A stretch of DNA of 64,000 nucleotides, from the NCBI GenBank assembly GCA_035644435.1, contig DASQOO010000115.1, positions 6,556-70,555 of the forward strand, read 5' to 3'. The position numbers were made by a program, and so were the translations under genes. Of this stretch, positions 1-64,000 are shown one piece after another; the stretch's first letter is position 1; every line of letters begins with the position of its first letter. Source of the DNA: Steroidobacteraceae bacterium (lineage in GTDB: Bacteria > Pseudomonadota > Gammaproteobacteria > Steroidobacterales > Steroidobacteraceae). The notes under the pieces were generated by a model. It searched no databases and was not told the DNA's origin. It was given only the letters and a program-made list of their open reading frames with translations.

Positions 1-1
1 C

Positions 2-1672
2 GCAATCGACTACGTCGTGGACGGCGATGCCACCCTGCGGGAAGTCGAGCGCGCGATGCACAGTGCCGACGCCGCTCACGACGGGGCACGGATCGCAGCG
101 CTGCACGCGCGCTATGAAGTCCTGGGCGGGTATTCGGCGCGGGCCCGCGCCGCGCAACTGCTCGCGGGCATCGGCTTTGCGCCCGCAGACCTGGAACGCA
201 GCGTGGCGAGCTTTTCGGGCGGCTGGCGCATGCGCCTGAGTCTCGCCCAGGCGCTGATGTGCCCATCGGACCTGTTGCTGCTCGATGAACCCACCAATCA
301 CCTGGACCTGGACGCCATCATCTGGCTCGAGGGCTGGCTGCGTGAATACCGCGGCACCTTGCTGGTGATTGCGCACGACCGCGAGTTCCTCGATCGCGTC
401 GTGTCGCGCATCCTGCACCTGGAAAGCGCGGGCGCACGCGCTTATTCCGGAAACTATTCGTCGTTCGAGGTGCAGCGCGCGGCCAACCTGGCCTTGCAAC
501 AGTCCATGTTCGAACGCCAGGAGCGCGAGATCCGGCACGCCATGCAGTTCGTCGAGCGATTTCGTGCCAAGGCCAGCAAGGCACGGCAGGCCCAGAGCCG
601 GCTCAAGATGCTCGAGCGCATGCCGCGCATCGCGCCGGCTCATGTCGATGCCCCGTTCGAGTTCACATTCCCCCAGCCGGAGAAGTTGCCGCACCCGCTC
701 CTGACGCTGGAGGAGCAGTCCGGTGGCTACGCAGGGCGTCGTGTGCTCTCGAACGTCAATCTCGTGCTCTCGCCCGGTGATCGCGTGGCGATCCTGGGGC
801 GCAACGGCGCCGGCAAGTCCACGCTGATGAAGCTGCTGGCCGGACAGGTCGAGGCCAGCCACGGCCGGCGCACCGAGGCCGCGGACCTCGCCATCGGCTA
901 CTTCGCCCAGCACCAGCTCGAACAGCTCGATGACGCGATGAGTCCCATCGAACACCTGGCACGGCACGGCGGGTCATACATGTACGGCGCACCTGAGCAG
1001 GATCTGCGCGATCACCTCGGCAAGTTCGGCTTTCGCGGCGACCGGGTATTCGAACCCCTGGCGCCCTTCTCCGGCGGCGAGCGAGCGCGACTGGTGCTCG
1101 CAACGCTGGTTGCCGCGCGGCCGAATCTGCTGCTGCTCGATGAGCCGACCAATCATCTCGATCTCGAGATGCGCCACGCGTTGGGCATGGCGCTACAGGA
1201 CTACGCAGGCGCGCTGGTGGTGGTCTCCCACGACCGGCACTTGATCCGCAGCATCGCGGACGATCTATGGATGGTGGCCGATGGACAGGTCGGCGTGTTC
1301 GACGGCGATCTCGATGACTACGCCCGCCTCCTGACCGATTCACGCAATCCCGTAGCGCAAGAGACGCGTTCCGGGCCGACGGCCGCCGAACAGCGGCGTG
1401 CCCAGAAGCGTGCCGAGGCGGAACAGCGCAATCGCCTCAGTCCGCTGCGCGCCGAGGTGCGCGCGCTCGAAGAGGAAATCGTGCGGCTCGAGCTCGAGCA
1501 GTCAGCGGTGGAGCGCACGCTGGCGGATCCCGCGTCTTATGAGGCGAGCGCCAGGGAGAGCCTGCTGCAAGCACTCGCGCGCCAGCGCGAGATTCGCAGC
1601 CGGCTGAGCGAACTGGAGACGCGCTGGCTGCAAGCCAGCGAGATCTTGCAGAGCGCCGAGCGCGCAAGTTGA
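2..1672 (+). CDS. ABC-F family ATPase (YheS/Uup-like), 5' end cut by window edge
   Basis: Frame is open from nt 2. Two ABC cassettes: signatures SGGWRMR and SGGERAR, LLLLDEPTNHLD twice, Walker A GRNGAGKST. No TM segments. Arg/Glu-rich coiled-coil C-terminal tail. Confidence 0.9.
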   Translation, partial: AIDYVVDGDATLREVERAMHSADAAHDGARIAALHARYEVLGGYSARARAAQLLAGIGFAPADLERSVASFSGGWRMRLSLAQALMCPSDLLLLDEPTNHLDLDAIIWLEGWLREYRGTLLVIAHDREFLDRVVSRILHLESAGARAYSGNYSSFEVQRAANLALQQSMFERQEREIRHAMQFVERFRAKASKARQAQSRLKMLERMPRIAPAHVDAPFEFTFPQPEKLPHPLLTLEEQSGGYAGRRVLSNVNLVLSPGDRVAILGRNGAGKSTLMKLLAGQVEASHGRRTEAADLAIGYFAQHQLEQLDDAMSPIEHLARHGGSYMYGAPEQDLRDHLGKFGFRGDRVFEPLAPFSGGERARLVLATLVAARPNLLLLDEPTNHLDLEMRHALGMALQDYAGALVVVSHDRHLIRSIADDLWMVADGQVGVFDGDLDDYARLLTDSRNPVAQETRSGPTAAEQRRAQKRAEAEQRNRLSPLRAEVRALEEEIVRLELEQSAVERTLADPASYEASARESLLQALARQREIRSRLSELETRWLQASEILQSAERAS

Positions 1673-1733
1673 GGCACCGCCGGGCTCCGCGTAATCCGGG
1701 TTCAGGCTGCGGAAAAGCTTACAATGCGGCCCG

Positions 1734-3293
1734 ATGTCAGCGGTGCCCCGTTCCGACCCGCCTCTCCCCAGTCATCGTGACACGACTATCCTTCGCCCCC
1801 GCAGACGCTGGCGGCGGTTGTTTCTGCTTGCGCTGCTGCTGATCTGGGCGGGCACGGCGCTGTGGCAGGTCTTCAAGCCGATGCCGGCAGGAACCAACCT
1901 GGCGAGTGACTGGGTCGATACGCCGGTTGCCGACGTGCGCTGGCTGGCTGACACGACCGTGACCGACGGTCACGGACGACTCTTGATCCGTCAACACGTA
2001 TTCGACGAAGTGCTCGGCATCATCGGCGCCGCGAAGCAATTCGTGGTCCTGGACTTCTACCTCTTCAACGACTGGCCCGACGCCGCCGACACCGCAGACG
2101 GCGCCGGCGCGGCAAGCTCCGCAGTACATCGCAAGATCAGTGAAGAGCTGAAGGCGCGACTCATCGCAAGACGCAAAGCGGTACCCGACCTCAAGGTTCT
2201 CTTCATCACCGATCCGGTCAACGATCTGTACGGTGCCTGGCCGTCCGCAGCCCTCGCCGAGCTCAGGGGCGCGGGCGTGGATGTGGTCATCACCGACCTC
2301 GATATCCTGCGCGATCCAAACCCCGCGTATTCCGCCTTGTGGCGCCCGCTCGGAACGTGGTCGACGGACCACGCCGGCGACCGCGGCGCGCTTGCCAACC
2401 CGCTCGATGTCGGACCGGAGACGGTGAGCCTGCCGATGTGGCTGCGCATGTTCAACTTCAAGGCGAATCACCGCAAGACACTGGTGGCCGATGACGGTCG
2501 CGGCGGGCTGGTGGCGCTCCTCACCTCCGCCGACGCCAACGACGGTGGCAGCGCACATTCCAACGTCGGGCTGCGCTTCGGCGGGCCGCTGGCGCGCACG
2601 GCGCTCGACAGCGAGCTGCGGATCGCGCGCCTTTCCGGGTGGCAATCCACCTGGCAGCCGCCCGAAGTGTCGGCGCCGCAGAAGGACCAGCAGGCGGTGC
2701 GGCTGCGCTACCTGTCCGAAGGCGCTATCGAACGAGAGCTTCTCGCCGCGATCGAGACCGCGCACTCTGGAGAGTCGATCTCGATCGCCGCTCTATACCT
2801 GAGCGATCGCGACGTGATCGATGCGTTGCGCGCAGCGGCCGCGCGTGACGTGCGCGTGCGCCTGATCCTCGATCCTAACAAGGACATGTACGGCAGGCAG
2901 CACGATGGCGTGCCGAACCGTCCCGCCGCGGCTGAACTCGTCCGCCAGAGCGGCGGGCGCATCGAGTGCCGCTGGTATCGGACGCATGGCGAGCAATTTC
3001 ACGCGACGCTCGCGATGGTGCGCCGGGGCGATGCTCTTTGGGCGATGCTGGGATCGGCACAACTCACGCGCCGGCAGCTGGACAACTTCAATCTGAACGC
3101 CGACGTGGCGCTGGAGGCGGACCTCGATACGCCGCTGGCGCAGGAGCTGGTCAACTACTTCGAGACGCTGTGGCAGAACGACCCGGTCGCCCTGCGCGAA
3201 TACACGACCGACTTCCAGATCTACGAGGACCAGTCCTTTCCCCGCTATTGGCGTTACCGGCTCATGGAAGCGGCCGGGCTGGGAGCTTTCTGA
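1734..3293 (+). CDS. Phospholipase D-like (HKD superfamily) membrane-anchored protein
   Basis: N-terminal TM helix (LFLLALLLIWAGTALW). Canonical HKD motif HRKTLVADD at 2469-2495. Second copy is degenerate (HATLAMV...GSAQL) at 3000 onward. Confidence 0.8.
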   Translation: MSAVPRSDPPLPSHRDTTILRPRRRWRRLFLLALLLIWAGTALWQVFKPMPAGTNLASDWVDTPVADVRWLADTTVTDGHGRLLIRQHVFDEVLGIIGAAKQFVVLDFYLFNDWPDAADTADGAGAASSAVHRKISEELKARLIARRKAVPDLKVLFITDPVNDLYGAWPSAALAELRGAGVDVVITDLDILRDPNPAYSALWRPLGTWSTDHAGDRGALANPLDVGPETVSLPMWLRMFNFKANHRKTLVADDGRGGLVALLTSADANDGGSAHSNVGLRFGGPLARTALDSELRIARLSGWQSTWQPPEVSAPQKDQQAVRLRYLSEGAIERELLAAIETAHSGESISIAALYLSDRDVIDALRAAAARDVRVRLILDPNKDMYGRQHDGVPNRPAAAELVRQSGGRIECRWYRTHGEQFHATLAMVRRGDALWAMLGSAQLTRRQLDNFNLNADVALEADLDTPLAQELVNYFETLWQNDPVALREYTTDFQIYEDQSFPRYWRYRLMEAAGLGAF

Positions 3294-3799
3294 TCCGGCG
3301 TGGTCGAGTGATGCTCAGGAGGATGAGTGCGGCGCCAGCGCCATGGCGGCTCGCGTTCCGATTCCGGCAGCGCCCATAAGCCCAGCTTTTGCGCCCTGGC
3401 ATCGCGCTCCAGGTCGTACAAGGAAGCATCGTACGCTCGGCGCCGATAGACCCATACGTGGCCGCGCCGCACGAGCTCCGCGTTGATGTCGAGGCGGTCG
3501 GACTCGCGGTACGCGTGCGCAACCTTGCGTCCGTAGCGATCGACATCCAGCACCTCGAACCTGAGTTTGCGGTCCAGCACCAGGCCGCGCAGCGCAGCGC
3601 GCGCATTGTCCGCGTACGGCTGGTTCTTTTCGGGCGCGTCGATGCCCGCCAGGCGTATCTCGACCTGCCCTCCGCTGGTTGCCGTCACGATGAAACTGTC
3701 ACCATCGAATACCTTGATGACCGTCCCGGTGATCTCTTCGGCAGCCGCGAGCCATGCCAGCAGGCACAGCGCCAGCAGCAGGATTCGAATTGCACGCAT
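3254..3799 (-). CDS. Secreted thermonuclease (staphylococcal-nuclease-like) family protein
   Basis: Signal peptide MRAIRILLLALCLLAWLAAA. SNase-like motifs IRLAGIDAPE, DRYGRKVA and VRRGHVWVY. Confidence 0.8.
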   Translation of the reverse strand: MRAIRILLLALCLLAWLAAAEEITGTVIKVFDGDSFIVTATSGGQVEIRLAGIDAPEKNQPYADNARAALRGLVLDRKLRFEVLDVDRYGRKVAHAYRESDRLDINAELVRRGHVWVYRRRAYDASLYDLERDARAQKLGLWALPESEREPPWRWRRTHPPEHHSTTPDQKAPSPAASMSR

Positions 3800-3837
3800 T
3801 GAGCCGGGTGGCGGTGGCGAGTCTGCCGCGAGAGGGC

Positions 3838-4509
3838 TCAGTGTCCCGCGGCGGACGGGGGCGCCGCGGCGCTCGCTGCGGCGAGAGCGTTGAGCGTTTC
3901 AGTCACCGCCACCTTCGCGGCCTGCTGGTACGCCGACTCGAACGCTTCCACGGTGGCGCTCAGGGTGTTGCTCGAGGCTGGCGCAGTCGCAGTTGCAGTG
4001 AAATCAGCGAGCGGCCTGCGATCCCGCACCCGGCCCACAGTGCACACCATGCTCACGCGCACCACCGGGTTCGCGCCGCTGGTGTACTCGGCCTGGAAGG
4101 CGACGAGGTCCGTCTGCAGGACGTAATCGCTGAGGAATGGCGACAAATCGCCCTGCACCGTCGCGAGGCGCCCGGTGTTGCGCAGCGACTGGATCAGCAG
4201 ATCCTGGACCACGGTCTGCGCTTCCGCGCCCCAACGCGCCGCGGCGAAGTAGTCGAGGCGCCGGTCCGGCTGCAAGAGCGCGATCCGGTCCGTGTCCAGG
4301 CCGGGGCGCGCCGACGGACGTGCCACGGTCAATCCAACCGGGAGCGGTCCGCCTTCGGAGCTGCTAGCCGGCAACGGGCTGAGCACGTAGACATGTTGCG
4401 GTAGCTGCTCGCTGTCGAAGGCGCCTCCCACGCAGCCGGTGCAGACCGCGGCGAGACTCGCGGCGGCCCAGGGTGCAAACCGGCCCCGGTTCGAGTTCAA
4501 CAGGCTCAT
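3838..4509 (-). CDS. ABC-type transport auxiliary lipoprotein (PqiC/DUF330-like)
   Basis: Lipobox-like AAVCTGC. ATGA stop/start overlap with the upstream MCE gene. Last gene of a 4-gene Mla/Mce-type operon. Confidence 0.7.
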   Translation of the reverse strand: MSLLNSNRGRFAPWAAASLAAVCTGCVGGAFDSEQLPQHVYVLSPLPASSSEGGPLPVGLTVARPSARPGLDTDRIALLQPDRRLDYFAAARWGAEAQTVVQDLLIQSLRNTGRLATVQGDLSPFLSDYVLQTDLVAFQAEYTSGANPVVRVSMVCTVGRVRDRRPLADFTATATAPASSNTLSATVEAFESAYQQAAKVAVTETLNALAAASAAAPPSAAGH

Positions 4510-5441
4510 CGCGGAATCTCCACGCCGGAATATTTCTGCTCATACAGGAGCTGCGAGGGCTGGCGCTTGATGCTGCGCGAGAGATCGCGAAAATCCTCCG
4601 CGGCTTCGCGGCTCTCGCGAATCAGCTGCTGCAATTCGAGCAGGCCCTGGTCGCTGAAGCGAGTGATATTCGCCTGGTTATCGTTCACGAACTGATCGAG
4701 GCGCTCGGAAGTCGAGGCGAGATGATCCATGGTGACACGAGCCCGCTCCAATGCCGCCTTGATGTCGGGACCAGAGCCTTCGGTGATGTCGCGCAGGCCG
4801 TTCGCGGCGCCCTCGATTTCTCCGAGCGTGCGTTTCGTGTCGCCGACCAGCGCGTGGACGTCTTTCAGGATCCCGGGCAGCTCGCTGCTGGCGCGATTGA
4901 GGTTGTCGAGCGTGGCACCGACCGCCGCGACATTCTCATCATTGAACAGCTTGCTCATGCGCTGCGCCAGGTTCGCGCCCTGACCGAACAGGTCCGGAAG
5001 GCCGCTGAGGAGAATGTCGAAGTTCGACTTGACGGTGCGAATCACCGGGTAGCGCTGGCTGGCAACGCGCGGCATGACCGGCTTATCGCCACGATCGCGT
5101 TCCAGGTCGATATAGAGGAGTCCAGTCACGCCCTGCAGGCTCAGCGTCGCGAGCGTCTCGTCGGTAATCGGCGCTTGCGCATCGATGTCGACGACGACTT
5201 CGACCCGATCCGCCGCGCGCGGGTCGATGTCCATGCGCACCACGCGACCGACATCGACGCCGAGATAGCGCACCGGGCCGCCCTTGCTGAGCCCAGCGAC
5301 GCTGCCCTCAAAGTAGATCTCGAAGCGTTTGTAGTCGCGCTGGTCCTGGGTATCCGTGTACCAGATGACGAACCAGGTGCCGAGGGCGAGCACCAGCAGC
5401 ACGAAGGCGCCAACGGTGAGATAGCTGGCTTCACGTTCCAT
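4506..5441 (-). CDS. MCE/MlaD family substrate-binding protein
   Basis: N-terminal TM anchor (YLTVGAFVLLVLALGTWFVIW) followed by an MCE domain (VRYLGVDVGRV). Start chosen at MEREASY; the track ORF extends to 5486. Confidence 0.85.
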   Translation of the reverse strand: MEREASYLTVGAFVLLVLALGTWFVIWYTDTQDQRDYKRFEIYFEGSVAGLSKGGPVRYLGVDVGRVVRMDIDPRAADRVEVVVDIDAQAPITDETLATLSLQGVTGLLYIDLERDRGDKPVMPRVASQRYPVIRTVKSNFDILLSGLPDLFGQGANLAQRMSKLFNDENVAAVGATLDNLNRASSELPGILKDVHALVGDTKRTLGEIEGAANGLRDITEGSGPDIKAALERARVTMDHLASTSERLDQFVNDNQANITRFSDQGLLELQQLIRESREAAEDFRDLSRSIKRQPSQLLYEQKYSGVEIPR

Positions 5442-6210
5442 CGTCAGACTCGCGACTGTGCGCGGCAGAACGCGCGCGCGGTCCATGGAAGTACTCGTGT
5501 ATCCAGGGATGGTCGTTGCGCAGCATCCCGGGCACTGTATCGATCACCATGCGCCGGTCGACGATCACGCCGACGCGGTCACAGGTGGCGAAGATGGTGT
5601 CGAGGTCGTGCGTGATCATGACCACCGTGAGGCTGAGGTTCTTTTTCAGGCCGGCGATCAGCTGGTCGAATTCCGCCGCGCCGATCGGATCGAGACCCGA
5701 GGTCGGTTCGTCCAGGAACAGCAGCCGCGGATCGAGAGCCAGCGCGCGCGCCAGCGCAGCACGCTTGATCATACCGCCCGACAGCTGTGCCGGATACTTT
5801 GCCCCCGCATCCGCTGCCAGCCCCACCATGTGCAGCTTGAGGCGCGCCAGCGCATCCAACGCCTCGTCCTCCAGGTCGAAGAACTCCGTCATCGGCATCT
5901 GCACGTTCTGGGTGATATTCAGGGAGGTAAACAGGGCGCCGTGCTGGAAGGTGACTCCGTAGTGACGCTTGACCTCGCGCAGCTCGCTCTCGCTCAGGCT
6001 GTTGATGTCATGCCCGTACAGGACCACCCGCCCGGCGCGCGGGCGCTGCAGGCCGAGAATGGTGCGCAACAGGACCGACTTGCCACTGCCCGAACCGCCG
6101 ACGATGCCGAACACTTCGCCTTCCAGCACCTGCATGTCGAGCCCGGCGTGCACCACCTGTGCGCCAAAGCGGTTCACGATGCCGCTGACTTCGATCACCG
6201 GCTGACTCAT
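5431..6210 (-). CDS. ABC transporter ATP-binding protein (MlaF-like)
   Basis: Walker A GGSGSGKS, signature LSGGMIKR, Walker B LLFLDEPTSGLD. Start MSQPVIEV forms an ATGA overlap with the permease stop at 6207-6210. The track ORF (to 6474) is an upstream extension. Confidence 0.9.
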   Translation of the reverse strand: MSQPVIEVSGIVNRFGAQVVHAGLDMQVLEGEVFGIVGGSGSGKSVLLRTILGLQRPRAGRVVLYGHDINSLSESELREVKRHYGVTFQHGALFTSLNITQNVQMPMTEFFDLEDEALDALARLKLHMVGLAADAGAKYPAQLSGGMIKRAALARALALDPRLLFLDEPTSGLDPIGAAEFDQLIAGLKKNLSLTVVMITHDLDTIFATCDRVGVIVDRRMVIDTVPGMLRNDHPWIHEYFHGPRARSAAHSRESDDGT

Positions 6211-7322
6211 ATGTCGAGATGCCTGAAGAGCACGGCAAACACCGCGTCGGCGAAGATCACCAGGAATATGGACTGCACCACCGCCACCGTGGTCAGCCGC
6301 CCCAGCTCGCGCGAGGACTCGCGCACCTGCATGCCGCGCAGCGTGCCGACGAATGCGATCAGGAACGCGAAGATCGGCGCCTTGAAGATGCCCACCCAGA
6401 ATGTGGTCGGCGCAATGGATTCCTGCATGCGCGCGAGGTACTGCGCGGGCGGGATGTCGAACAGGAAATAGCACAGCAAGCCGCCGCCCATCAGGCCCAC
6501 GCCGTCGGCAATGATGGTCAGCAGCGGCAGCGCAATCACCAGGCCGAGCAGACGCGGTACCACCAGCACCTCGATTGGGCTGGTGCCGATCGCGTGCAGC
6601 GCATCGACTTCTTCATTGAGCTTCATGACACCGATTTCAGCGGCAAACGCGCTGCCGGATCGGCCGGCCACGATGATGGCCGTGAGCAGCACGCCGAGCT
6701 CACGCAGCACGCCGATCGTCACCAGGTCGACGACGAAGATCTCGGCGCCGAACCGCCGCAGCTCCTGGGCACCGAGGTAGGCGATGATGGTGCTGATCAG
6801 GAAGGCGATCAGCGACACGATCGGAATCGCCTGGACACCGGTCTCGTGTATGTGCCGTACCAGGGCCGGGAATCGCAACCGCCGTGGATGCAAGAGCGCG
6901 GAGCCGACGACGCTGCAGATCTCACCGAAGAAGACCAGCCCGCGGCGCGAGGACATGGCATGCCGGATTGCCCAGCGCCCGAGCCGACGCACCGGGGCCG
7001 CCAGGTCCAGCCCTTCCTCGTCGGGTGCTTGTTTGGGCGGATCACTGAGGGTGCGTTCCACGAACCGCACCTGTTCGGGCACTTGGCCCTGCCACTCCAC
7101 GCTGCGGCTTGCGGTGCGCAGGCGCTCGGCCCAATCGTGCAGGAACCAGGCACCAGTGAGATCGAGGTCTTCCAGCCGCTTGGTATCGATGCGTACGCCG
7201 CTCGCACCGCCGAGCTCGATGGCGCTGAGCTCCCGGCTGATCGCAGCCGCGTTCTCGATCAGCCAGCGCCCTGTGACTGAAACGGTCAGCACGCCGTCCC
7301 GATGTTGCTGGCTGAGAAACAT
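6207..7322 (-). CDS. MlaE-family ABC permease with N-terminal STAS-like domain
   Basis: C-terminal about 260 aa are a polytopic MlaE-like permease. The N-terminal about 100 aa (GVLTVSVTGRWLIENAAAISRELSAI...LDLTGAWFL) look like a STAS/anti-sigma-antagonist fold. Confidence 0.8.
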   Translation of the reverse strand: MFLSQQHRDGVLTVSVTGRWLIENAAAISRELSAIELGGASGVRIDTKRLEDLDLTGAWFLHDWAERLRTASRSVEWQGQVPEQVRFVERTLSDPPKQAPDEEGLDLAAPVRRLGRWAIRHAMSSRRGLVFFGEICSVVGSALLHPRRLRFPALVRHIHETGVQAIPIVSLIAFLISTIIAYLGAQELRRFGAEIFVVDLVTIGVLRELGVLLTAIIVAGRSGSAFAAEIGVMKLNEEVDALHAIGTSPIEVLVVPRLLGLVIALPLLTIIADGVGLMGGGLLCYFLFDIPPAQYLARMQESIAPTTFWVGIFKAPIFAFLIAFVGTLRGMQVRESSRELGRLTTVAVVQSIFLVIFADAVFAVLFRHLDI

Positions 7323-7409
7323 CGCCGGCGATGCTAACAGGCGCGCCGGTTGCCATCGAGCCTATAGCACCTTACTTTGCGGCGCAGGCCCACGCGCATC
7401 CTGCAATTG

Positions 7410-9386
7410 ATGTCACACAGCCCGCTGGTACAAGTCCTGGTACTCCTAGCCGCTGCGGTGCTGGTGGTCTATGCCGTTCGCCGCCTGAAGCTGTCGCCGA
7501 TCCTCGGCTATCTCGCGGTCGGCATGGTGCTCGGGCCCCATGCGCTCGGGCTGGCCGCAGACAATACGGCGATCAGCGTGCTGGCCGAAATCGGCGTCGT
7601 GTTCCTGGTGTTCACGCTCGGCCTGGAATTCTCGTTGCCGCGCCTGGTCGCCATGCGCTGGGAGGTGCTGGGCCTGGGCGGCGGACAAGTGCTGATCACG
7701 GCCGGCCTGGGCGGCGCGATCGCGTGGCACTTTGGCGTCGAACTGCCGGTCGCCATCGTGTTGGGCGGCGCGATCGCGATGTCATCGACCGCGATCATCG
7801 TGCGCCAGCTGAGCGAGCAGGCGGAGGTCAACCGCACGCACGGTCGGCTCGCGGTCGCAATCCTGCTGTTCCAGGACATCGCCTTCGTGCCGTTCCTCGC
7901 GCTCACTTCGGCGCGCATGACGCACGGTGAGGTGGCCGACGCCGGCGAATTCCTGCGCACGGTCACCGAGGGTGGCATCGCTTTGCTTATCGTGCTTGCA
8001 GCAGGCCGCTGGTTGCTGCGCCCGCTGTTCCATGAGATCGCCCACACGCGCTCCCCGGAGCTCTTCGTTCTCGCGGTGCTGCTCGTGGTGCTCGGTTCGG
8101 CCTGGACCACGCAAGTAGTAGGCCTGTCGCTCGCCCTCGGCGCCTTTCTCGCCGGCGTGATGCTCGCGGAAACCGAATTCCGGCACCAGGTCGAGGCAGT
8201 GATCCGGCCGTTTCGCGACGTGCTGCTGGGACTGTTCTTCATCACGATCGGCATGTTGTTCGACACCGGCCTGCTGGCGCGGCAATTGCTGCTGGTCAGC
8301 GGGCTGGTCATCGTGTTGGTCGTCGGCAAGACCCTGATCGTGATGCTGCTGGCGAAGCGCTTCGCCGGCAGCTTTTTCAAGGGGCTGCGCACCGGCATCG
8401 TGGTGAGTATCGGCGGCGAATTTGGATTCGCGCTGCTCACGATCCTGTTGCGTGACCGGCTGGTGGCGCCGGAGATCGTGCAACCCCTGCTGGCCGCCAT
8501 CGTGCTGAGCATGGTCGCGAGCCCGCTCATCATTCGCCACAACAAGCAGATCGCACGCTGGGTCCTGCGCGAGAGCGGTCCGGCGCCCACCGCGCTGGCA
8601 CGCGAGCTGGCGAGCACGCGCGCGCTGGCACAACGCGAGCACGTGCTGCTGTGCGGGTTTGGGCGCGTCGGCCAGAACATTGCACGGGTGCTCGAGGACC
8701 TGGGGTTCGAGTACATCGCGCTCGACAACGACCCGGGGCGGGTGCGGGCGGCGCGCCAGGCGGGCGACCCGGTCGTCTACGGAGATGCGGGCCAGGAAGA
8801 GGTGCTCGAGAACGTGGGACTGGATCGCGCCAGCGTCGTCGTGGTCAGCTTTGCCGATTCGACACTCGCGCTACGCATCCTGGCCGCGGTGCGCGCCCAG
8901 CGACCCGAAGTCCCCATCCTGGTGCGTACCCAGGACGACACGCGGCTGGTGGAGCTGCAGAAGGCGGGCGCTTCGACCGTCGTGCCCGAGACTTTCGAGG
9001 CCGCACTCATGCTCGTGTGGCACGTCCTGCTGCTGCTGGAGGTGCCGGTATCGCGCGTGATGAAGACCATCGGCGACATCCGCGGCAACCGCTACAACAT
9101 GATGCGCACGTTGTTTCGCCGCGATGATACCCAGCTGCCCGATGCCAGCGAGGCGCTGCGCGAGCAGCTTTACACCCTGGTGCTGCCGCCCGGCGCGTGG
9201 GCGGTCGGGCGCTCGGTCGACCAGGTGAAGGAACGCGCCGAGATCACCATCACTGCGATCCGCCGCGATGGCATCGTGGGGCGCGAGCCCTCGCCCGATA
9301 CGCTTCTCAAGGAAGGCGACGTACTGGTCCTCTACGGCACTCCTGAAGCCCTCGAACACGGCGAAGCCGTCCTGCTGATGGGCTGA
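7410..9386 (+). CDS. CPA2 family monovalent cation:proton antiporter with RCK (TrkA-N + TrkA-C) domains (KefB/YbaL-like)
   Basis: Na+/H+ exchanger membrane domain, Rossmann motif LLCGFGRVGQ, C-terminal TrkA-C-like segment. Start chosen at MSHSPLVQVL. Confidence 0.85.
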   Translation: MSHSPLVQVLVLLAAAVLVVYAVRRLKLSPILGYLAVGMVLGPHALGLAADNTAISVLAEIGVVFLVFTLGLEFSLPRLVAMRWEVLGLGGGQVLITAGLGGAIAWHFGVELPVAIVLGGAIAMSSTAIIVRQLSEQAEVNRTHGRLAVAILLFQDIAFVPFLALTSARMTHGEVADAGEFLRTVTEGGIALLIVLAAGRWLLRPLFHEIAHTRSPELFVLAVLLVVLGSAWTTQVVGLSLALGAFLAGVMLAETEFRHQVEAVIRPFRDVLLGLFFITIGMLFDTGLLARQLLLVSGLVIVLVVGKTLIVMLLAKRFAGSFFKGLRTGIVVSIGGEFGFALLTILLRDRLVAPEIVQPLLAAIVLSMVASPLIIRHNKQIARWVLRESGPAPTALARELASTRALAQREHVLLCGFGRVGQNIARVLEDLGFEYIALDNDPGRVRAARQAGDPVVYGDAGQEEVLENVGLDRASVVVVSFADSTLALRILAAVRAQRPEVPILVRTQDDTRLVELQKAGASTVVPETFEAALMLVWHVLLLLEVPVSRVMKTIGDIRGNRYNMMRTLFRRDDTQLPDASEALREQLYTLVLPPGAWAVGRSVDQVKERAEITITAIRRDGIVGREPSPDTLLKEGDVLVLYGTPEALEHGEAVLLMG

Positions 9387-9490
9387 CGCAAGCGGACATA
9401 ATCCGGGCCGCAGGGTGGCCAGAACAAGCCAAGCCCACATGGAGTTGCAGCTTCCTCTTTACTCCCGGCAACCCCCGTCGCATAGTCCGG

Positions 9491-9583
9491 CCGCTGATCA
9501 GGGCAAACCCACCGAAAGGTGGGGACGCAAAGCCACCGGTCTAAAGGATCTGAAGGGTCCTACGATAGCGGGGTTGCCAGCGG
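9491..9583 (+). promoter_or_regulatory. c-di-GMP-I (GEMM-I) riboswitch aptamer
   Basis: P1 helix ccgctg/cagcgg. CAGGGCAAACC, then hairpin cccacc-GAAA-ggtggg, GACGCAAAGCC, UCUAAAGG-hairpin-CCUACGAUAGCGGGGUUGCC. Block-for-block match to the remembered Vc2 aptamer core. Same strand as, and 153 nt upstream of, the next CDS. Confidence 0.9.
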
Positions 9584-9736
9584 GCAGCGGCCCCCTCTCA
9601 CTACCGCGGCTCGATCTGACTTCCCCTCCTTCGTGACCTGCTCGCGCGCTCGAACTCACTGGCGCGCTCGAGTCATGGCCCGCGCCACCCGGCCAGCAAC
9701 GCTTTTTGCGGATCGCGAACCGACCGGGGGAAACAA

Positions 9737-11089
9737 ATGGCAGCCAGAGTTGCAGTCCTGCGCAATTGGGAAGGCAGCGTGGTCACACGACCACGGGTCA
9801 TCGTTCGTCCGAAGCGCGTCGAAGACATCCAGACCATCCTCGAAAACAGCAAGGCCTTTCCTTCACCGGTGCGCGCCATCGGCGCCAACTATTCGCAGAC
9901 GCGCTGCGCAGTCGCGGACGGCGGCACCATCGTCGAAACGGCGGCGATGAACCGCATTCTCGAGATCACCGATCGCTACATCCGCGTACAGGCTGGCGCC
10001 GCGCTGATCGATGTCGCCATTGCGCTCGAGCAACAGGGACTGCAGCTCCCCGTGAACCCGGATCTCGGCAACCTTACGATGGGTGCGGCTGCACTCGCGC
10101 CCACCAAGGACTCATCGATGCCGGGTGAGATCGGGCAACTCTCCTCCGCGCTCAAGGAGGCAAAGCTGGTGCTGCCGAACGGCAAGAGCGTCACGATCAA
10201 CGAGTCACAGGCGGACTTGCTGAAGCTGGTGCGCTCCAGTTACGGCCTGACCGGCATCGCGCATGAACTGACTTTCCGCGTTGTTCCGTTACGCGCGGTG
10301 CGCCTCGACTACGAGAGCTACTCGCTCGAAGCATTCACCCGGGAATTCCCGGCCCTGAGTGAAATGGGAGCGGGTCTGAAGTTCTACCTGCTGCCGTTTC
10401 GCGATCGCGTGACGGTCGAATTCCGCACCTACGACGACGAGCCGCCTACGTCGCGTTCGGGCATCTGGTCGATCCGCAATTCCGTGATGACCAACGTGCT
10501 CCCCGCTTTCGGCTCGACCGTCAGCAACGCCGTGCCCTTTCCCCCGGTACGCTACTTCTTCATTGAACACTTCAACAGCGTGATGCGCTCGACGCTGGAC
10601 CGTGCCGCGCGCAATGTCACCGTGTATCCGATCGAGTGGGTGCGCAAACTCCCGAAGGATGCCGGCAGGACTCGCTTCACCTACAGCACCTGGGCGTTTC
10701 CGCAGCAGGGTTATCCCGAGCTGATCGCGGACTACTTCGAGTTCTGCCGCGACTACTACAAGCGGCAGCGCTATCGCGCCAACCTGCTGCACCTGGGCCA
10801 CCGCCTGCACCGCGACCCGGGCTCGCTCCTCAGCCCGAGTTTCGCGGCGCCGATGGTCACGCTCGATCCATCGTCCACCGGCGATGCTGGCTGGGAGGAC
10901 TTCGTCATCGAGTTCAACGAATTCTGCTCGCAGCGCCAGGGCACACCGCTCCTCAACCAGACCCGCTCGCTCACCAAGGAACAGACCTGCCAGGCGTTCG
11001 GCGAACGCTGGAAGGTCTTCAACGGGTTCCGCAAGCGGCTCGATCCCGAGGATCGGATGCTCAACGTGTACTTCGCGCAGCTCCTCTAG
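9737..11089 (+). CDS. FAD-binding (PCMH/VAO-type) oxidoreductase, DprE1 / D-arabinono-1,4-lactone-oxidase-like
   Basis: N-terminal FAD_binding_4-like region (WEGSVVTRPRVIVRPKRVEDIQTIL...VRAIGANYS...RVQAGAALIDV...SYGLTGIAHELTFRVVP). C-terminal ..RKRLDPEDRMLNVYFAQLL resembles the ALO/DprE1 C-terminus. SD GGGGGA lies 5 nt before the ATG. Confidence 0.75.
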   Translation: MAARVAVLRNWEGSVVTRPRVIVRPKRVEDIQTILENSKAFPSPVRAIGANYSQTRCAVADGGTIVETAAMNRILEITDRYIRVQAGAALIDVAIALEQQGLQLPVNPDLGNLTMGAAALAPTKDSSMPGEIGQLSSALKEAKLVLPNGKSVTINESQADLLKLVRSSYGLTGIAHELTFRVVPLRAVRLDYESYSLEAFTREFPALSEMGAGLKFYLLPFRDRVTVEFRTYDDEPPTSRSGIWSIRNSVMTNVLPAFGSTVSNAVPFPPVRYFFIEHFNSVMRSTLDRAARNVTVYPIEWVRKLPKDAGRTRFTYSTWAFPQQGYPELIADYFEFCRDYYKRQRYRANLLHLGHRLHRDPGSLLSPSFAAPMVTLDPSSTGDAGWEDFVIEFNEFCSQRQGTPLLNQTRSLTKEQTCQAFGERWKVFNGFRKRLDPEDRMLNVYFAQLL

Positions 11090-11110
11090 CGCCGCGCAGG
11101 CCTGCAGCGC

Positions 11111-11593
11111 TCAGGTGCTCGCCTGCAGGTGCGCCTCGACGAACCAGAGGTACTTGTCGACATCGCGCGAAACGCCGGTGAACAGATCCGTGGTGTCGTC
11201 ATCCCCGAGCTTGTCCGACTCGGAGATCGCCTTGCGCACCTTGCGACCGAAGACGGCCAGCGCAGTCGCCAGAGCATCGACGTGTGCCGAGCCATCGATG
11301 ATGTCGGTCGGATAAGGATCGAGTGAGGTGCGCTTGGCCACCGTCGCCAGCGCACCCTCCGCCGTTCCACCCAGCGAGGTGATGCGCTCGGCAATCGTGT
11401 CGATGTGCTCCTCGATGTTCTCGGCGACCTCGTCGAAGAGCTTGTGGAGCGCGATGAAGTTCGGGCCCTTCACGTTCCAGTGCGCCTGCTTCGCCTGCGT
11501 CTGCAGGTCGATCGCGTCGGCGAGCCGCGCGTTGAGCAGGTCGGCGACCCGGCGACGGGTTTTCTCGGACAGGTCGATACGGGTCTTGTGCAT
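11111..11593 (-). CDS. dps: DNA starvation/stationary-phase protection protein Dps
   Basis: Dps/ferritin-like motifs QAKQAHWNVKGPNFIALHKLFDE and HIDTIAERI; typical length of 160 aa. Confidence 0.9.
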   Translation of the reverse strand: MHKTRIDLSEKTRRRVADLLNARLADAIDLQTQAKQAHWNVKGPNFIALHKLFDEVAENIEEHIDTIAERITSLGGTAEGALATVAKRTSLDPYPTDIIDGSAHVDALATALAVFGRKVRKAISESDKLGDDDTTDLFTGVSRDVDKYLWFVEAHLQAST

Positions 11594-11692
11594 GTCAGAC
11601 TCCTTGAGGTACGGCAGCTATTTTCCACGGCCGCGAGGTTCGTTCCCAATTGTTGCTGTCGATCGGGTCGATCGAGGCCGAAAATCGCCGAT

Positions 11693-12679
11693 TCAATGTT
11701 GCCGGCGGATTCCGAAGTAGAAGGCGACATCCGGGGAGCCGCCAACCCGCACATCCTCCGTCACCGCCAGCTCAAAACGCCAGCCGCCTGCGGTCCGATA
11801 ATGGCCGCCGATTGTTAAGAGGACTGCAGCACCCAGGAAGTCGAGGTCGCTGTCCTTGACGCAGCTGTCATGCGCATCGACCTGCATGGCGAGCCCGTAG
11901 CGGGTCCCCGCGTCCCAGCTCAATGCGACCGTGCCGAACGGAATCACGCTGCTGGCCTCGAGCGGCAATGGATCGACAGAACCGGGCCTGGACATTCCCA
12001 GCGTCGCATCGAGGCGCCAGTCTCGGCCCAATTGCCACTGCCCGCTGATCCAGCCGGCCACGTCGACGGCACCGTTGCTGGTCAGGGCGTGGGTTTCGCC
12101 GGTCGGCAGCTCCAGTCCGAGCCAGACATCGATGGTGGTCGCAGCGGTCGACAGGGCCGTGAAGCCCGCCTCGATCGATGAATCCGCGATGCCGGTATGG
12201 CTGCCGGTGATGTCGATCGCTGCGCCGCTCGCGCCCTGTCCGGCAAGGTAGGCGAACTCGAGCTCGTTCTCCGGTCGCAGCGGACGATCGCCCCGCGGTA
12301 AGCCGAGTAAGCGGTGCCAGTCGTCGATGACCGAATCCAGGTGGCCGCCGCTGTAGTGCACGACGGGGATCGAGAACTGCAGCTGCCATCGCCTGGCGAC
12401 TCGCCAGGAGCCATTCCACCGCAGCTCGGTGCTCTCACCATCGACGAGCAGCTCCTCACCGTTGCGCGATTCGATATTGGTAGTGTTGCTGATAGTCAGT
12501 GCGAGGTCCTGTCGCCATGAAGCATCGGACGGCAGCACCGGTCGGCCGAGCGGCAGGTAGACACCGCGAATCAGCGGATTCTGATCGCGCACCAGGAACG
12601 GCTCCGCTTGTACTGTCGGACCCGCCACGCAGAGCGCCAGGCAGGTGCAGGCCCAAAGGCCGGGTTCGCGATGGATCAC
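11693..12679 (-). CDS. DUF3187-like putative outer-membrane beta-barrel protein
   Basis: Signal peptide ending VQA. EPFLVRDQNPLIRGVYLP N-terminus typical of DUF3187. Alternating beta-strand pattern, aromatic C-terminus. GTG start. Confidence 0.6.
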   Translation of the reverse strand: MIHREPGLWACTCLALCVAGPTVQAEPFLVRDQNPLIRGVYLPLGRPVLPSDASWRQDLALTISNTTNIESRNGEELLVDGESTELRWNGSWRVARRWQLQFSIPVVHYSGGHLDSVIDDWHRLLGLPRGDRPLRPENELEFAYLAGQGASGAAIDITGSHTGIADSSIEAGFTALSTAATTIDVWLGLELPTGETHALTSNGAVDVAGWISGQWQLGRDWRLDATLGMSRPGSVDPLPLEASSVIPFGTVALSWDAGTRYGLAMQVDAHDSCVKDSDLDFLGAAVLLTIGGHYRTAGGWRFELAVTEDVRVGGSPDVAFYFGIRRQH

Positions 12680-12701
12680 CCGGTCGCAGTTTACTGGCGC
12701 A

Positions 12702-12732
12702 CAAAAAAAGCAGCCAAGCTTTCGCTTGGCTG
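12702..12732 (-). terminator. Rho-independent terminator after the ytrA-like ABC operon
   Basis: On the minus strand: cagccaagc-GAAA-gcttggctg (perfect 9-bp stem) followed directly by a 7-T run. Preceded by a second hairpin gcaggtcc(N13)ggacctgc at 12741-12769. Confidence 0.8.
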
Positions 12733-12800
12733 AGAAGTACGCAGGTCCCAGGGGATTTTGCGGACCTGCAGTGATTGGTCGGTGTGCTGAGCGATGCGGT

Positions 12801-13700
12801 TCACGTCTCGCTGCGGCGCCGCCGCAGCAGGATGGCGGCCCAGATGAATCCGGCTGCCACGATGAGCCCGATCCACAGACCGGGGCTGGAGAAGAACGTG
12901 CCGGGGTCGATAGAGTCGATGAGACGCCCTGTCATCGGGATGCGACTACCATCGACGTCAGCGGCGCGCTCGGCAGCATTGGTATTGAGTGCGAGGTGGA
13001 ACCAGCCGCCGAACCGATCACGAAGCATGTGTGCAACATGGAACGTCTGGAGAAAACCGTACTCCAGGAGCATGAGTGCCAGAATCGGCAACACAGCCCA
13101 GAGAATCACAGCACGGCGCGCCCAAGCGGAAACCAACAGCAGCCAGCCGAGAATCGGCAAGTACCACAAAGTCATTGTTGCCATCGAATAGAGAATCAGT
13201 GCGTGTGCGGCAAACCAGAGGCGTGGCTCCCAGACCATCGACCAGACATGCTCCACCGTACCGCTCAATCGCAGACTACCGATGAGACCAAACAGTAGGT
13301 TAGTGGCCAGTACCGCCCCGAAAGTCATCAGTGGAAGTGCGACAGCTGCGACTACAAGCTTCGAAATCACGGTCTCTCGATCCGAGACCGGCAACGACTT
13401 CCAGAACAGCACGCTGCGATCCTTGCGATCGGCGTACAGGCTGTCGAGAAGGTAGAAGAGGGTAAGAAAGCCCATCGAGATCAGGTATGGCACCGCAACG
13501 CCTGTGAGCAGGAGCGTAAGGATGGCGTAGCGCTTGCTCTCAAATTCAGGATTCCCTACCAAATCGAGTGAAGCGTGACGGAACTGTGGATGGCCAAACG
13601 TAATGATTAGAATCAGGATGGCAGCAACGACGGCCGGCGCGATGAAGAACGAGCGGTGCTCCCAGAACTCGCGGCGTATCAGCAGCGGGAGGTGGTTCAT
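12801..13700 (-). CDS. ABC-2 type transporter permease
   Basis: Six or more TM helices. ATGA overlap with the upstream ATPase gene. No other recognisable motif. Confidence 0.7.
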   Translation of the reverse strand: MNHLPLLIRREFWEHRSFFIAPAVVAAILILIITFGHPQFRHASLDLVGNPEFESKRYAILTLLLTGVAVPYLISMGFLTLFYLLDSLYADRKDRSVLFWKSLPVSDRETVISKLVVAAVALPLMTFGAVLATNLLFGLIGSLRLSGTVEHVWSMVWEPRLWFAAHALILYSMATMTLWYLPILGWLLLVSAWARRAVILWAVLPILALMLLEYGFLQTFHVAHMLRDRFGGWFHLALNTNAAERAADVDGSRIPMTGRLIDSIDPGTFFSSPGLWIGLIVAAGFIWAAILLRRRRSET

Positions 13701-14554
13701 GCGGCGGCTCCCTTGATCTTGGCGACGAACAGGTCCGCCACGCTCGGGGTGCGGGCGTCGCCCAGCTTGTGCAGCGCGTCGGCGGCGGCATTCTGAAAGA
13801 ACATCACCGTGCGTCCGAACACCTCGCGTTCGTAGAACGGCTTGAATTCGCGGGCCGCGGCGACGTGATCGGGGTTGACCGTGAGCTGCACGAAGCTCTC
13901 GGCAACCTGCTCCATGGTGCTGTCGAGCACGATGCGGCCGCGGTCGATGAACAGCACGTCGGTGAGGAGGTTCTCCACCTCTTCGACCTGGTGAGTGGTG
14001 ATGACAATCGTGCGCTCGTGGTCGAAATAGTCGGACAGCAGGCTCTCGTAGAACTGCTTGCGATAGATGATGTCGAGGCCGATTGTCGGCTCATCGAGCA
14101 CCAGCAGCTTCGCATCGATCGCCATCACCAGCGCCAGGTGCAGCTGCGTGATCATGCCCTTCGACAATTCACGCACGCGGCTGGTGCGCTTGATGTTGGT
14201 GCGGCCGAGAAACTGTTCGGCAAGCTCTGGCCGGAAGCGCGGATGCACGCCGGCGACGAAATCCACTGCCTGCTGCACGCGCAGCCAGCCCGGGAGAACC
14301 GCGACATCGGCGATGAAGCAGACTTCCTGCATCAGCCGGTCGCGCTGGGTATAGGGGTCGAGGTCGAGCACTTTGAGCTCGCCTTCGTAGTTGGTGAGCC
14401 CGAGGATCGCGCGCAGCGCAGTGGTCTTGCCGGCGCCGTTGGGGCCAATCAAGCCCACGATGCGTCCAGCCGCGGCACTGAAGCTCACGTTGTCCAGCGC
14501 GTGGAACTTGCCAAATGACTTGCTCAGTCCACGCGCTTCAATCACTGCGCCCAT
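13697..14554 (-). CDS. ABC transporter ATP-binding protein
   Basis: Walker A GPNGAGKTT, signature LSKGMITQ, Walker B LLVLDEPTIGLD. Start chosen at MGAVIEARGL; the track ORF extends to 14677. Confidence 0.9.
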   Translation of the reverse strand: MGAVIEARGLSKSFGKFHALDNVSFSAAAGRIVGLIGPNGAGKTTALRAILGLTNYEGELKVLDLDPYTQRDRLMQEVCFIADVAVLPGWLRVQQAVDFVAGVHPRFRPELAEQFLGRTNIKRTSRVRELSKGMITQLHLALVMAIDAKLLVLDEPTIGLDIIYRKQFYESLLSDYFDHERTIVITTHQVEEVENLLTDVLFIDRGRIVLDSTMEQVAESFVQLTVNPDHVAAAREFKPFYEREVFGRTVMFFQNAAADALHKLGDARTPSVADLFVAKIKGAAA

Positions 14555-14975
14555 CGGCGACCTCGCTCGATCCGGATTTGTTGCCGTCGCTGTCGGTGCC
14601 ACTCTTGGCGGCTTTGAGCAGGTCGGCGGCGCTGAGCCCAAGGCGGTTGATTGTTGCCAAGACCTTCGGCCACTCATCTTCCAGGAACTTCTGCCGTTCG
14701 TCCTTCATCAGGATCCGGCGCGCGCCTTCGGTAACGAACATGCCCCGACCGCGCCGCTTCTCGACCAGTTGCTCGTCGACCAGCTGCTGGTAGCCCTTGA
14801 GGACCGTCAGCGGATTGAGCTGGTATTCGGCCGCTACGTTGCGCACCGAAGGCAGCGCATCGCCGTCCTTCAGCACACCCTCGAGGATCATCGCGACCAC
14901 GCGATCCCGGAGCTGCCGATAGATCGGCTGACCGTCATTCCAGTTCGGATCCATGCTGCTGCCTTCAGCGTTCAC
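14538..14975 (-). CDS. GntR family (YtrA subfamily) transcriptional regulator
   Basis: Winged-HTH PIYRQLRDRVVAMILEGVLKDGDALPSVRNVAAEYQLNPLTVLKGYQQL with a short C-terminal tail. The start may be the internal MDPNW at 14954. Confidence 0.85.
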   Translation of the reverse strand: MNAEGSSMDPNWNDGQPIYRQLRDRVVAMILEGVLKDGDALPSVRNVAAEYQLNPLTVLKGYQQLVDEQLVEKRRGRGMFVTEGARRILMKDERQKFLEDEWPKVLATINRLGLSAADLLKAAKSGTDSDGNKSGSSEVADGRSD

Positions 14976-14995
14976 TGTGCTGGGCGATTAGCGAA

Positions 14996-15337
14996 CTACT
15001 GTACCAGAACGGCCCGCGGCGACCGGTTGCGTGCCGGCGACTCACCGCTGCTGTTGTTGTGCGTGTCGCGCTCCGCGAAGGTGGAAACGCGCGGCGCTGT
15101 CACCGTCATGCTTCCCAGCTGCGCGATTTCGCGCACTCGCTTCGCCTCGACAACCATCGAGCCTGCGTCGGCAAGCCGGATCATCGGAGCCGTCACTTCG
15201 AGCTGACCCATGAACGCCACCGTCGTGGCCGGGCTCGCGCATCCCTCACCTGCCCAGGCACCAGCTGCCATGAGTGAGAAGAGGCCAACTGTCGCCAACT
15301 GCACCGTGCCCGTTGCTTTGCGATTCTTCGTGAACAT
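14996..15337 (-). CDS. Small secreted hypothetical protein (first gene of the ytrA-like operon)
   Basis: Strong SD AGGAGG 8 nt upstream of the ATG. Signal peptide (LFSLMAAGAWA). Two xxVTAPxx repeats (LEVTAPMIR, MTVTAPRVS). Confidence 0.6.
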   Translation of the reverse strand: MFTKNRKATGTVQLATVGLFSLMAAGAWAGEGCASPATTVAFMGQLEVTAPMIRLADAGSMVVEAKRVREIAQLGSMTVTAPRVSTFAERDTHNNSSGESPARNRSPRAVLVQ

Positions 15338-15434
15338 CTGCCTATCCTCCTGACTCGGTTTGTTGTGGCTGGAGCCTCAGCCCTTGTCTTGCCCTTCGGT
15401 TCTGCTAGCGCCTTTGGACTGTGCTAGCTCCTTG

Positions 15435-15456
15435 GTGTTGTAGTTAACTATAACAC
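15435..15456. promoter_or_regulatory. 22-bp near-perfect palindrome, candidate YtrA/GntR operator
   Basis: GTGTTgTAGTTAACTAtAACAC, 10/11 matching arm positions centred on TTAA. Lies about 100 nt upstream of the small-ORF/gntR operon in a low-GC gap. Overlaps a possible minus-strand -10, with a TTGCAT -35 at 15465-15470. Confidence 0.55.
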
Positions 15457-15688
15457 TAAATCCTATGCAAGCCCTTTTTGAAAGGTCCTGGAGGACCTGG
15501 CCTGTAGCGATTACAAATCAATAGGTTACCTAGAGCGCTGACCCCCTTCGATGCGCCGATGCGTTCAAATCCAGCATGAAACTGCGCAAGAACCGCGAGG
15601 CCGTAGGCCTGTGAACGGCACTTTTACCCCGGCCTTGACCCTGCTTTCCCCGCTTGCGGCGCCTCGGCGCGTCGGTATCGTGCTGCGG

Positions 15689-16309
15689 ATGGTTCCGATG
15701 GAAGAGGATTCGGCGCTGATGGCCCGCTACGCGCGCGGCGATCTCGCCGCATTCACGCAGCTCTACCAGCATCACAGGGAATCGCTATATCGCTACCTGC
15801 TGCGCCTGACGCGCGATCGTGCCGCGACCGAGGACTTGTTCCAGGAAGTGTGGAGTCGCGTGATCGCGAGTCGGGAGCGCTACGAACCCCGCGCCAAGTT
15901 CTCCACGTTTCTGTTCTCGATTGGACACAACTGCTTCATCGACTACTGTCGACGCAACGCGAATTCAGCTGCAGCGCGTGCGGAATCGCTGGACGGCTTT
16001 GAAGACCTGCTCGCCGACTCGTCGCATCGCGGACCAGAACGCCAGGCTGAAAGCGCGCAGACTGCCGCGCGATTTCGCGCCGCTCTCGAACGCCTTCCGG
16101 CCGAGCAGCGCGAAGTGTTCCTGCTGCACGAAGAGGCGGGGCTCAACCTGGAAGAGATCGGCAAGCTGACGGGCGTGGGCATGGAAACGGCGAAGAGCCG
16201 CCTGCGTTACGCGGTCGCGAAGCTGCGGCTGAGCCTCGTGGATGAAGTAGCCGGCGCTGCGACGCTGGTGCCGCAGGGAGCAGAGAGAGGAACGAGGCGA
16301 TGGCCGTGA
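15689..16309 (+). CDS. ECF (sigma-70 family group 4) RNA polymerase sigma factor
   Basis: Region 2 (ALMARYARGDLAAFTQLYQHH...DLFQEVWSRV) and region 4 HTH (REVFLLHEEAGLNLEEIGKLTGVGMETAKSRLRYA). The start is 15689 or 15698. Confidence 0.85.
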   Translation: MVPMEEDSALMARYARGDLAAFTQLYQHHRESLYRYLLRLTRDRAATEDLFQEVWSRVIASRERYEPRAKFSTFLFSIGHNCFIDYCRRNANSAAARAESLDGFEDLLADSSHRGPERQAESAQTAARFRAALERLPAEQREVFLLHEEAGLNLEEIGKLTGVGMETAKSRLRYAVAKLRLSLVDEVAGAATLVPQGAERGTRRWP

Positions 16310-17109
16310 ACGAATCGGAAGAACAGGCACTCGAGCGCTTCCTGCAGCGCTCCAGCGCTCTGTCGCGCGCCTATCAGCAACTCGAGGACGAGTCCCCTTC
16401 CCCCGCGCTCGATCGAGTCGTGATTGCTGCGGCCCGCGATGCGATCGGAGCGCAACAGCAACCGCGCAGGCAGTGGCGCTGGCCTTCGCTCGCGCTCGCA
16501 GCCACGGTGTTGCTGTCCTTCGCCATCGTGATGCGCTTGTCGTTGCCGACGGATAAGCGGAGCGCGGTTCCCGCACCACCAGCGGCTACTCCCGCCGAGC
16601 TCGGAAAGTCATTGCCGTCTCCACAAGCTCCCGCGCCCGCAGCAGTGGCGCCGGAGAGTGCACGACTTGCGGCGCCTGCCTTGGCGCGAGAGCGCCTGCG
16701 GGCGGCGCCCGCATCCCGTGACGAAGACAAGAAACTAGAGGCGGCCGACGCCGTTTCGACCCAGGAAATGGATTCAGTGAACGAGGCGCCAGCAGCGCCG
16801 GGTTCGGTAGCGCAGCCCCCGCTCGCCGCTGCTTCGGCGCCTGAGCCTGCAACAAGCGGGCTTACGTCGCCGTCTGCCAAGCGAGCCTTCAGCACTTCGT
16901 CATCGATCAATCCGTCAGCGTCCCCCAAGGACGCGCGGCAAAAAGCCGCCGCGAAGAAGAGCGGTGTGAAACCGGCCAAGGAATGGCTCGAGGAGATTGC
17001 GCGCCTGCGCGCGAGTGGCCAGGCGGAGGCCGCCGATCGTGAGTTTGCGAGCTTCCAGAAGACGTATCCGAACTACGTACACGGGGTCGACACGACACCG
17101 ACTCAATGA
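16300..17109 (+). CDS. Putative anti-sigma factor (single-pass membrane protein)
   Basis: 10-nt overlap with the ECF sigma gene. Short cytoplasmic N-terminus, TM helix WPSLALAATVLLSFAIVM, Ala/Pro-rich periplasmic part. Confidence 0.6.
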   Translation: MAVNESEEQALERFLQRSSALSRAYQQLEDESPSPALDRVVIAAARDAIGAQQQPRRQWRWPSLALAATVLLSFAIVMRLSLPTDKRSAVPAPPAATPAELGKSLPSPQAPAPAAVAPESARLAAPALARERLRAAPASRDEDKKLEAADAVSTQEMDSVNEAPAAPGSVAQPPLAAASAPEPATSGLTSPSAKRAFSTSSSINPSASPKDARQKAAAKKSGVKPAKEWLEEIARLRASGQAEAADREFASFQKTYPNYVHGVDTTPTQ

Positions 17110-17204
17110 TGGCCCGCGAGCGTGCGTCATTCGCCGGGACACTCTAGAATCTGCGCCCCTTTTGGCGGCGGCCTTACCGCCAGCGCTGAGACCTGGAGGT
17201 GGAA

Positions 17205-18182
17205 ATGAAGCAGCCCGTCACCGTAGCCATCACTGGAGCCGCCGGCCAGATCGGCTACGCGCTCGCCTTTCGCGTCGCGTCCGGACAGATGCTGGGCGCC
17301 GATCAGCCGATCAATCTGCACCTGCTGGAGATCACTCCGGCGCTGCCCGCACTGCAGGGCGTGGTGATGGAAATCCAAGACTGCGCGTTTCCGACCGTCA
17401 ACACTGTGGTGGCGACGGATGATGCCAAGGTCGCGTTCCGGGACTGCAACGTAGCATTGCTGGTCGGCGCTCGACCGCGCGGACCGGGGATGGAGCGCAA
17501 GGATCTGCTGCTCGCCAACGCGCAGATCTTCTCGGCCCAGGGAAAGGCGCTCGACGCGGTCGCGAACCGCGACATCAAGGTGCTGGTGGTCGGCAATCCT
17601 GCCAACACCAATGCCCTGATCGCGCAACGCAACGCTCCTGGCCTCAAGGGGCAACGTTTCACCGCGATGACGCGGCTCGATCACAACCGCGCCCTGTCGC
17701 AGCTCGCGCAGAAGACGAACAGCCATGTCACGCGCATCCGCCGGATGACGATCTGGGGCAATCACTCCGCGACGCAGTACCCCGACCTCAATCACGCCAC
17801 GGTCGATGGCAAGGCAGTGAAGTCGCTCGTCGATGCAAAATGGGTTGCCGAAAGCTTCATCCCGGTCGTGCAGCAGCGCGGCGCCGCGATCATCAAGGCG
17901 CGCGGTGCGTCCTCGGCCGCTTCCGCAGCCTCAGCCGCCATCGATCACGTGCGCGACTGGGTGAAGGGGACGGCCGACGGCGACTGGGTGAGCATGGGGG
18001 TCCCTGCCGATGGCAGTTATGGCATTGGTGAGGGTGTCATCTATTCCCATCCAGTCACTTGTCGCGACGGCGAGTACCAGATCGTGCAGGGGCTCGAGAT
18101 CGACACTTTCAGCCGCGAGCGAATGGATGCGACAGAACGCGAACTGCGCGAGGAGCGCGACGGGGTAAAAGAGCTGATCTGA
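17205..18182 (+). CDS. mdh: Malate dehydrogenase (LDH-like, NAD-dependent)
   Basis: [24 protein letters not shown]-terminus. SD GGAGG 6 nt upstream of the ATG at 17205. Typical length of 325 aa. Confidence 0.95.
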
Positions 18183-18330
18183 GCCCTCGCCTCGACCACA
18201 ACTCCCCTGGGATCACGCAGCTCCGCGGGTGAGGGCGCGGCTGGTCTCGCTCCAGTTCGGCCGCTATAGTGACCTCAAAAGGCCGCGGCAATCCGGACCG
18301 CGGCGGCCCCGAGCCCGCAAGGATTCCGCC

Positions 18331-20817
18331 ATGTTGAATCTCGCCTGGTTCCTCCTGTTCGTCGGCGTCGTCCTGTTCGTGGCCTACCGACGCTTCAGCC
18401 TGCTACAGCTCTCGATCACGTTTACCGTTTTGGTGCTCGCCCATTCGTTGTTAGGGAACGCAGGCGTGTGGTGGAAGGCGCTCTGCTGGCTGCCGGTCCT
18501 TGCGCTGTGGCTCCTCAACATCAATCCGCTGCGCCAGACCTTCCTCACGCGACCGTTCCTGCGGGTCTATCGACGGCTGCTGCCCTCGATGTCGACGACC
18601 GAGAAAGAGGCACTGGAAGCCGGCACGGTGTGGTGGGATGGACAGCTCTTCACGGGCGCGCCGCAATGGGACCAGCTCATGTCCAGTCCGGCGCCGCGGC
18701 TTTCAGCCGAAGAGCAGGCGTTCATCGACGGGCCGTGCGAAGAGCTGTGCCACATGCTCGATGATTTCGACATCACGCATTGGCGAGGCGACCTGCCGCC
18801 GCACGTTTGGGATTTCCTCAAGACCAAGGGCTTCTTCGCGATGATCATCCCGAAGAAGTACGGCGGCCTGCAGTTCTCCGCGTACGCCCATTCGTGCGTG
18901 TTGATAAAGATCGCGAGCCGCAGCGCCACCGCTTCCTCGACGGTCGCAGTGCCGAACTCCCTCGGCCCGGCAGAGCTCCTGCTCCACTACGGCACCGAGG
19001 AGCAGAAGAACTACTACTTGCCACGTCTGGCGCGGGGCGAGGAAGTTCCCTGCTTCGCGCTCACCGGACCGCGCGCGGGTTCCGATGCCGCTTCGCTCCC
19101 GGACAGCGGCGTGGTCTGCAAGGGCATGTGGCAGGGTCGCGAGATCGTGGGCCTCAAGCTCAACTTCTCCAAGCGCTACATCACGCTCGCCCCGATCGCC
19201 ACCGTCGTCGGCCTGGCGTTTCGCCTGTTCGATCCCGACAAGCTCATCGGCGACAAGGTCGATTACGGCATCACCTGCGCGCTGATTCCGCGCAGCACGC
19301 CCGGTGTGACGATCGGTCGACGCCACTTCCCCCTCAACGTCCCGTTCCAGAACGGGCCGGTAGCGGGACGCGACGTGTTCGTGCCGCTCGACTTCATCAT
19401 CGGCGGCGTGAAAACCGCTGGCCAGGGGTGGCGCATGCTGGTCGAGCAGCTCTCGGTGGGCCGCTGCATTTCGCTGCCGTCGAATGCCACCGGCGGCGCC
19501 AAGGCCGCCAGCTACGCGTCGGGCGCGTACACGCGCATCCGCCGCCAGTTCAACATGCCGGTAGGCCGCTTCGAAGGCGTGCAGGAAGCGCTGGCGCGCA
19601 TGGTGGGTCTCACTTACATCATGGATGCCGCGCGTTCATGTACCGCGGGCGCGATCGATGGCGGCGAGAAGCCCTCCGTGCCCTCGGCCATCCTCAAGTA
19701 CCACCTGACGGAGATGGGCCGCATGGTGGCGAACGACGCGATGGACGTGCATGGCGGCAAGGGCATCCAGCTCGGACCGAAGAACTATCTCGGACGCGGC
19801 TACCAGGTGGTGCCGGTCGCGATCACCGTCGAAGGTGCGAACCTGCTGACGCGCAATCTCATCATCTTCGGCCAGGGTGCGATCCGCTGCCATCCGTTCG
19901 TGCTGCGCGAGATGAACGCCGCACGCGACGGCAATCGCGAGCGCGGGGTACGCGAGTTCGACCAGGCGCTGTTCGGCCACATCGGCTTCACGATCAGCAA
20001 CGCGGTGCGGTCGCTGGTGATGGCTTTGACGCTGGCGCGCTTCACGCGTGTTCCTGACACCGGGGCGACGGCGCGCTACTTCCAGCATGTCAACCGCTTC
20101 AGCGCCTCGTTCGCGTTCGCCGTGGATGTCGCGATGCTCGCCCTCGGTGGCTATCTCAAGAAGAAAGAGAGCCTGTCGGCGCGCCTCGGCGATGTGCTGA
20201 GCTCGCTGTATCTCGCGTCGATGGTGCTCAAGCATCACGAAAACCAGGGCCAGCCGGAAGAGGACCTGCCGGTGGTGGAATGGGCCTGTCGCCATCAGCT
20301 CTACCACGCCCAGGAGCAGCTGCACAGTTTCCTGCGCAATTTTCCCAACCGCTTTCTCGCCGCCTTCATGCGCCTCTTCATCTTCCCGCGCGGCCAGACC
20401 TATTTCGCGCCCAGCGACCGGCTCGGCCGCAAGGTGGTCGAGCTCGTGACCAACCCGACGGAAGCGCGCGAGCGTCTCTGCCGTGGCATCTACAGGACCG
20501 TCGAGCCTACGAACCCGCTCGGTCTGTTGCAGGAAGCGCTGACGCTGTCGATCACAGCTGAGCCGATCGAGAAGCGCATCCGTGTCGATGGCGTGAAGAC
20601 CGGCAAGGTCACGGCACTCGACCTGCCCGGACAGATCACTCAGTCGCTCGCGCTCGGCATCATCACGGAGACAGAAGCCGCGCTGCTGCGTGAGTACGAT
20701 CGCAAGGTCATGGACCTGATCAATGTCGATGACTTCGCGCCACACGAGCTCGGCGCCGCAACGCAGCCGGAGACGGCTGACGAGCAGCGGCCGCTCGGGA
20801 GCGCGCAGGTCGCCTGA
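18331..20817 (+). CDS. fadE: Acyl-CoA dehydrogenase FadE
   Basis: Collinear with remembered E. coli FadE over the whole length: N-terminal TM helices, TEKEALEAGTVWWDG, RLARGEEVPCFALTGP, RRHFPLNVPFQNGP, GQGAIRCHPFVL. Start at MLNLAWF. Confidence 0.95.
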   Translation: MLNLAWFLLFVGVVLFVAYRRFSLLQLSITFTVLVLAHSLLGNAGVWWKALCWLPVLALWLLNINPLRQTFLTRPFLRVYRRLLPSMSTTEKEALEAGTVWWDGQLFTGAPQWDQLMSSPAPRLSAEEQAFIDGPCEELCHMLDDFDITHWRGDLPPHVWDFLKTKGFFAMIIPKKYGGLQFSAYAHSCVLIKIASRSATASSTVAVPNSLGPAELLLHYGTEEQKNYYLPRLARGEEVPCFALTGPRAGSDAASLPDSGVVCKGMWQGREIVGLKLNFSKRYITLAPIATVVGLAFRLFDPDKLIGDKVDYGITCALIPRSTPGVTIGRRHFPLNVPFQNGPVAGRDVFVPLDFIIGGVKTAGQGWRMLVEQLSVGRCISLPSNATGGAKAASYASGAYTRIRRQFNMPVGRFEGVQEALARMVGLTYIMDAARSCTAGAIDGGEKPSVPSAILKYHLTEMGRMVANDAMDVHGGKGIQLGPKNYLGRGYQVVPVAITVEGANLLTRNLIIFGQGAIRCHPFVLREMNAARDGNRERGVREFDQALFGHIGFTISNAVRSLVMALTLARFTRVPDTGATARYFQHVNRFSASFAFAVDVAMLALGGYLKKKESLSARLGDVLSSLYLASMVLKHHENQGQPEEDLPVVEWACRHQLYHAQEQLHSFLRNFPNRFLAAFMRLFIFPRGQTYFAPSDRLGRKVVELVTNPTEARERLCRGIYRTVEPTNPLGLLQEALTLSITAEPIEKRIRVDGVKTGKVTALDLPGQITQSLALGIITETEAALLREYDRKVMDLINVDDFAPHELGAATQPETADEQRPLGSAQVA

Positions 20818-20822
20818 AACGC

Positions 20823-22004
20823 TTGACCGAACCAGTTCCAGCCGGCTCCGAAGTCACATCCTCTCCGGCCGAGAACGCGCCGGCCACGATCACGAGAGCA
20901 CCCGTTTCGATCGAGAGTGAGGCGCCCCCGGTCGAGAGCGTTCCAGTTCCAAGCGCGCCTGTGGAGCGGTGTCTGAATTGCGGCGCCCAGTTGGCCGGAG
21001 CGTATTGCTCGGCATGCGGCCAGCGCACACAACTTCGACGCCTGACGATGGCCGCGCTATTTCACGATGTGCTGCACGACCTGGCACACCTCGATTCGCG
21101 GGTCTGGCGCACGCTGGTCGCTCTTCTGTTCCAGCCGGGCCGGCTCACCAACGAATTCATCGTTGGCAGGCGCACGTTTTATCTTCCGCCATTCCGGTTG
21201 TACGTGGTCCTCAGCCTGGTCTATTTCCTGCTGCCTTCGTTCAGTCACAAGACGGCGTTCGATATCGACGACAACAACAAGGTGGTCGTGACGGATATGA
21301 ATTCCAAGGAAGGCCAGCAAGCGATCAGGGACGCGATGCAGGAGCTGAAGCACGAGTTCGGCGGCGCAAAGGGCGGAATCGACACTTCGCCGAAGGCTCC
21401 AGCTCCGCCGACTGCCGCGCCAGCGCCGGCGGACGCCAAAGTCCGGCACCCCGTGGACTACACCAGGCCGGACACCGAACCATTCCTGCAGGACGTGGAC
21501 TGCACAACGGCGAAGACCGACCTCTTCGGCGGCAAGTCGGGCTGGCTGCAGCCGCGGCTGGTGCAGGGCTGCGAGCATCTGAAGACGGTGAGCGAGCGTG
21601 ATTTCATGCGCGCCCTGCGCAACAACTTCCCCAAGATGATGTTCATCTTCCTGCCGCTGATCGCTCTCGTGAGCCTGGTGCTGTATGTGTTTCGCCGTCG
21701 TACGTACGTCGAGCACTTGCTCTTTTACGTGCACTTTCACGCCTTCGCTTTCCTGCTGCTCACACTGCAAGGCATCGTTACCGCGATTCTCGGCCTGACC
21801 GGACACTTTTCCTTCGTCGCCGGGCTGGTGTCCTTCGCCACGTTCGTCTACCTCTTCGTCTACCTGTTCAAGGCGATGCGTTCGGTCTATCACCAGGGGC
21901 GCCTCATGACGACGCTCAAGTACGTCGCGGTGTTGACCGCCTACGGCATATGCCTGCTGCTCACGCTCCTCGGGATGGCGGCGTACACGGCGTTCACGGT
22001 CTGA
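20823..22004 (+). CDS. DUF3667-like membrane protein with N-terminal zinc ribbon
   Basis: CLNCGAQLAGAYCSACGQR zinc ribbon followed by several TM helices. The only upstream in-frame start is TTG at 20823, so the start is uncertain. Confidence 0.65.
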   Translation: MTEPVPAGSEVTSSPAENAPATITRAPVSIESEAPPVESVPVPSAPVERCLNCGAQLAGAYCSACGQRTQLRRLTMAALFHDVLHDLAHLDSRVWRTLVALLFQPGRLTNEFIVGRRTFYLPPFRLYVVLSLVYFLLPSFSHKTAFDIDDNNKVVVTDMNSKEGQQAIRDAMQELKHEFGGAKGGIDTSPKAPAPPTAAPAPADAKVRHPVDYTRPDTEPFLQDVDCTTAKTDLFGGKSGWLQPRLVQGCEHLKTVSERDFMRALRNNFPKMMFIFLPLIALVSLVLYVFRRRTYVEHLLFYVHFHAFAFLLLTLQGIVTAILGLTGHFSFVAGLVSFATFVYLFVYLFKAMRSVYHQGRLMTTLKYVAVLTAYGICLLLTLLGMAAYTAFTV

Positions 22005-22077
22005 AGCGTCGCGCGTCAATGGTTGCTTTGGTGCGGGCGGACTCCTACTCTCTCAGGCCGGCCTTTTGGAGACTCCC

Positions 22078-22500
22078 ATGCGCAAACTGCTCGCTGCCCT
22101 GCTGACTCTCATGGTGCTCGATGGGGCAATTGCGGCAGGACGCACGCCGTCCCCCGCTGGCGCCGAGGTCTACATCATCAGCCCCAAGGATGGCGCAGTC
22201 GTAAAGAGCCCGGTGACGGTGCGCTTCGGACTCAAGGGCATGGGCGTCGCGCCCGCGGGCGTCACGTTCGACAACTCCGGCCATCATCACCTGCTGGTCG
22301 ACAGCGATCCGCCTGCCGACCTGAGTCAGCCGCTGGCCAACAACGAGCACAGCATGCACTTCGGCAAGGGTCAGACCGAGACCGAGTTGAAGCTCACGCC
22401 GGGCAAGCACACGTTGCAGCTGGTGCTGGGCGACGCTCTGCATGTTCCGCATGATCCGCCGGTGGTATCGAAGAAAATCACGATCACAGTGAAGGAGTGA
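22078..22500 (+). CDS. DUF4399-like periplasmic protein
   Basis: Signal peptide, SGHHHLLVD and HFGKGQTE motifs. GGAG 6 nt upstream of the ATG at 22078. Confidence 0.7.
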   Translation: MRKLLAALLTLMVLDGAIAAGRTPSPAGAEVYIISPKDGAVVKSPVTVRFGLKGMGVAPAGVTFDNSGHHHLLVDSDPPADLSQPLANNEHSMHFGKGQTETELKLTPGKHTLQLVLGDALHVPHDPPVVSKKITITVKE

Positions 22501-22544
22501 CAGGTTGCGGGTCGCGGCGACGCGGCTTGCGCACCTGAGCCCGC

Positions 22545-23711
22545 GTGGAGCACAACCGCGCCATCCTGCATGTCGACATGGACGCATTCTACGCGTCGGT
22601 CGAGCAGTACGATCAGCCTGAGCTCAAGGGCAAGCCGGTTATCGTAGGCGGCACAGGCGCGCGCGGCGTCGTGGCCGCGGCCAGCTACGAGGTGCGCCGT
22701 TTCGGCGTGCACTCGGCTATGCCGATGGGCGAAGCGCTGCGTCGCTGCCCGCACGCGATCTGCATTGCGCCGCGCATGCGCCGCTACAAGGAAGTTTCCA
22801 AGCAGGTGTTCGCGGTCTTTCACCAGTTCACGCCGCAGGTCGAGGGACTGTCTCTCGACGAGGCGTTCCTGGATCTCAGCGCCAGCGTCAAGCTGTTCGG
22901 CTCGCCCGAGGACATCGCGCAGGAGATCAAGCGCAGAATCCGCGCAGCGACCGGATTGACTGCCTCGGTGGGCCTCGCGAGCAACAAGCTGCTCGCCAAG
23001 ATCGCCTCCGAACTCGGCAAGCCGGACGGTTGCGTGTGGATCCGGCCGCAGGAAGTGGCGATGGTGCTCGATCCGTTGCCGATCCGCCGGCTGAGCGGCG
23101 TGGGCAAGAAGACCGCTGCCCGGCTCGAGGAGCACGGCATTCATACCCTGGGGCAATTGCGGCTGGCGCCCGATTCAGTCCTGTGGCCGCTGTTCGGGCG
23201 TTTCACTCAGCGCATGCGCGAGCGCGCTGCAGGGGTCGATGACCGGCCGGTGGTCTCGGATTGGGAGGAAAAATCGATCAGCGCCGAGGAGACATTCGAG
23301 CGCGACATTCGCCAGCACGAACAGCTCTATGCGGAGATCGCGAACCTCGCGGATCGCACCTGCGAGCGCATGCGGGCTCGCCAACTCATGGCGGGCCAGG
23401 TGTACGTGAAGATCCGGCGCCGCGATTTCACTACCTACACGCGCCAACAGACGTTCTCGCCGCCTACCCAGGACAGCAAAATTATTCTGTGGATCGCCAA
23501 GCGCCTGCTCGGGAACTGGCTCGAAACACAGCCGCGCGCTGCGGTTCGCCTGCTCGGCGTCGGTGTCGCCGCCTTGATCCCCGCACAACAGCTCGACTTG
23601 TTCGCGGTATCGAAGACGAACGGAACCGACGCGCTCGGCACGGCGATCGATCGCATCCACGAGCAGTTTGGCGAGCAGGCGCTCACTCGCGCATCCAGCC
23701 TCCGCAACTGA
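22545..23711 (+). CDS. dinB: DNA polymerase IV (Y-family)
   Basis: ILHVDMDAFYASVE, SLDEAFLDL and ASVGLASNKLLAKIAS motifs. GTG start. Confidence 0.95.
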   Translation: MEHNRAILHVDMDAFYASVEQYDQPELKGKPVIVGGTGARGVVAAASYEVRRFGVHSAMPMGEALRRCPHAICIAPRMRRYKEVSKQVFAVFHQFTPQVEGLSLDEAFLDLSASVKLFGSPEDIAQEIKRRIRAATGLTASVGLASNKLLAKIASELGKPDGCVWIRPQEVAMVLDPLPIRRLSGVGKKTAARLEEHGIHTLGQLRLAPDSVLWPLFGRFTQRMRERAAGVDDRPVVSDWEEKSISAEETFERDIRQHEQLYAEIANLADRTCERMRARQLMAGQVYVKIRRRDFTTYTRQQTFSPPTQDSKIILWIAKRLLGNWLETQPRAAVRLLGVGVAALIPAQQLDLFAVSKTNGTDALGTAIDRIHEQFGEQALTRASSLRN

Positions 23712-23730
23712 CGACGTACTGCGCCCGCTC

Positions 23731-25215
23731 ATGAGCCGGATCGCGATCGGCGGCGTCCAGCACGAGACGAATACGTTCGCCGCGAGCCGCGCCACGTTCG
23801 ATGACTTCGTGCGTGCCGACGCGTGGCCGGGGATGTGCCGCGGCGGCGCGCTCCTCGATGCCGTGCAGGGCATCAACCTGCCGATCGCGGGCTTCGTCGA
23901 GCAGGCACGCAGGGATGGCCACGTGCTCAAGCCCTTGATGTGGTGCGCCGCGCAGCCTTCCGGTCCCGTGACCCGCGACGCGTTCGAGCGCATTGCCTGC
24001 ATCCTGCTCGAAGATCTCAGCGCCGCACTGCCCGTGGACGCCGTGTACCTCGATCTGCACGGCGCGATGGTGACTGAACACCTGGACGATGCCGATGGCG
24101 AGTTGCTCGCTCGCGTGCGTGAACGCGTGGGCACAGCCGTGCCGGTAGTCGCGACCCTCGACCTGCACGCGAACGTATCGCGGGCGATGCTTGAGCAGGC
24201 CTCGGCGCTGCTCTCGTACCGCACCTATCCGCATGTCGACATGGCGGAGACTGGAGCTCGCGCCTCCCTGCTCATTCCGCGACTCATCGGCCGCCCGCCG
24301 CTCCAGCGGGCTCTCGAACATCTCGACTTCCTCGTGCCGCTCACCGCGCAATGCACGCTCATCGAGCCAGGGCGCAGCGTCATGGCGCATGCCGCCGAAC
24401 TCGAGGCGCGGTCGTTCCATGCTTTGCACTACACGCCCGGTTTTCCGCTCGCCGATGTGTACGACTGCGGACCCTGTGTATTCGGATACGGCGACGACGG
24501 GGCCCAGGTTCGCGACGCAGTCGCGGCGCTCGCCGCCGAGGCCGCGGCGGGTGAGTCGGAGCTGGGCGGCCGTTTCTGGAGCATCGAAGCTGCGATCCGT
24601 CGCGTGCTCGAAGTGCGCTCGTCGCTACGGGGGCCGGTGATTCTTGTCGACACGCAGGACAACCCGGGCGCGGGCGGCAACGGCGACAGCACGAGTCTCA
24701 TCAAGGCGCTCATCACTGCCCGGGCCGAAGGGGTCGTCGCGGGACTGATCTGCGATCCCGAAGTGGCGTTACAGGCTCACGGCGCGGGAACCGGCGCGGG
24801 CATGCACGCGGACCTCGGCGCGAAGTCAGGCTTCCCCGGAGAGACTCCCATCAGTGGCGAGTTCCGAATTGACGCGCTGGGAGACGGACGATTCGCCGGT
24901 ACCGGCCCTTTTTACCTGGGCGCGCACATGGACCTGGGGCCGATGGCGTTGCTGCGCGTGGATGGGGTGCGCATCGCCGTTGCCAGTCGCAAGCAGCAGG
25001 CGGCGGACCAGGCGATGTTCCGCCACTTGGGGGTCCAGCCCGCCGAACAACGCGTCCTGGTGCTCAAGAGCTCGGTGCATTTCCGGGCCGATTTCGGCGC
25101 CCTGGCGAGCGAGATCCTGATCGTTCTCGCCCCCGGGCCGAGCCCCGCTGATCCAGCGCGATTGTCGTTCCGAAAGTTGAGGCCGGGTGTTCGAACCGCC
25201 GCCGCTGCGCGGTGA
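23731..25215 (+). CDS. M81 family metallopeptidase (MlrC/microcystinase-C-like)
   Basis: MSRIAIGGVQHETNTFA N-terminus and LDLHGAMV motif typical of MlrC (DUF1485 plus MlrC_C). Start at 23731, downstream of the dinB stop. Confidence 0.75.
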   Translation: MSRIAIGGVQHETNTFAASRATFDDFVRADAWPGMCRGGALLDAVQGINLPIAGFVEQARRDGHVLKPLMWCAAQPSGPVTRDAFERIACILLEDLSAALPVDAVYLDLHGAMVTEHLDDADGELLARVRERVGTAVPVVATLDLHANVSRAMLEQASALLSYRTYPHVDMAETGARASLLIPRLIGRPPLQRALEHLDFLVPLTAQCTLIEPGRSVMAHAAELEARSFHALHYTPGFPLADVYDCGPCVFGYGDDGAQVRDAVAALAAEAAAGESELGGRFWSIEAAIRRVLEVRSSLRGPVILVDTQDNPGAGGNGDSTSLIKALITARAEGVVAGLICDPEVALQAHGAGTGAGMHADLGAKSGFPGETPISGEFRIDALGDGRFAGTGPFYLGAHMDLGPMALLRVDGVRIAVASRKQQAADQAMFRHLGVQPAEQRVLVLKSSVHFRADFGALASEILIVLAPGPSPADPARLSFRKLRPGVRTAAAAR

Positions 25216-25385
25216 AGTGAAATTCCGGCCGCGGAGCACACCGAAGCGATTTTGGCACTGCAAAAACCGGCTTCTTGGCGTCGCGGCGCGCGCCGTGCCT
25301 ATACTCGCCCGCGACAACAAGAAAAAACCCTTTCCGGTCGATTTGATCGAGTGAAGCGGCACAAAAATCTCTAAGGGGGTTTGCA

Positions 25386-26936
25386 ATGTCCGACAAGAAA
25401 CAGGTTGGCAGCGTTACCTACGCTGAAGCCGGTCAGGATTACTTTGCCCAGCGTGGATTGAAGCGCTACGCGCGCATCTGGTCGCTGTGGGCACTCGGCG
25501 TGGGCGCTGTCATCTCCGGCCACTATTCGGGCTGGAACTTTGGCATCGGCCCCGGAGGCTTCGGCGGCATGTTCGTCGCCGGGGTCCTGATCATGATCAT
25601 GTACTGGGGATTGATCTTCTGTATCGCGGAGATGTCCCCGGCGCTGCCACACACTGGCGCCGCCTACTCATTCGCACGCAGCGCAATGGGGCCGTGGGGC
25701 GGGTTCATCGCAGGACTCGCGGAAAACATCGAGTACGTGCTGACGCCAGCCGTAATCGTGTTCTTCATCGGCTCCTACATGACGGCAATCTTCGAAACCG
25801 GCCCGCAGTATCAGCCGCTCTGGTGGTTGGGCAGCTACCTCGTGTTCCTGTACCTCAACCTGCGCGGCGTGGAACTGTCGTTCAAGGTTTCGGTAGTCGT
25901 GACACTCGGCGCACTCGCCGTGCTGGCGGTCTACTGGATCAGTGCGATTCCATACTTCGACTTCCAGCATTGGGCGCTCAACATCGGCGTGGGACCTGAT
26001 GGCAAGGCGGTTGAACTCCCGGATGGTCACGGACCGTTCCTGCCGTTCGGCTGGGGCGGCGCACTCGCAGCGATGCCATTCGCGGTGTGGCTGTTCCTCG
26101 CAATCGAGCAGTTACCTCTGGCGGCCGAAGAGACCCACGACCCGAAAGTGCACATGCCGAAGGGGCTCATTCTCGGCATGTCGACGCTGGTGTTGTCGGC
26201 CTTCCTCACGATGTTCCTGAATTCCGGCGTCGGCGGTCTCGAGGAAGGGAAAATGCATGGCGCGTTCACGCTCGCCGCGTCCGCTGAGCCTCTGCTCGAC
26301 GGCTTCCGCGTCACGATCGGCGGCAGTATTGCGAAGGTTCTCGCGCTGCTCGCTGTCATCGGACTGATCGCGAGTTTCCACACCATCATCTTTGCGTACG
26401 GGCGGCAGATCTACTCGCTGTCGCGCGCCGGTTACTTCCCGCAGTTCCTGTCCGTCACGCACGGCGCGCACCGCACGCCGAATCGCGCGCTGGTCGCGGG
26501 CACCGTGCTCGGATTCGTGGTGATGCTGGTCGTGTGGTTCGTGGCGGGTGCCGAGAAGGGCGGCGCCTTCATCGGTGGCACGCTGCTCAACATGGCGGTG
26601 TTCGGCGCGATGATCTCGTACGCGATGCAGGGCCTGTCATTCATCCTGCTGCGCACGCGCATGCCGAACATCACACGCCCGTATCGCAGTCCGCTCGGCA
26701 ACCTCGGCGCCACCGTCACGATCGTGATCGCGCTGGTGACGCTCTACTACCAGTTGAAGGATCCGATCTATCAGAAAGGCGTCTACGGAGCCGCAATCTG
26801 GTATCTCGCGTTCGTCCTCTACTTCGCGCTGGTCGGGCGGCACAAGCTGGTGTTGTCTCCGGAAGAGGAATTCGCGCTCACCAAGGGTGCTCACGGCCAC
26901 CCGGAAACGGAAGGCTACGGCAAGACGAAGTTGTAG
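25386..26936 (+). CDS. APC-superfamily amino acid/amine permease, ethanolamine-permease (EAT)-like
   Basis: 12-TM APC architecture. N-terminal WSLWALGVGAVISGHYSGWNFG motif, remembered as characteristic of ethanolamine permeases. Confidence 0.75.
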   Translation: MSDKKQVGSVTYAEAGQDYFAQRGLKRYARIWSLWALGVGAVISGHYSGWNFGIGPGGFGGMFVAGVLIMIMYWGLIFCIAEMSPALPHTGAAYSFARSAMGPWGGFIAGLAENIEYVLTPAVIVFFIGSYMTAIFETGPQYQPLWWLGSYLVFLYLNLRGVELSFKVSVVVTLGALAVLAVYWISAIPYFDFQHWALNIGVGPDGKAVELPDGHGPFLPFGWGGALAAMPFAVWLFLAIEQLPLAAEETHDPKVHMPKGLILGMSTLVLSAFLTMFLNSGVGGLEEGKMHGAFTLAASAEPLLDGFRVTIGGSIAKVLALLAVIGLIASFHTIIFAYGRQIYSLSRAGYFPQFLSVTHGAHRTPNRALVAGTVLGFVVMLVVWFVAGAEKGGAFIGGTLLNMAVFGAMISYAMQGLSFILLRTRMPNITRPYRSPLGNLGATVTIVIALVTLYYQLKDPIYQKGVYGAAIWYLAFVLYFALVGRHKLVLSPEEEFALTKGAHGHPETEGYGKTKL

Positions 26937-27008
26937 AAGTCCCAAGGGTTCGCCACTCTCCTCCGGGCACGCGTCCGGGGGAGAGACCGGTGACCGGAAT
27001 CTCCAGCC

Positions 27009-28376
27009 ATGCAACCACGGCAAGTCCGCAGCGTGCGCGACGCACGCGCCATCGTCGAAGAGCGCAAGCTCACTCACATCAAGGTCGGCGTGGTCGACGT
27101 CGATGGGGTCCTGCGTGGCAAGTACATGTCGCGCGCGAAATTCCTGTCCGCGCTCGAGAAGGGTTTCGGCTTCTGCGATGTCGTGCTCGGCTGGGACGCG
27201 AACGATCAGCTCTATGACAACGTGACCTTCACCGGCTGGCACACGGGCTACCCGGATGCCCCCTTGCGAATCATCCCTGAGAGCTGCCGGCCGCTGCCGT
27301 GGGAAGACGACGGACTCTTCTTTCTCTGCGAGTTCGCTCCGCCCGCGGACACGGTCTGCCCGCGCGGCATCCTGCGGCGGGTGCTCGAGCGCGCCGCGTC
27401 GATGGGGTACAAGGCCTACGTCGGCTTCGAGTACGAGTTCTTCGTATTCAACGAGACGCCCGAGTCGGTGCGCGCCAAGAACTATCGCGATCTGCAGCCG
27501 CTCGCGCCGGGATTCTTCGGCTATTCGGTGATCCGCAACAGCGTGCACAGCGATCTCTACCGGCACCTGCTTGCGACCTGCGAAGCGATGGATTTCGGTA
27601 TCGAGGGCCTGCACGAAGAGACCGGTGCCGGAGTGCTCGAGGCCGCGATCACGGTCGATGATGCCGAGGCCGCGGCGGACAAGGCGTCGCTCTTCAAGAC
27701 CTTCAGCAAGGTGCTGGCGCAACGTCAGAACAAGATGATCACGTTCATGGCCAAGTGGTCGAAGGACTGGCCCGGGCAGAGCGGCCACGTCCACATTTCG
27801 CTCAAGTCGAAGGATGGCAAGTCCGTGTTCTTCGATGCGAAGAAGGCGCACACGATGAGCCAGGCGATGCACCACTTCGTCGGCGGCCAGCAAAAGCTCC
27901 TGCCGGAATTGCTAGCGATGGTGGCGCCCACGGTGAATTCCTATCGACGCCTGATCCCGGGTTTCTGGGCACCGACGGACGCGACCTGGGGCATCGAGAA
28001 CCGCACCTGCGCGCTGCGCGTGATTCCGGGTAGCGAGAAGGCGCAGCGCGTGGAATTTCGCATCGCGGCCGCCGATTCGAACCCCTACATCGTTCTCGCT
28101 GCCGCTCTGGCCGCGGGCCTGCACGGCATCGAAGAGAAGATCGAGCCGAGCAAGCCGATCGAGGGCAACGCCTACGCACAGAAATTCCCCAAGAGCATGG
28201 CACTGCCCGCGACGCTCTGGGATGCCGCGCAACGCCTCAAGGCCTCGAAGATGGCGCGCGACTGGTTCGGCGATGCCTTCGTCGATCACTACGCGGCGAC
28301 GCGCGAGTGGGAAGAGAGGGAATTCCGCAAGCACATCACGGATTGGGAACTGGCGAGATATTTCGAGATCATCTGA
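27009..28376 (+). CDS. Glutamine synthetase family protein (gamma-glutamyl-amine synthetase, PuuA/IpuC/GlnA4-like)
   Basis: GS catalytic-domain motifs (FEYEFFVF, HEETGAGVLE, GQSGHVHISL, NSYRRL, ENRTCALRV). Size and cluster context fit gamma-glutamylating GS paralogues rather than GlnA. Confidence 0.8.
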   Translation: MQPRQVRSVRDARAIVEERKLTHIKVGVVDVDGVLRGKYMSRAKFLSALEKGFGFCDVVLGWDANDQLYDNVTFTGWHTGYPDAPLRIIPESCRPLPWEDDGLFFLCEFAPPADTVCPRGILRRVLERAASMGYKAYVGFEYEFFVFNETPESVRAKNYRDLQPLAPGFFGYSVIRNSVHSDLYRHLLATCEAMDFGIEGLHEETGAGVLEAAITVDDAEAAADKASLFKTFSKVLAQRQNKMITFMAKWSKDWPGQSGHVHISLKSKDGKSVFFDAKKAHTMSQAMHHFVGGQQKLLPELLAMVAPTVNSYRRLIPGFWAPTDATWGIENRTCALRVIPGSEKAQRVEFRIAAADSNPYIVLAAALAAGLHGIEEKIEPSKPIEGNAYAQKFPKSMALPATLWDAAQRLKASKMARDWFGDAFVDHYAATREWEEREFRKHITDWELARYFEII

Positions 28377-28428
28377 TTCGATCGCGCGCGAATCGCGCTT
28401 CTGACGACCTTGGGTCGTACGGTCTTTC

Positions 28429-29817
28429 GTGGAACTTCAACGCACCATTTCTCCTGTCGACGGCCGCGTCTATGTCGAGCGTCCGTATGCGACTCACGAC
28501 GATGTAGACAAGGCACTGGGCGCGGCCGCCCTGGCCCAGCGCGACTGGAAGCAGGTTCCAGTCGCCGAGCGCGCCCGGATCTGCCATGCGTTCGCGAACG
28601 CGTTCGAAAAGCATCGCGACCCGATCGCGAGCGAGCTCTCCTGGCAGATGGGCCGGCCGATCAGCGTCGCGCCGGGCGAAGTGCGCGGCACGCTCGAGCG
28701 CGCGCGTTACATGATCGACGCGGCAGAAGGCGCGTTGCGTGACATCGATGTGGGCCCGAAGGAAGGGTTGACGCGCTTCATCCGCCGCGAGCCGCTGGGC
28801 GTCGTGCTGACGATCGCGGCCTGGAATTATCCCTACCTCATCGCAGTGAACAGCGTCGTGCCCGCGATCATGGCGGGCAATGCCGTGATCCTGAAGCATT
28901 CGGCGCAGACGCCTTTGTGCGCCGAACAGTTCGCAGCGTGCTTCCGCGAGGCGGGCCTGCCCGAGGGCGTCTTCCAGGTCCTGCACCTAATCCATGCGGA
29001 TGCCGAACGCGTGATCCGCGATCCGCGGGTCGGATTCGTTGCCTTCACGGGGTCAGTCGAGGGCGGGCATGCGATCCAGCGCGCGGCTTCAGACCGCTTC
29101 GTCGGCACCGGCCTCGAACTCGGCGGCAACGATCCGGCGTACGTGCGAGCGGATGCCAACTTCAATCACGCGGTCGAGAATCTCGTGGATGGCGCATTCT
29201 TCAATTCCGGGCAATCGTGTTGCGGAATCGGGCGCATCTACGTGCACGATGCGATCTACGATCGCTTCGTCGAGGCTTTCACCGCGCTCACGCGCCAGTA
29301 TCGGCTCGGCAATCCGATCGAGCCGGAAACGAATCTCGGCCCGGTCGTGCGCACGCAGGCGGCCGACTCGATCCGCCGCTCGATCGCGCAAGCGGTCAAG
29401 GCAGGCGCGCGGCCCCTGATCGATGAAAAACACTTCCAGGCTAGCAAAAAGGGCACGGCCTATCTCGCGCCTCAGGTGCTCGTCGACGTGAAGTCGAGCA
29501 TGCCGATCATGCAGGAAGAGACTTTCGGCCCCTTGGTGAACATTGCCCGCGTCGCATCGGATGACGAAGCGATCCGCATGATGAACGACAGCCGCTACGG
29601 ACTGACGGCATCGGTCTGGACCGCCGACGAGCGGGCTGCGATTTCGATCGGTGATCGCATCGAAACCGGCACCTGGTTCATGAACCGCTGCGACTACCTC
29701 GACCCGGCGCTGGCGTGGGTGGGCGTGAAAGATTCAGGTCGCGGCTGCACACTCTCGGTGCTCGGCTATGAACACCTGACGCGACCGAAATCGTTTCACC
29801 TGCGCACGGCGGTTTGA
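28429..29817 (+). CDS. NAD(P)-dependent aldehyde dehydrogenase
   Basis: ALDH motifs FTGSVEGG, ELGGNDP, NSGQSCCG and EETFGP. GTG start. Confidence 0.9.
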   Translation: MELQRTISPVDGRVYVERPYATHDDVDKALGAAALAQRDWKQVPVAERARICHAFANAFEKHRDPIASELSWQMGRPISVAPGEVRGTLERARYMIDAAEGALRDIDVGPKEGLTRFIRREPLGVVLTIAAWNYPYLIAVNSVVPAIMAGNAVILKHSAQTPLCAEQFAACFREAGLPEGVFQVLHLIHADAERVIRDPRVGFVAFTGSVEGGHAIQRAASDRFVGTGLELGGNDPAYVRADANFNHAVENLVDGAFFNSGQSCCGIGRIYVHDAIYDRFVEAFTALTRQYRLGNPIEPETNLGPVVRTQAADSIRRSIAQAVKAGARPLIDEKHFQASKKGTAYLAPQVLVDVKSSMPIMQEETFGPLVNIARVASDDEAIRMMNDSRYGLTASVWTADERAAISIGDRIETGTWFMNRCDYLDPALAWVGVKDSGRGCTLSVLGYEHLTRPKSFHLRTAV

Positions 29818-29846
29818 AATCACCGCGCAGCTAGAGAGAGCACCCG

Positions 29847-31016
29847 ATGACGGACACCAACCTGAAAGGCCGCTGGAACTACCCGACGAGCATCCGCTTC
29901 GGCACCGGCACGATTCACGAGTTGCCGGCCGCGTGCTGCGAGCTCGGTATGAGCAACTCGCTGCTGGTGACCGATGCGGGCCTCGCGCGGCTCGACATGG
30001 TGCGCACTGCCGTCGAGTCGTGCCGCGCGTCAGGCCTGGGCTGCGCTGTGTTCTCGGACGTCAAACCAAACCCGGTCGAGGACAACGTCACGGCGGGCGT
30101 GAATGCGTATCGCGCCGGCGGACACGATGGCGTGATCGCGTTCGGCGGCGGCAGCGCGCTCGATACCGGCAAGGCGATTGCGCTCATGGTCGGCCAGAGC
30201 CGACCGATCTGGGATTTCGAAGATAAAGAGGACTGGCACACGCGCGTGAACGTCGCCGGCATGGCACCGGTGGTCGCCGTTCCGACGACAGCCGGGACCG
30301 GCTCCGAAGTCGGTCGCTGTTCAGTGCTCACCGATCTTCGCGATCACACCAAGAAGCTGATCTTTCATCCGCGGTTGCTACCGGCGATCGTGATCGAAGA
30401 TCCCGAGCTGCACGTGGGACTCCCGTCGAAGATCACTGCTGCAGTCGGCATGGATGCGCTGTCGCACAATCTGGAGGCGTTCTGCGCGTCGACGTATCAC
30501 CCGCTAGCAGATGGAATCGCGGTGGAAGGCATGCGCATCATCAAGGAGTGGCTCCCAGCGGCCTGCGCGGATGGCACTAACATGGATGCACGGGCACAGA
30601 TGCTCATCGCTTCGACCATGGGTGCGACCGCATTCCAGAAGGGTTTAGGCGCGATGCACAGCCTGAGCCATCCCTGCTCGGCCAATCTCGACACGCACCA
30701 CGGGCTCACCAACGGCGTGGTCATGCCCTATGTGCTGGTCTATAACCGCCGCGCGATCAAGGACAAGATGAAGCGGCTCGCGTCCTATCTGGGTCTGCGA
30801 CGCCCTTCATTCGGAGCGGTGCTCGACTGGGTGGTCGAATTGCGCTCCACGATCGGGATTCCAAACACTCTCGCGGACCTGGGCGTTACCGAAGCGCACA
30901 TCCCCGCGTTTGCCAAGATGGCGATGGCCGATCCCAGTACGCCGAGCAATCCGGTGAAGCTCTCAGTGCGCAAGTTCGAGAAGCTGTATCGCAACGCCGT
31001 AACGGGCGAGCTCTAG
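29847..31016 (+). CDS. Iron-containing (group III) alcohol dehydrogenase
   Basis: GGGSALDTGKAIA, VPTTAGTGSE and the metal-binding His region (HSLSHPCSANLDTHHG). Confidence 0.9.
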   Translation: MTDTNLKGRWNYPTSIRFGTGTIHELPAACCELGMSNSLLVTDAGLARLDMVRTAVESCRASGLGCAVFSDVKPNPVEDNVTAGVNAYRAGGHDGVIAFGGGSALDTGKAIALMVGQSRPIWDFEDKEDWHTRVNVAGMAPVVAVPTTAGTGSEVGRCSVLTDLRDHTKKLIFHPRLLPAIVIEDPELHVGLPSKITAAVGMDALSHNLEAFCASTYHPLADGIAVEGMRIIKEWLPAACADGTNMDARAQMLIASTMGATAFQKGLGAMHSLSHPCSANLDTHHGLTNGVVMPYVLVYNRRAIKDKMKRLASYLGLRRPSFGAVLDWVVELRSTIGIPNTLADLGVTEAHIPAFAKMAMADPSTPSNPVKLSVRKFEKLYRNAVTGEL

Positions 31017-31118
31017 CGGCGCATCGAGACCCCAGCGGCGGCTGGCGCGTTTTACTCAGGTGCCAAGGGCGTGCATCATGGCGCCCAAGGGCCCTTAAGT
31101 GGCCCGATATAAGTCCTT

Positions 31119-32765
31119 ATGTATACGGCATTTTTTGGTCTCGGCGAGAAGCCTTTCGCGATCACGCCGGACCCCAGGTACCTCTTTCTCAGCGAGCGGC
31201 ACGCCGAGGCGCTCGCTCACCTGCTGTATGGGATCAACGAATCGGGCGGATTCATCCAGCTGACGGGTGAGGTCGGCACCGGCAAGACGACGATCGTCCG
31301 CAGCCTTCTTGGCCAGATCCCCAAGGACGCGGAAGTCTCGCTGATCCTCAATACGCGCATCACGCCGGCGGAATTCCTGCTGACGATCTGCGAAGAGCTG
31401 CGTGTGCCCGTCGCGGAGAATGATCGACAGAGCGTCAAGGCGCTCGTCGATGCGCTCAACCGTCACCTGCTCGAGGCCCATTCCCAGGGCAAGCGCGTCG
31501 TGGTGATCGTGGACGAGGCGCAGAACCTGAGCACCGAGGTGCTCGAGCAGGTGCGCCTGCTCACGAACCTCGAAACCGCGACGCAGAAGTTGCTGCAGAT
31601 CATCCTCATCGGTCAACCGGAGCTGCGCGAAGTCCTGCAACGCATCGAACTGCGCCAGCTCGCACAGCGGATCACCGGCCGCTATCACCTCGCGCCGCTC
31701 ATGCGGCGCGAAACGGCCGGTTACGTGCAGCATCGGCTGCGCGTCGCTGGCGCGACCGGCGAGGTTTTCAGCAAGGGCGCGCTCTCGGAAGTGCACCGCC
31801 TCTCGCGCGGCATTCCGCGCATCATCAATGTCATTTGCGACCGCTCGCTGCTCGGTGGTTACACGCAGGACGAGCACCGCATCACGGGGAAGCTCGTGCG
31901 CCGTTCTGCCTCGGAAGTGTACGGGCGGCCGGTGTTGCCCCTTTGGAGCCGCTGGGCCGCGGCCAGCGCGGTCGTGGCGAGCGTCGCTGTGCTCGCCTTT
32001 GGCGGCTGGCAGTATTTCCGCAGCGGCGAGCCGCAACGCATGGTCGAGAACCTGTCGGCTACGGCTGCGAAGGCCAAAACCTCTGCAACTAAAGCAGCGA
32101 CTCCAGCCACGACGACGGCGCCAGCCCTGCCGTCGATCACCGAAACCCTGAGCGCACATTCAGGCGAGACCAATCTCGACGCCGCTTTCTCGAAGCTCTT
32201 TGCGCTCTGGGGCGCCAACTATCGCGCGGGCGGTTCGGACGCCTGCGACCAGGCGGTGCAGCAGGGACTCGAATGCGTGATGCAGCGTGGCTCGTGGGGC
32301 CAGCTGCGCGCGCTTAACCGTCCCGCGATCCTGCTGCTGAACGACGATGCCGGCATCGAGCATCAGCTGGTGCTGTCGCAGCTCGACGATGAGCGCGCGG
32401 CAGTGGAACTCGGCGGCAAACGCGAGCCGGTGAGCATCGCCGAACTTTCCAAGTATTGGTTCGGCGACTACATGCTGCTGTGGCGGCCGCGAGTGGCCGG
32501 CGGTAAGAAGTTGTCCCTGGGGATGCGCGGCGATGATGTCGGCTGGCTGCGGGCGAGCCTGGAGAAGGTGCGCGGCCTCGAGCCCTCCACGGACCGCACC
32601 GATGTGTACGACGAAAAACTCGCGCGGCTGGTCGAGGATTTTCAGCGCGAGCACCGCCTGACAGTCGACGGAATCGCCGGCATGCAAACACAGATCGCGC
32701 TCGACACCGCGCTCGCCGATCCGGCCACGCCTTTCCTGCGAGCGCCGCCCGCGCCGGGTAGCTGA
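31119..32765 (+). CDS. ExeA/GspA-like AAA ATPase with C-terminal peptidoglycan-binding domain
   Basis: MYTAFFGLGEKPFAITPDPRYLF N-terminus, Walker A GEVGTGKTT, TM segment, C-terminal PG_binding_1-like FQREHRLTVDGIAGMQTQIAL. Confidence 0.85.
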   Translation: MYTAFFGLGEKPFAITPDPRYLFLSERHAEALAHLLYGINESGGFIQLTGEVGTGKTTIVRSLLGQIPKDAEVSLILNTRITPAEFLLTICEELRVPVAENDRQSVKALVDALNRHLLEAHSQGKRVVVIVDEAQNLSTEVLEQVRLLTNLETATQKLLQIILIGQPELREVLQRIELRQLAQRITGRYHLAPLMRRETAGYVQHRLRVAGATGEVFSKGALSEVHRLSRGIPRIINVICDRSLLGGYTQDEHRITGKLVRRSASEVYGRPVLPLWSRWAAASAVVASVAVLAFGGWQYFRSGEPQRMVENLSATAAKAKTSATKAATPATTTAPALPSITETLSAHSGETNLDAAFSKLFALWGANYRAGGSDACDQAVQQGLECVMQRGSWGQLRALNRPAILLLNDDAGIEHQLVLSQLDDERAAVELGGKREPVSIAELSKYWFGDYMLLWRPRVAGGKKLSLGMRGDDVGWLRASLEKVRGLEPSTDRTDVYDEKLARLVEDFQREHRLTVDGIAGMQTQIALDTALADPATPFLRAPPAPGS

Positions 32766-32768
32766 GCC

Positions 32769-33446
32769 ATGTCCTTCATTCTCGATGCGCTGCGCAAGTC
32801 CGAGCACGAACGGCAACGCCAGGTCGGCCCGGGGATCGCGGACATTCGTGCCGCTACGGCTCGCCCGGGGCTTCCCATGTGGGCGATGGTCCTGGGAGGG
32901 CTGCTGCTGATCAACGTGCTGGTGGTGATCGCGCTCACATTGCGCGGCAGATCTGCTGAACCGGCCACTGCGGCCGTCATCGCGCCCCAGGCCGATTCTT
33001 CACCAACGCCTGCCACGAGCGTTGCCGCCACCACGACCACAAGTGTCCCCGTGCGCCCGCCCGACGTGACTCTGCGAACTCCGCCTTCGCCGACGTCGAC
33101 GCAACCCTCGCAAGCGTCATCATCCAACACGACTTCGCAAACGACCCGGGCCGATGAACCCACGTTGCGCCCGTCCCCGAAGCCGAGCGCCGCCGAGGAA
33201 TCTGCAGAGAGTTATGCGAGCCTGCCAACGATCGGCGACGTCTCATTGCAGCACGTCTCGCTCCCGGAACTGCACCTCGACCTGCACGTGTATGCGAGCC
33301 GGCCCGCGGATCGGTTCGTGTTTCTCAACACCCGCAAGTATCGCGAGGGCGGCCAGACGCCCGACGGGACGACCATAGAACGGATCACCCCGGACGGGGT
33401 CGTCCTCAATCACCACGGCGTTCGCTTCCTGCTCCCGCGCCAGTGA
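32769..33446 (+). CDS. General secretion pathway protein B (GspB/ExeB-like)
   Basis: MSFILDALRKSEHERQ N-terminus, TM helix, Pro/Thr-rich linker, conserved C-terminal domain. Starts 3 nt after the exeA stop. Confidence 0.75.
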   Translation: MSFILDALRKSEHERQRQVGPGIADIRAATARPGLPMWAMVLGGLLLINVLVVIALTLRGRSAEPATAAVIAPQADSSPTPATSVAATTTTSVPVRPPDVTLRTPPSPTSTQPSQASSSNTTSQTTRADEPTLRPSPKPSAAEESAESYASLPTIGDVSLQHVSLPELHLDLHVYASRPADRFVFLNTRKYREGGQTPDGTTIERITPDGVVLNHHGVRFLLPRQ

Positions 33447-35269
33447 ACACGGCGGCGGCCGGGACTGTGAACCTCGAGGGCGAGCGCCTCGGGCTCGCGC
33501 TGCGCGCCGGCATCCGTCGGCTGATCGCCTGCCAGGAGCATCTCAACAAGATCAATGTGTTTCCGGTGCCGGACGGCGACACCGGCACCAACATGACCCT
33601 GACGATGGGGGCCGTACTCACGGCGCTGCGCCAGCACAGCGGCAAGCATGCCGGCGAACTCCTGGTCGCGATCGCTGACGCCGCCATCGATGGTGCACGC
33701 GGCAATTCGGGCGCGATCCTCGCGCAGTTCTTCGTCGGTCTCGCGGAGCAGGTCGCAACGCTGCCGGTGCTGACGATACCGGCGCTCGCCGATGGCGCGG
33801 CGAGTGGCGCACGTTACGCGCGCGAAGCCCTCAGCGAGCCGCGCGAAGGCACACTCATTACCGTACTCGATGACTTTGCGGCCGCGCTCGCCGTCCAGGC
33901 GCAAGCAGGCCCGAGCGATCTTGCAACGCTGTTTCGCGAACTGCTGAGGCGGCTGCGCGCCTCTCTCGAGCACACGCGTGATCAGCTCGAGGTGCTGACG
34001 AGCGCCAACGTCGTCGATGCCGGGGCGCAGGGATTCGTGGAGCTGGTGCAGGGCATCGCGGATTACTTCGATGGCAAGGCGCTCGCCGACGATGCGCCCA
34101 TCGAGGTCGAGTACGACTCCCAGGATGCCGCGGGGGCGGAGATCGATCTCAAGGATCGGTTCTGCACCGAATGCATCATCAACGGCGCGGGCATCAATCA
34201 ACGCCGGTTGCGCGAGGAGCTGGCGAAGCTCGGCAGCGGCGTCGTGGTCGCGGGTACCGCGCGCAAGGCCAAGGTCCATGTTCATGTCAACGAACCGCGT
34301 GCCGTATTCCGGCTGGCGCGCGAGTTCGGCGAAGTCTCGGGGCAGAAGGCCGACGACATGCGCAAGCAGCAGGACGCGGCGCATCACCGCAATCGCAGCG
34401 GCGTCGCGGTGGTCGTCGATTCCGGCGCCGACATCCCCGAGGAGGAGCTCGAGCGTCTCGAGATCCACATGGTGCCGATGCGCGTGCATTTCGGCGAGCG
34501 CAGCTACCTCGACAAGATCGGCATGCGGCCGGATGAGTTCTATCGCGAGCTCGCGACCAATCCGCAGCACCCGAAGACATCGCAGCCCCCGCCCGGGGAC
34601 TTTCGCCGCGTCTTCGAGTTCCTCGCCTCGCACTACGAAGCTGTCGTATCCATCAATGTCACGGCGCGCGTGAGTGGCACGCTGGGGGCCGCCCAGAACG
34701 CGGCGGAACGCGTGCGCGCGCACGGCAAGGTGATCGTCATCGACAGCATGAATGCCTCGCTCGGGCAGGGGCTGCTGGCAATGTATGCCGCTGAATGCGC
34801 CCAGGTGGGCATGAACGGCCAACAGGTGAGCGAGGCCGTGCGTGCGATGGTGCCGCTCACGCTGACTTTCGGGCTGCTGCAGACGCTCGACTACGCGGTG
34901 CCTGGCGGCCGCGTGCCGCGTTGGGTCCAGGTGCTGGCGGACTTTGTGCACATCACGCCGATCATGCTGAGTCAGCGCAATGGCCGGGTCGGCGCCAGCA
35001 CAGTCATCTTCGGTCGCAGCCGGCTGCGCTCGCGGTTCGCGCGCCTGGTGCGGGGACGAATGAGCGACGATGCGGCCTACCGGGTTGCGGTCGGGCACGC
35101 GAATGCTGAAGAGGAGGGACGAGCGCTGCTCGAGGAAATCTGCGCGGATCGCAGTAACATCCGCGATCGATACCTCACCGCGCTGGGACCGGCGATCGGC
35201 GTGCACGGAGGCCCGGGCATGCTGGTTGTCGGCTCGCAGGAATACACACCGCCACAGGCTGTCGCATGA
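33443..35269 (+). CDS. DAK2-domain / DegV-domain fusion protein
   Basis: N-terminal DAK2 motif VFPVPDGDTGTNM. C-terminal DegV-like region (AVVVDSGADIPEEE...MVPMRVHFGERSYLD). GTGA overlap with the gspB stop. Confidence 0.75.
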   Translation: MNTAAAGTVNLEGERLGLALRAGIRRLIACQEHLNKINVFPVPDGDTGTNMTLTMGAVLTALRQHSGKHAGELLVAIADAAIDGARGNSGAILAQFFVGLAEQVATLPVLTIPALADGAASGARYAREALSEPREGTLITVLDDFAAALAVQAQAGPSDLATLFRELLRRLRASLEHTRDQLEVLTSANVVDAGAQGFVELVQGIADYFDGKALADDAPIEVEYDSQDAAGAEIDLKDRFCTECIINGAGINQRRLREELAKLGSGVVVAGTARKAKVHVHVNEPRAVFRLAREFGEVSGQKADDMRKQQDAAHHRNRSGVAVVVDSGADIPEEELERLEIHMVPMRVHFGERSYLDKIGMRPDEFYRELATNPQHPKTSQPPPGDFRRVFEFLASHYEAVVSINVTARVSGTLGAAQNAAERVRAHGKVIVIDSMNASLGQGLLAMYAAECAQVGMNGQQVSEAVRAMVPLTLTFGLLQTLDYAVPGGRVPRWVQVLADFVHITPIMLSQRNGRVGASTVIFGRSRLRSRFARLVRGRMSDDAAYRVAVGHANAEEEGRALLEEICADRSNIRDRYLTALGPAIGVHGGPGMLVVGSQEYTPPQAVA

Positions 35270-36186
35270 AGACTCAATACGATTTTCATACCCTCGATGT
35301 GTTCACGCAGAAGCGTTTCGGCGGCAATCCGCTCGCCGTATTTCCGGACGCCATCGGCCTCGACAGCGCGCTGATGCAGACGATCGCCGGCGAAATGAAC
35401 CTCTCCGAGACCGTGTTCGTCCAGCCGCCTGCCGATACGCGCGCGCACTGCAAGGTGCGCATCTTCACACCAGCACGCGAGCTGCCGTTCGCCGGTCATC
35501 CAACAGTCGGAACGGGTTACTTGCTGGCAACGCTCGGCCGCATTCCGCTGCGTGAAGAGCGCACCACCGTGCTCTTCGAGGAAGGCGTCGGACTCGTGCC
35601 GGTCGAAGTTCGCACGCGTGACGGCAAGGCTGATTTCGTGCAGCTGACCGCGGCGAAATTGCCGGAATTCGGACCATCACCACCCGATCGCATGCAGCTC
35701 GCCGCGATGCTGCACATTCAGCCCGACGACATCCTCGATGGTGTCGACCGGCCACAAGCCGCCTCCTGCGGCGTGCCGTTCCTCTTCGTGCCGGTGCGCG
35801 ATCGCGGTGTGCTGGCGCGGGCCGCTCCGGACACGGCTCGCTGGCGCGCGGCACTCGGCGATTACTGGGCGCGCGAAGTATTCGTGTTCTGCCGCGACCC
35901 GGAGCTGCCGGGATCGAATCTGCGTGCGCGCATGTTCGCGCCAGAAGCCGGCATCACCGAGGACCCGGCGACCGGCGGCGCCTGCGCGGCGCTCGGGGGC
36001 TACCTCGGCGTGCGCGCCACGATTGCGGACGGGACGCTGCACTGGGTCGTGGAGCAAGGCTTCGAGATGAAGCGCCCGAGCCTGCTGCACATCGAAACCG
36101 ACCTGAAGGGTGGCCGTATCGCCGCGGTGCGCGTCGGCGGGCATTCAGTGCTGGTCAGCCAGGGAACCCTGAGACTCGATTCATGA
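35266..36186 (+). CDS. PhzF family isomerase-like protein
   Basis: HTLDVFTQKRFGGNPLAVF and FAGHPTVG motifs. ATGA overlap with the upstream gene. Confidence 0.85.
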   Translation: MKTQYDFHTLDVFTQKRFGGNPLAVFPDAIGLDSALMQTIAGEMNLSETVFVQPPADTRAHCKVRIFTPARELPFAGHPTVGTGYLLATLGRIPLREERTTVLFEEGVGLVPVEVRTRDGKADFVQLTAAKLPEFGPSPPDRMQLAAMLHIQPDDILDGVDRPQAASCGVPFLFVPVRDRGVLARAAPDTARWRAALGDYWAREVFVFCRDPELPGSNLRARMFAPEAGITEDPATGGACAALGGYLGVRATIADGTLHWVVEQGFEMKRPSLLHIETDLKGGRIAAVRVGGHSVLVSQGTLRLDS

Positions 36187-37301
36187 AAATCGAAACTGTC
36201 GCCGTACATGCCGGCCGCGAAATCGACCCTGCGACGGGCGCGATCGTGCCGCCGATCCAGATGAGCACGACGTACCAGCGCGATGCCGACGGCGGCTATT
36301 CGCGTTCGTTCTCCTACACCCGGCCTGACAATCCCACGCGGCACGCGCTCGAGACCTGCATCGCGCAACTCGAAGGCGGGACCGAGGCCGTGTGCTTTTC
36401 TTCAGGCGCGGCAGCCACGATGGCGGTGTTCAGCCTGCTGAATCCCGGCGATCATGTACTCGCGCCGCAGGAGTGCTATTACGGCACGCGCCAGCTCCTC
36501 AGGGACTATCTCAGCCGCTCGGGCGTGCGCGCCGAGTTCATCGACATGTCCGATCCCGCGCAGCTCGAGGCACGCCTGAAGCCCGAGACGCGACTCATCT
36601 GGATCGAGACGCCGTGCAATCCGACGCTGAAGCTCACGGACCTGAAGGTGGCCGCGCGCTGCGCTCATTCCGTCGGGGCACTGCTCGTCTGTGACAACAC
36701 CTTCCCGACGCCCGTGCTGCAACAGCCGCTCGCGGCCGGAGCCGATGCGGTCGTGCACAGCTCCACCAAGTATTTCGGCGGTCACAGCGATGTCATGGGC
36801 GGAGCGGTGATCGTGAACGACGCGGCGCGTGCCACCGCCGTACGCGCGTACCAGGCCGTTGGCGGCGCGGTACCCTCACCCTTCGACTGCTGGCTGATTC
36901 GGCGCAGTCTCGCGACGCTGCCGCTTCGCATCCGCACCCAATCCGCCAGTGCTCTCGAGGTTGCGAAATTCCTGCACGGTCATTCCCGCGTTGAACGGGT
37001 CTGCTACCCGGGGCTCACGGACGATCCAGGCCATGCGCTCGCGCTGCGGCAGATGACGGGCTTCGGCGCGATGGTATCGGTGTGCGTGCGTGGCGATGCG
37101 CGCGCGGCGATGGCAGTCGCGGCGCGCACGCGCGTGTTCACTTGCGCCACCAGCCTCGGGGGCGTGGAGAGCCTCGTCGAGCATCGCGCTTCAGTGGAGG
37201 GGCCCGATACCCTGACCCCGCAGAATCTCCTGCGCCTGTCGATCGGGCTCGAGAATCCGCAGGATCTCATCGAGGACTTGGACCAGGCCCTGAAGGGCTA
37301 G
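36183..37301 (+). CDS. Cys/Met-metabolism PLP-dependent enzyme (cystathionine gamma-synthase/lyase family)
   Basis: HAGREIDPATGAIVPPIQMSTTY N-terminus and PLP-lysine motif SSTKYFGGHSD. ATGA overlap with phzF-like. Confidence 0.85.
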   Translation: MKIETVAVHAGREIDPATGAIVPPIQMSTTYQRDADGGYSRSFSYTRPDNPTRHALETCIAQLEGGTEAVCFSSGAAATMAVFSLLNPGDHVLAPQECYYGTRQLLRDYLSRSGVRAEFIDMSDPAQLEARLKPETRLIWIETPCNPTLKLTDLKVAARCAHSVGALLVCDNTFPTPVLQQPLAAGADAVVHSSTKYFGGHSDVMGGAVIVNDAARATAVRAYQAVGGAVPSPFDCWLIRRSLATLPLRIRTQSASALEVAKFLHGHSRVERVCYPGLTDDPGHALALRQMTGFGAMVSVCVRGDARAAMAVAARTRVFTCATSLGGVESLVEHRASVEGPDTLTPQNLLRLSIGLENPQDLIEDLDQALKG

Positions 37302-37323
37302 CGCGTCAGCCGACGCGGCGCTC

Positions 37324-37425
37324 TCAGTCCTCCAGCACGAAGGTCACCTTGAGCCGCACGCGATGCTCGGTGATCTTGCCCTTCTCGACCTGCACTTCGT
37401 GCGAGGCGATCCGTGCGACTGACAT
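37324..37425 (-). CDS. 33-codon ORF resembling a collapsed dodecin (possible remnant or mini-protein)
   Basis: MSVARIASHEVQVEKGKITEHRVRLKVTFVLED. GGAGGG SD 7 nt upstream, high GC3. C-terminal half resembles the dodecin ..GK(V/I)xxYQVxLKVGFRLE end. Below the track's length cutoff. Confidence 0.35.
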   Translation of the reverse strand: MSVARIASHEVQVEKGKITEHRVRLKVTFVLED

Positions 37426-37571
37426 GGCGATTCCCTCCGACGGCTTCAGCTCTGGGAACGGAGAGCCTACTGCCGAAACCGCGGCGAAACCACGCCTGAG
37501 AGGGCCGTGGTTTACAGCCCCGCCCCCCTACCGATAGATTGCCTGTCCATTCCAAGGAGGATCGGCCGCAA

Positions 37572-37880
37572 ATGGAAATCTCTGTGGTAGCCCTCATCGC
37601 CTTGATCGTCGCCGGAGCTGTGCTCGGATGGCTGGTGTCGGGCGCGGTGGCGCAGCGCCGCTTCGATTCGCTGCTCACGAGCCTGCGCGAGCGGCTGGAA
37701 CAGGCGCAGCGCGAACTCGACGAGCGCGTGCTCAGGATCAAGCAGCTCGAGACACAGCAGCTCGGTTTCGAGCGCGACATCGATGCTCACCGGCGCCGCA
37801 TCTCCGATCTCGAGCTCGAGATCGGGCGGCTGCGCATGCGCATCGTCGACCTGGAGGCTCGTGGCGCACCCGCGGCCTAG
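37572..37880 (+). CDS. Small membrane-anchored coiled-coil protein
   Basis: AGGAGG SD before the ATG at 37572. One TM helix (VVALIALIVAGAVLGWLV), then a heptad-like Arg/Glu/Leu-rich region. Confidence 0.6.
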   Translation: MEISVVALIALIVAGAVLGWLVSGAVAQRRFDSLLTSLRERLEQAQRELDERVLRIKQLETQQLGFERDIDAHRRRISDLELEIGRLRMRIVDLEARGAPAA

Positions 37881-37902
37881 AAGCGACGGATGCGAGACCG
37901 AA

Positions 37903-38526
37903 ATGGCAAGGATTGCAATCACACTGCTTGCCGTGCTCTGCGCGTCCGGATGCGACAGGACTGAAGCACCGACGTCGGCCAGCGGGACCGCGGCACAGGA
38001 CATCACGCTCGAGCAGCTGCGCAACGCCGAATACGCCTCGCAGTGGACCCGCTCGGGCAAGGCCCAGCTCGTGAACGGCCAGTACCGGGAATCGGCGGCG
38101 CCCGGCGCGGCTACCGAAATCGTCGTCAAGGCCACCCCCTACTACGCGATCGGGGATCTCGACGGCGATGGCAGCAACGATGCCGTCATCATCCTGGAGA
38201 GCGACCCCGGCGGGAGCGGCGTGTTCTTCGACCTGGTGCCAGTCCTGAACCAGCAGGGCCAGCCTCGGGTCCTGCCGCCCCTGCCGCTCGGCGATCGCGT
38301 CGAGATCAGCGGCATCAGCGTGGAAAATCGTGAAGTGCACGTCCGGTTGCTCAAGCACGGGCCGGACGATCCGCAATGCTGTCCCAGCCTCGATGTGACC
38401 CTGCGCTACCGGCTGGGGCCTGAGGGGCTCATCAACGAAGGTCAGGAACCGAGCCGCAGCAGTGCCGGGCCGGTGAGCCGAAAAACGGACCAGTCGTGGA
38501 TGCCGACAGCGCCCATGCGCTCATAG
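37903..38526 (+). CDS. Hypothetical lipoprotein
   Basis: Lipobox LLAVLCASGC. FG-GAP-like DLDGDGSNDAVI motif. The 3' end overlaps the convergent GNAT gene by 85 nt. Confidence 0.6.
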   Translation: MARIAITLLAVLCASGCDRTEAPTSASGTAAQDITLEQLRNAEYASQWTRSGKAQLVNGQYRESAAPGAATEIVVKATPYYAIGDLDGDGSNDAVIILESDPGGSGVFFDLVPVLNQQGQPRVLPPLPLGDRVEISGISVENREVHVRLLKHGPDDPQCCPSLDVTLRYRLGPEGLINEGQEPSRSSAGPVSRKTDQSWMPTAPMRS

Positions 38527-38912
38527 AACTCGATCGCGCGCTTGTTCCAGTCGAGCACCGCCCATTCCATCCGCGAACAGCCACGCTCCAGGGCGAGCCG
38601 CGCCAGGTGCCTGAGCAGCGCTTCGCCGATGCCCTGGCCACGGTGTTCGGGGCGCACGAACAGGTCCTCGAGATACAGGCCCGCGCGGCCCATGAAGGTC
38701 GAGTAGTTGTGGAAAAAGAGGGCGAACCCCACCGGCTGCTCGCCGAGGCAGGCAAGCACGCACTCGGCGACGGGTTTCTGACCGAAGAGCGCCTCTCGTA
38801 CCAGCGCCGGGGTCGCCACGACTTCGTGCAGAAGCTTCTCGTACTCGGCCAGCTCGTGGATCAGGCTGAGCACCACCTCCACGTCGGCGACGGTCGCCGG
38901 ACGGATTCGCAT
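38442..38912 (-). CDS. GNAT family N-acetyltransferase (diamine/SpeG-like)
   Basis: Acetyl-CoA motif RGQGIGEALLRHLARLA; EWAVLDWNKRAIEFYERMGA. Start chosen at MRIRPATVADV; an alternative start is at 38960. Confidence 0.85.
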   Translation of the reverse strand: MRIRPATVADVEVVLSLIHELAEYEKLLHEVVATPALVREALFGQKPVAECVLACLGEQPVGFALFFHNYSTFMGRAGLYLEDLFVRPEHRGQGIGEALLRHLARLALERGCSRMEWAVLDWNKRAIEFYERMGAVGIHDWSVFRLTGPALLRLGS

Positions 38913-39040
38913 CGTTTCGATCGCCGGCTGCGCGGCTGCAGGGTTCACTGATCTCTCCATCGTCACTTGAGTTCGGCTACCATCTCGCGCAGCCGGTACG
39001 GGCGGCAAATGACTGTGCACATGACTATCCCGCTCGCTCC

Positions 39041-39973
39041 ATGACAACGCAAGGCTGCCTCGCGCGCCGTGCCGGATCTGTGTCTGCCGTAATTCTCGCG
39101 CTCGCGCCCGTGATCGCGCATGGCGGCACGATTGCCGGCCGGATAGTTTTCCCGGGGCGAGACGTGCCGGACGCGATGATCTACGCGCACAACCTCGACA
39201 CGCAAGCGCAGTACCAGCAGCCGGTTCGCCGCGGCGAGGCGCGCTTCAGCCTCGATCTGCCCGCGGGCCGTTACTGGATCTTCGTGCGGCCGGAGGAGCC
39301 GGGGCTCGCGGGCCTGTATGGCGCGCACACGCAATTCACCGTATGCCGGCACACAACGGCCGCCGAAGCCACCTGCACGGATCATGGTCTGGCGACAGTG
39401 GAGCTGGAGGCGCAGGCCGAGCTGAACAGCGTCGACATCGACGACTGGATGCTGCCGGATGAAGCGGTGAGCGAGCTGGATCGGATCCTCGGCGGTGCGC
39501 CGAAGAGCGACGACGGCGCCGAGCTCGGGCGACCGCGCTTCTCGGAGTACCGGGTGCCCGCCGCGACGCTAGCAGCGACGGTCAGCGTCAATCCGGGGTC
39601 CGACGCGCATGCTGCTGAGCTCGAGCAGCTCGCGAGCGCCGCCCGCGAAGGACACAACTTTGCCGGCGGTTTTGCGCTGACGCGCCTGAGCTGCGGGGTG
39701 GATTGCGATGCGGTCGCGATCATCGATCTGCGCAATGGTTTGGTTGCCTTCCCCGAGCAGCTCGCGCATGTGTCGGGCTCACTTCCCTGCCGGGCGGGTG
39801 GCGGCATCGCGTTTCGCGATGACAGCCGGCTGCTCGAGTACACGCGCCGTGAGGGCGAGAGCGCCGTGACCGATTACCTGCTATGGGACACGGGGCAACG
39901 GAGCTTTTCGGTCATCGCCCAGTATCGGCGCAGTCTCGCGCGCTTCTGCGCTGCCCCCGCAGCGACGCCCTGA
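39041..39973 (+). CDS. Hypothetical secreted protein (N-terminal CarboxypepD_reg-like beta-sandwich?)
   Basis: Signal peptide. GTIAGRIVFPGRDVPDAMIYAH...ARFSLDLPAGRYWIFV resembles a carboxypeptidase-regulatory-like domain. The Cys-containing C-terminal domain has no motif I recognise. Confidence 0.5.
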   Translation: MTTQGCLARRAGSVSAVILALAPVIAHGGTIAGRIVFPGRDVPDAMIYAHNLDTQAQYQQPVRRGEARFSLDLPAGRYWIFVRPEEPGLAGLYGAHTQFTVCRHTTAAEATCTDHGLATVELEAQAELNSVDIDDWMLPDEAVSELDRILGGAPKSDDGAELGRPRFSEYRVPAATLAATVSVNPGSDAHAAELEQLASAAREGHNFAGGFALTRLSCGVDCDAVAIIDLRNGLVAFPEQLAHVSGSLPCRAGGGIAFRDDSRLLEYTRREGESAVTDYLLWDTGQRSFSVIAQYRRSLARFCAAPAATP

Positions 39974-39977
39974 GCGG

Positions 39978-40886
39978 TTATTCGGCCACGTACCAGCGAT
40001 CGTCGACCCTTTCCAGCACGAAGCGATCGAAGGGCAGGCCCTGGCCGCGCAGATCGTAGATCGCACGCGCACCGTTCTGTTCGTAGGCGGGCGCCATGCG
40101 CCGCGCCAGCTCCAGTGCGGCGATGTACGTCTCGCGCGTGTCCTCGTACGTCGTGCATTGCTCGATCAGCGTCTGCAGGGCCTTGGGCGCAGTCATGCTG
40201 CGGAAGTTCGGGCTCATGCGCTCGTTGAAGAAGCCCGCGCAATCTCCGTTCTTGAGAGCCGTGGAGCCCGCCCGGAGAAACTCGAGGATCTCCGGCGTAT
40301 TCGCAGTTTTCGCCCCCGCACTCGCGCGGCTCTCCGGCGCCACCAGCGCCGCATCGAGCCGCGCCTGGAACGCGTACGGAATCGTGACGCGCCATTCCTT
40401 GCCGTAACGGACCAGGCTGACGAGCGCCACGCGGCTGCGGATATCGCTGTCCGCCGGCGGTGAGATCCGTGCCACGACGTGACTCAGCTGCGAGTTCTCG
40501 TCGACCACGCCGAGAACCTTGATCTCGCCGACCCGTTCGGTGGGCAGACCGAGACGCCGCGCGACGGCGACAAAAAGATTGCCGGGCGTCAGGCGCCTGA
40601 TTTCCTCCATGGTGGAAGTGCCGAAGAGTCGCTCGCGCGCCGCATGGCTGCCGTGAGCCGCTTCCTCATCCAGCGCCTTGAGCACGCGGTTGCGCAGATC
40701 CTCGACTTCGCCCGGATGGAAGAACTCGAGCAATGCTTCGGGCTGTCCCGTCGCAGCGCCCTCGAGGTAAGCCTTGGCGATCTTGTCCTGCTGACCCGCG
40801 GCGCTCGCGAGCACCGGGAAGCCGAGCATCAACAACGCTGCGAGCCCGAGCGCGTAGCGCGGATTGACGCGGGATCCAGATGTCAT
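39978..40886 (-). CDS. Hypothetical secreted protein
   Basis: GGAGG SD before the ATG at 40886. Signal peptide LAALLMLGFPVLASA. No recognisable domain. Confidence 0.55.
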   Translation of the reverse strand: MTSGSRVNPRYALGLAALLMLGFPVLASAAGQQDKIAKAYLEGAATGQPEALLEFFHPGEVEDLRNRVLKALDEEAAHGSHAARERLFGTSTMEEIRRLTPGNLFVAVARRLGLPTERVGEIKVLGVVDENSQLSHVVARISPPADSDIRSRVALVSLVRYGKEWRVTIPYAFQARLDAALVAPESRASAGAKTANTPEILEFLRAGSTALKNGDCAGFFNERMSPNFRSMTAPKALQTLIEQCTTYEDTRETYIAALELARRMAPAYEQNGARAIYDLRGQGLPFDRFVLERVDDRWYVAE

Positions 40887-41004
40887 TCGTTCCTCCATCC
40901 GGTGCGGCTGCGGCCGATTATTGACGGCGCCCGCGCGCTGATGCAAAGCCGCCGCGGCGTACAATGCGCCGTCGCAAGCTGCGGCGCTGACCGGCGGAGC
41001 CCGC

Positions 41005-41619
41005 ATGATGACGAAACTCTGGAACCTGCTGATGAAGGGCCTGGCCGCGGTGCTGCCGGTCGGCCTGACGATCTATCTCGTCATCTGGCTGGGCACGAAC
41101 ACCGAAGCGGTATTGCGCGATCTCATCACGTTCGTGTTGCCGAGCGTGCACTACTGGCCGGGCCTCGGTCTCATCGTCGGATTCCTGCTGCTGCTGGGCG
41201 CGGGTCTCATCGTCAATGCCTACGTCGTGCGCTGGTTCCTCGCGCAGTGGGACCAGTTTCTCGAGCGTATTCCACTGGTGAAGACGGTCTATGGGGCACT
41301 GCGCGACCTGGTGAAGTTCCTCCCTTCCGAGGGGCGGCGCCGCGATCTCAGGCGCGTGGTGGCGGCGAGCTTCGGAGAGGCCTATGTCATCGGATTCGTC
41401 ACACGCGAGTCGGCGCCGGAACTCGACGCGGCAGCGGGAAGCGGCGTGGTCGGCGTCTATTTTCCGATGAGCTACCAGATCGGCGGCTTTACGCTCTACC
41501 TGCCGCGCGAGCGGCTCACGCCGCTCGACATCGGCGTGGAGGAGGCGATGCGCCTGGTGCTGACAGGCGGCATGTCGGCCGGTGGCGATACCGCAGCCCG
41601 TTCGCTCGCGAGCGCGTGA
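41005..41619 (+). CDS. DUF502 domain-containing membrane protein
   Basis: Two N-terminal TM helices and a DUF502-like core (IPLVKTVYGALRD...GFVT...VYFPMSYQIGGFTLY). Confidence 0.75.
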   Translation: MMTKLWNLLMKGLAAVLPVGLTIYLVIWLGTNTEAVLRDLITFVLPSVHYWPGLGLIVGFLLLLGAGLIVNAYVVRWFLAQWDQFLERIPLVKTVYGALRDLVKFLPSEGRRRDLRRVVAASFGEAYVIGFVTRESAPELDAAAGSGVVGVYFPMSYQIGGFTLYLPRERLTPLDIGVEEAMRLVLTGGMSAGGDTAARSLASA

Positions 41620-42572
41620 ACCTTGAGCTCGACGCTGATCGGGTAATGATCGGAACCGAGGAATGCCCCGATACGAAAGCCGCTGGCATGCACCTGCGCA
41701 TTCGCCAGGCAGTGATCGATCTGGATCTGGAGCGGCAGCAGCAGAGCCGGCCAGGTTCCCTGCGGGCCCATCCCTTCCGCGCAGCTGCGCAGCTCTCCAT
41801 CGCTCAACAGGTGCTGAAAGCGCGACGAATACGGCGTAACGTTGAGGTCGCCGATGATGGCGAACGCGCCGTGATGCTCATGCGCCAGCCGCGCCAGCGC
41901 GGCGAGCTGAGTGTCGCGAATCGCGGCGTGTCGCGGACCCAGCGGCCATGACAGGTGAGTGGCGATGAACGTGATTGGGCCCCCGGCATCCGGCAACGTG
42001 AACTGAAGCGAGGACACGCCGTTACCACCCAGGTCGATGACGTGACTCTCGAGCGGCGCGCGGCGACTCATGACCGCGAGGCCCGAAACGTCGTCCCCGA
42101 CGTGCACCCAGCGGAATGCATAGTCCGGCGCGAGCTCTTCGAGCGCGGGCGCCCAGGCCGGCGTCACTTCGATCAGCACCAGCACGTCGGGCGCTTCGCG
42201 GCGCACGAACTGCACCATGCGCTGGTATTCCCGGCTGTACTTGAAGACGTTGAAGGACAGCACCCTGATCGGGGTGCCGGCTGCATCCGGCGCTGCGAGC
42301 GCGGAACCTACAAATTGCGGAACAATCGGTGGCAGGTTGGCGAGCGTTGCGAGGACACTCATCGCGACCAGCGCGGGGCGCTTCATCGTCCCCAGGCCAA
42401 TTGCGAGGAGCGAGCCGAGCACGCAGTACTGGACACGGAAGTGGGCAAAGAGATCGCAGAACCAGGACCAGGCCCCGGCATAGCCGAGCAGGGTCGCCAG
42501 CACCAGGATCGCCAGCAGTACGGTACAAATCCGCTCGATCCGCGGGCGTGGGGGTGCACCGTTCATGGGCAC
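41496..42572 (-). CDS. Membrane-anchored endonuclease/exonuclease/phosphatase (EEP) family protein
   Basis: Three N-terminal TM helices, then EEP motifs (RVLSFNV, LVLIEV, IIGDLN, GSDHYP). The 3' tail overlaps DUF502 by 124 nt. Confidence 0.75.
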   Translation of the reverse strand: MPMNGAPPRPRIERICTVLLAILVLATLLGYAGAWSWFCDLFAHFRVQYCVLGSLLAIGLGTMKRPALVAMSVLATLANLPPIVPQFVGSALAAPDAAGTPIRVLSFNVFKYSREYQRMVQFVRREAPDVLVLIEVTPAWAPALEELAPDYAFRWVHVGDDVSGLAVMSRRAPLESHVIDLGGNGVSSLQFTLPDAGGPITFIATHLSWPLGPRHAAIRDTQLAALARLAHEHHGAFAIIGDLNVTPYSSRFQHLLSDGELRSCAEGMGPQGTWPALLLPLQIQIDHCLANAQVHASGFRIGAFLGSDHYPISVELKVHALASERAAVSPPADMPPVSTRRIASSTPMSSGVSRSRGR

Positions 42573-42731
42573 GGCACCGGGCGGTCGGGACTCATTTCAC
42601 AGAATCGAGGTGACGCAGTGCAGCATGCGTTGTCTCGTGTGACAGAGCCCGTATCGTATGCCGGTCGGCGCGCCGCGGGACTACGACAGCATCGCGAATC
42701 CAGGCGCGCAGGCGAAGGACTCTAGTCGCCC

Positions 42732-44849
42732 GTGGCAAGCCGCCCGAACCCAATCCCCGAAGATCCCGCGATCGCACAGGTCGCGGCGCAGCTGTCGGCC
42801 GCCGGGCAGTCGATCGATATTCTCGCCCTGACCTCGGACGCCGAGCTGCTCGCGATCCTGCGCGAGGCGGTCGGCGGATCGCGCCGTGTCCTCGATGCCC
42901 GTACTTCCGAGCAGGTCGGCGAGCTGATGATGGCTGGAAAAGTGGGTGTCGTGGTCGTCGACACGCTCGCCACTGGCGATGACTCGGCGGCATTCTGCGA
43001 GCAGCTTCGCTCCCAGTTCCCGGACCTGGTGCTGATCGTCGCTGGAACCACCGACGACCAGACACAGCTCATCAAGCAGATCACCGCGGGCGATATCTAC
43101 CGCTTCCTGCACAAGCCGGTGTCCCCGCCGCGCGCGCGGCAGTTCCTCGAGGCCGGGATCCGCCGGCACATGGAAGGGCGCACCTTCACGCCGGCCGACA
43201 TGGCGCCGCCGCCGCGACGCGGACTGATGCCGGCGATTTTCGTCCTGATCGCGCTCGTGATCATCGGGGCTACCGCCGCCGCCTACTATTTCCTGAGAGA
43301 GAAGCCGCCCGAAAGCGCCTCTCGACCCGCAGAGCAAGCCGCGACGAGTGCTCCTGCGCCAAGCGAGCTCAGAACTGCATCCTCCCCGACCGCGCCCGCC
43401 GCCAACGAAACAACGACGGCGCCCGCACAGGCACCGGCACCCGAGCCGACGCCCGTGAAGCCGACAACGCAGAGACCGAAGCCAGCCGATGATCGCAGCG
43501 CCACTCTTGCGGCAGCCGCGGCCGCTTTTGGCGCCGGGCGACTGATCGCGCCCCCGGGTAACAATGCGCTGGAACTATACCGGCGCGTGTTGACCGCACG
43601 CCCCGGGGATCCGGAAGCGGAGGCGGGACTCGACAAGATCGCCGACCAGCTCCTGACCAGCGCCGAAACCGCGATGCTCGAAGAGCGCGTCGACGATGCC
43701 GCGCGCGCCATCGAGGATGCGCGCACTGTGCGGCCCAACAACATGCGGCTCGCGTTCCTGAGCGCCCAGCTCGGCAAGGAACGCGAGCGACGCCTCATTG
43801 CGCTTGCGCGTCAGGCCGCGGAAAGCGGCAATTTCGCCCGCGCCGAAGGCTACCTGGATCGCGCCGCACAGGACCAGAAGACGGTTTCACCGCTCCTGGC
43901 ACAGGCACGGCGCGAGCTCGCGCAGCATCGTGTCGGCACGAATGCCGATAACCTGCTCAAGAAGGCCAACGAGAGATTGCAGAACGGCAAGCTCATCGCG
44001 CCGGAAGGCGACAGCGCGGAAACCTTCATCCTCGCCGCACTCGCGGCCGATCCCAAGAATGTGACGGCACAGCAGGCGCGACGCACCCTGGCTGACCAGA
44101 CGGTGGCCAGGGCGCGGCAGGCGGTCGATGCGGGAGATTTCGCTGCCGCCGAGCAGTGGCTGAAGCACGCAGACAGCCTCGGTGCCAATGTGCGCGGTAT
44201 GCAACGCGACCTCGACAAGGCGCGCCAGACCAACACTCGTAGCGAACAGCAGACGCAGCTTGCCGCACGGCTCGATGAGCGCATCGCCCAGGGCCGGCTG
44301 AGCACGCCCGAACGCGACAACGCGGTCTACTACTGGCGCGAGCTCAGGGCCGCTGATCCGCAGAACGCGCGCCTGCAGCCGGCGTTGCAGAGCATCGGCG
44401 CGGGACTGCTGCAGCAGTCGCAAGCCAGCCTGGGCAAGGGCGACGTGGTCGCGGCGCAGGCCGCGGTCGACCAGGCGAAGGCGCTGGGATTCTCCTCCGC
44501 CGCGCTCACGGCGTTCGAGTCGCAGATCGCGGCGACCCGCGAACGCGGGCTGTTCATGGCCAACGTGATCGATGCGGCGACTCTGGCGCGCGACAAGTAC
44601 GTCGCGCCGCGCTATCCGGTTGCCGCACAGAATAGGGGCACCACCGGATGGGTGGAGCTCGAGTTCACGGTGGGAGCCGATGGCGCGGTGAAGGATGCCA
44701 TGGTGTTTCGCGCCGACCCTGCAGGGACCTTCGACGACGCCGCGCTCAAGGCTGTGTCCCAGTGGCGTTATCGACCCATCGTTCGCAATGGCCAGGCCGT
44801 CGAGCAGCGGGCACGCCTGAGAATGCGGTTCATGCTCGACAAGTCATAG
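42732..44849 (+). CDS. REC-like domain / TM / repeat region / TonB C-terminal domain protein
   Basis: aa 28-145 are receiver-like (D36, VVVVD77, AGT106, HK128P). TM at aa 165-187. Pro/Ala-rich linker. Three roughly 100-aa repeats (G[RK]LIAPxG / GRLSTPE). TonB_C (YPVAAQNRGTTGWVELEFTV...AVSQWRYRP). GTG start. Confidence 0.75.
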   Translation: MASRPNPIPEDPAIAQVAAQLSAAGQSIDILALTSDAELLAILREAVGGSRRVLDARTSEQVGELMMAGKVGVVVVDTLATGDDSAAFCEQLRSQFPDLVLIVAGTTDDQTQLIKQITAGDIYRFLHKPVSPPRARQFLEAGIRRHMEGRTFTPADMAPPPRRGLMPAIFVLIALVIIGATAAAYYFLREKPPESASRPAEQAATSAPAPSELRTASSPTAPAANETTTAPAQAPAPEPTPVKPTTQRPKPADDRSATLAAAAAAFGAGRLIAPPGNNALELYRRVLTARPGDPEAEAGLDKIADQLLTSAETAMLEERVDDAARAIEDARTVRPNNMRLAFLSAQLGKERERRLIALARQAAESGNFARAEGYLDRAAQDQKTVSPLLAQARRELAQHRVGTNADNLLKKANERLQNGKLIAPEGDSAETFILAALAADPKNVTAQQARRTLADQTVARARQAVDAGDFAAAEQWLKHADSLGANVRGMQRDLDKARQTNTRSEQQTQLAARLDERIAQGRLSTPERDNAVYYWRELRAADPQNARLQPALQSIGAGLLQQSQASLGKGDVVAAQAAVDQAKALGFSSAALTAFESQIAATRERGLFMANVIDAATLARDKYVAPRYPVAAQNRGTTGWVELEFTVGADGAVKDAMVFRADPAGTFDDAALKAVSQWRYRPIVRNGQAVEQRARLRMRFMLDKS

Positions 44850-44877
44850 CCGCGGCTGCGCCGCAGCCCCTTTCGCT

Positions 44878-47154
44878 TCAAGCCCGAACCGCCAGCTTCA
44901 CCAGTTCCGGTGCGATAGGCAGGCGCCTCACGCGAATGCCACGGGCCGCAAAGATAGCGTTCGCCAGTGCCGGAGCAATCGGCGGCAGTGGACATTCACC
45001 CATGCCCACCGGATCACGCTGGCTCGGCACGATGTGAACCTCGACCTCGGCCGGCGCCTCGGCCATGCGCAGCAACGGGTAGTCGTTGAAATTGCTCTGC
45101 TCGACGCGTCCGTCGCGGATCGTGATCTGCGGATGCAGCGCGTGGGACAGGCCATCGATGACACCGCTCTGCATCTGCGCTTCGACGCCCAGCGGGTTGA
45201 CCGCGCGACCGCAATCGACGGCGCCCGTAACCTTGAGCACGCGTACGCCGCCGCGTTCGTCGACTTCCGCCTCGACGACCTGCGCGACGTAGCCACCAAA
45301 CGTGAAGTGACCCGCGATGCCGCGACCGCGCCCGGGCGGCAGCGGCCTGCCCCATCCGCCTTTCTCGGCGGCGAGCCTTAGCACCGCGGCGAGTCGACCG
45401 GTGTCAAAGATTGGTCCGCCGTGATCGCTGTACTTGAGCTCACGACCAGCGCCCAGTAGCGCAAGGCGCAACTCGAGCGGGTCGCGCTTGAGGCCGCTGG
45501 CGATTTCATCCAGGAACGACTGCACCACGAACGCGTTGGCGGTGTGTGCGGGCGCCCGCCACGAACCGCGGGCGGCACCCGAGCGCATCGAGTGATATTC
45601 GAGCCGGTAGTTCGGCACCAGCGCGGCGGGGAAATCGTCCGCATAGAGCTCGGACGTCCAATCGTCCTCGGGCTTGACGTCTTCGCGGCGATAGTACTTG
45701 GAGGCACTGGCGAGCCGGTGAGTCCAGCTTACGAGCTTGCCCTGCGCATCGAATCCGGCACGCAGCTCGTGCAGCCCGGTCGGACGATAGAAGTCGTTGC
45801 GCAGATCGTCTTCGCGCGTCCACAGCACCTGCACCGGTGCCTGGACCGACTTGGACACCAGCACCGCTTCGGCCACGTAGTCCGCGCTCAGCCGGCGACC
45901 AAAGCCGCCGCCGAGACGCGTCATGCGCACATCGATGTTCAGCCGGTCGAGACCGGTGAGGCGCGCCGCCATGCGCGAAGCGTTACCCGGCATCTGTATC
46001 GGAGCAATGATTTCGCAGCGATCCGCCCGCACCCAGGCCACGCAGTTCTGCGGTTCCAGCGTGCAGTGGCTCACGTACGGCAACCAGTAGCGCGCCTCGA
46101 ACGTCCGGGCAGCCGCGGCGTGTGCCGTGTCGAAGTCGCCATCGTTACGGACCACCTTGCCTTTCCTGGCCAACGCCCGCGCGCACTGCTGTTCGAAGGC
46201 GGTGGTGTTCTCGTCGGCAAAAGGACCCGGCTTCCACTTGATCTTGAGACGCTCGCGTCCCTGCATCGCCGCCCAGGTCGAGTCGGCCACTACCGCGATC
46301 GCCGAGGCCAGCACCGTGTAGGGCTTGGTCCCCGGTTCGGCATCCACGCGCACGACGTGGCGCACGCCGGGTACCTTCATCGCCTCGCTCGCGTCGTAGC
46401 TTTCGATCCCGCCGTCGAACGACGGGCAGCGCGCCAGCACTGCATGCAGGAGGCCCGGCAGGCGCGCATCGATGCCAAAGCCGGCGCTTCCGGTCACGAT
46501 ATCGCGGCCGTCGAGCAGGCGGGTTGGTGTACCGATGATGCGATAGGTTGCGGGATCCTTGAGCTTCGGTTCGGCATGCGGCGCCTTGAGCAGGGCCGCA
46601 GCGGCTGCAAGTTCGCCGTAGCTCGCGGCGCGACCTGAAGAGCGATGAACGACGCGACTCGGTTCGGTGGCACACGCAGCCGGATCGACGTGCCAGCGTT
46701 CGGCGGCGGCCAGGATCAGCATTTCGCGGGCGCGCGCACCAACCTGCCGCAGCAGCACCCAGTTCTCACTGACGCTGGTGCTGCCGCCAGCGCCCTGGCT
46801 CACGCCATCGTACTTCCAGGTGTAACCCTCGCCCTTGGGATTGCGCATGATCCCGAGCGGCATCTGCTCGACGCGCACGCTGCGCCAATCGACGTCGAGC
46901 TCCTCGGCGATCAGCATCGGGAGCGAGGTGCGCACGCCCTGTCCCATGTCGGGATTCGGTGTGCCCAGCGTCACGGTGCCGTCCGGATCGATGCGCACGA
47001 AATAGCCGAGTTGGCCGCCGGAGGTCGCTGCCCGGCCCGAATCCTCGGCTGCGCCGAGACCAATCAGCAGTCCGCCGCCCACGGCGACCGAGACACACAG
47101 GAAATCGCGCCGGCTCAGCGTCGGCGAGGCATTCGCCAATGCCGTGCGCTGCAT
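44878..47154 (-). CDS. Tat-exported molybdopterin-binding oxidoreductase subunit (IorB / aldehyde-oxidase beta-subunit family)
   Basis: Start MQRTALANASPTLSRRDFLCVSVAVGGGLLIG carries a twin-arginine signal. Length (758 aa) and sequence resemble isoquinoline 1-oxidoreductase beta subunits. The 990-aa track ORF is an artefactual 5' extension running through the LytTR gene. Confidence 0.8.
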   Translation of the reverse strand: MQRTALANASPTLSRRDFLCVSVAVGGGLLIGLGAAEDSGRAATSGGQLGYFVRIDPDGTVTLGTPNPDMGQGVRTSLPMLIAEELDVDWRSVRVEQMPLGIMRNPKGEGYTWKYDGVSQGAGGSTSVSENWVLLRQVGARAREMLILAAAERWHVDPAACATEPSRVVHRSSGRAASYGELAAAAALLKAPHAEPKLKDPATYRIIGTPTRLLDGRDIVTGSAGFGIDARLPGLLHAVLARCPSFDGGIESYDASEAMKVPGVRHVVRVDAEPGTKPYTVLASAIAVVADSTWAAMQGRERLKIKWKPGPFADENTTAFEQQCARALARKGKVVRNDGDFDTAHAAAARTFEARYWLPYVSHCTLEPQNCVAWVRADRCEIIAPIQMPGNASRMAARLTGLDRLNIDVRMTRLGGGFGRRLSADYVAEAVLVSKSVQAPVQVLWTREDDLRNDFYRPTGLHELRAGFDAQGKLVSWTHRLASASKYYRREDVKPEDDWTSELYADDFPAALVPNYRLEYHSMRSGAARGSWRAPAHTANAFVVQSFLDEIASGLKRDPLELRLALLGAGRELKYSDHGGPIFDTGRLAAVLRLAAEKGGWGRPLPPGRGRGIAGHFTFGGYVAQVVEAEVDERGGVRVLKVTGAVDCGRAVNPLGVEAQMQSGVIDGLSHALHPQITIRDGRVEQSNFNDYPLLRMAEAPAEVEVHIVPSQRDPVGMGECPLPPIAPALANAIFAARGIRVRRLPIAPELVKLAVRA

Positions 47155-47159
47155 CTGCG

Positions 47160-47975
47160 TTACAGCCGTCCGCTGTTGATGTAGTTCACGACGCGGCGCC
47201 GATAGGCGCGGCCCGAGGTGAACTTCGAGCCGTTGGCGAGCGTCACCTCGTAGTCGCCGTAGAGCTGGCGCGCCATCTCGCGGATGTGACGTGTGTTGAT
47301 GATCACGGAGCGGTGAATGCGCAGGAACATGGTCGGATCGAGCATCGACTCGGCCTGCTGCATGCCGCAGCGGAGCAGGTAGTGATCGCTCCCCACGTGC
47401 AGCGTGATGTAGTTGCGACTCGCCTCGACCGCATGCACGTCGCCTGGGTCGACGAAGATGTAGCGGTCGTTCTTCTCCGCCACGATGCGTTTCGGCCCGG
47501 TGCCCGGAATTGTGCCCTGCATGCTGCCGAGGATCTGGCGGACGGCAGCCTGGACCTGCGCGCGTACATCGTTGCCCGCGGGACTCGAGAGGCGCGAGCG
47601 GGCGCGCTCCACCGCAGCATGAAAACGCTCGCGATCGAAGGGCTTGAGCAGGTAATCGACCGCGTTGAGCTCGAAGGCATCCACCGCGTATTGATCGTAG
47701 GCGGTGACGAAGATCACCAGCGGCATCGCGTCGCGCCCGATCTTCTCGATGACCTCGAGGCCATTCACGCGCCGCATCTGCACGTCGAGGAACACCAGCT
47801 CCGGGTGCAGCGCCGCGATGCGCTTGACCGCTTCGGCGCCGTAGCGACATTCGCCGATGACTTCGAGGTCGCCTTCCATGGCGCAGTAATCCTTGAGTGT
47901 CTGGCGCGCGATCGGCTCATCGTCCACGATCAGCGTGCGAATCTTGGTCGCAGTGCTCACTGCCGCAGTGTTCAT
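47160..47975 (-). CDS. LytTR/AlgR family two-component response regulator
   Basis: REC domain (LIVDDEP, LVFLDVQM, KP) plus a C-terminal LytTR DNA-binding domain (FLRIHRSVIIN). Confidence 0.9.
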   Translation of the reverse strand: MNTAAVSTATKIRTLIVDDEPIARQTLKDYCAMEGDLEVIGECRYGAEAVKRIAALHPELVFLDVQMRRVNGLEVIEKIGRDAMPLVIFVTAYDQYAVDAFELNAVDYLLKPFDRERFHAAVERARSRLSSPAGNDVRAQVQAAVRQILGSMQGTIPGTGPKRIVAEKNDRYIFVDPGDVHAVEASRNYITLHVGSDHYLLRCGMQQAESMLDPTMFLRIHRSVIINTRHIREMARQLYGDYEVTLANGSKFTSGRAYRRRVVNYINSGRL

Positions 47976-49288
47976 TCGACAACCCCCTCCCGAAACGGAA
48001 TGCGCAGCAGCGCCAGGAAGCCGCCCTCGGGTGGGGCGCTGAATTCGAATGCGAAGTTCGACCCGTAGAGCGCGCGCAGCCGCTCGCGGGTATTGCCGGT
48101 GCCGATGTGCGCGCCCGAGCCCTCGCCCTCCGTGTCGCGACTGCCGGTATTGTGCACGCTGAGCTCGAGCCAGCGTTCCAGGCGCCGCGAGTCGATCACC
48201 TGGCGCGCTTCGATGCTGACCGTAACCCGCTCTTCGTCCTCGGCGGCGCCATGCACGACCGCGTTCTCGGCGAGCGGTTGCAGGATCAGGCTCGGCACCA
48301 TGGCATCCTCTACCGCGGCGTCAACGCGAATCGTGAAGCGCAGCCGGTCCGGGAATCGCAGCTGCTGGATCTCCAGGTAATTGCGCACGAAGTCGATTTC
48401 GCGGGCCAACGGCACGAGGTCCGCCCCGCTGTCGCGCAGGGTCCGGCGCAGCAGGTCGCCGAGCCGCACGATGATCTGCCGCGCCACCGCCGGCCGGGTA
48501 TCGATCAGCCCGCTCACGGAATGCAGCGTGTTGAACAGGAAATGCGGATGCAGCTGCATGCGTAGCGCGTGCAGGCGCGCGCGCAGGTTCTCGTGCTCGA
48601 GCTGCGCCAGGCGCAGGCGATGATTGCGCAGGTCCAGGTACGTGCGCACGCCGAGAATCAGTATCAGTCCGAACCAGTACGAGATGAAGAAGTCGGGCAC
48701 GCTCACCAGCAGGATGCCGGAGTGGATCCACTCGGTGATCTGCTCGGCGACCGCACCGTCTCCCGCCAGCATGGTCGGCAGCCATTTGAGCTGCGGCTCG
48801 GTGAGATCGATGCTCAACGTCAGCACCGGCGTCGCCAGCAACGCGAAGGTGGTCGCGAGCGCGAGGTGCCCGAGCGCCGCGAGCCAGCGGCGTCGCTCCG
48901 GCCAGCCGATCGCGAGCGCGAGACGGTAGAAAACAATGAGTATGAAAAACAGGATCGCGTGCTGGAGCGTGCGCTCGAGCGGCTCGGCGATCTGCACATC
49001 GGGAATCGCGGCGACGCGCACCGCGTAACCCAGCACACGGGTGGCGGTCATCACCAGCCAGAAGGGAATCGTGGTCCACAGGATGACGGGCCAGATCGCC
49101 TGGGTGGACGCAGCCATCGCGGCGCTGCGTGCCGGGGCGGCCGCCTCAGGCGGTGGTGTCGGAGCGAGCGTTCCCGGGCGCGGTCCGGACGCCTCCGTCG
49201 GCCCAATGGGGATCGGCCTGACTTCCGCGCTCATGAACTGATAGATCTGCTCGGAACGTATCCGCGGACGCCGCGACGCCGCGTACAA
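47972..49288 (-). CDS. LytS/YehU-type sensor histidine kinase
   Basis: His_kinase (PF06580-like) LHPHFLFNTLHSV box and HATPase_c; four or more N-terminal TM helices. 4-nt overlap with the regulator gene. Start uncertain: TTG at 49288, ATG at 49234 or ATG at 49117. Confidence 0.8.
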   Translation of the reverse strand: MYAASRRPRIRSEQIYQFMSAEVRPIPIGPTEASGPRPGTLAPTPPPEAAAPARSAAMAASTQAIWPVILWTTIPFWLVMTATRVLGYAVRVAAIPDVQIAEPLERTLQHAILFFILIVFYRLALAIGWPERRRWLAALGHLALATTFALLATPVLTLSIDLTEPQLKWLPTMLAGDGAVAEQITEWIHSGILLVSVPDFFISYWFGLILILGVRTYLDLRNHRLRLAQLEHENLRARLHALRMQLHPHFLFNTLHSVSGLIDTRPAVARQIIVRLGDLLRRTLRDSGADLVPLAREIDFVRNYLEIQQLRFPDRLRFTIRVDAAVEDAMVPSLILQPLAENAVVHGAAEDEERVTVSIEARQVIDSRRLERWLELSVHNTGSRDTEGEGSGAHIGTGNTRERLRALYGSNFAFEFSAPPEGGFLALLRIPFREGVVE

Positions 49289-49508
49289 ATTGGCTTCAAT
49301 GGGGTATCACTCAAGCCAACCTCTTGCAGGAGGAACGGGCGTCGCAGCGTCCTCGGATACTTATCGATGGATGCGGCCGAGGGAAGATTGGTTGCATCGC
49401 CTGAGCAAAAAGTTCCACCGCCTCAGCCTGAGGTTCCTGCGCGACGACTCAACAATGTCGGGACGAGATGCCATCAGAATGGGACCAACGGGCGCGAGAA
49501 TGCGCCAA

Positions 49509-50804
49509 TCAACCTGAGGCGCTATCTCTCGCATGGGTGAATGCGGGATCCGATTCTTGGCGCCGGGCGGCCGAATAGGCTGCAAATCCCCAGAGCGCCG
49601 CGATAGCCGCGCCGGCCCACGCGATACCCGCTGTAGCCAAGCCCAGCCACACCAACATGGCATGCGCCGAACCACTCAGCGCGTCGCCCGCTCGATAGAT
49701 CACCGTATCAATGAAGTTCTTAGCCTTGTACTTGGTGTCCCTCGGCACGGTCGAAAACAGCATCTCCCTGCAGGGACGCATGACCGAATACTCGCCGACG
49801 CGCCTGATCATCATAACGGCGATCAGAACACTGAGGACGGGGCTAAGAGCGAGCCATGTAAAGCCCAGCACCATGACGATTGGCACCGAGACCATCATCA
49901 CGATGAGCCCGAAGCGTGAAACAAGGTGTCCCAGTGCCACGAGCTGGATGACAAGCGTGATGATCTGCACCCAAAGATCGATAGTGCTGAACAATGCAGT
50001 CTGCTGATCCGGGTCCGGAATTGCCTTCGACACAAGATCGGCCTGCTCTAGGTATAGGAACGTGCTGACCCACGTGAGCAGGAACACGAACAGCGCGATC
50101 CCCAGCAGGTACGGACTGCCAAAGACCTGGTAGATGCCTGAAAGAGGATTTCCACCTACAGGTCGGTCGACGTCCATGCGTTCCTCGGTCGTCGAGGCAT
50201 TCATCCTGCCGTGCCACCGAGTCAGATAGCGCACGAATGCGAGGGATAGCGCAAGAAATGCGGCTGCCACGAGCAAAAGGTTGATACGTCCGATGGGCAC
50301 GGCCAGCAGTTTGGCGAGCGACGGTCCCACGATGCCGCCCGCGCTGATACCAGCGGCGATGAATCCGAACATGCGGCGGGCCTGATCACGCGTGAAAATA
50401 TCGACACAGAAGCTCCAAAAGACGGACAGCACAAATAGATTGAACACCGAAAGCCAGACGAAAAACGTGCGTGCGATCCACGCGTGATCCTCCTGCAGAT
50501 TGAACCAGGCGTAGAAGCCCAGCAGGTTAAGGACAAAGAAGGCGTACACCCACGGAAGGAATGTCGTGCGTCTGTAGCGCGAGGCCACATAACCGTAAAT
50601 CGGCTGCACAGCCAGCATCGCAAGCAGCGTTGCCCAGAACAGAATCGGCAGATTCGCCACGCCCGAGGTAATCCCCATCGTTTCGCGTACGGGGCGCAGG
50701 ATCGAGAAACTGGTCCAGACGCAGAACACGAACAGAAACGCTGCCAGCATCGCGCCCACTTCGTGGCGCTCGACCGAGAAGGTCCGCATTAGAAAGGAGC
50801 GCAT
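49509..50804 (-). CDS. MFS-type transporter
   Basis: About 12 TM helices. The start ATG is 1 nt from the upstream AKR stop. Family not resolved by eye. Confidence 0.6.
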   Translation of the reverse strand: MRSFLMRTFSVERHEVGAMLAAFLFVFCVWTSFSILRPVRETMGITSGVANLPILFWATLLAMLAVQPIYGYVASRYRRTTFLPWVYAFFVLNLLGFYAWFNLQEDHAWIARTFFVWLSVFNLFVLSVFWSFCVDIFTRDQARRMFGFIAAGISAGGIVGPSLAKLLAVPIGRINLLLVAAAFLALSLAFVRYLTRWHGRMNASTTEERMDVDRPVGGNPLSGIYQVFGSPYLLGIALFVFLLTWVSTFLYLEQADLVSKAIPDPDQQTALFSTIDLWVQIITLVIQLVALGHLVSRFGLIVMMVSVPIVMVLGFTWLALSPVLSVLIAVMMIRRVGEYSVMRPCREMLFSTVPRDTKYKAKNFIDTVIYRAGDALSGSAHAMLVWLGLATAGIAWAGAAIAALWGFAAYSAARRQESDPAFTHARDSASG

Positions 50805-50805
50805 G

Positions 50806-51738
50806 CTAGAGGCTGGTAGCCACGTACAGAGCCATTCGCTCGCGCATCCTTTCGTCTGGAAGTCGGCCAATACCGCCGGCGACATTACTGCGCATGTGGG
50901 TGGGGTTGGCCGTCGCCGGAATTACGCAGGTAACTGCCGGGTGACTCACGATGAACTTGAGGAAGAATTGTCCCCAGCTGGTGCAGTCGATGTCGGCGGC
51001 CCAGGGCGGCAGCTCCTTGCCGCGGGTGCGCGAGAACAAGGCGCCATCCTCGAACGGACGATTGATGAGTGTTGCGACCTTGTGTTCCGCCGCCAGCGGC
51101 AGCAGCCGCTGCTCCGCCTCGCGGGTGATGATCGAATAGTTGAACTGCACGAAGTCGAGCGGCTCCTTGCGGATCAGGTCTTCGAGATCGGCGTGCGAGG
51201 CCACCGTGTAGTGCGTGACGCCGACGTAGCGCACCTTGCCCTGCTGCTTGAGCGCACGCACGTTGGCGAGCTGCGTCTGCAGATCGAGCAGGTTGTGAAC
51301 CTGCACCAGGTCGAGCTTGCTCACCTTGAGAAGACGCATCGAGTTCTCGATCTGCTGCAGACCAGCGTCCTTGCCGCGCGTCCAGACCTTGGTGGCGATG
51401 AACATGCGCGAACGCAGCCCGAGAGACTCGATGAGGTCTCCGGACACGGCTTCGGCGCGGCCGTACATGGGTGAGCTGTCGAGCAGCGCACCGCCGGCGC
51501 CGGTCAGGATGTTGAGCACCTCCGTGAGCGGTTGTCGCTCCGAGCTGCCGCCACCGACGTCGAAGACACCCGACGTACCGAGGCCGATGACCGGTATCTC
51601 TTCGCCGGTCGAGGGAATCTTGCGCTTGAGCATCGCGGCCTCCGCGGCGGACAGGACTTTCGGCGCCAACGCCGCCACGGCAGCCCCGGCGCCTATCGCC
51701 TTGCAGAACTCGCGACGTGACTGGCGATGCATGCGCAT
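50806..51738 (-). CDS. Aldo/keto reductase with twin-arginine signal
   Basis: AAGGAG SD. MRMHRQSRREFCKAIGAGAAVAALAP is a Tat-like leader. AKR core motifs (IPVIGLGT, FIATKV, LDLVQVHN, VRYVGVTHY). Confidence 0.8.
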   Translation of the reverse strand: MRMHRQSRREFCKAIGAGAAVAALAPKVLSAAEAAMLKRKIPSTGEEIPVIGLGTSGVFDVGGGSSERQPLTEVLNILTGAGGALLDSSPMYGRAEAVSGDLIESLGLRSRMFIATKVWTRGKDAGLQQIENSMRLLKVSKLDLVQVHNLLDLQTQLANVRALKQQGKVRYVGVTHYTVASHADLEDLIRKEPLDFVQFNYSIITREAEQRLLPLAAEHKVATLINRPFEDGALFSRTRGKELPPWAADIDCTSWGQFFLKFIVSHPAVTCVIPATANPTHMRSNVAGGIGRLPDERMRERMALYVATSL

Positions 51739-51757
51739 GCGGCACTCCTTGGCTGGT

Positions 51758-53881
51758 TCAGCGGCGCCGGCGAGCCCGCAGAGCGAGCGTCGCGCAACCG
51801 ATGAACAACGACAGGATATCGACCAGACCCCCGCCACCGCCACCTCCACCGCCGGAGGGGGGCGGTGGCACTACCGGCGCGTCATTGTCGCTGATCGTGA
51901 CAGCGAGCTGCGCGCTGCCATCGGTCACCGCGCCGCCCGTGAGGTTGCTCAACTCGATGGTGAACTGCTCGTTGCCCTCTTGCGTCGTATCGTCGATGAA
52001 GGGAACTGCGATGATCTGGTCGAGATCATCACCAGGACTCCAGGTCAGGGTACCGCTGCTGGTGACGTAGTCCGAGCCGGCAGTGGCGCTGGCATCGCGC
52101 GTGAGGTAATCGACGCTGACGGTTCCCTGCGTTCCGCCGCTACGGCGCACCAGTGGATTCCCCGCCGAGCTCTCGACCGCCGTGATCCCGCTGCCAACGA
52201 AACCGATGCGGCCCGGGTTGGTGTCGAAGAACCGCGTGTTGTCACGGAGCACGAACAGCCCGTTGTCGATGTCGCTGATGAGGACGTTGCCGGATGGCAG
52301 GAATGGATAGACACCCCACGCCCCATCGGTTCCCGCGACGTTTTCCGGCGGCGACAGGAACGTGTCCAGCTTGCCAACCTCGCGCAGCGCCTCGGGGTTC
52401 GCCAGGTCGAAGATTTCGAGCCCGCGCCGATAGTGCGCGACGTAGTAGCGATTGCCCTTGACGTAACCGTTGTGATCGGTGGTGCTGTCCGGCCCGTAAT
52501 ACGAGGTCACAAGGCGTGGCGTCAGCAGGTCGCCGATATCGAGCGTGTAGATGTGCGTCTGGAAACCGATGCGCAGCTCATCGAGCTCATCGTGCACCAG
52601 GATGAAACGCTGATCCGTGGTCGGCCAGCCGGAATGCGTGTAGCGAGCCTCGGGATATCCGGTGGCACTCAGCCGCACGGGCTGGGCCTTGTCCGTGACG
52701 TCCCACAGGTCCACGGTGCTCTCGTTGAAATCGACCAGCACCTGGCAGGGATTGTGGCCCTGGCTGCACTGCGTGGTCCGGTTGTCGGTGATGAAGAGCG
52801 TGGTGGAATCGTGCATGTAGCCGGTGCCACCCGGCGCCACGGTTACCAGTTGCGGAGTGACCGGGTCGCTCAGCGAGTAGATCCGGTACGCGCCGCCATT
52901 GAGATTGGAACCGGCGATATAGAGAAACGCTTCGCGCCCGCTGAGCGCCGCGTTGCTCCCGTAGTCCACGTTGGAAATGTGCAGCGTGTGCGAAGTGGAG
53001 AAATCACGCAGCGTATTCGCGAGCTGCACGCTCGTCGGAAGATTCGACAGGTCGATGATCTGCAGACCGCCCTGCGCTGCCTCAGTGGTGATGTATGCGT
53101 AGGCGCGATGCCGGTTCAACGCCGGATCGAAGAACTGGTAGACCTTGACCTCGCGCCAGATGCTGTTGTTGCCCGGCACGGAGCCCACTTCGCGGGGATT
53201 CACGGGATCGGTCACATCGACCACCACGGTCGCGTTCGAGACGCCGACCACCGCATATTCGCGGTTGTCGTCCAGATCGACGAAGCCCCACAAGTTGCTC
53301 ATGCTGCCCGGGCGCGTGGAAAGCTCGGCGAGCTGAACTTGCGCGAGCAGGTCGACGTTCCGGCAGGGGAAGGGACCGGCAAAGCTCTGCACACAGTTCG
53401 CAGCCGTCTGCCGCGCGGCCAGTGCCGCCCAGCGACTGCTGGCCTCGCTGAGCGTCGCAGGCGCCGCGGCACGCTGGACGACCTGGTCGGCCATCAAGCT
53501 CAATCCGCGCGTCAGCAGCCGCTGGCGTTCGCTCGGTGGCAAGCCGTAGACGATGGTGCGATTGCGCTCGAGGTCCTGGTGCCTGAACTCGTCATCGGTG
53601 CTGAAGCCGCCCAGCACGCCACTCTTGCCATGCAGCAGATTGTCGACATCTATCCCCTCGATAGCGTAGACGCCCGCGGCCACCTTCACCGTGCCGCCGG
53701 GCGGAATCTGCGTCAGCGCATAGGCGATCGTGCGGCAAGGCGCATGCGGATGGTCGCAATCGCCAGAATCCACGCCCGTCATGGCGACGAAACGGGTACC
53801 GACCAGGTCGTCGTGCGAAAAGCTCAGGCTGCTGACGAGCCACAGCAGCGCGATAAGAGAGGCCTGGCGTGCGTTACGCAT
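51758..53881 (-). CDS. Secreted choice-of-anchor-B/LVIVD-repeat protein with Calx-beta domain and GlyGly-CTERM-like tail
   Basis: Signal peptide. LWGFVDLDDNREYAVVGVSNATVVVDVTDPVNP is choice-of-anchor-B-like. Calx-beta segment (VSVDYLTRDASATAGSDYV...FTIELS). C-terminus SGGGGGGGGG-LVDILSLFIGCATLAL-RARRRR. Confidence 0.75.
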   Translation of the reverse strand: MRNARQASLIALLWLVSSLSFSHDDLVGTRFVAMTGVDSGDCDHPHAPCRTIAYALTQIPPGGTVKVAAGVYAIEGIDVDNLLHGKSGVLGGFSTDDEFRHQDLERNRTIVYGLPPSERQRLLTRGLSLMADQVVQRAAAPATLSEASSRWAALAARQTAANCVQSFAGPFPCRNVDLLAQVQLAELSTRPGSMSNLWGFVDLDDNREYAVVGVSNATVVVDVTDPVNPREVGSVPGNNSIWREVKVYQFFDPALNRHRAYAYITTEAAQGGLQIIDLSNLPTSVQLANTLRDFSTSHTLHISNVDYGSNAALSGREAFLYIAGSNLNGGAYRIYSLSDPVTPQLVTVAPGGTGYMHDSTTLFITDNRTTQCSQGHNPCQVLVDFNESTVDLWDVTDKAQPVRLSATGYPEARYTHSGWPTTDQRFILVHDELDELRIGFQTHIYTLDIGDLLTPRLVTSYYGPDSTTDHNGYVKGNRYYVAHYRRGLEIFDLANPEALREVGKLDTFLSPPENVAGTDGAWGVYPFLPSGNVLISDIDNGLFVLRDNTRFFDTNPGRIGFVGSGITAVESSAGNPLVRRSGGTQGTVSVDYLTRDASATAGSDYVTSSGTLTWSPGDDLDQIIAVPFIDDTTQEGNEQFTIELSNLTGGAVTDGSAQLAVTISDNDAPVVPPPPSGGGGGGGGGLVDILSLFIGCATLALRARRRR

Positions 53882-53936
53882 GGATCACCCTGCCGCGGGG
53901 TGTTTTCCCGGAAGAGGTGAGGATCTTACCTCAGCC

Positions 53937-56102
53937 TCAGCGATCGATTCCCAGCTGCCCGAGCACGAAGGCGTACTTCATCGCTGTCTCGCGGTACTGG
54001 CGAAACCGGCCCGAGCGTCCGCCATGTCCCGCTTCCATGTTGGTCTTGAGGAGCAGCGGGTGATCGTCGGTCTTGCTGGCGCGCAGTTTCGCCACCCACT
54101 TTGCCGGTTCGAAGTACTGCACCTGGCTGTCCCACAGCCCAGTGGTCACGAGCATCGCAGGGTACGCGCGTGCGCCGACCTGGTCGTATGGGGAATATGA
54201 CAGCATGTAGTCGTAGTACTCGGGTTCGCGCGGATCGCCCCACTCGTCGTATTCGCCGGTGGTGAGGGGAATCGACTCATCGAGCATCGTGGTCACGACA
54301 TCGACGAACGGCACGTCGGCAATGATCACGCGGTAACGATCCGGAGCCATATTGGCGATCGCGCCCATCAGCAGTCCACCGGCACTGCCGCCGTGCGCTA
54401 CCACTTTGTCGCGCGCACCCCAATGCTCTCGCACCAGGTAGTCGGTGACATCGATGAAATCGGTAAAGGTATTGACCTTGTGGAGCAGGCGGCCGGAGTC
54501 GTACCAGCGGCGGCCCAGCTCCTGGCCGCCACGGATGTGCGCGATGGCGACCACGAAGCCGCGGTCGACGAGGCTCACCCAGCTGGGTGAAAACGTCGGG
54601 TCCCTCGAGATCCCGTAGGAACCGTAGCCGTACTGGAAGATCGGCGCCTTGCCGTCGCGCTTGAAGCCCTTGCGGTACACGACCGAGATCGGAACCTGCG
54701 AGCCGTCACGCGCCGTCGCATGCAGGTACTCGGTGCGGTAGTTCGCAGCGTCGAACGGCGGCGGCACCGGATCGCGCTTGAGGAGCGTGCGCGTGCCGGC
54801 GTGCATGTCGTAGTCATAGGTGGTGATGGGCGTCGTCAACGAGGTGTAGGTGTAGCGCAGGAGGTTCGAATCGATCTCCGGATTGGCGCCGAACATGGCC
54901 GTGTACGCCGCCTCGTCCGCCTCGATGAGCTGATCGGCGCCGCCCGACCAGGGCTTCACGCGGATCTTGCGCAGGCCGCCGGAGCGCTCCGCCACGGCGA
55001 GAAAGTCGTTAAACACCTCGAAGTCGTGAATGAAGGCAGCGTCGCGATGCGCGATCACCTCGCGCCATTGACTGCGATCGCCCGCCGACTCGATCGGCGC
55101 GCGCATGATGCGGAAGTTCGCTGCCTGCCAGTTGGTACGGATGATGAAATCATCCCCCAGGTCCTCGACCGAATACTCATGGTCGCGCTCGCGCGCCAGC
55201 ACCACCTTGAACTTGAGCTCGGGATCGTCGCTGCGCGCATACCACCATTCGGATGACAGCGTGCTTTCCGTGCCGATCAAGATGTAGCGCCCCGATTTTG
55301 ATTCGCTGATGTCGGTATAGAACGTGGTGTCGGTCTGTTCCCACACGATTGGGTCCAGCGCGACGCCGGTGCCCAGCACGTGCCGCCGCACCCGGAACCC
55401 GAGCAGCGTGACCGGGTCCTTTTCGACATAGAGGAACGACTTGTCGTCGCCCGCCCAGACGATCGAGGGCTCGGCGTTCTCGATCGTGTCGTCGAGGAGC
55501 GAGCCGGATGCGAGGTCTTTGACCCGCAGCAGGTACTGGCGCCGGCCGACGCTGTCTTCCGCGTAGGCGAGCAGGCGGTTGTCATGGCTCGGGACGTACG
55601 TGCCGACGTTGAAATAGTCGTGCCCCTGCGCCAGCTGATTGACATCGAGCAGCACCTCTTCCGGCGCATCGGCGGCATCGCGGCGGCGCGCGTAGATCGG
55701 ATACTCGCTCCCCGCCTTCAGACGCGTGACGTACCAATAGCCACGCTTGCGATAGGGCACGCTTACATCGTCCTGCGGGATGCGCGCGACGATCTCCTCG
55801 TAGAGTTTCTCCTGCAGTCCCTGCAGTGGCTTGAGCTGCGCGTCGGTGTAGGCGTTTTCCGCGTTGAGGTAGCCGAGGACCCGGGGGTCGAGTCGCGTGT
55901 CATCGCGCAACCAGTAGTAGGGGTCCATGCGTGTGCCATTGGGCGAGATCACGGGCTGTGGCCGCGGCTCCGCCATCGGCGGCGCCGCTGTTTTCGATGT
56001 GCTAAGCATCGTGCCGTCCCGAGTCGTACCTGACGTGCAGGCACCAATTGCCAGCAGCGAGGCGGTCAGGACCGGGACCGCAGCAGATCGCAGGTGTCGC
56101 AT
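53937..56102 (-). CDS. ptrB: Oligopeptidase B (S9A prolyl oligopeptidase family)
   Basis: Lipoprotein-like leader. DPYYWLRDD N-terminal motif, catalytic GGSAGGLLMG, C-terminal catalytic domain. Confidence 0.9.
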   Translation of the reverse strand: MRHLRSAAVPVLTASLLAIGACTSGTTRDGTMLSTSKTAAPPMAEPRPQPVISPNGTRMDPYYWLRDDTRLDPRVLGYLNAENAYTDAQLKPLQGLQEKLYEEIVARIPQDDVSVPYRKRGYWYVTRLKAGSEYPIYARRRDAADAPEEVLLDVNQLAQGHDYFNVGTYVPSHDNRLLAYAEDSVGRRQYLLRVKDLASGSLLDDTIENAEPSIVWAGDDKSFLYVEKDPVTLLGFRVRRHVLGTGVALDPIVWEQTDTTFYTDISESKSGRYILIGTESTLSSEWWYARSDDPELKFKVVLARERDHEYSVEDLGDDFIIRTNWQAANFRIMRAPIESAGDRSQWREVIAHRDAAFIHDFEVFNDFLAVAERSGGLRKIRVKPWSGGADQLIEADEAAYTAMFGANPEIDSNLLRYTYTSLTTPITTYDYDMHAGTRTLLKRDPVPPPFDAANYRTEYLHATARDGSQVPISVVYRKGFKRDGKAPIFQYGYGSYGISRDPTFSPSWVSLVDRGFVVAIAHIRGGQELGRRWYDSGRLLHKVNTFTDFIDVTDYLVREHWGARDKVVAHGGSAGGLLMGAIANMAPDRYRVIIADVPFVDVVTTMLDESIPLTTGEYDEWGDPREPEYYDYMLSYSPYDQVGARAYPAMLVTTGLWDSQVQYFEPAKWVAKLRASKTDDHPLLLKTNMEAGHGGRSGRFRQYRETAMKYAFVLGQLGIDR

Positions 56103-56136
56103 TCATTCTCCTTGGATGTTTCACAGAACTCACACG

Positions 56137-56526
56137 CTAATTGCCGCGCAAGCGGCGAATGAGGCTCTGTCCCCACGAGAAGCGCGCGCTCCACAGCAGC
56201 AAGGTCCAGAGCACCCGCTGCGAAAAAGGAAAGCGCGCCAGGGGCAGCGCATGAGCATAAATCTGCGCGCTCTCATGGATCTGCAATGATCGCGCGGCGA
56301 CGTGATAGTTCGCCACTCCGGAGCGCACGCTGAAACTGCCACTCGCACTCGCGGCAGCGTCCACCGCCACGCCGTCGAGTTGACGTGGCAAATCGTGGCT
56401 GGCCACGTCCGCGAACAGCAGTGCGATGCCCGATACGTCACGCCTGGCGCGACGCTCGAGGCTGAGCCCGCCACTTCCCGCACCGGCATCGACCACTTCG
56501 AATCGCCCGGAGAATTCCTGCTGCAT
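56137..56526 (-). CDS. Hypothetical protein
   Basis: 129-aa ORF directly upstream of ptrB with moderately high GC3. Contains VVDAGAGSGG (SAM-MTase motif-I-like) but is too short for a methyltransferase. No SD seen. Confidence 0.35.
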   Translation of the reverse strand: MQQEFSGRFEVVDAGAGSGGLSLERRARRDVSGIALLFADVASHDLPRQLDGVAVDAAASASGSFSVRSGVANYHVAARSLQIHESAQIYAHALPLARFPFSQRVLWTLLLWSARFSWGQSLIRRLRGN

Positions 56527-56633
56527 GGAGAAACCGCGTTGCAATGCCGGTTGCCGCCATTGTCTCCGAGCGCGTACGTGCTTGTCGCGCGTTTCTGCTA
56601 TCCTGCGCGCCCTTTTCCGCCCCGTCCGCCGCC

Positions 56634-58070
56634 ATGGACACCGCGGTCTTCGCCACTTCGCAGGTCATGCACAAGCTGCCCGCGCAGCGACATGATGTCG
56701 CGGGCCGTCCGCACGTCGACTATCGCGCGGTGCTCGCGCTCGCCTGGCCGTTCGTGCTCAACAGTTCGGTGCAGGCGGTGCTCAATCTCACCGACACGTG
56801 GTTCATCGGACGACTCTCCACGCAGGCGCTCGCCGCCATGGGCGCCGTGTACTGGCTGGTGCTGGTGTTCGTGCTGCTGCTCGGTGGCGTCGGCATCGCG
56901 GTACAGACGCTGGTCGCGCAGGCGAACGGCGGTCGGCGCTGGCGTCGCGCGGCGCAGGCGGAGTGGACCGCGCAGTGGGGAACGCTTCTTACGGTGCCGC
57001 TGTTTCTCGCCGCGGCATGGGCGGGCCCGGCAATGCTGCATCCGTTCGCGCTCGAGCCCGCGGTCGAACGGCAGGCGCTCGAATTCTGGGTGCCGCGCAT
57101 GATCGGCGCGCCGATCGGCGTCGCGCTCTGGGCGGTGCTCGGCTTTTTCAATGGCATCTCACGCCCCCGCGTTACGCTCGCGATCACGCTGCTCGTTGCG
57201 GCGCTCAATGCAGCCCTCAATCGGCTGTTCATTTTCGATCTGGAGATGGGCATCGCCGGATCGGCGTGGGCGACCAATGTCGCGCAACTGAGCGGCTGGC
57301 TGGTCGCGATGAGCCTGTTTCTTGCAACCAGTGCGAATGCGCGCTTTCACTCGCGGCTCATGTGGCGCTTGCGACCGGCGCGCCTGTTGCGCCAGTTCCT
57401 GCTCGGCTTCCCGATGGGCCTGGTGTATGCCGCGGATCTGCTCGGCATCGCGCTGTTCCAGATCATGACCGTACGCCTTGGCAGCGTCGACGGTGCCGCG
57501 ACCCAGATCGTGATGATGCTGACTTCGATCGCCTACTTGCCCGCGGTGGGCTTCGCCATGACCGGGACGACGCTCGTCGGTCAGTCGATTGGCGCCGGCG
57601 ACAAGGAATGGGCGATGCGACTCGGGAACGCGACCATCAAGCTGTCGGTGGGCTACATGGCGCTCATCGGCGTATTTCTCGCCGTGGCCGGGCCGTGGCT
57701 CCTGCGCTGGTTCGTCAGCCCGAGCGACTCGCACGCGGCCGAGGTCGTGGCGCTCGGCGGGACGCTGGTGTGGATCGCCGCGGGCTACCAGATCTTCGAT
57801 GGCCTGAATCTCGGCAGTGGGCTCGCGCTGCGCGGCGCAGGAGATGCAGTGGTACCCGCCGCGATGGTGATCGTGCTGTCGTGGTTCGTGTTCGTGCCGG
57901 TGGCGCATGCACTCGCATTCGCGCCAGGCCGGGGGTACGTGCATTTTCTGCCGCAGTTCGGCCTCGGCGCGGTGGGCGGATGGCTGGCCGCGCTGCTTTA
58001 CGTCTTCGGTCTCGGAACGATGCTGTTCGTGCGCTGGCGTTCGGCGGCGTGGAAGAAGATCCGGCTCTAG
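56634..58070 (+). CDS. MATE family efflux transporter
   Basis: 12-TM. ALAWPFVLNSSVQAVLNLTDTWFIGRL N-terminal MatE motif. Start at MDTAVF. Confidence 0.85.
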   Translation: MDTAVFATSQVMHKLPAQRHDVAGRPHVDYRAVLALAWPFVLNSSVQAVLNLTDTWFIGRLSTQALAAMGAVYWLVLVFVLLLGGVGIAVQTLVAQANGGRRWRRAAQAEWTAQWGTLLTVPLFLAAAWAGPAMLHPFALEPAVERQALEFWVPRMIGAPIGVALWAVLGFFNGISRPRVTLAITLLVAALNAALNRLFIFDLEMGIAGSAWATNVAQLSGWLVAMSLFLATSANARFHSRLMWRLRPARLLRQFLLGFPMGLVYAADLLGIALFQIMTVRLGSVDGAATQIVMMLTSIAYLPAVGFAMTGTTLVGQSIGAGDKEWAMRLGNATIKLSVGYMALIGVFLAVAGPWLLRWFVSPSDSHAAEVVALGGTLVWIAAGYQIFDGLNLGSGLALRGAGDAVVPAAMVIVLSWFVFVPVAHALAFAPGRGYVHFLPQFGLGAVGGWLAALLYVFGLGTMLFVRWRSAAWKKIRL

Positions 58071-59308
58071 CGAACCTGCTCGAGAAGCCCAAGACGTTGC
58101 GCCAGCCAGCGGGTCGTCGTCGCCTGGACCAGGATGGTGAGCAGGATGGCCATGAAGGTGACGGCGGCGATGACATCCGCCTGTGGAGCACGCGCTCCTG
58201 CCAGCATTCCCGCCAAGGCTGCGGGGATCACGCCGGTTTCGCGCGCCCAGCACATGAATAGCAATTCCTGCAGCGACCAGCGCGCGCGCCGATCTGGGGC
58301 AGCGCAGATGAATACCGTCAGCGGACGCGCGATCAGCATGAGCACGCAGACCACGGCAATGGCCGGCCAGAGATGCTCTCGCACCAGCGTCAGGTCGACC
58401 TGTGTTCCGAGCAATACGAAGATGAAGATCCGCATGACCAGGGAGGTCATCGCCATGAAATCCTCGAGCTGCCCTTCTTCGCGTACCCCGAGCTTCAGCC
58501 CCAGGGCGTCGCGGTTTCCTATCACGACGCCGGCGATGAACACCGCCATGAGACCACTCGCGCCGAAGCGCGCGGCCGCGAGCGACGCCCCGATGACGCT
58601 GACCAGTGCCACGAGCGGCACGGACTCCTGCAGAAAGCCCAGCCGGTCGTGGGCGATGAGCAGCGCCGCCCCGTAACCAATCATCGCGCCCAGCAACAGG
58701 CCGATGCCTGCACTCCACGCGAGCTCGCGCGTCGCGTGCGCCAGATTGAAGTCCTGCGTTCCCAGCAGCACGCCCAGTACGCTGAAGGTGAAAATCGCGG
58801 CCACGGCATCGTTCAGCGCCGATTCGCTGATCACCGTCTGGCTGACGCGCTCGCGGATGTGGATCTGGCGGAATACAGGCACCAGTGTCGCGGGATCGGT
58901 GGAGGCGAGGGTCGCACCGAGCAGCAGGGCGACGCCCAACGGCACACCGAGGAAGTACTGAGCCGCCAGCCCGGTGATCGCCCCGGTGATGAGTACCCCA
59001 AGCGTCGCGATCACGACGATCGTGATCCACACCTGCTTGAGTACGCGCAAACGCAGCGCCGCTCCACCGTCAAAAAGAATGAACGAGGCGCCAATGAGCA
59101 GCGCCACCTGGTTCAGTTCGGAGTCTGCCGCAACGGTGATGACGCCGGTGACACTCGGGCCCAGCAGCATGCCAGCGAGCAAGTACAGCACGATGTCAGG
59201 AATTCGCGCGCGCCCCGCGAGGTAACGGCAGACCGCGCCGCTCGCGAGTATCACGGCAACGATCCACAACAGAGCCCGCGCGCTGATGAGGGTCGACGAG
59301 GCTTCCAC
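58067..59308 (-). CDS. CPA1 family cation:proton antiporter (NhaP-like)
   Basis: Polytopic Na+/H+ exchanger-like (IPDIVLYLLAGMLLGP, SESALNDAVA). Confidence 0.8.
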   Translation of the reverse strand: MEASSTLISARALLWIVAVILASGAVCRYLAGRARIPDIVLYLLAGMLLGPSVTGVITVAADSELNQVALLIGASFILFDGGAALRLRVLKQVWITIVVIATLGVLITGAITGLAAQYFLGVPLGVALLLGATLASTDPATLVPVFRQIHIRERVSQTVISESALNDAVAAIFTFSVLGVLLGTQDFNLAHATRELAWSAGIGLLLGAMIGYGAALLIAHDRLGFLQESVPLVALVSVIGASLAAARFGASGLMAVFIAGVVIGNRDALGLKLGVREEGQLEDFMAMTSLVMRIFIFVLLGTQVDLTLVREHLWPAIAVVCVLMLIARPLTVFICAAPDRRARWSLQELLFMCWARETGVIPAALAGMLAGARAPQADVIAAVTFMAILLTILVQATTTRWLAQRLGLLEQVR

Positions 59309-59317
59309 GTGCGCGAC

Positions 59318-59995
59318 CTACCCGCGCGTCGGTCCCGATGCATCCCGGCGCAGCAGTCCGAACGCGACCGGGATCAGCGAGGCCACGATGATGAGGATGG
59401 TCACCAGCCCGAAGTTGTTCTTGATGATGGGAATGTTGCCGAACAGGTAGCCGCCGAACACGAACAGTGCGACCCAGCCGATGCCGCCCACGCAGTTGTG
59501 CAGCTGAAAGCGCGCGTAACGCATGTGGCCGATGCCGGCGACGAAGGGCGCGCAGGTGCGGATGATCGGCACGAAGCGCGATACGATGATGGTTTTTCCG
59601 CCGTGCTTCTCGAAGAATTGTTCCGTGCGGCGCAGGTATTCGACTTTCAACAGGCGCACCTTGCCGGAGAACGCGCGCGGCCCGATGGCCGATCCGATCG
59701 CGTAGTTCACGGTGTTGCCGAGAATCGCGGCGCACGCCAGCAGCACGAACGCGGTCCCGGCATGCAAGGTTCCCGTCGTGTCCACGGCCGCGAGCGCCCC
59801 GACGGCAAACAGCAGCGAATCACCGGGCAGGAACGGGGTGATCACGAACCCGGTCTCGGCAAAGATGATCGCGAACAGGATCAAGTACACCCAGTTGTCG
59901 TAGCGCGACACCAGCTCGATCAGGTGCCGATCGAGGTGCATCACCAGGTCATAGAACAACAGCCCGAAATTGATCAGCGGCTGCAGCCACTCCAT
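59318..59995 (-). CDS. DedA family membrane protein
   Basis: FAETGFVITPFLPGDSLLF and GRFVPIIRT-type motifs (SRFVPIIRTCAPFVAG). Confidence 0.9.
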   Translation of the reverse strand: MEWLQPLINFGLLFYDLVMHLDRHLIELVSRYDNWVYLILFAIIFAETGFVITPFLPGDSLLFAVGALAAVDTTGTLHAGTAFVLLACAAILGNTVNYAIGSAIGPRAFSGKVRLLKVEYLRRTEQFFEKHGGKTIIVSRFVPIIRTCAPFVAGIGHMRYARFQLHNCVGGIGWVALFVFGGYLFGNIPIIKNNFGLVTILIIVASLIPVAFGLLRRDASGPTRG

Positions 59996-60013
59996 CAGGG
60001 CGATCCCGCGGTT

Positions 60014-60406
60014 CTATTTGCCAAGGCTTTCGACCCGGACCACCGCCTGGCCGATGTGTGCCTGGCTTCCTGGCTCGGTGAAACGCACCTGGATGGCGAA
60101 TGGATAGAACTCGCCTTCGATCCATTCACGGGTGTCACTGCTCTTGTCAGACTGCAACGCTATGTTGAGCGAATAGCAGCCGGCTGACTCCGGTTGCACG
60201 CCTTCCCAACGGGCCTCCTCGACGCCCTCCAGGACCAACCCGTAGACGCTGCCGGCAGGTGCCGCGATCCGAAAATGCTGCGCCTTGAGCCCAAGGACCG
60301 GGGTTCCATCCTCTTGCCGCGTCACGCTCACGAATAACACCAGTCGTCCGGCGACGTCCACGAAGCGCGATTCACCGGAGACAGCCTCGACGATCAGGCG
60401 ACCCAT
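60014..60406 (-). CDS. Hypothetical protein (130 aa, probably all-beta)
   Basis: GGGAGA SD before the ATG at 60406. Sits between the PLP enzyme and dedA on the same strand. No signal peptide or known motif. Confidence 0.5.
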   Translation of the reverse strand: MGRLIVEAVSGESRFVDVAGRLVLFVSVTRQEDGTPVLGLKAQHFRIAAPAGSVYGLVLEGVEEARWEGVQPESAGCYSLNIALQSDKSSDTREWIEGEFYPFAIQVRFTEPGSQAHIGQAVVRVESLGK

Positions 60407-60496
60407 GCAGTTCTCCCTGGCTTGCGAGCGACGCCCGGCATGGTACTGCCGCTGATGCTGGGGCGTCACGGCTGACGCTGCGCTTTGTGCTGCAGC

Positions 60497-61951
60497 TCAC
60501 GCGTGCAGCGCACGCCTCAAGGCAGCGACCAGTCGATCCAGGTCCGCGAAATCGTTGTAGATGTGCGGGCAGGCACGCAGCACCTCGATGCCGCCACTGG
60601 GCTGCTGCACGAAACTCACCGCGATGCGCTCGCGCTCTGCGAGCTGCTTCGCGAGTGCGGCGCCATCCGTACCTGGAATGCGGAACGACACGATGCCGGC
60701 CCACAGGCTCGGATGCGCGGGCGTCAGTACCTGCACGCCCGGCAGCCGCTGCAGCCCGAGCCTCAGGTACCAGGCGAGCTCGCGAATGCGGGCGCTGATG
60801 CGCTCGGTGCCGATTTCCTGTTGAAACGCGATGGCCGGCAGCACGCTGAGCGCCAACGGCGAGAGTTGCGTGAAGGCAGCGCTGAACTTGCGCGCGGACA
60901 TCGGCCACCCGGCGCGCGCATTGGCAGCAGCGCGCGGCGGAGCATTCTCGGGCGGCAGAGTGCTCACAGGCGCGACTGGCGCGCTCTCGGATGTCGTGGC
61001 CTGCGAGGTGGCCGGGCTCTGCGGTGCCATCGAGGCCCGCGCTGTAGTCGGCGCCTGCCCTGTGGTCGGCGCCGGCGTTGTAGCCGGCGTCGGCGGGCCA
61101 CCCCAATCGTCCTCGCTCCCCACGATCAACGGCCACAATCTGAAGCGCCCGCCCGGAGAGAGCACCAATACGCCTACACCGACCGGTCCGTTCAGCCACT
61201 TGTAGAAACTGGACACATAGAAATCCGCGCCCAGCGTCTGCAAGGACGTCGCCACCATGCCCAAAGCCTGCGCGCCGTCGACGATGCTGAGTGCGTTGTG
61301 GGAGCGAGCGAGCTCGCAGAGCTCCCGCACCGGCAACACGCAGCCGTCCGTGTACTGCACGTGACTGAAGCTCACGACGCGCGTGCGATCGGTGAAGGCG
61401 GCCCGGAATGCGCCCACGATCTGCTCCGGAGCCATGATCGGCTGTGGCAATGGAATCTGCACCAGCTTCACGCCGCGTCGTTTAGCCGCCAGCAGCCACG
61501 GCGAAACGCTGGCCGGATGTTCGTGGACCGTGGTGAGAATCTCATCACCGGCGGCAAGATCGATGCCCGCGGCGATGGTGTTGAGCGCCTCGGTGGCTCC
61601 GCTGAGCAACGCGATCGATTCGACGTCAGTGCCGAGGAATTGCCCGATCGGCGTCAGCAGCTGACGCACGGCCTCCGCGCTGCCCTGTTCGCGCAGGAAG
61701 CGCTCCAGGTCGCGGCTGAAAGCCTCGCGCTGGCGGTATTCCTCGATGAGCACGCTGCGCAGGCTCGGCGCTCCGCCCGCCGTATCCAGCCATACGAGGT
61801 CCGAATCGAGCATCGGCTGCAGCCGTGCGAGCTGCCACAACTCGCGCGATGAAGTCGGCAGTGGACCTTGCGCCTGCGCCTTGCCGACTACTCCCAGTGC
61901 CGCGGCACCCGCGCCCAGGTAGCCCACAAAATCTCGACGATTCAATGACAT
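60497..61951 (-). CDS. Class-V aminotransferase-fold PLP enzyme (isopenicillin-N-epimerase/cysteine-desulfurase-like) with Tat signal
   Basis: MSLNRRDFVGYLGAGAAALGVVGKAQA leader. PLP-lysine region SSFYKWLNGP. About 65-aa Pro/Thr/Ala-rich insert at aa 284-348. Confidence 0.75.
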   Translation of the reverse strand: MSLNRRDFVGYLGAGAAALGVVGKAQAQGPLPTSSRELWQLARLQPMLDSDLVWLDTAGGAPSLRSVLIEEYRQREAFSRDLERFLREQGSAEAVRQLLTPIGQFLGTDVESIALLSGATEALNTIAAGIDLAAGDEILTTVHEHPASVSPWLLAAKRRGVKLVQIPLPQPIMAPEQIVGAFRAAFTDRTRVVSFSHVQYTDGCVLPVRELCELARSHNALSIVDGAQALGMVATSLQTLGADFYVSSFYKWLNGPVGVGVLVLSPGGRFRLWPLIVGSEDDWGGPPTPATTPAPTTGQAPTTARASMAPQSPATSQATTSESAPVAPVSTLPPENAPPRAAANARAGWPMSARKFSAAFTQLSPLALSVLPAIAFQQEIGTERISARIRELAWYLRLGLQRLPGVQVLTPAHPSLWAGIVSFRIPGTDGAALAKQLAERERIAVSFVQQPSGGIEVLRACPHIYNDFADLDRLVAALRRALHA

Positions 61952-62007
61952 GAAATGCCCCAGGCGCGGCTTGATTGGGGCGCTATTTGACCGTTCTCAC
62001 AGGATAC

Positions 62008-62036
62008 TTGCAAGAACAGACCGTTTGGTCTTAAAT
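62008..62036 (+). promoter_or_regulatory. Candidate tetR promoter (TTGCAA-17-TTAAAT) with embedded palindrome AGACCGTTTGGTCT; possibly leaderless
   Basis: -35 at 62008-62013, a 17-nt spacer containing the inverted repeat 62018-62031, -10 at 62031-62036. The ATG at 62044 is only 7 nt after the -10 and has no SD. Confidence 0.4.
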
Positions 62037-62043
62037 AAGCCGC

Positions 62044-62652
62044 ATGAGCAAAGGCGAACAGACCCGGCAGCGGATCCTCGAGCGCGCCGCGCCACTCCTG
62101 AACCGGCAAGGTTTTCAGGCCGCGCCAGTATCAGAAATCATGCGCGTCACCGGCCTGCAGAAAGGCGGTCTCTACAACCATTTCGAGAGCAAGGAGGAAC
62201 TGGCGCTGGCGGCTTTCGACCTGCTGCTGGAGCGCATCCAGCAGAAAGTGGCGCAGGTCCACCGCAGTCACAGTTCGCCGCTGGCGCAACTGCTGGCGCA
62301 CATCGAACTCATCGCCGCGGGCGGCACGCAGACCGAGGGCGGCTGCCCCATGGCCAATAGCATGGTGGAAAGTGACGATTCCAATCCGGCACTGCGCAAG
62401 CGGGTCGCGAAGGTGCTGGAGCAATGGCGCGCACTGATTACGCACACCGTCGCCAGGGGGATCGTCGCCGGAGAGTTGCGCGCCGACGTCAACCCCGACG
62501 AGGTAGCGACGCGCGTCATCACCTCGCTCGAGGGCGGGCACCTGCTCTGCAATTTCTACGGTGAGCCGCGTTACCTGCGACAAGCCGGCCAGTTTCTGCG
62601 CGAATACGTCGAGAGGGATCTGCGCGTCTCGGGAGCTCCTGCCGCCCGCTGA
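62044..62652 (+). CDS. TetR/AcrR family transcriptional regulator
   Basis: HTH region RILERAAPLLNRQGFQAAPVSEIMRVTGLQKGGLYNHFESKEEL. Confidence 0.9.
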   Translation: MSKGEQTRQRILERAAPLLNRQGFQAAPVSEIMRVTGLQKGGLYNHFESKEELALAAFDLLLERIQQKVAQVHRSHSSPLAQLLAHIELIAAGGTQTEGGCPMANSMVESDDSNPALRKRVAKVLEQWRALITHTVARGIVAGELRADVNPDEVATRVITSLEGGHLLCNFYGEPRYLRQAGQFLREYVERDLRVSGAPAAR

Positions 62653-62673
62653 GCGCAATTTTTTTGCTTCTTT

Positions 62674-62688
62674 ACAGACCGAACGGTC
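62674..62688. promoter_or_regulatory. Second copy of the ACAGACCG-N3-GGTC motif (candidate TetR operator)
   Basis: ACAGACCGAACGGTC here versus ACAGACCGTTTGGTC at 62016-62030 (12/15 identical; both are inverted repeats GACCG/CGGTC-like). Lies between tetR and the downstream ORF. Confidence 0.4.
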
Positions 62689-62704
62689 CGAAGTTGAGGC
62701 ACGC

Positions 62705-63196
62705 ATGCCAGCAAATACACGATTGATCGCCGGAGCCACCGCATTGACCGCGATCATTGTCGTCATGGCGAGCGGTGCCGTCGCGCTTCTCGATCGCGCC
62801 AGCGGTGCCTCAGGAAAGGATCCCAGAGAGAGTGTCACTACGCTCAGGGCCGCGATCCGCACGCAGTGGCTGAGTCCAACGAACGCGCGCCGTAGTCTCG
62901 AGGCGCGCAGCGCGGCCCTGTCGGATTGGTTGCGCGCCCGCGGGGGCACTCTTCGCCTCGTGAGCTCGAGCGCTCTGCTGCGAACTCGTGCGATGGATGG
63001 CTCGCGGCTCGCGGTCCCCGAGGCACGTTTCGAGCACATCATCGAGATTCGCGTACCGCAGGCAGTCGAACTGGCGCGAGCGCGTCTGGCTCTGCTCGGT
63101 CCGGATGGGACGGTTGGTATCGCGACTCCCGTCGAGTCCCGAGCGGCCCGCCATGGCACGCGTGCGCGTACTGTGCCGGTGGGTCGCGACTTCTGA
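62705..63196 (+). CDS. Hypothetical membrane-anchored protein
   Basis: GAGG SD. N-terminal TM helix (LIAGATALTAIIVVMASGAVALL). No known motif. Confidence 0.45.
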   Translation: MPANTRLIAGATALTAIIVVMASGAVALLDRASGASGKDPRESVTTLRAAIRTQWLSPTNARRSLEARSAALSDWLRARGGTLRLVSSSALLRTRAMDGSRLAVPEARFEHIIEIRVPQAVELARARLALLGPDGTVGIATPVESRAARHGTRARTVPVGRDF

Positions 63197-63204
63197 AGGC
63201 CGCT

Positions 63205-63825
63205 TCAGCGCAGCGGCCGATACGTGAGCCAATCGGGAAACGCCCAGCCCCACCGGATCGCACCCAGCCGCATGCCCGCGATCGCCAGCATGGCGAGGGC
63301 CGACACATATGCGGGCTCGAGCCAGTTGGTGGCCCGAAGCGCGATGTAGAACACTCCGCCCAGCAGAATCGGCGTCATGTACAGCTCGCGACGCATCAGG
63401 ATCGTCGGCTGCCCCGTCATCAGGTCGCGGATGACGCCGCCGCCGATGCCGGTGATCACACCCATGATGACCGCGACGCCCGCACTGAATCCCAGCCGCA
63501 GCGTCTTTTCGATCGCGAGCACGGTGTAGAGCGCCGTAGCGATCGCGTCGAGATAGAGGAAACCGCGCAGGGTGGCGCGGAAGCGCCGCTCGAAAAAGAA
63601 TGTCGCCAGGGCGGCGCCCGCCGCGACGGACAGATAAGCGGGCTGCGCCAGCCAGAACAAGGGCTGATCCAGCATCAGGTCGCGCAGCGTGCCGCCCCCG
63701 ATCGCCGTCACCACGCCGATGATGACGAAGCTCATTACGTCCATGTTCTGGCGAGCCGCGGCCAGCACACCCGTAACCGCGAAGACGGCGGTGCCCAGCA
63801 GGAACAGGAGCTCGGCCGCATTCAT
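63205..63825 (-). CDS. Trimeric intracellular cation channel-like (UPF0126/YadS) membrane protein
   Basis: Two internal repeats, each with a GGG(T/V)(L/I)RD motif (AIGGGTLRDLML, GIGGGVIRDLM). Confidence 0.85.
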   Translation of the reverse strand: MNAAELLFLLGTAVFAVTGVLAAARQNMDVMSFVIIGVVTAIGGGTLRDLMLDQPLFWLAQPAYLSVAAGAALATFFFERRFRATLRGFLYLDAIATALYTVLAIEKTLRLGFSAGVAVIMGVITGIGGGVIRDLMTGQPTILMRRELYMTPILLGGVFYIALRATNWLEPAYVSALAMLAIAGMRLGAIRWGWAFPDWLTYRPLR

Positions 63826-64000
63826 ACCTGGCCGAACTGCGCGACTTTGCGCCCCGTGAGCCGAATGGCGCGCGCGCCGGGAGGCACCGCGTCCGCGGCG
63901 AAACTCTGCAGGCAGAACTCCGGTGTAGGCCCTAGCGTCATCTGCCGTTGCCAGAGGCAGCCGTGCTCGCCGATGCCCTCCTCCATGCGTGCGAAGAAAT
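63822..64000 (-). CDS. 3' end of an unidentified CDS (partial, runs off window)
   Basis: Frame open from the window edge: ..FFARMEEGIGEHGCLWQRQMTLGPTPEFCLQSFAADAVPPGARAIRLTGRKVAQFGQV*. High GC3. Its TGA overlaps the ATG of the downstream gene (ATGA). Confidence 0.4.
   Translation of the reverse strand, partial: FFARMEEGIGEHGCLWQRQMTLGPTPEFCLQSFAADAVPPGARAIRLTGRKVAQFGQV

Follow-up and report, generated by a model that had tools for sequence, protein, structure and literature searches.

A conserved c-di-GMP-I aptamer precedes a VAO-type flavoenzyme gene across Steroidobacteraceae

The window, by which we mean the whole 64 kb of Steroidobacteraceae DNA analysed here, carries a c-di-GMP-I (GEMM-I) aptamer in front of a gene for a flavin oxidoreductase, and a comparison of homologous loci indicates that this flavoenzyme gene is a new, consistent, and clade-wide target of a known riboswitch class. 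We propose that the riboswitch stands at the 5' end of the flavoenzyme mRNA, a monocistronic transcript with its own promoter, and that it would act on translation through access to the Shine-Dalgarno (SD) sequence. This reading is given a probability of about 0.78. The features of the locus are collected in Table 1.

Table 1. Features of the riboswitch locus, numbered by position in the window
Feature	Position	Strand	Basis or remark
Putative -35 hexamer TTTACT	9458..9463	+	Sequence and locus comparison
Putative -10 hexamer CATAGT	9481..9486	+	Sequence and locus comparison
c-di-GMP-I (GEMM-I) aptamer	9492..9581	+	RF01051, own covariance model, 80-homologue pair counts
P1	GCUG 9493-9496 : CAGC 9578-9581	+	Extendable to CCGCUG/CAGCGG, 9491-9583
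Vc2 equivalents	G20 = G9502, A47 = A9529, C92 = C9577	+	Ligand-contact nucleotides
GAAA tetraloop	9514-9517	+	Part of aptamer
Hairpin CGGGC.GCG ... CGC.GCUCG, candidate switching helix	9581..9613	+	RNAalifold consensus, window clade
C-rich box ACUUCCCCUCC, candidate anti-SD	9619..9629	+	Partition-function folding, alifold consensus
G-rich SD GGGGGAAA	9726..9733	+	Direct sequence reading; ends 3 nt before ATG
Flavoprotein gene (450-aa VAO/PCMH-type FAD oxidoreductase), monocistronic, Tyr52 at flavinylation position	9737..11089	+	Pfam, PDB profile search, AF2, Foldseek

Identity and conservation of the aptamer

A cmscan search against Rfam 15 matched RF01051 (c-di-GMP-I) at 9492-9581 on the forward strand, over model positions 1-87 of 87, with 83.7 bits and an E value of 5e-15. 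The gathering score of this family is 35 bits. The match is far beyond chance, and RF01051 was the sole Rfam family at or above its own gathering score within the 64 kb. The initial annotation had recognised a GEMM-I element from the letters alone and named this Rfam search as the way to check it, and the search bears the identification out. Its reading of nucleotides 9491-9583 is also accurate, as is its placement of the element: the intergenic gap measures 350 nt (9387-9736) and the end of the segment at 9583 lies 153 nt upstream of the ATG at 9737, while the aptamer proper ends 155 nt before that ATG on the same strand.

The RNA resembles Vc2-type GEMM-I elements in its two hairpins, GAAA tetraloop, CUAAA-type receptor region, and AAA inter-hairpin linker, as well as in its placement in cis within the 5' UTR. 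The equivalents of G20, A47, and C92 are all present, and none of the three columns varies among the homologues. In the Vc2 structures, A47 intercalates. G20 and C92 are the nucleotides that recognise c-di-GMP, with G20 pairing to G-alpha and C92 pairing to G-beta (PMC6140456). The published list of GEMM features comprises a first hairpin whose stems measure 2 bp and 6 bp and whose loop is a GNRA tetraloop, an AAA linker, and a second hairpin with a receptor-like region (PMC1950547); in the consensus alignment, the window matches this list in both hairpins, the GNRA loop, the AAA linker, and the receptor-like region. On these features, the window RNA is best regarded as a genuine, canonical, textbook-type c-di-GMP-I riboswitch, and the class itself is ordinary.

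The homologous loci come from Steroidobacteraceae MAGs whose flavoproteins range from 93% down to 44% identity. With a covariance model of our own, in which the window aptamer scores 107.8 bits, we found one aptamer per locus in 79 of the 80 loci, as well as in the window; each lies on the plus strand directly upstream of the homologue. The single miss (L039) has only 58 nt of upstream DNA, and every locus with enough upstream DNA carries the aptamer on the same strand as the homologue (79/79). All 17 loci that were scanned with Rfam match families of the same clan. Across 80 sequences, 96.8% of the cells in the stems are paired, and this value falls to 30%–51% when the partner strands are slid out of register. 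Compensatory changes, which fall in the distal and the tetraloop hairpins, occur in 5 pairs compared with 1.8 in shuffles, and none of 500 shuffles reached the observed value; the covariation check suggested in the initial annotation supports the fold.

This conservation bears on two other explanations of the match. A chance hit, or a relic in decay that regulates nothing, has next to no prospect of being correct given the E value, the retention of the aptamer in every testable locus although the protein diverges to 44% identity, the compensatory changes in the stems, and the conservation of the promoter and SD elements that flank the aptamer; because of this conservation, we regard it as already refuted as far as sequence analysis goes. 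It is also very unlikely that the aptamer is a specificity variant for a different ligand, for example 3'3'-cGAMP or one not yet known. Such a variant is hinted at by loci L013-L016, whose best Rfam match is RF03167 (c-di-GMP-I-GGC; 62–64 bits, gathering score 59), a family of the same clan (CL00126), and by a P2 pair adjoining the pocket that is an A.C mismatch in 54 of 79 homologues. However, RF01051 is the family to which the window RNA scores, and its P2 positions carry the canonical G/U where these homologues have A.C. The G47 that defines RF03167 (consensus GACGCGAA) is absent from L013-L016, with A in its place in L013 (GACGCAAA), and the assignment of these loci is a near-tie in score and not membership. 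A47 is shared by the window and every homologue, which rules them out as c-di-GMP-I-GGC variants. Likewise, column 20 is G throughout the homologues, whereas A20 is the mark of c-GAMP readers (PMC6140456), and the window is thus not classed as a c-GAMP riboswitch (GEMM-Ib). It is a further, remote possibility that the A.C second-shell variant of most homologues tunes or alters the response to the ligand.

Promoter, leader, and mode of control

A generic scan of 9300-11300 for promoters and terminators returned none, and the promoter emerged only from the comparison of loci; the window copy stays below the threshold of such a scan because only 8 of 12 consensus positions match. Nearly all of the 78 loci in the comparison retain a cTTTACa/t block, invariably with 17 nt of spacing to CATAGT, and CATAGT (CATATT in a few loci) stands in nearly all loci 5–7 nt upstream of the invariant GCUG of P1. 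We infer a putative sigma70-like promoter, TTTACa-N17-CATAGT, directly upstream of the aptamer, with a predicted transcription start at approximately 9492-9494, the first nucleotides of the aptamer. The initial annotation had raised the prospect that the only start site of the gene might lie downstream of 9583; as far as the sequence tells, the conserved promoter upstream of the aptamer points the other way.

Between the aptamer and the gene, an equivalent of the C-rich box is found in essentially all of the 77 leaders modelled, and the G-rich run upstream of the ATG is conserved in all loci. A helix between box and SD is present in the alifold consensus, and L006 alters both partners (CCUCC with GGAGG). 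In partition-function folding of the 77 leaders, the mean probability of box:SD pairing is 0.64 when the aptamer is locked versus 0.37 when it is free, and in the free ensemble the partner of the C-rich box is often the aptamer rather than the SD. For the window leader, the corresponding values are 0.90 and 0.88. These partner-specific probabilities replaced overall SD accessibility as a measure, which shifts only slightly (0.30 free versus 0.23 aptamer-locked); a more accessible SD was seen for the free ensemble in 21 sequences and for the locked state in 3. In the majority clade, a GGUUUUGYG element adjoining the C-rich box can form at least 8 bp (up to 14) with the aptamer core CGCAAAACC in 43 of 65 leaders, compared with a mean complementarity of 6.4 in shuffled leaders. 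The best such anti-aptamer strand in the window leader has 7 bp and is not above chance (118 of 200 shuffles equal or better), and a search for one across the window clade likewise found nothing above chance. The whole-leader fold has no extra stability relative to shuffles (z = 0.17), and an intrinsic terminator was not found in the leader. Single-sequence MFE structures were heterogeneous and were not used as evidence, and all of the thermodynamic values given here leave out co-transcriptional kinetics and tertiary structure. Finally, the 5' strand of the hairpin that immediately follows the aptamer in the window clade shares 9581-9583 with the end of the extended P1, and this overlap makes the hairpin a candidate switching helix; G.U, G-C, and A-U interchange among L001-L010, a weak signal from only 11 sequences.

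These elements can be assembled into a mechanism in which transcription from a dedicated, conserved sigma70-type promoter would give an mRNA with the aptamer as its 5' end, and c-di-GMP would be read via G20, A47, and C92. Binding of the ligand would lock P1 and the aptamer core, and locking may then alter the pairing partner of the downstream C-rich box, whose choice of partner would set access to the G-rich SD. As the partner of the box would determine access to the SD, control would be exerted at translation initiation, and occlusion of the SD is the most likely means according to the folding models. The modelled direction across the family leans towards repression, with c-di-GMP favouring box:SD pairing, while the window leader itself has no modelled shift.

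The same riboswitch and the same translational mechanism could also work with the opposite sign, as an ON switch in which c-di-GMP frees the SD and induces the flavoenzyme. Such a sign would be compatible with the hairpin at 9581-9613, whose overlap with the 3' end of the extended P1 means that a ligand-stabilised P1 could remodel the leader beyond the simple model, and the predicted occlusion of the window SD in the free state too (0.88) would fit a default-off, ligand-on design. GEMM-I examples of both signs are known (PMC9262584), and a model of this sign was proposed for a terminator-type GEMM (PMC1950547). However, aptamer locking raises, rather than lowers, box:SD pairing across the 77 leaders, the leaders with a more open SD in the free ensemble outnumber those with a more open SD in the locked state (21 versus 3), and the layout of the majority clade, in which the GGUUUUGYG anti-aptamer strand is fused to the C-box between aptamer core and SD, is simplest as an OFF switch. 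We consider the ON switch rather unlikely, albeit deserving of some weight. Distinctly less credible is control exerted mainly on transcription elongation or mRNA stability, by Rho-dependent termination or RNase access, where the C-rich, G-poor segment 9589-9632 would be a rut-like site exposed in one state. Nearly all leaders have a C-box complementary to the SD, and L006 changes the two together, whereas a rut site needs neither. Rho- and RNase E-coupled riboswitches do occur in Proteobacteria, and this explanation would suit a long leader (110–159 nt in the window clade) that contains a C-rich, G-poor segment, that has no intrinsic terminator, and that in the window clade lacks a clear anti-aptamer strand. 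Overall, SD occlusion is the mechanism that we prefer, with repression by c-di-GMP as the modelled direction across the family.

The flavoenzyme and its link to c-di-GMP

The open reading frame behind the leader encodes 450 aa, as first read, and contains VRAIGANYSQT. Pfam places PF01565 (FAD_binding_4) at residues 19-154 with 66.6 bits (cutoff 26.4) and PF04030 (ALO) in the C-terminal part with 29.2 bits (cutoff 23.1). The best PDB profile match is L-galactono-1,4-lactone dehydrogenase (GLDH; 8qnr, E 3e-28); sequence matches in the PDB have 15%–18% identity, with the alignment confined to the FAD domain (residues 6-228). An AlphaFold2 model (pLDDT 82.5, pTM 0.83) gave Foldseek TM-scores on the query of 0.77 for GLDH, 0.72–0.74 for alditol oxidase (AldO), and approximately 0.70 for DprE1. 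A VAO/PCMH enzyme from the structural neighbourhood of aldonolactone oxidoreductases, alditol oxidase, and DprE1 is thereby supported by sequence profiles and the structural model, and the original description of a PCMH/VAO-type flavoprotein with ALO/DprE1-like relatives stands, as both Pfam domains exceed their cutoffs and the fold comparison agrees.

Membership in a characterised group is another matter. The protein shares FAD_binding_4 and ALO-type C-terminal domains with GLDH/aldonolactone oxidoreductases and AldO, which are its best sequence and structure matches, but it lies far below the NCBIfam cutoffs, with 74.2 bits versus 396.8 for TIGR01678 (sugar 1,4-lactone oxidases) and 111 bits versus 292.25 for TIGR01679 (bacterial FAD-linked oxidoreductases), and has a P..NQT(R) motif of its own. 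This family-specific motif is found near the C terminus; a comparison of the C-terminal 111 aa with the PDB, aiming to align P..NQT with the HWxK of aldonolactone oxidases, gave no usable match. The flavinylation position, which the initial annotation had described as replaced, reads GANYS in the window as opposed to the G-x-x-H-S motif, and has Tyr instead of the His expected of sugar 1,4-lactone oxidases and alditol oxidases. Plant GLDH is likewise without the flavinylation His, and its Leu aligns with Tyr52 of the window protein. We take the enzyme to be cytoplasmic, and its FAD is probably non-covalent.

DprE1 (decaprenylphosphoryl-beta-D-ribose 2'-oxidase), whose motif is GRSYGD, has the same fold, but the window protein reaches only 34.7 bits against a cutoff of 500 for NF053785 and has no short-chain dehydrogenase (SDR) gene among its neighbours. 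An arabinan pathway is not expected in a gammaproteobacterial host. SDR fusions in relatives at 34%–40% identity recall the DprE1/DprE2 oxidase-reductase pair, whereas the window gene has no adjacent SDR partner and the fusions occur only in these more distant relatives. Fusion partners seen among relatives of the window protein are SDR, GMC, and Lcp-like oxygenase modules. The syntenic order of the locus is MlaE/MlaD, KefC-like, flavoenzyme, Dps-like, DUF3187, and ABC transporter, and the ferritin/Dps-like gene that follows (11111-11593) is convergent with the flavoprotein gene. No pathway can be deduced from this neighbourhood because the flavoenzyme gene is a separate transcription unit. 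In the sister clade, gene neighbourhoods differ from locus to locus.

The riboswitch class as such is familiar, and automatic annotation by standard pipelines would already pick up the window copy. What is new is that an uncharacterised flavoenzyme is coupled to the aptamer in all testable genomes of a bacterial family that is widespread in soil, and that this coupling coincides exactly with the loss of the flavinylation His: Tyr occupies that position in all 79 riboswitch-linked proteins, versus His at all 80 loci of the sister clade, none of which has a riboswitch. Usual GEMM-I cargo consists of motility, pilus, adhesion, chitin, competence, and DGC/PDE genes, whereas the cargo here is a lone flavin oxidoreductase. 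No paper linking GEMM-I to such an FAD enzyme was present in the literature searched, nor did the host clade Steroidobacteraceae or this gene association appear there, in agreement with the earlier remark that the cargo is unusual. The role in an envelope or exopolysaccharide precursor step that the initial annotation raised is speculative.

It is conceivable, as a long shot, that c-di-GMP in Steroidobacteraceae directly gates one dedicated redox enzyme, a dehydrogenase-type branch with Tyr and probably non-covalent FAD that split from a family of His-flavinylated oxidases, with DprE1-like alcohol-to-ketone oxidation of a sugar, polyol, or lipid-linked substrate that is relevant to the sessile/motile switch. 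If this were true, the His-to-Tyr change and the riboswitch would share one origin, as a single innovation in function. The compact leader of the majority clade, with aptamer core, anti-aptamer strand, anti-SD, and SD, would be a convenient natural model for translational switching by c-di-GMP, and the riboswitch link provides a clean, testable way into the function of an orphan VAO subfamily. The association also suggests that signalling by c-di-GMP extends to a redox or metabolic step beyond the usual motility, adhesion, and matrix targets.

A c-di-GMP-I aptamer and its coupling to a flavoenzyme gene

The sequence in which the initial annotation had recognised a c-di-GMP-I (GEMM-I) element is present at 9491-9583 exactly as quoted there, and the 350-nt gap described around it was also found, the upstream ORF ending at 9386 and the flavoenzyme gene (9737-11089, + strand, 450 aa) beginning with its ATG 153 nt after 9583. 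The proposed Rfam check (cmscan, Rfam 15) returned RF01051 (c-di-GMP-I) at 9492-9581 (+) with 83.7 bits against a gathering score of 35 (E 5e-15), covering the full model (1-87), and no other Rfam family reached its gathering score in the whole 64-kb window. The match is far above chance level and confirms the observation. In Vc2 crystal structures of the Vibrio cholerae type aptamer, A47 intercalates. The two guanines of c-di-GMP are read by G20 and C92, and an A at position 20 marks c-GAMP-selective relatives (PMC6140456). In model score, fold, ligand-contact nucleotides and leader position, the window RNA agrees with the RF01051 family, and on this basis it is a member of the known class; identities as the GGC variant or as a c-GAMP reader were rejected, as the defining features of both are absent.

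The 3' strand of the closing helix P1 is tandemly duplicated at 9577-9590 (CAGCGG G CAGCGG CC), and a P1 in a shifted register, as seen in the unconstrained MFE, could form between the second CAGCGG copy and GGCCGCUG at 9489-9496. This duplication is kept in the homologous loci L002-L005, and not in L001 or L006-L012.

Features of the aptamer, its leader, the neighbouring genes and related proteins
Feature	Position or source	Strand	Basis	Remark
Upstream ORF, Na+/H+ exchanger + TrkA-N/C, KefC-like	7377-9386	+	Pfam	
Putative -35, TTTACT	9458-9463	+	conservation across loci	
Putative -10, CATAGT	9481-9486	+	conservation across loci	
Closing P1	GCUG 9493-9496 with CAGC 9578-9581	+	alignment to RF01051 consensus	extendable to 6 bp
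First hairpin	GAAA cap at 9514-9517	+	alignment to RF01051 consensus	2-bp and 6-bp stems
Junction, GACGC/AAA		+	alignment to RF01051 consensus	
Second hairpin		+	alignment to RF01051 consensus	CUAAA region, short distal stem
Ligand-contact nucleotides	G9502, A9529, C9577	+		G20, A47, C92 in Vc2 numbering
Candidate switching hairpin	9581-9613	+		sole candidate in window; 5' strand overlaps last nucleotides of extended P1
Second-shell change	alignment A3 columns 47/125 and 48/124			majority-clade loci, not window
MlaE, MlaD, auxiliary lipoprotein		-	conserved neighbourhood	
KefC-like K+ efflux gene		+	73/81 sources	
Dps-like ferritin gene		-	59/81 sources	after flavoenzyme
DUF3187 gene			conserved neighbourhood	beyond Dps-like gene
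ABC-2 permease + ATPase			66-67/81 sources	
N-terminal short-chain dehydrogenase (SDR) fusion	P0123, P0129, P0138			flavoenzyme relatives
GMC oxidoreductase fusion	P0156, P0179			flavoenzyme relatives
MpaB/Lcp-like oxygenase domain fusion	P0131			flavoenzyme relative
Tandem duplication	P0122			flavoenzyme relative

Nearly all homologues of the flavoenzyme belong to MAGs of Steroidobacteraceae or of unclassified Gammaproteobacteria, with identity falling from 93% to about 43%. With each GTDB species represented by one genome, a scan gave 167 loci with relatives, the best 80 of which were taken (L001-L080). Rfam matched the GEMM-I clan in all of the first 17, always on the + strand and at a distance of 150-240 nt upstream of the homologue. 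These loci then served to build a covariance model, which, applied to the window and the 80 loci, gave exactly one match in the window and in each of 79 loci, on the + strand and directly upstream of the homologue throughout. The single miss, L039, contains just 58 nt of upstream DNA, and the association therefore holds in 79/79 loci with testable upstream DNA; contig ends truncate two of the matches (L051, L066). G20, A47 and C92 are invariant across homologues. The suggested covariation check also bore out the fold: 96.8% of cells in the 80-sequence alignment are standard pairs, and pairing falls to 30-51% when the 3' partners are slid by 1-3 columns. Compensatory double changes occur at 5 pairs versus 1.8 expected in shuffles (observed value reached in 0/500), and they lie in the tetraloop and distal hairpins, matching the published family. 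All of these figures are biased towards structure because the alignment was fitted to the covariance model.

Proteins of the majority clade, a larger and more distant group, are about 45-48% identical to the window protein, and the top-scoring Rfam family for their aptamers is RF03167 (c-di-GMP-I-GGC), with 62-64 bits versus a gathering score of 59 in L013-L016 (e.g. L013:3763-3858) and most of L018-L080. The RF03167 consensus is GACGCGAA, with G at position 47, and L013 reads GACGCAAA, with A there; the variant identity was rejected, as its defining change is absent, and judged by these sequences two members of the clan are nearly tied in score. Automated annotation would thus mislabel these aptamers as the variant class. 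The majority clade is set apart by G50 to A and U90 to C, the former coupled with an A.C mismatch in 54/79 at the P2 pair adjoining the ligand pocket (Vc2 A49-U90). At these positions the window keeps the canonical bases, G and U.

Promoter and expression platform

A generic scan found no promoter at the window locus. When the loci were aligned over the 75 nt preceding each aptamer, a block cTTTACa/t - 17 nt - CATAGT was common to nearly all loci, followed after 5-7 nt by the invariant GCUG of P1. The window copy is sigma70-like, with 8/12 consensus positions, just below the generic scan threshold. Transcription is predicted to start at about 9492-9494, the first aptamer nucleotides, and the conservation suggests a dedicated promoter for the riboswitch mRNA, independent of read-through from the KefC-like gene.

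The terminator scan found no intrinsic terminator in the window leader. All leaders have a G-rich Shine-Dalgarno sequence at their 3' end (SD; window GGGGGAAA at 9726-9733, majority clade CUUCCGGGGGGAAG) and carry a C-rich box that is a candidate anti-SD (window ACUUCCCCUCC at 9619-9629, majority clade GUGCCCCCCGACAGC), and L006 is altered on both sides (SD GGGAGGA, box CCCUCC). In partition-function models of 77 leaders, mean SD:box pairing was 0.64 with the aptamer constrained to its consensus fold versus 0.37 unconstrained, the box often pairing into the aptamer instead in the latter ensemble. The majority-clade box is fused to GGUUUUGYG, which is complementary to the aptamer core CGCAAAACC by at least 8 bp in 43/65 leaders, against a mean of 6.4 bp in shuffled leaders; with adjacent GGGG:CCCC counted in, the complementarity reaches 14 bp. 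A local AAACC...GGUUUU hairpin could hold this anti-aptamer strand while the aptamer is folded. In the absence of ligand, the anti-aptamer strand and the box would both be sequestered by the aptamer, leaving the SD free; upon c-di-GMP binding, the aptamer would be locked, releasing the box to occlude the SD. The simplest reading of the majority-clade layout would be a translational OFF switch.

This logic does not carry over demonstrably to the window's own longer leader (150 nt), for which the models pair box and SD whether the aptamer is constrained (0.90) or free (0.88), and a complementarity search against shuffles gave no anti-aptamer strand above chance. The candidate switching hairpin at 9581-9613 shows G.U, G-C and A-U variation among 11 close relatives. 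Taken together, the models favour translational control via SD occlusion, with repression by c-di-GMP likelier than activation by roughly two to one. A Rho- or stability-based mechanism is a minor rival.

The flavoenzyme and its genomic setting

As anticipated in the initial annotation, Pfam recovered FAD_binding_4 (66.6 bits) and, at 29.2 bits, the C-terminal portion of ALO. No NCBIfam model reached its cutoff (TIGR01679, 111 versus 292; TIGR01678, 74 versus 397; DprE1 NF053785, 35 versus 500). The best hits of a PDB-sequence profile search were plant and ancestral L-galactono-1,4-lactone dehydrogenase (GLDH; E 3e-28, FAD domain only), with xylitol/alditol oxidase and then DprE1 (about 1e-7) at lower ranks. 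The suggested structure prediction gave an AlphaFold2 model (pLDDT 82.5, pTM 0.83) with TM-scores of 0.77 to GLDH, 0.72-0.74 to alditol oxidase and about 0.70 to DprE1, matches that share just 15-18% identity with the flavoenzyme. The flavinylation His is indeed replaced, by Tyr (GANYS), where GLDH, in which FAD binding is non-covalent, has Leu. This Tyr occurs in 79/79 riboswitch-linked homologues. Sequence reading gave no signal peptide at the N terminus.

An exhaustive HMMER search of 1.84 billion cluster representatives found only 141 clusters at E <= 1e-30, and some full-length relatives (34-40% identity) are fusions or duplications. The SDR fusion brings to mind the epimerisation pair DprE1 (oxidase)/DprE2 (reductase), an analogy that may hint at the chemistry of the relatives and is not evidence for the window gene, which is unfused and has no SDR neighbour. 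In the sister clade (80 metagenomic loci, L081-L160), GEMM-I was found upstream in 0/80 by our covariance model (E <= 1) and in 0/20 by Rfam at gathering score, and His stands at the flavinylation position (GSxHS) in 80/80; therefore, the riboswitch and the His-to-Tyr change coincide on one branch. Some sister-clade loci adjoin haem-peroxidase-like and GMC oxidoreductase genes.

The genes around the locus (window 5431-15337) keep their order across Steroidobacteraceae relatives, which argues that the loci are orthologous. A convergent ferritin/Dps-like gene lies 21 nt after the flavoenzyme gene, which is therefore monocistronic, and no pathway for the enzyme emerges from the conserved neighbourhood. 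KefC and Dps are stress-protection genes, but their transcription units are separate from that of the flavoenzyme. The remaining window is ordinary chromosome (65% GC): its genes are housekeeping and catabolic ones, tRNA genes are absent, and there is no Rfam match beyond RF01051. A region left as a gap by GC3-based gene picking (44878-47975) holds a large molybdopterin aldehyde-oxidase/IorB-like ORF (44878-47100, -), an internal start of which carries a twin-arginine signal (RRDFL). Beyond it lies a gene for a LytTR-type response regulator (47160-47975, -), and the region as a whole is unremarkable.

GEMM elements were reported to control a wide range of genes, chiefly those related to environment, membrane and motility (PMC1950547). 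The literature searched, with incomplete coverage, held no report of a VAO-type flavoenzyme target, in keeping with the unusual cargo initially proposed, and none of GEMM-I in Steroidobacteraceae. The sensor itself is canonical, and what is new here is the target gene, with clade-wide and tight coupling. Another GEMM-I would be unsurprising to specialists; the 79/79 coupling to an orphan enzyme, coincident with a His-to-Tyr change, is a good experimental lead.
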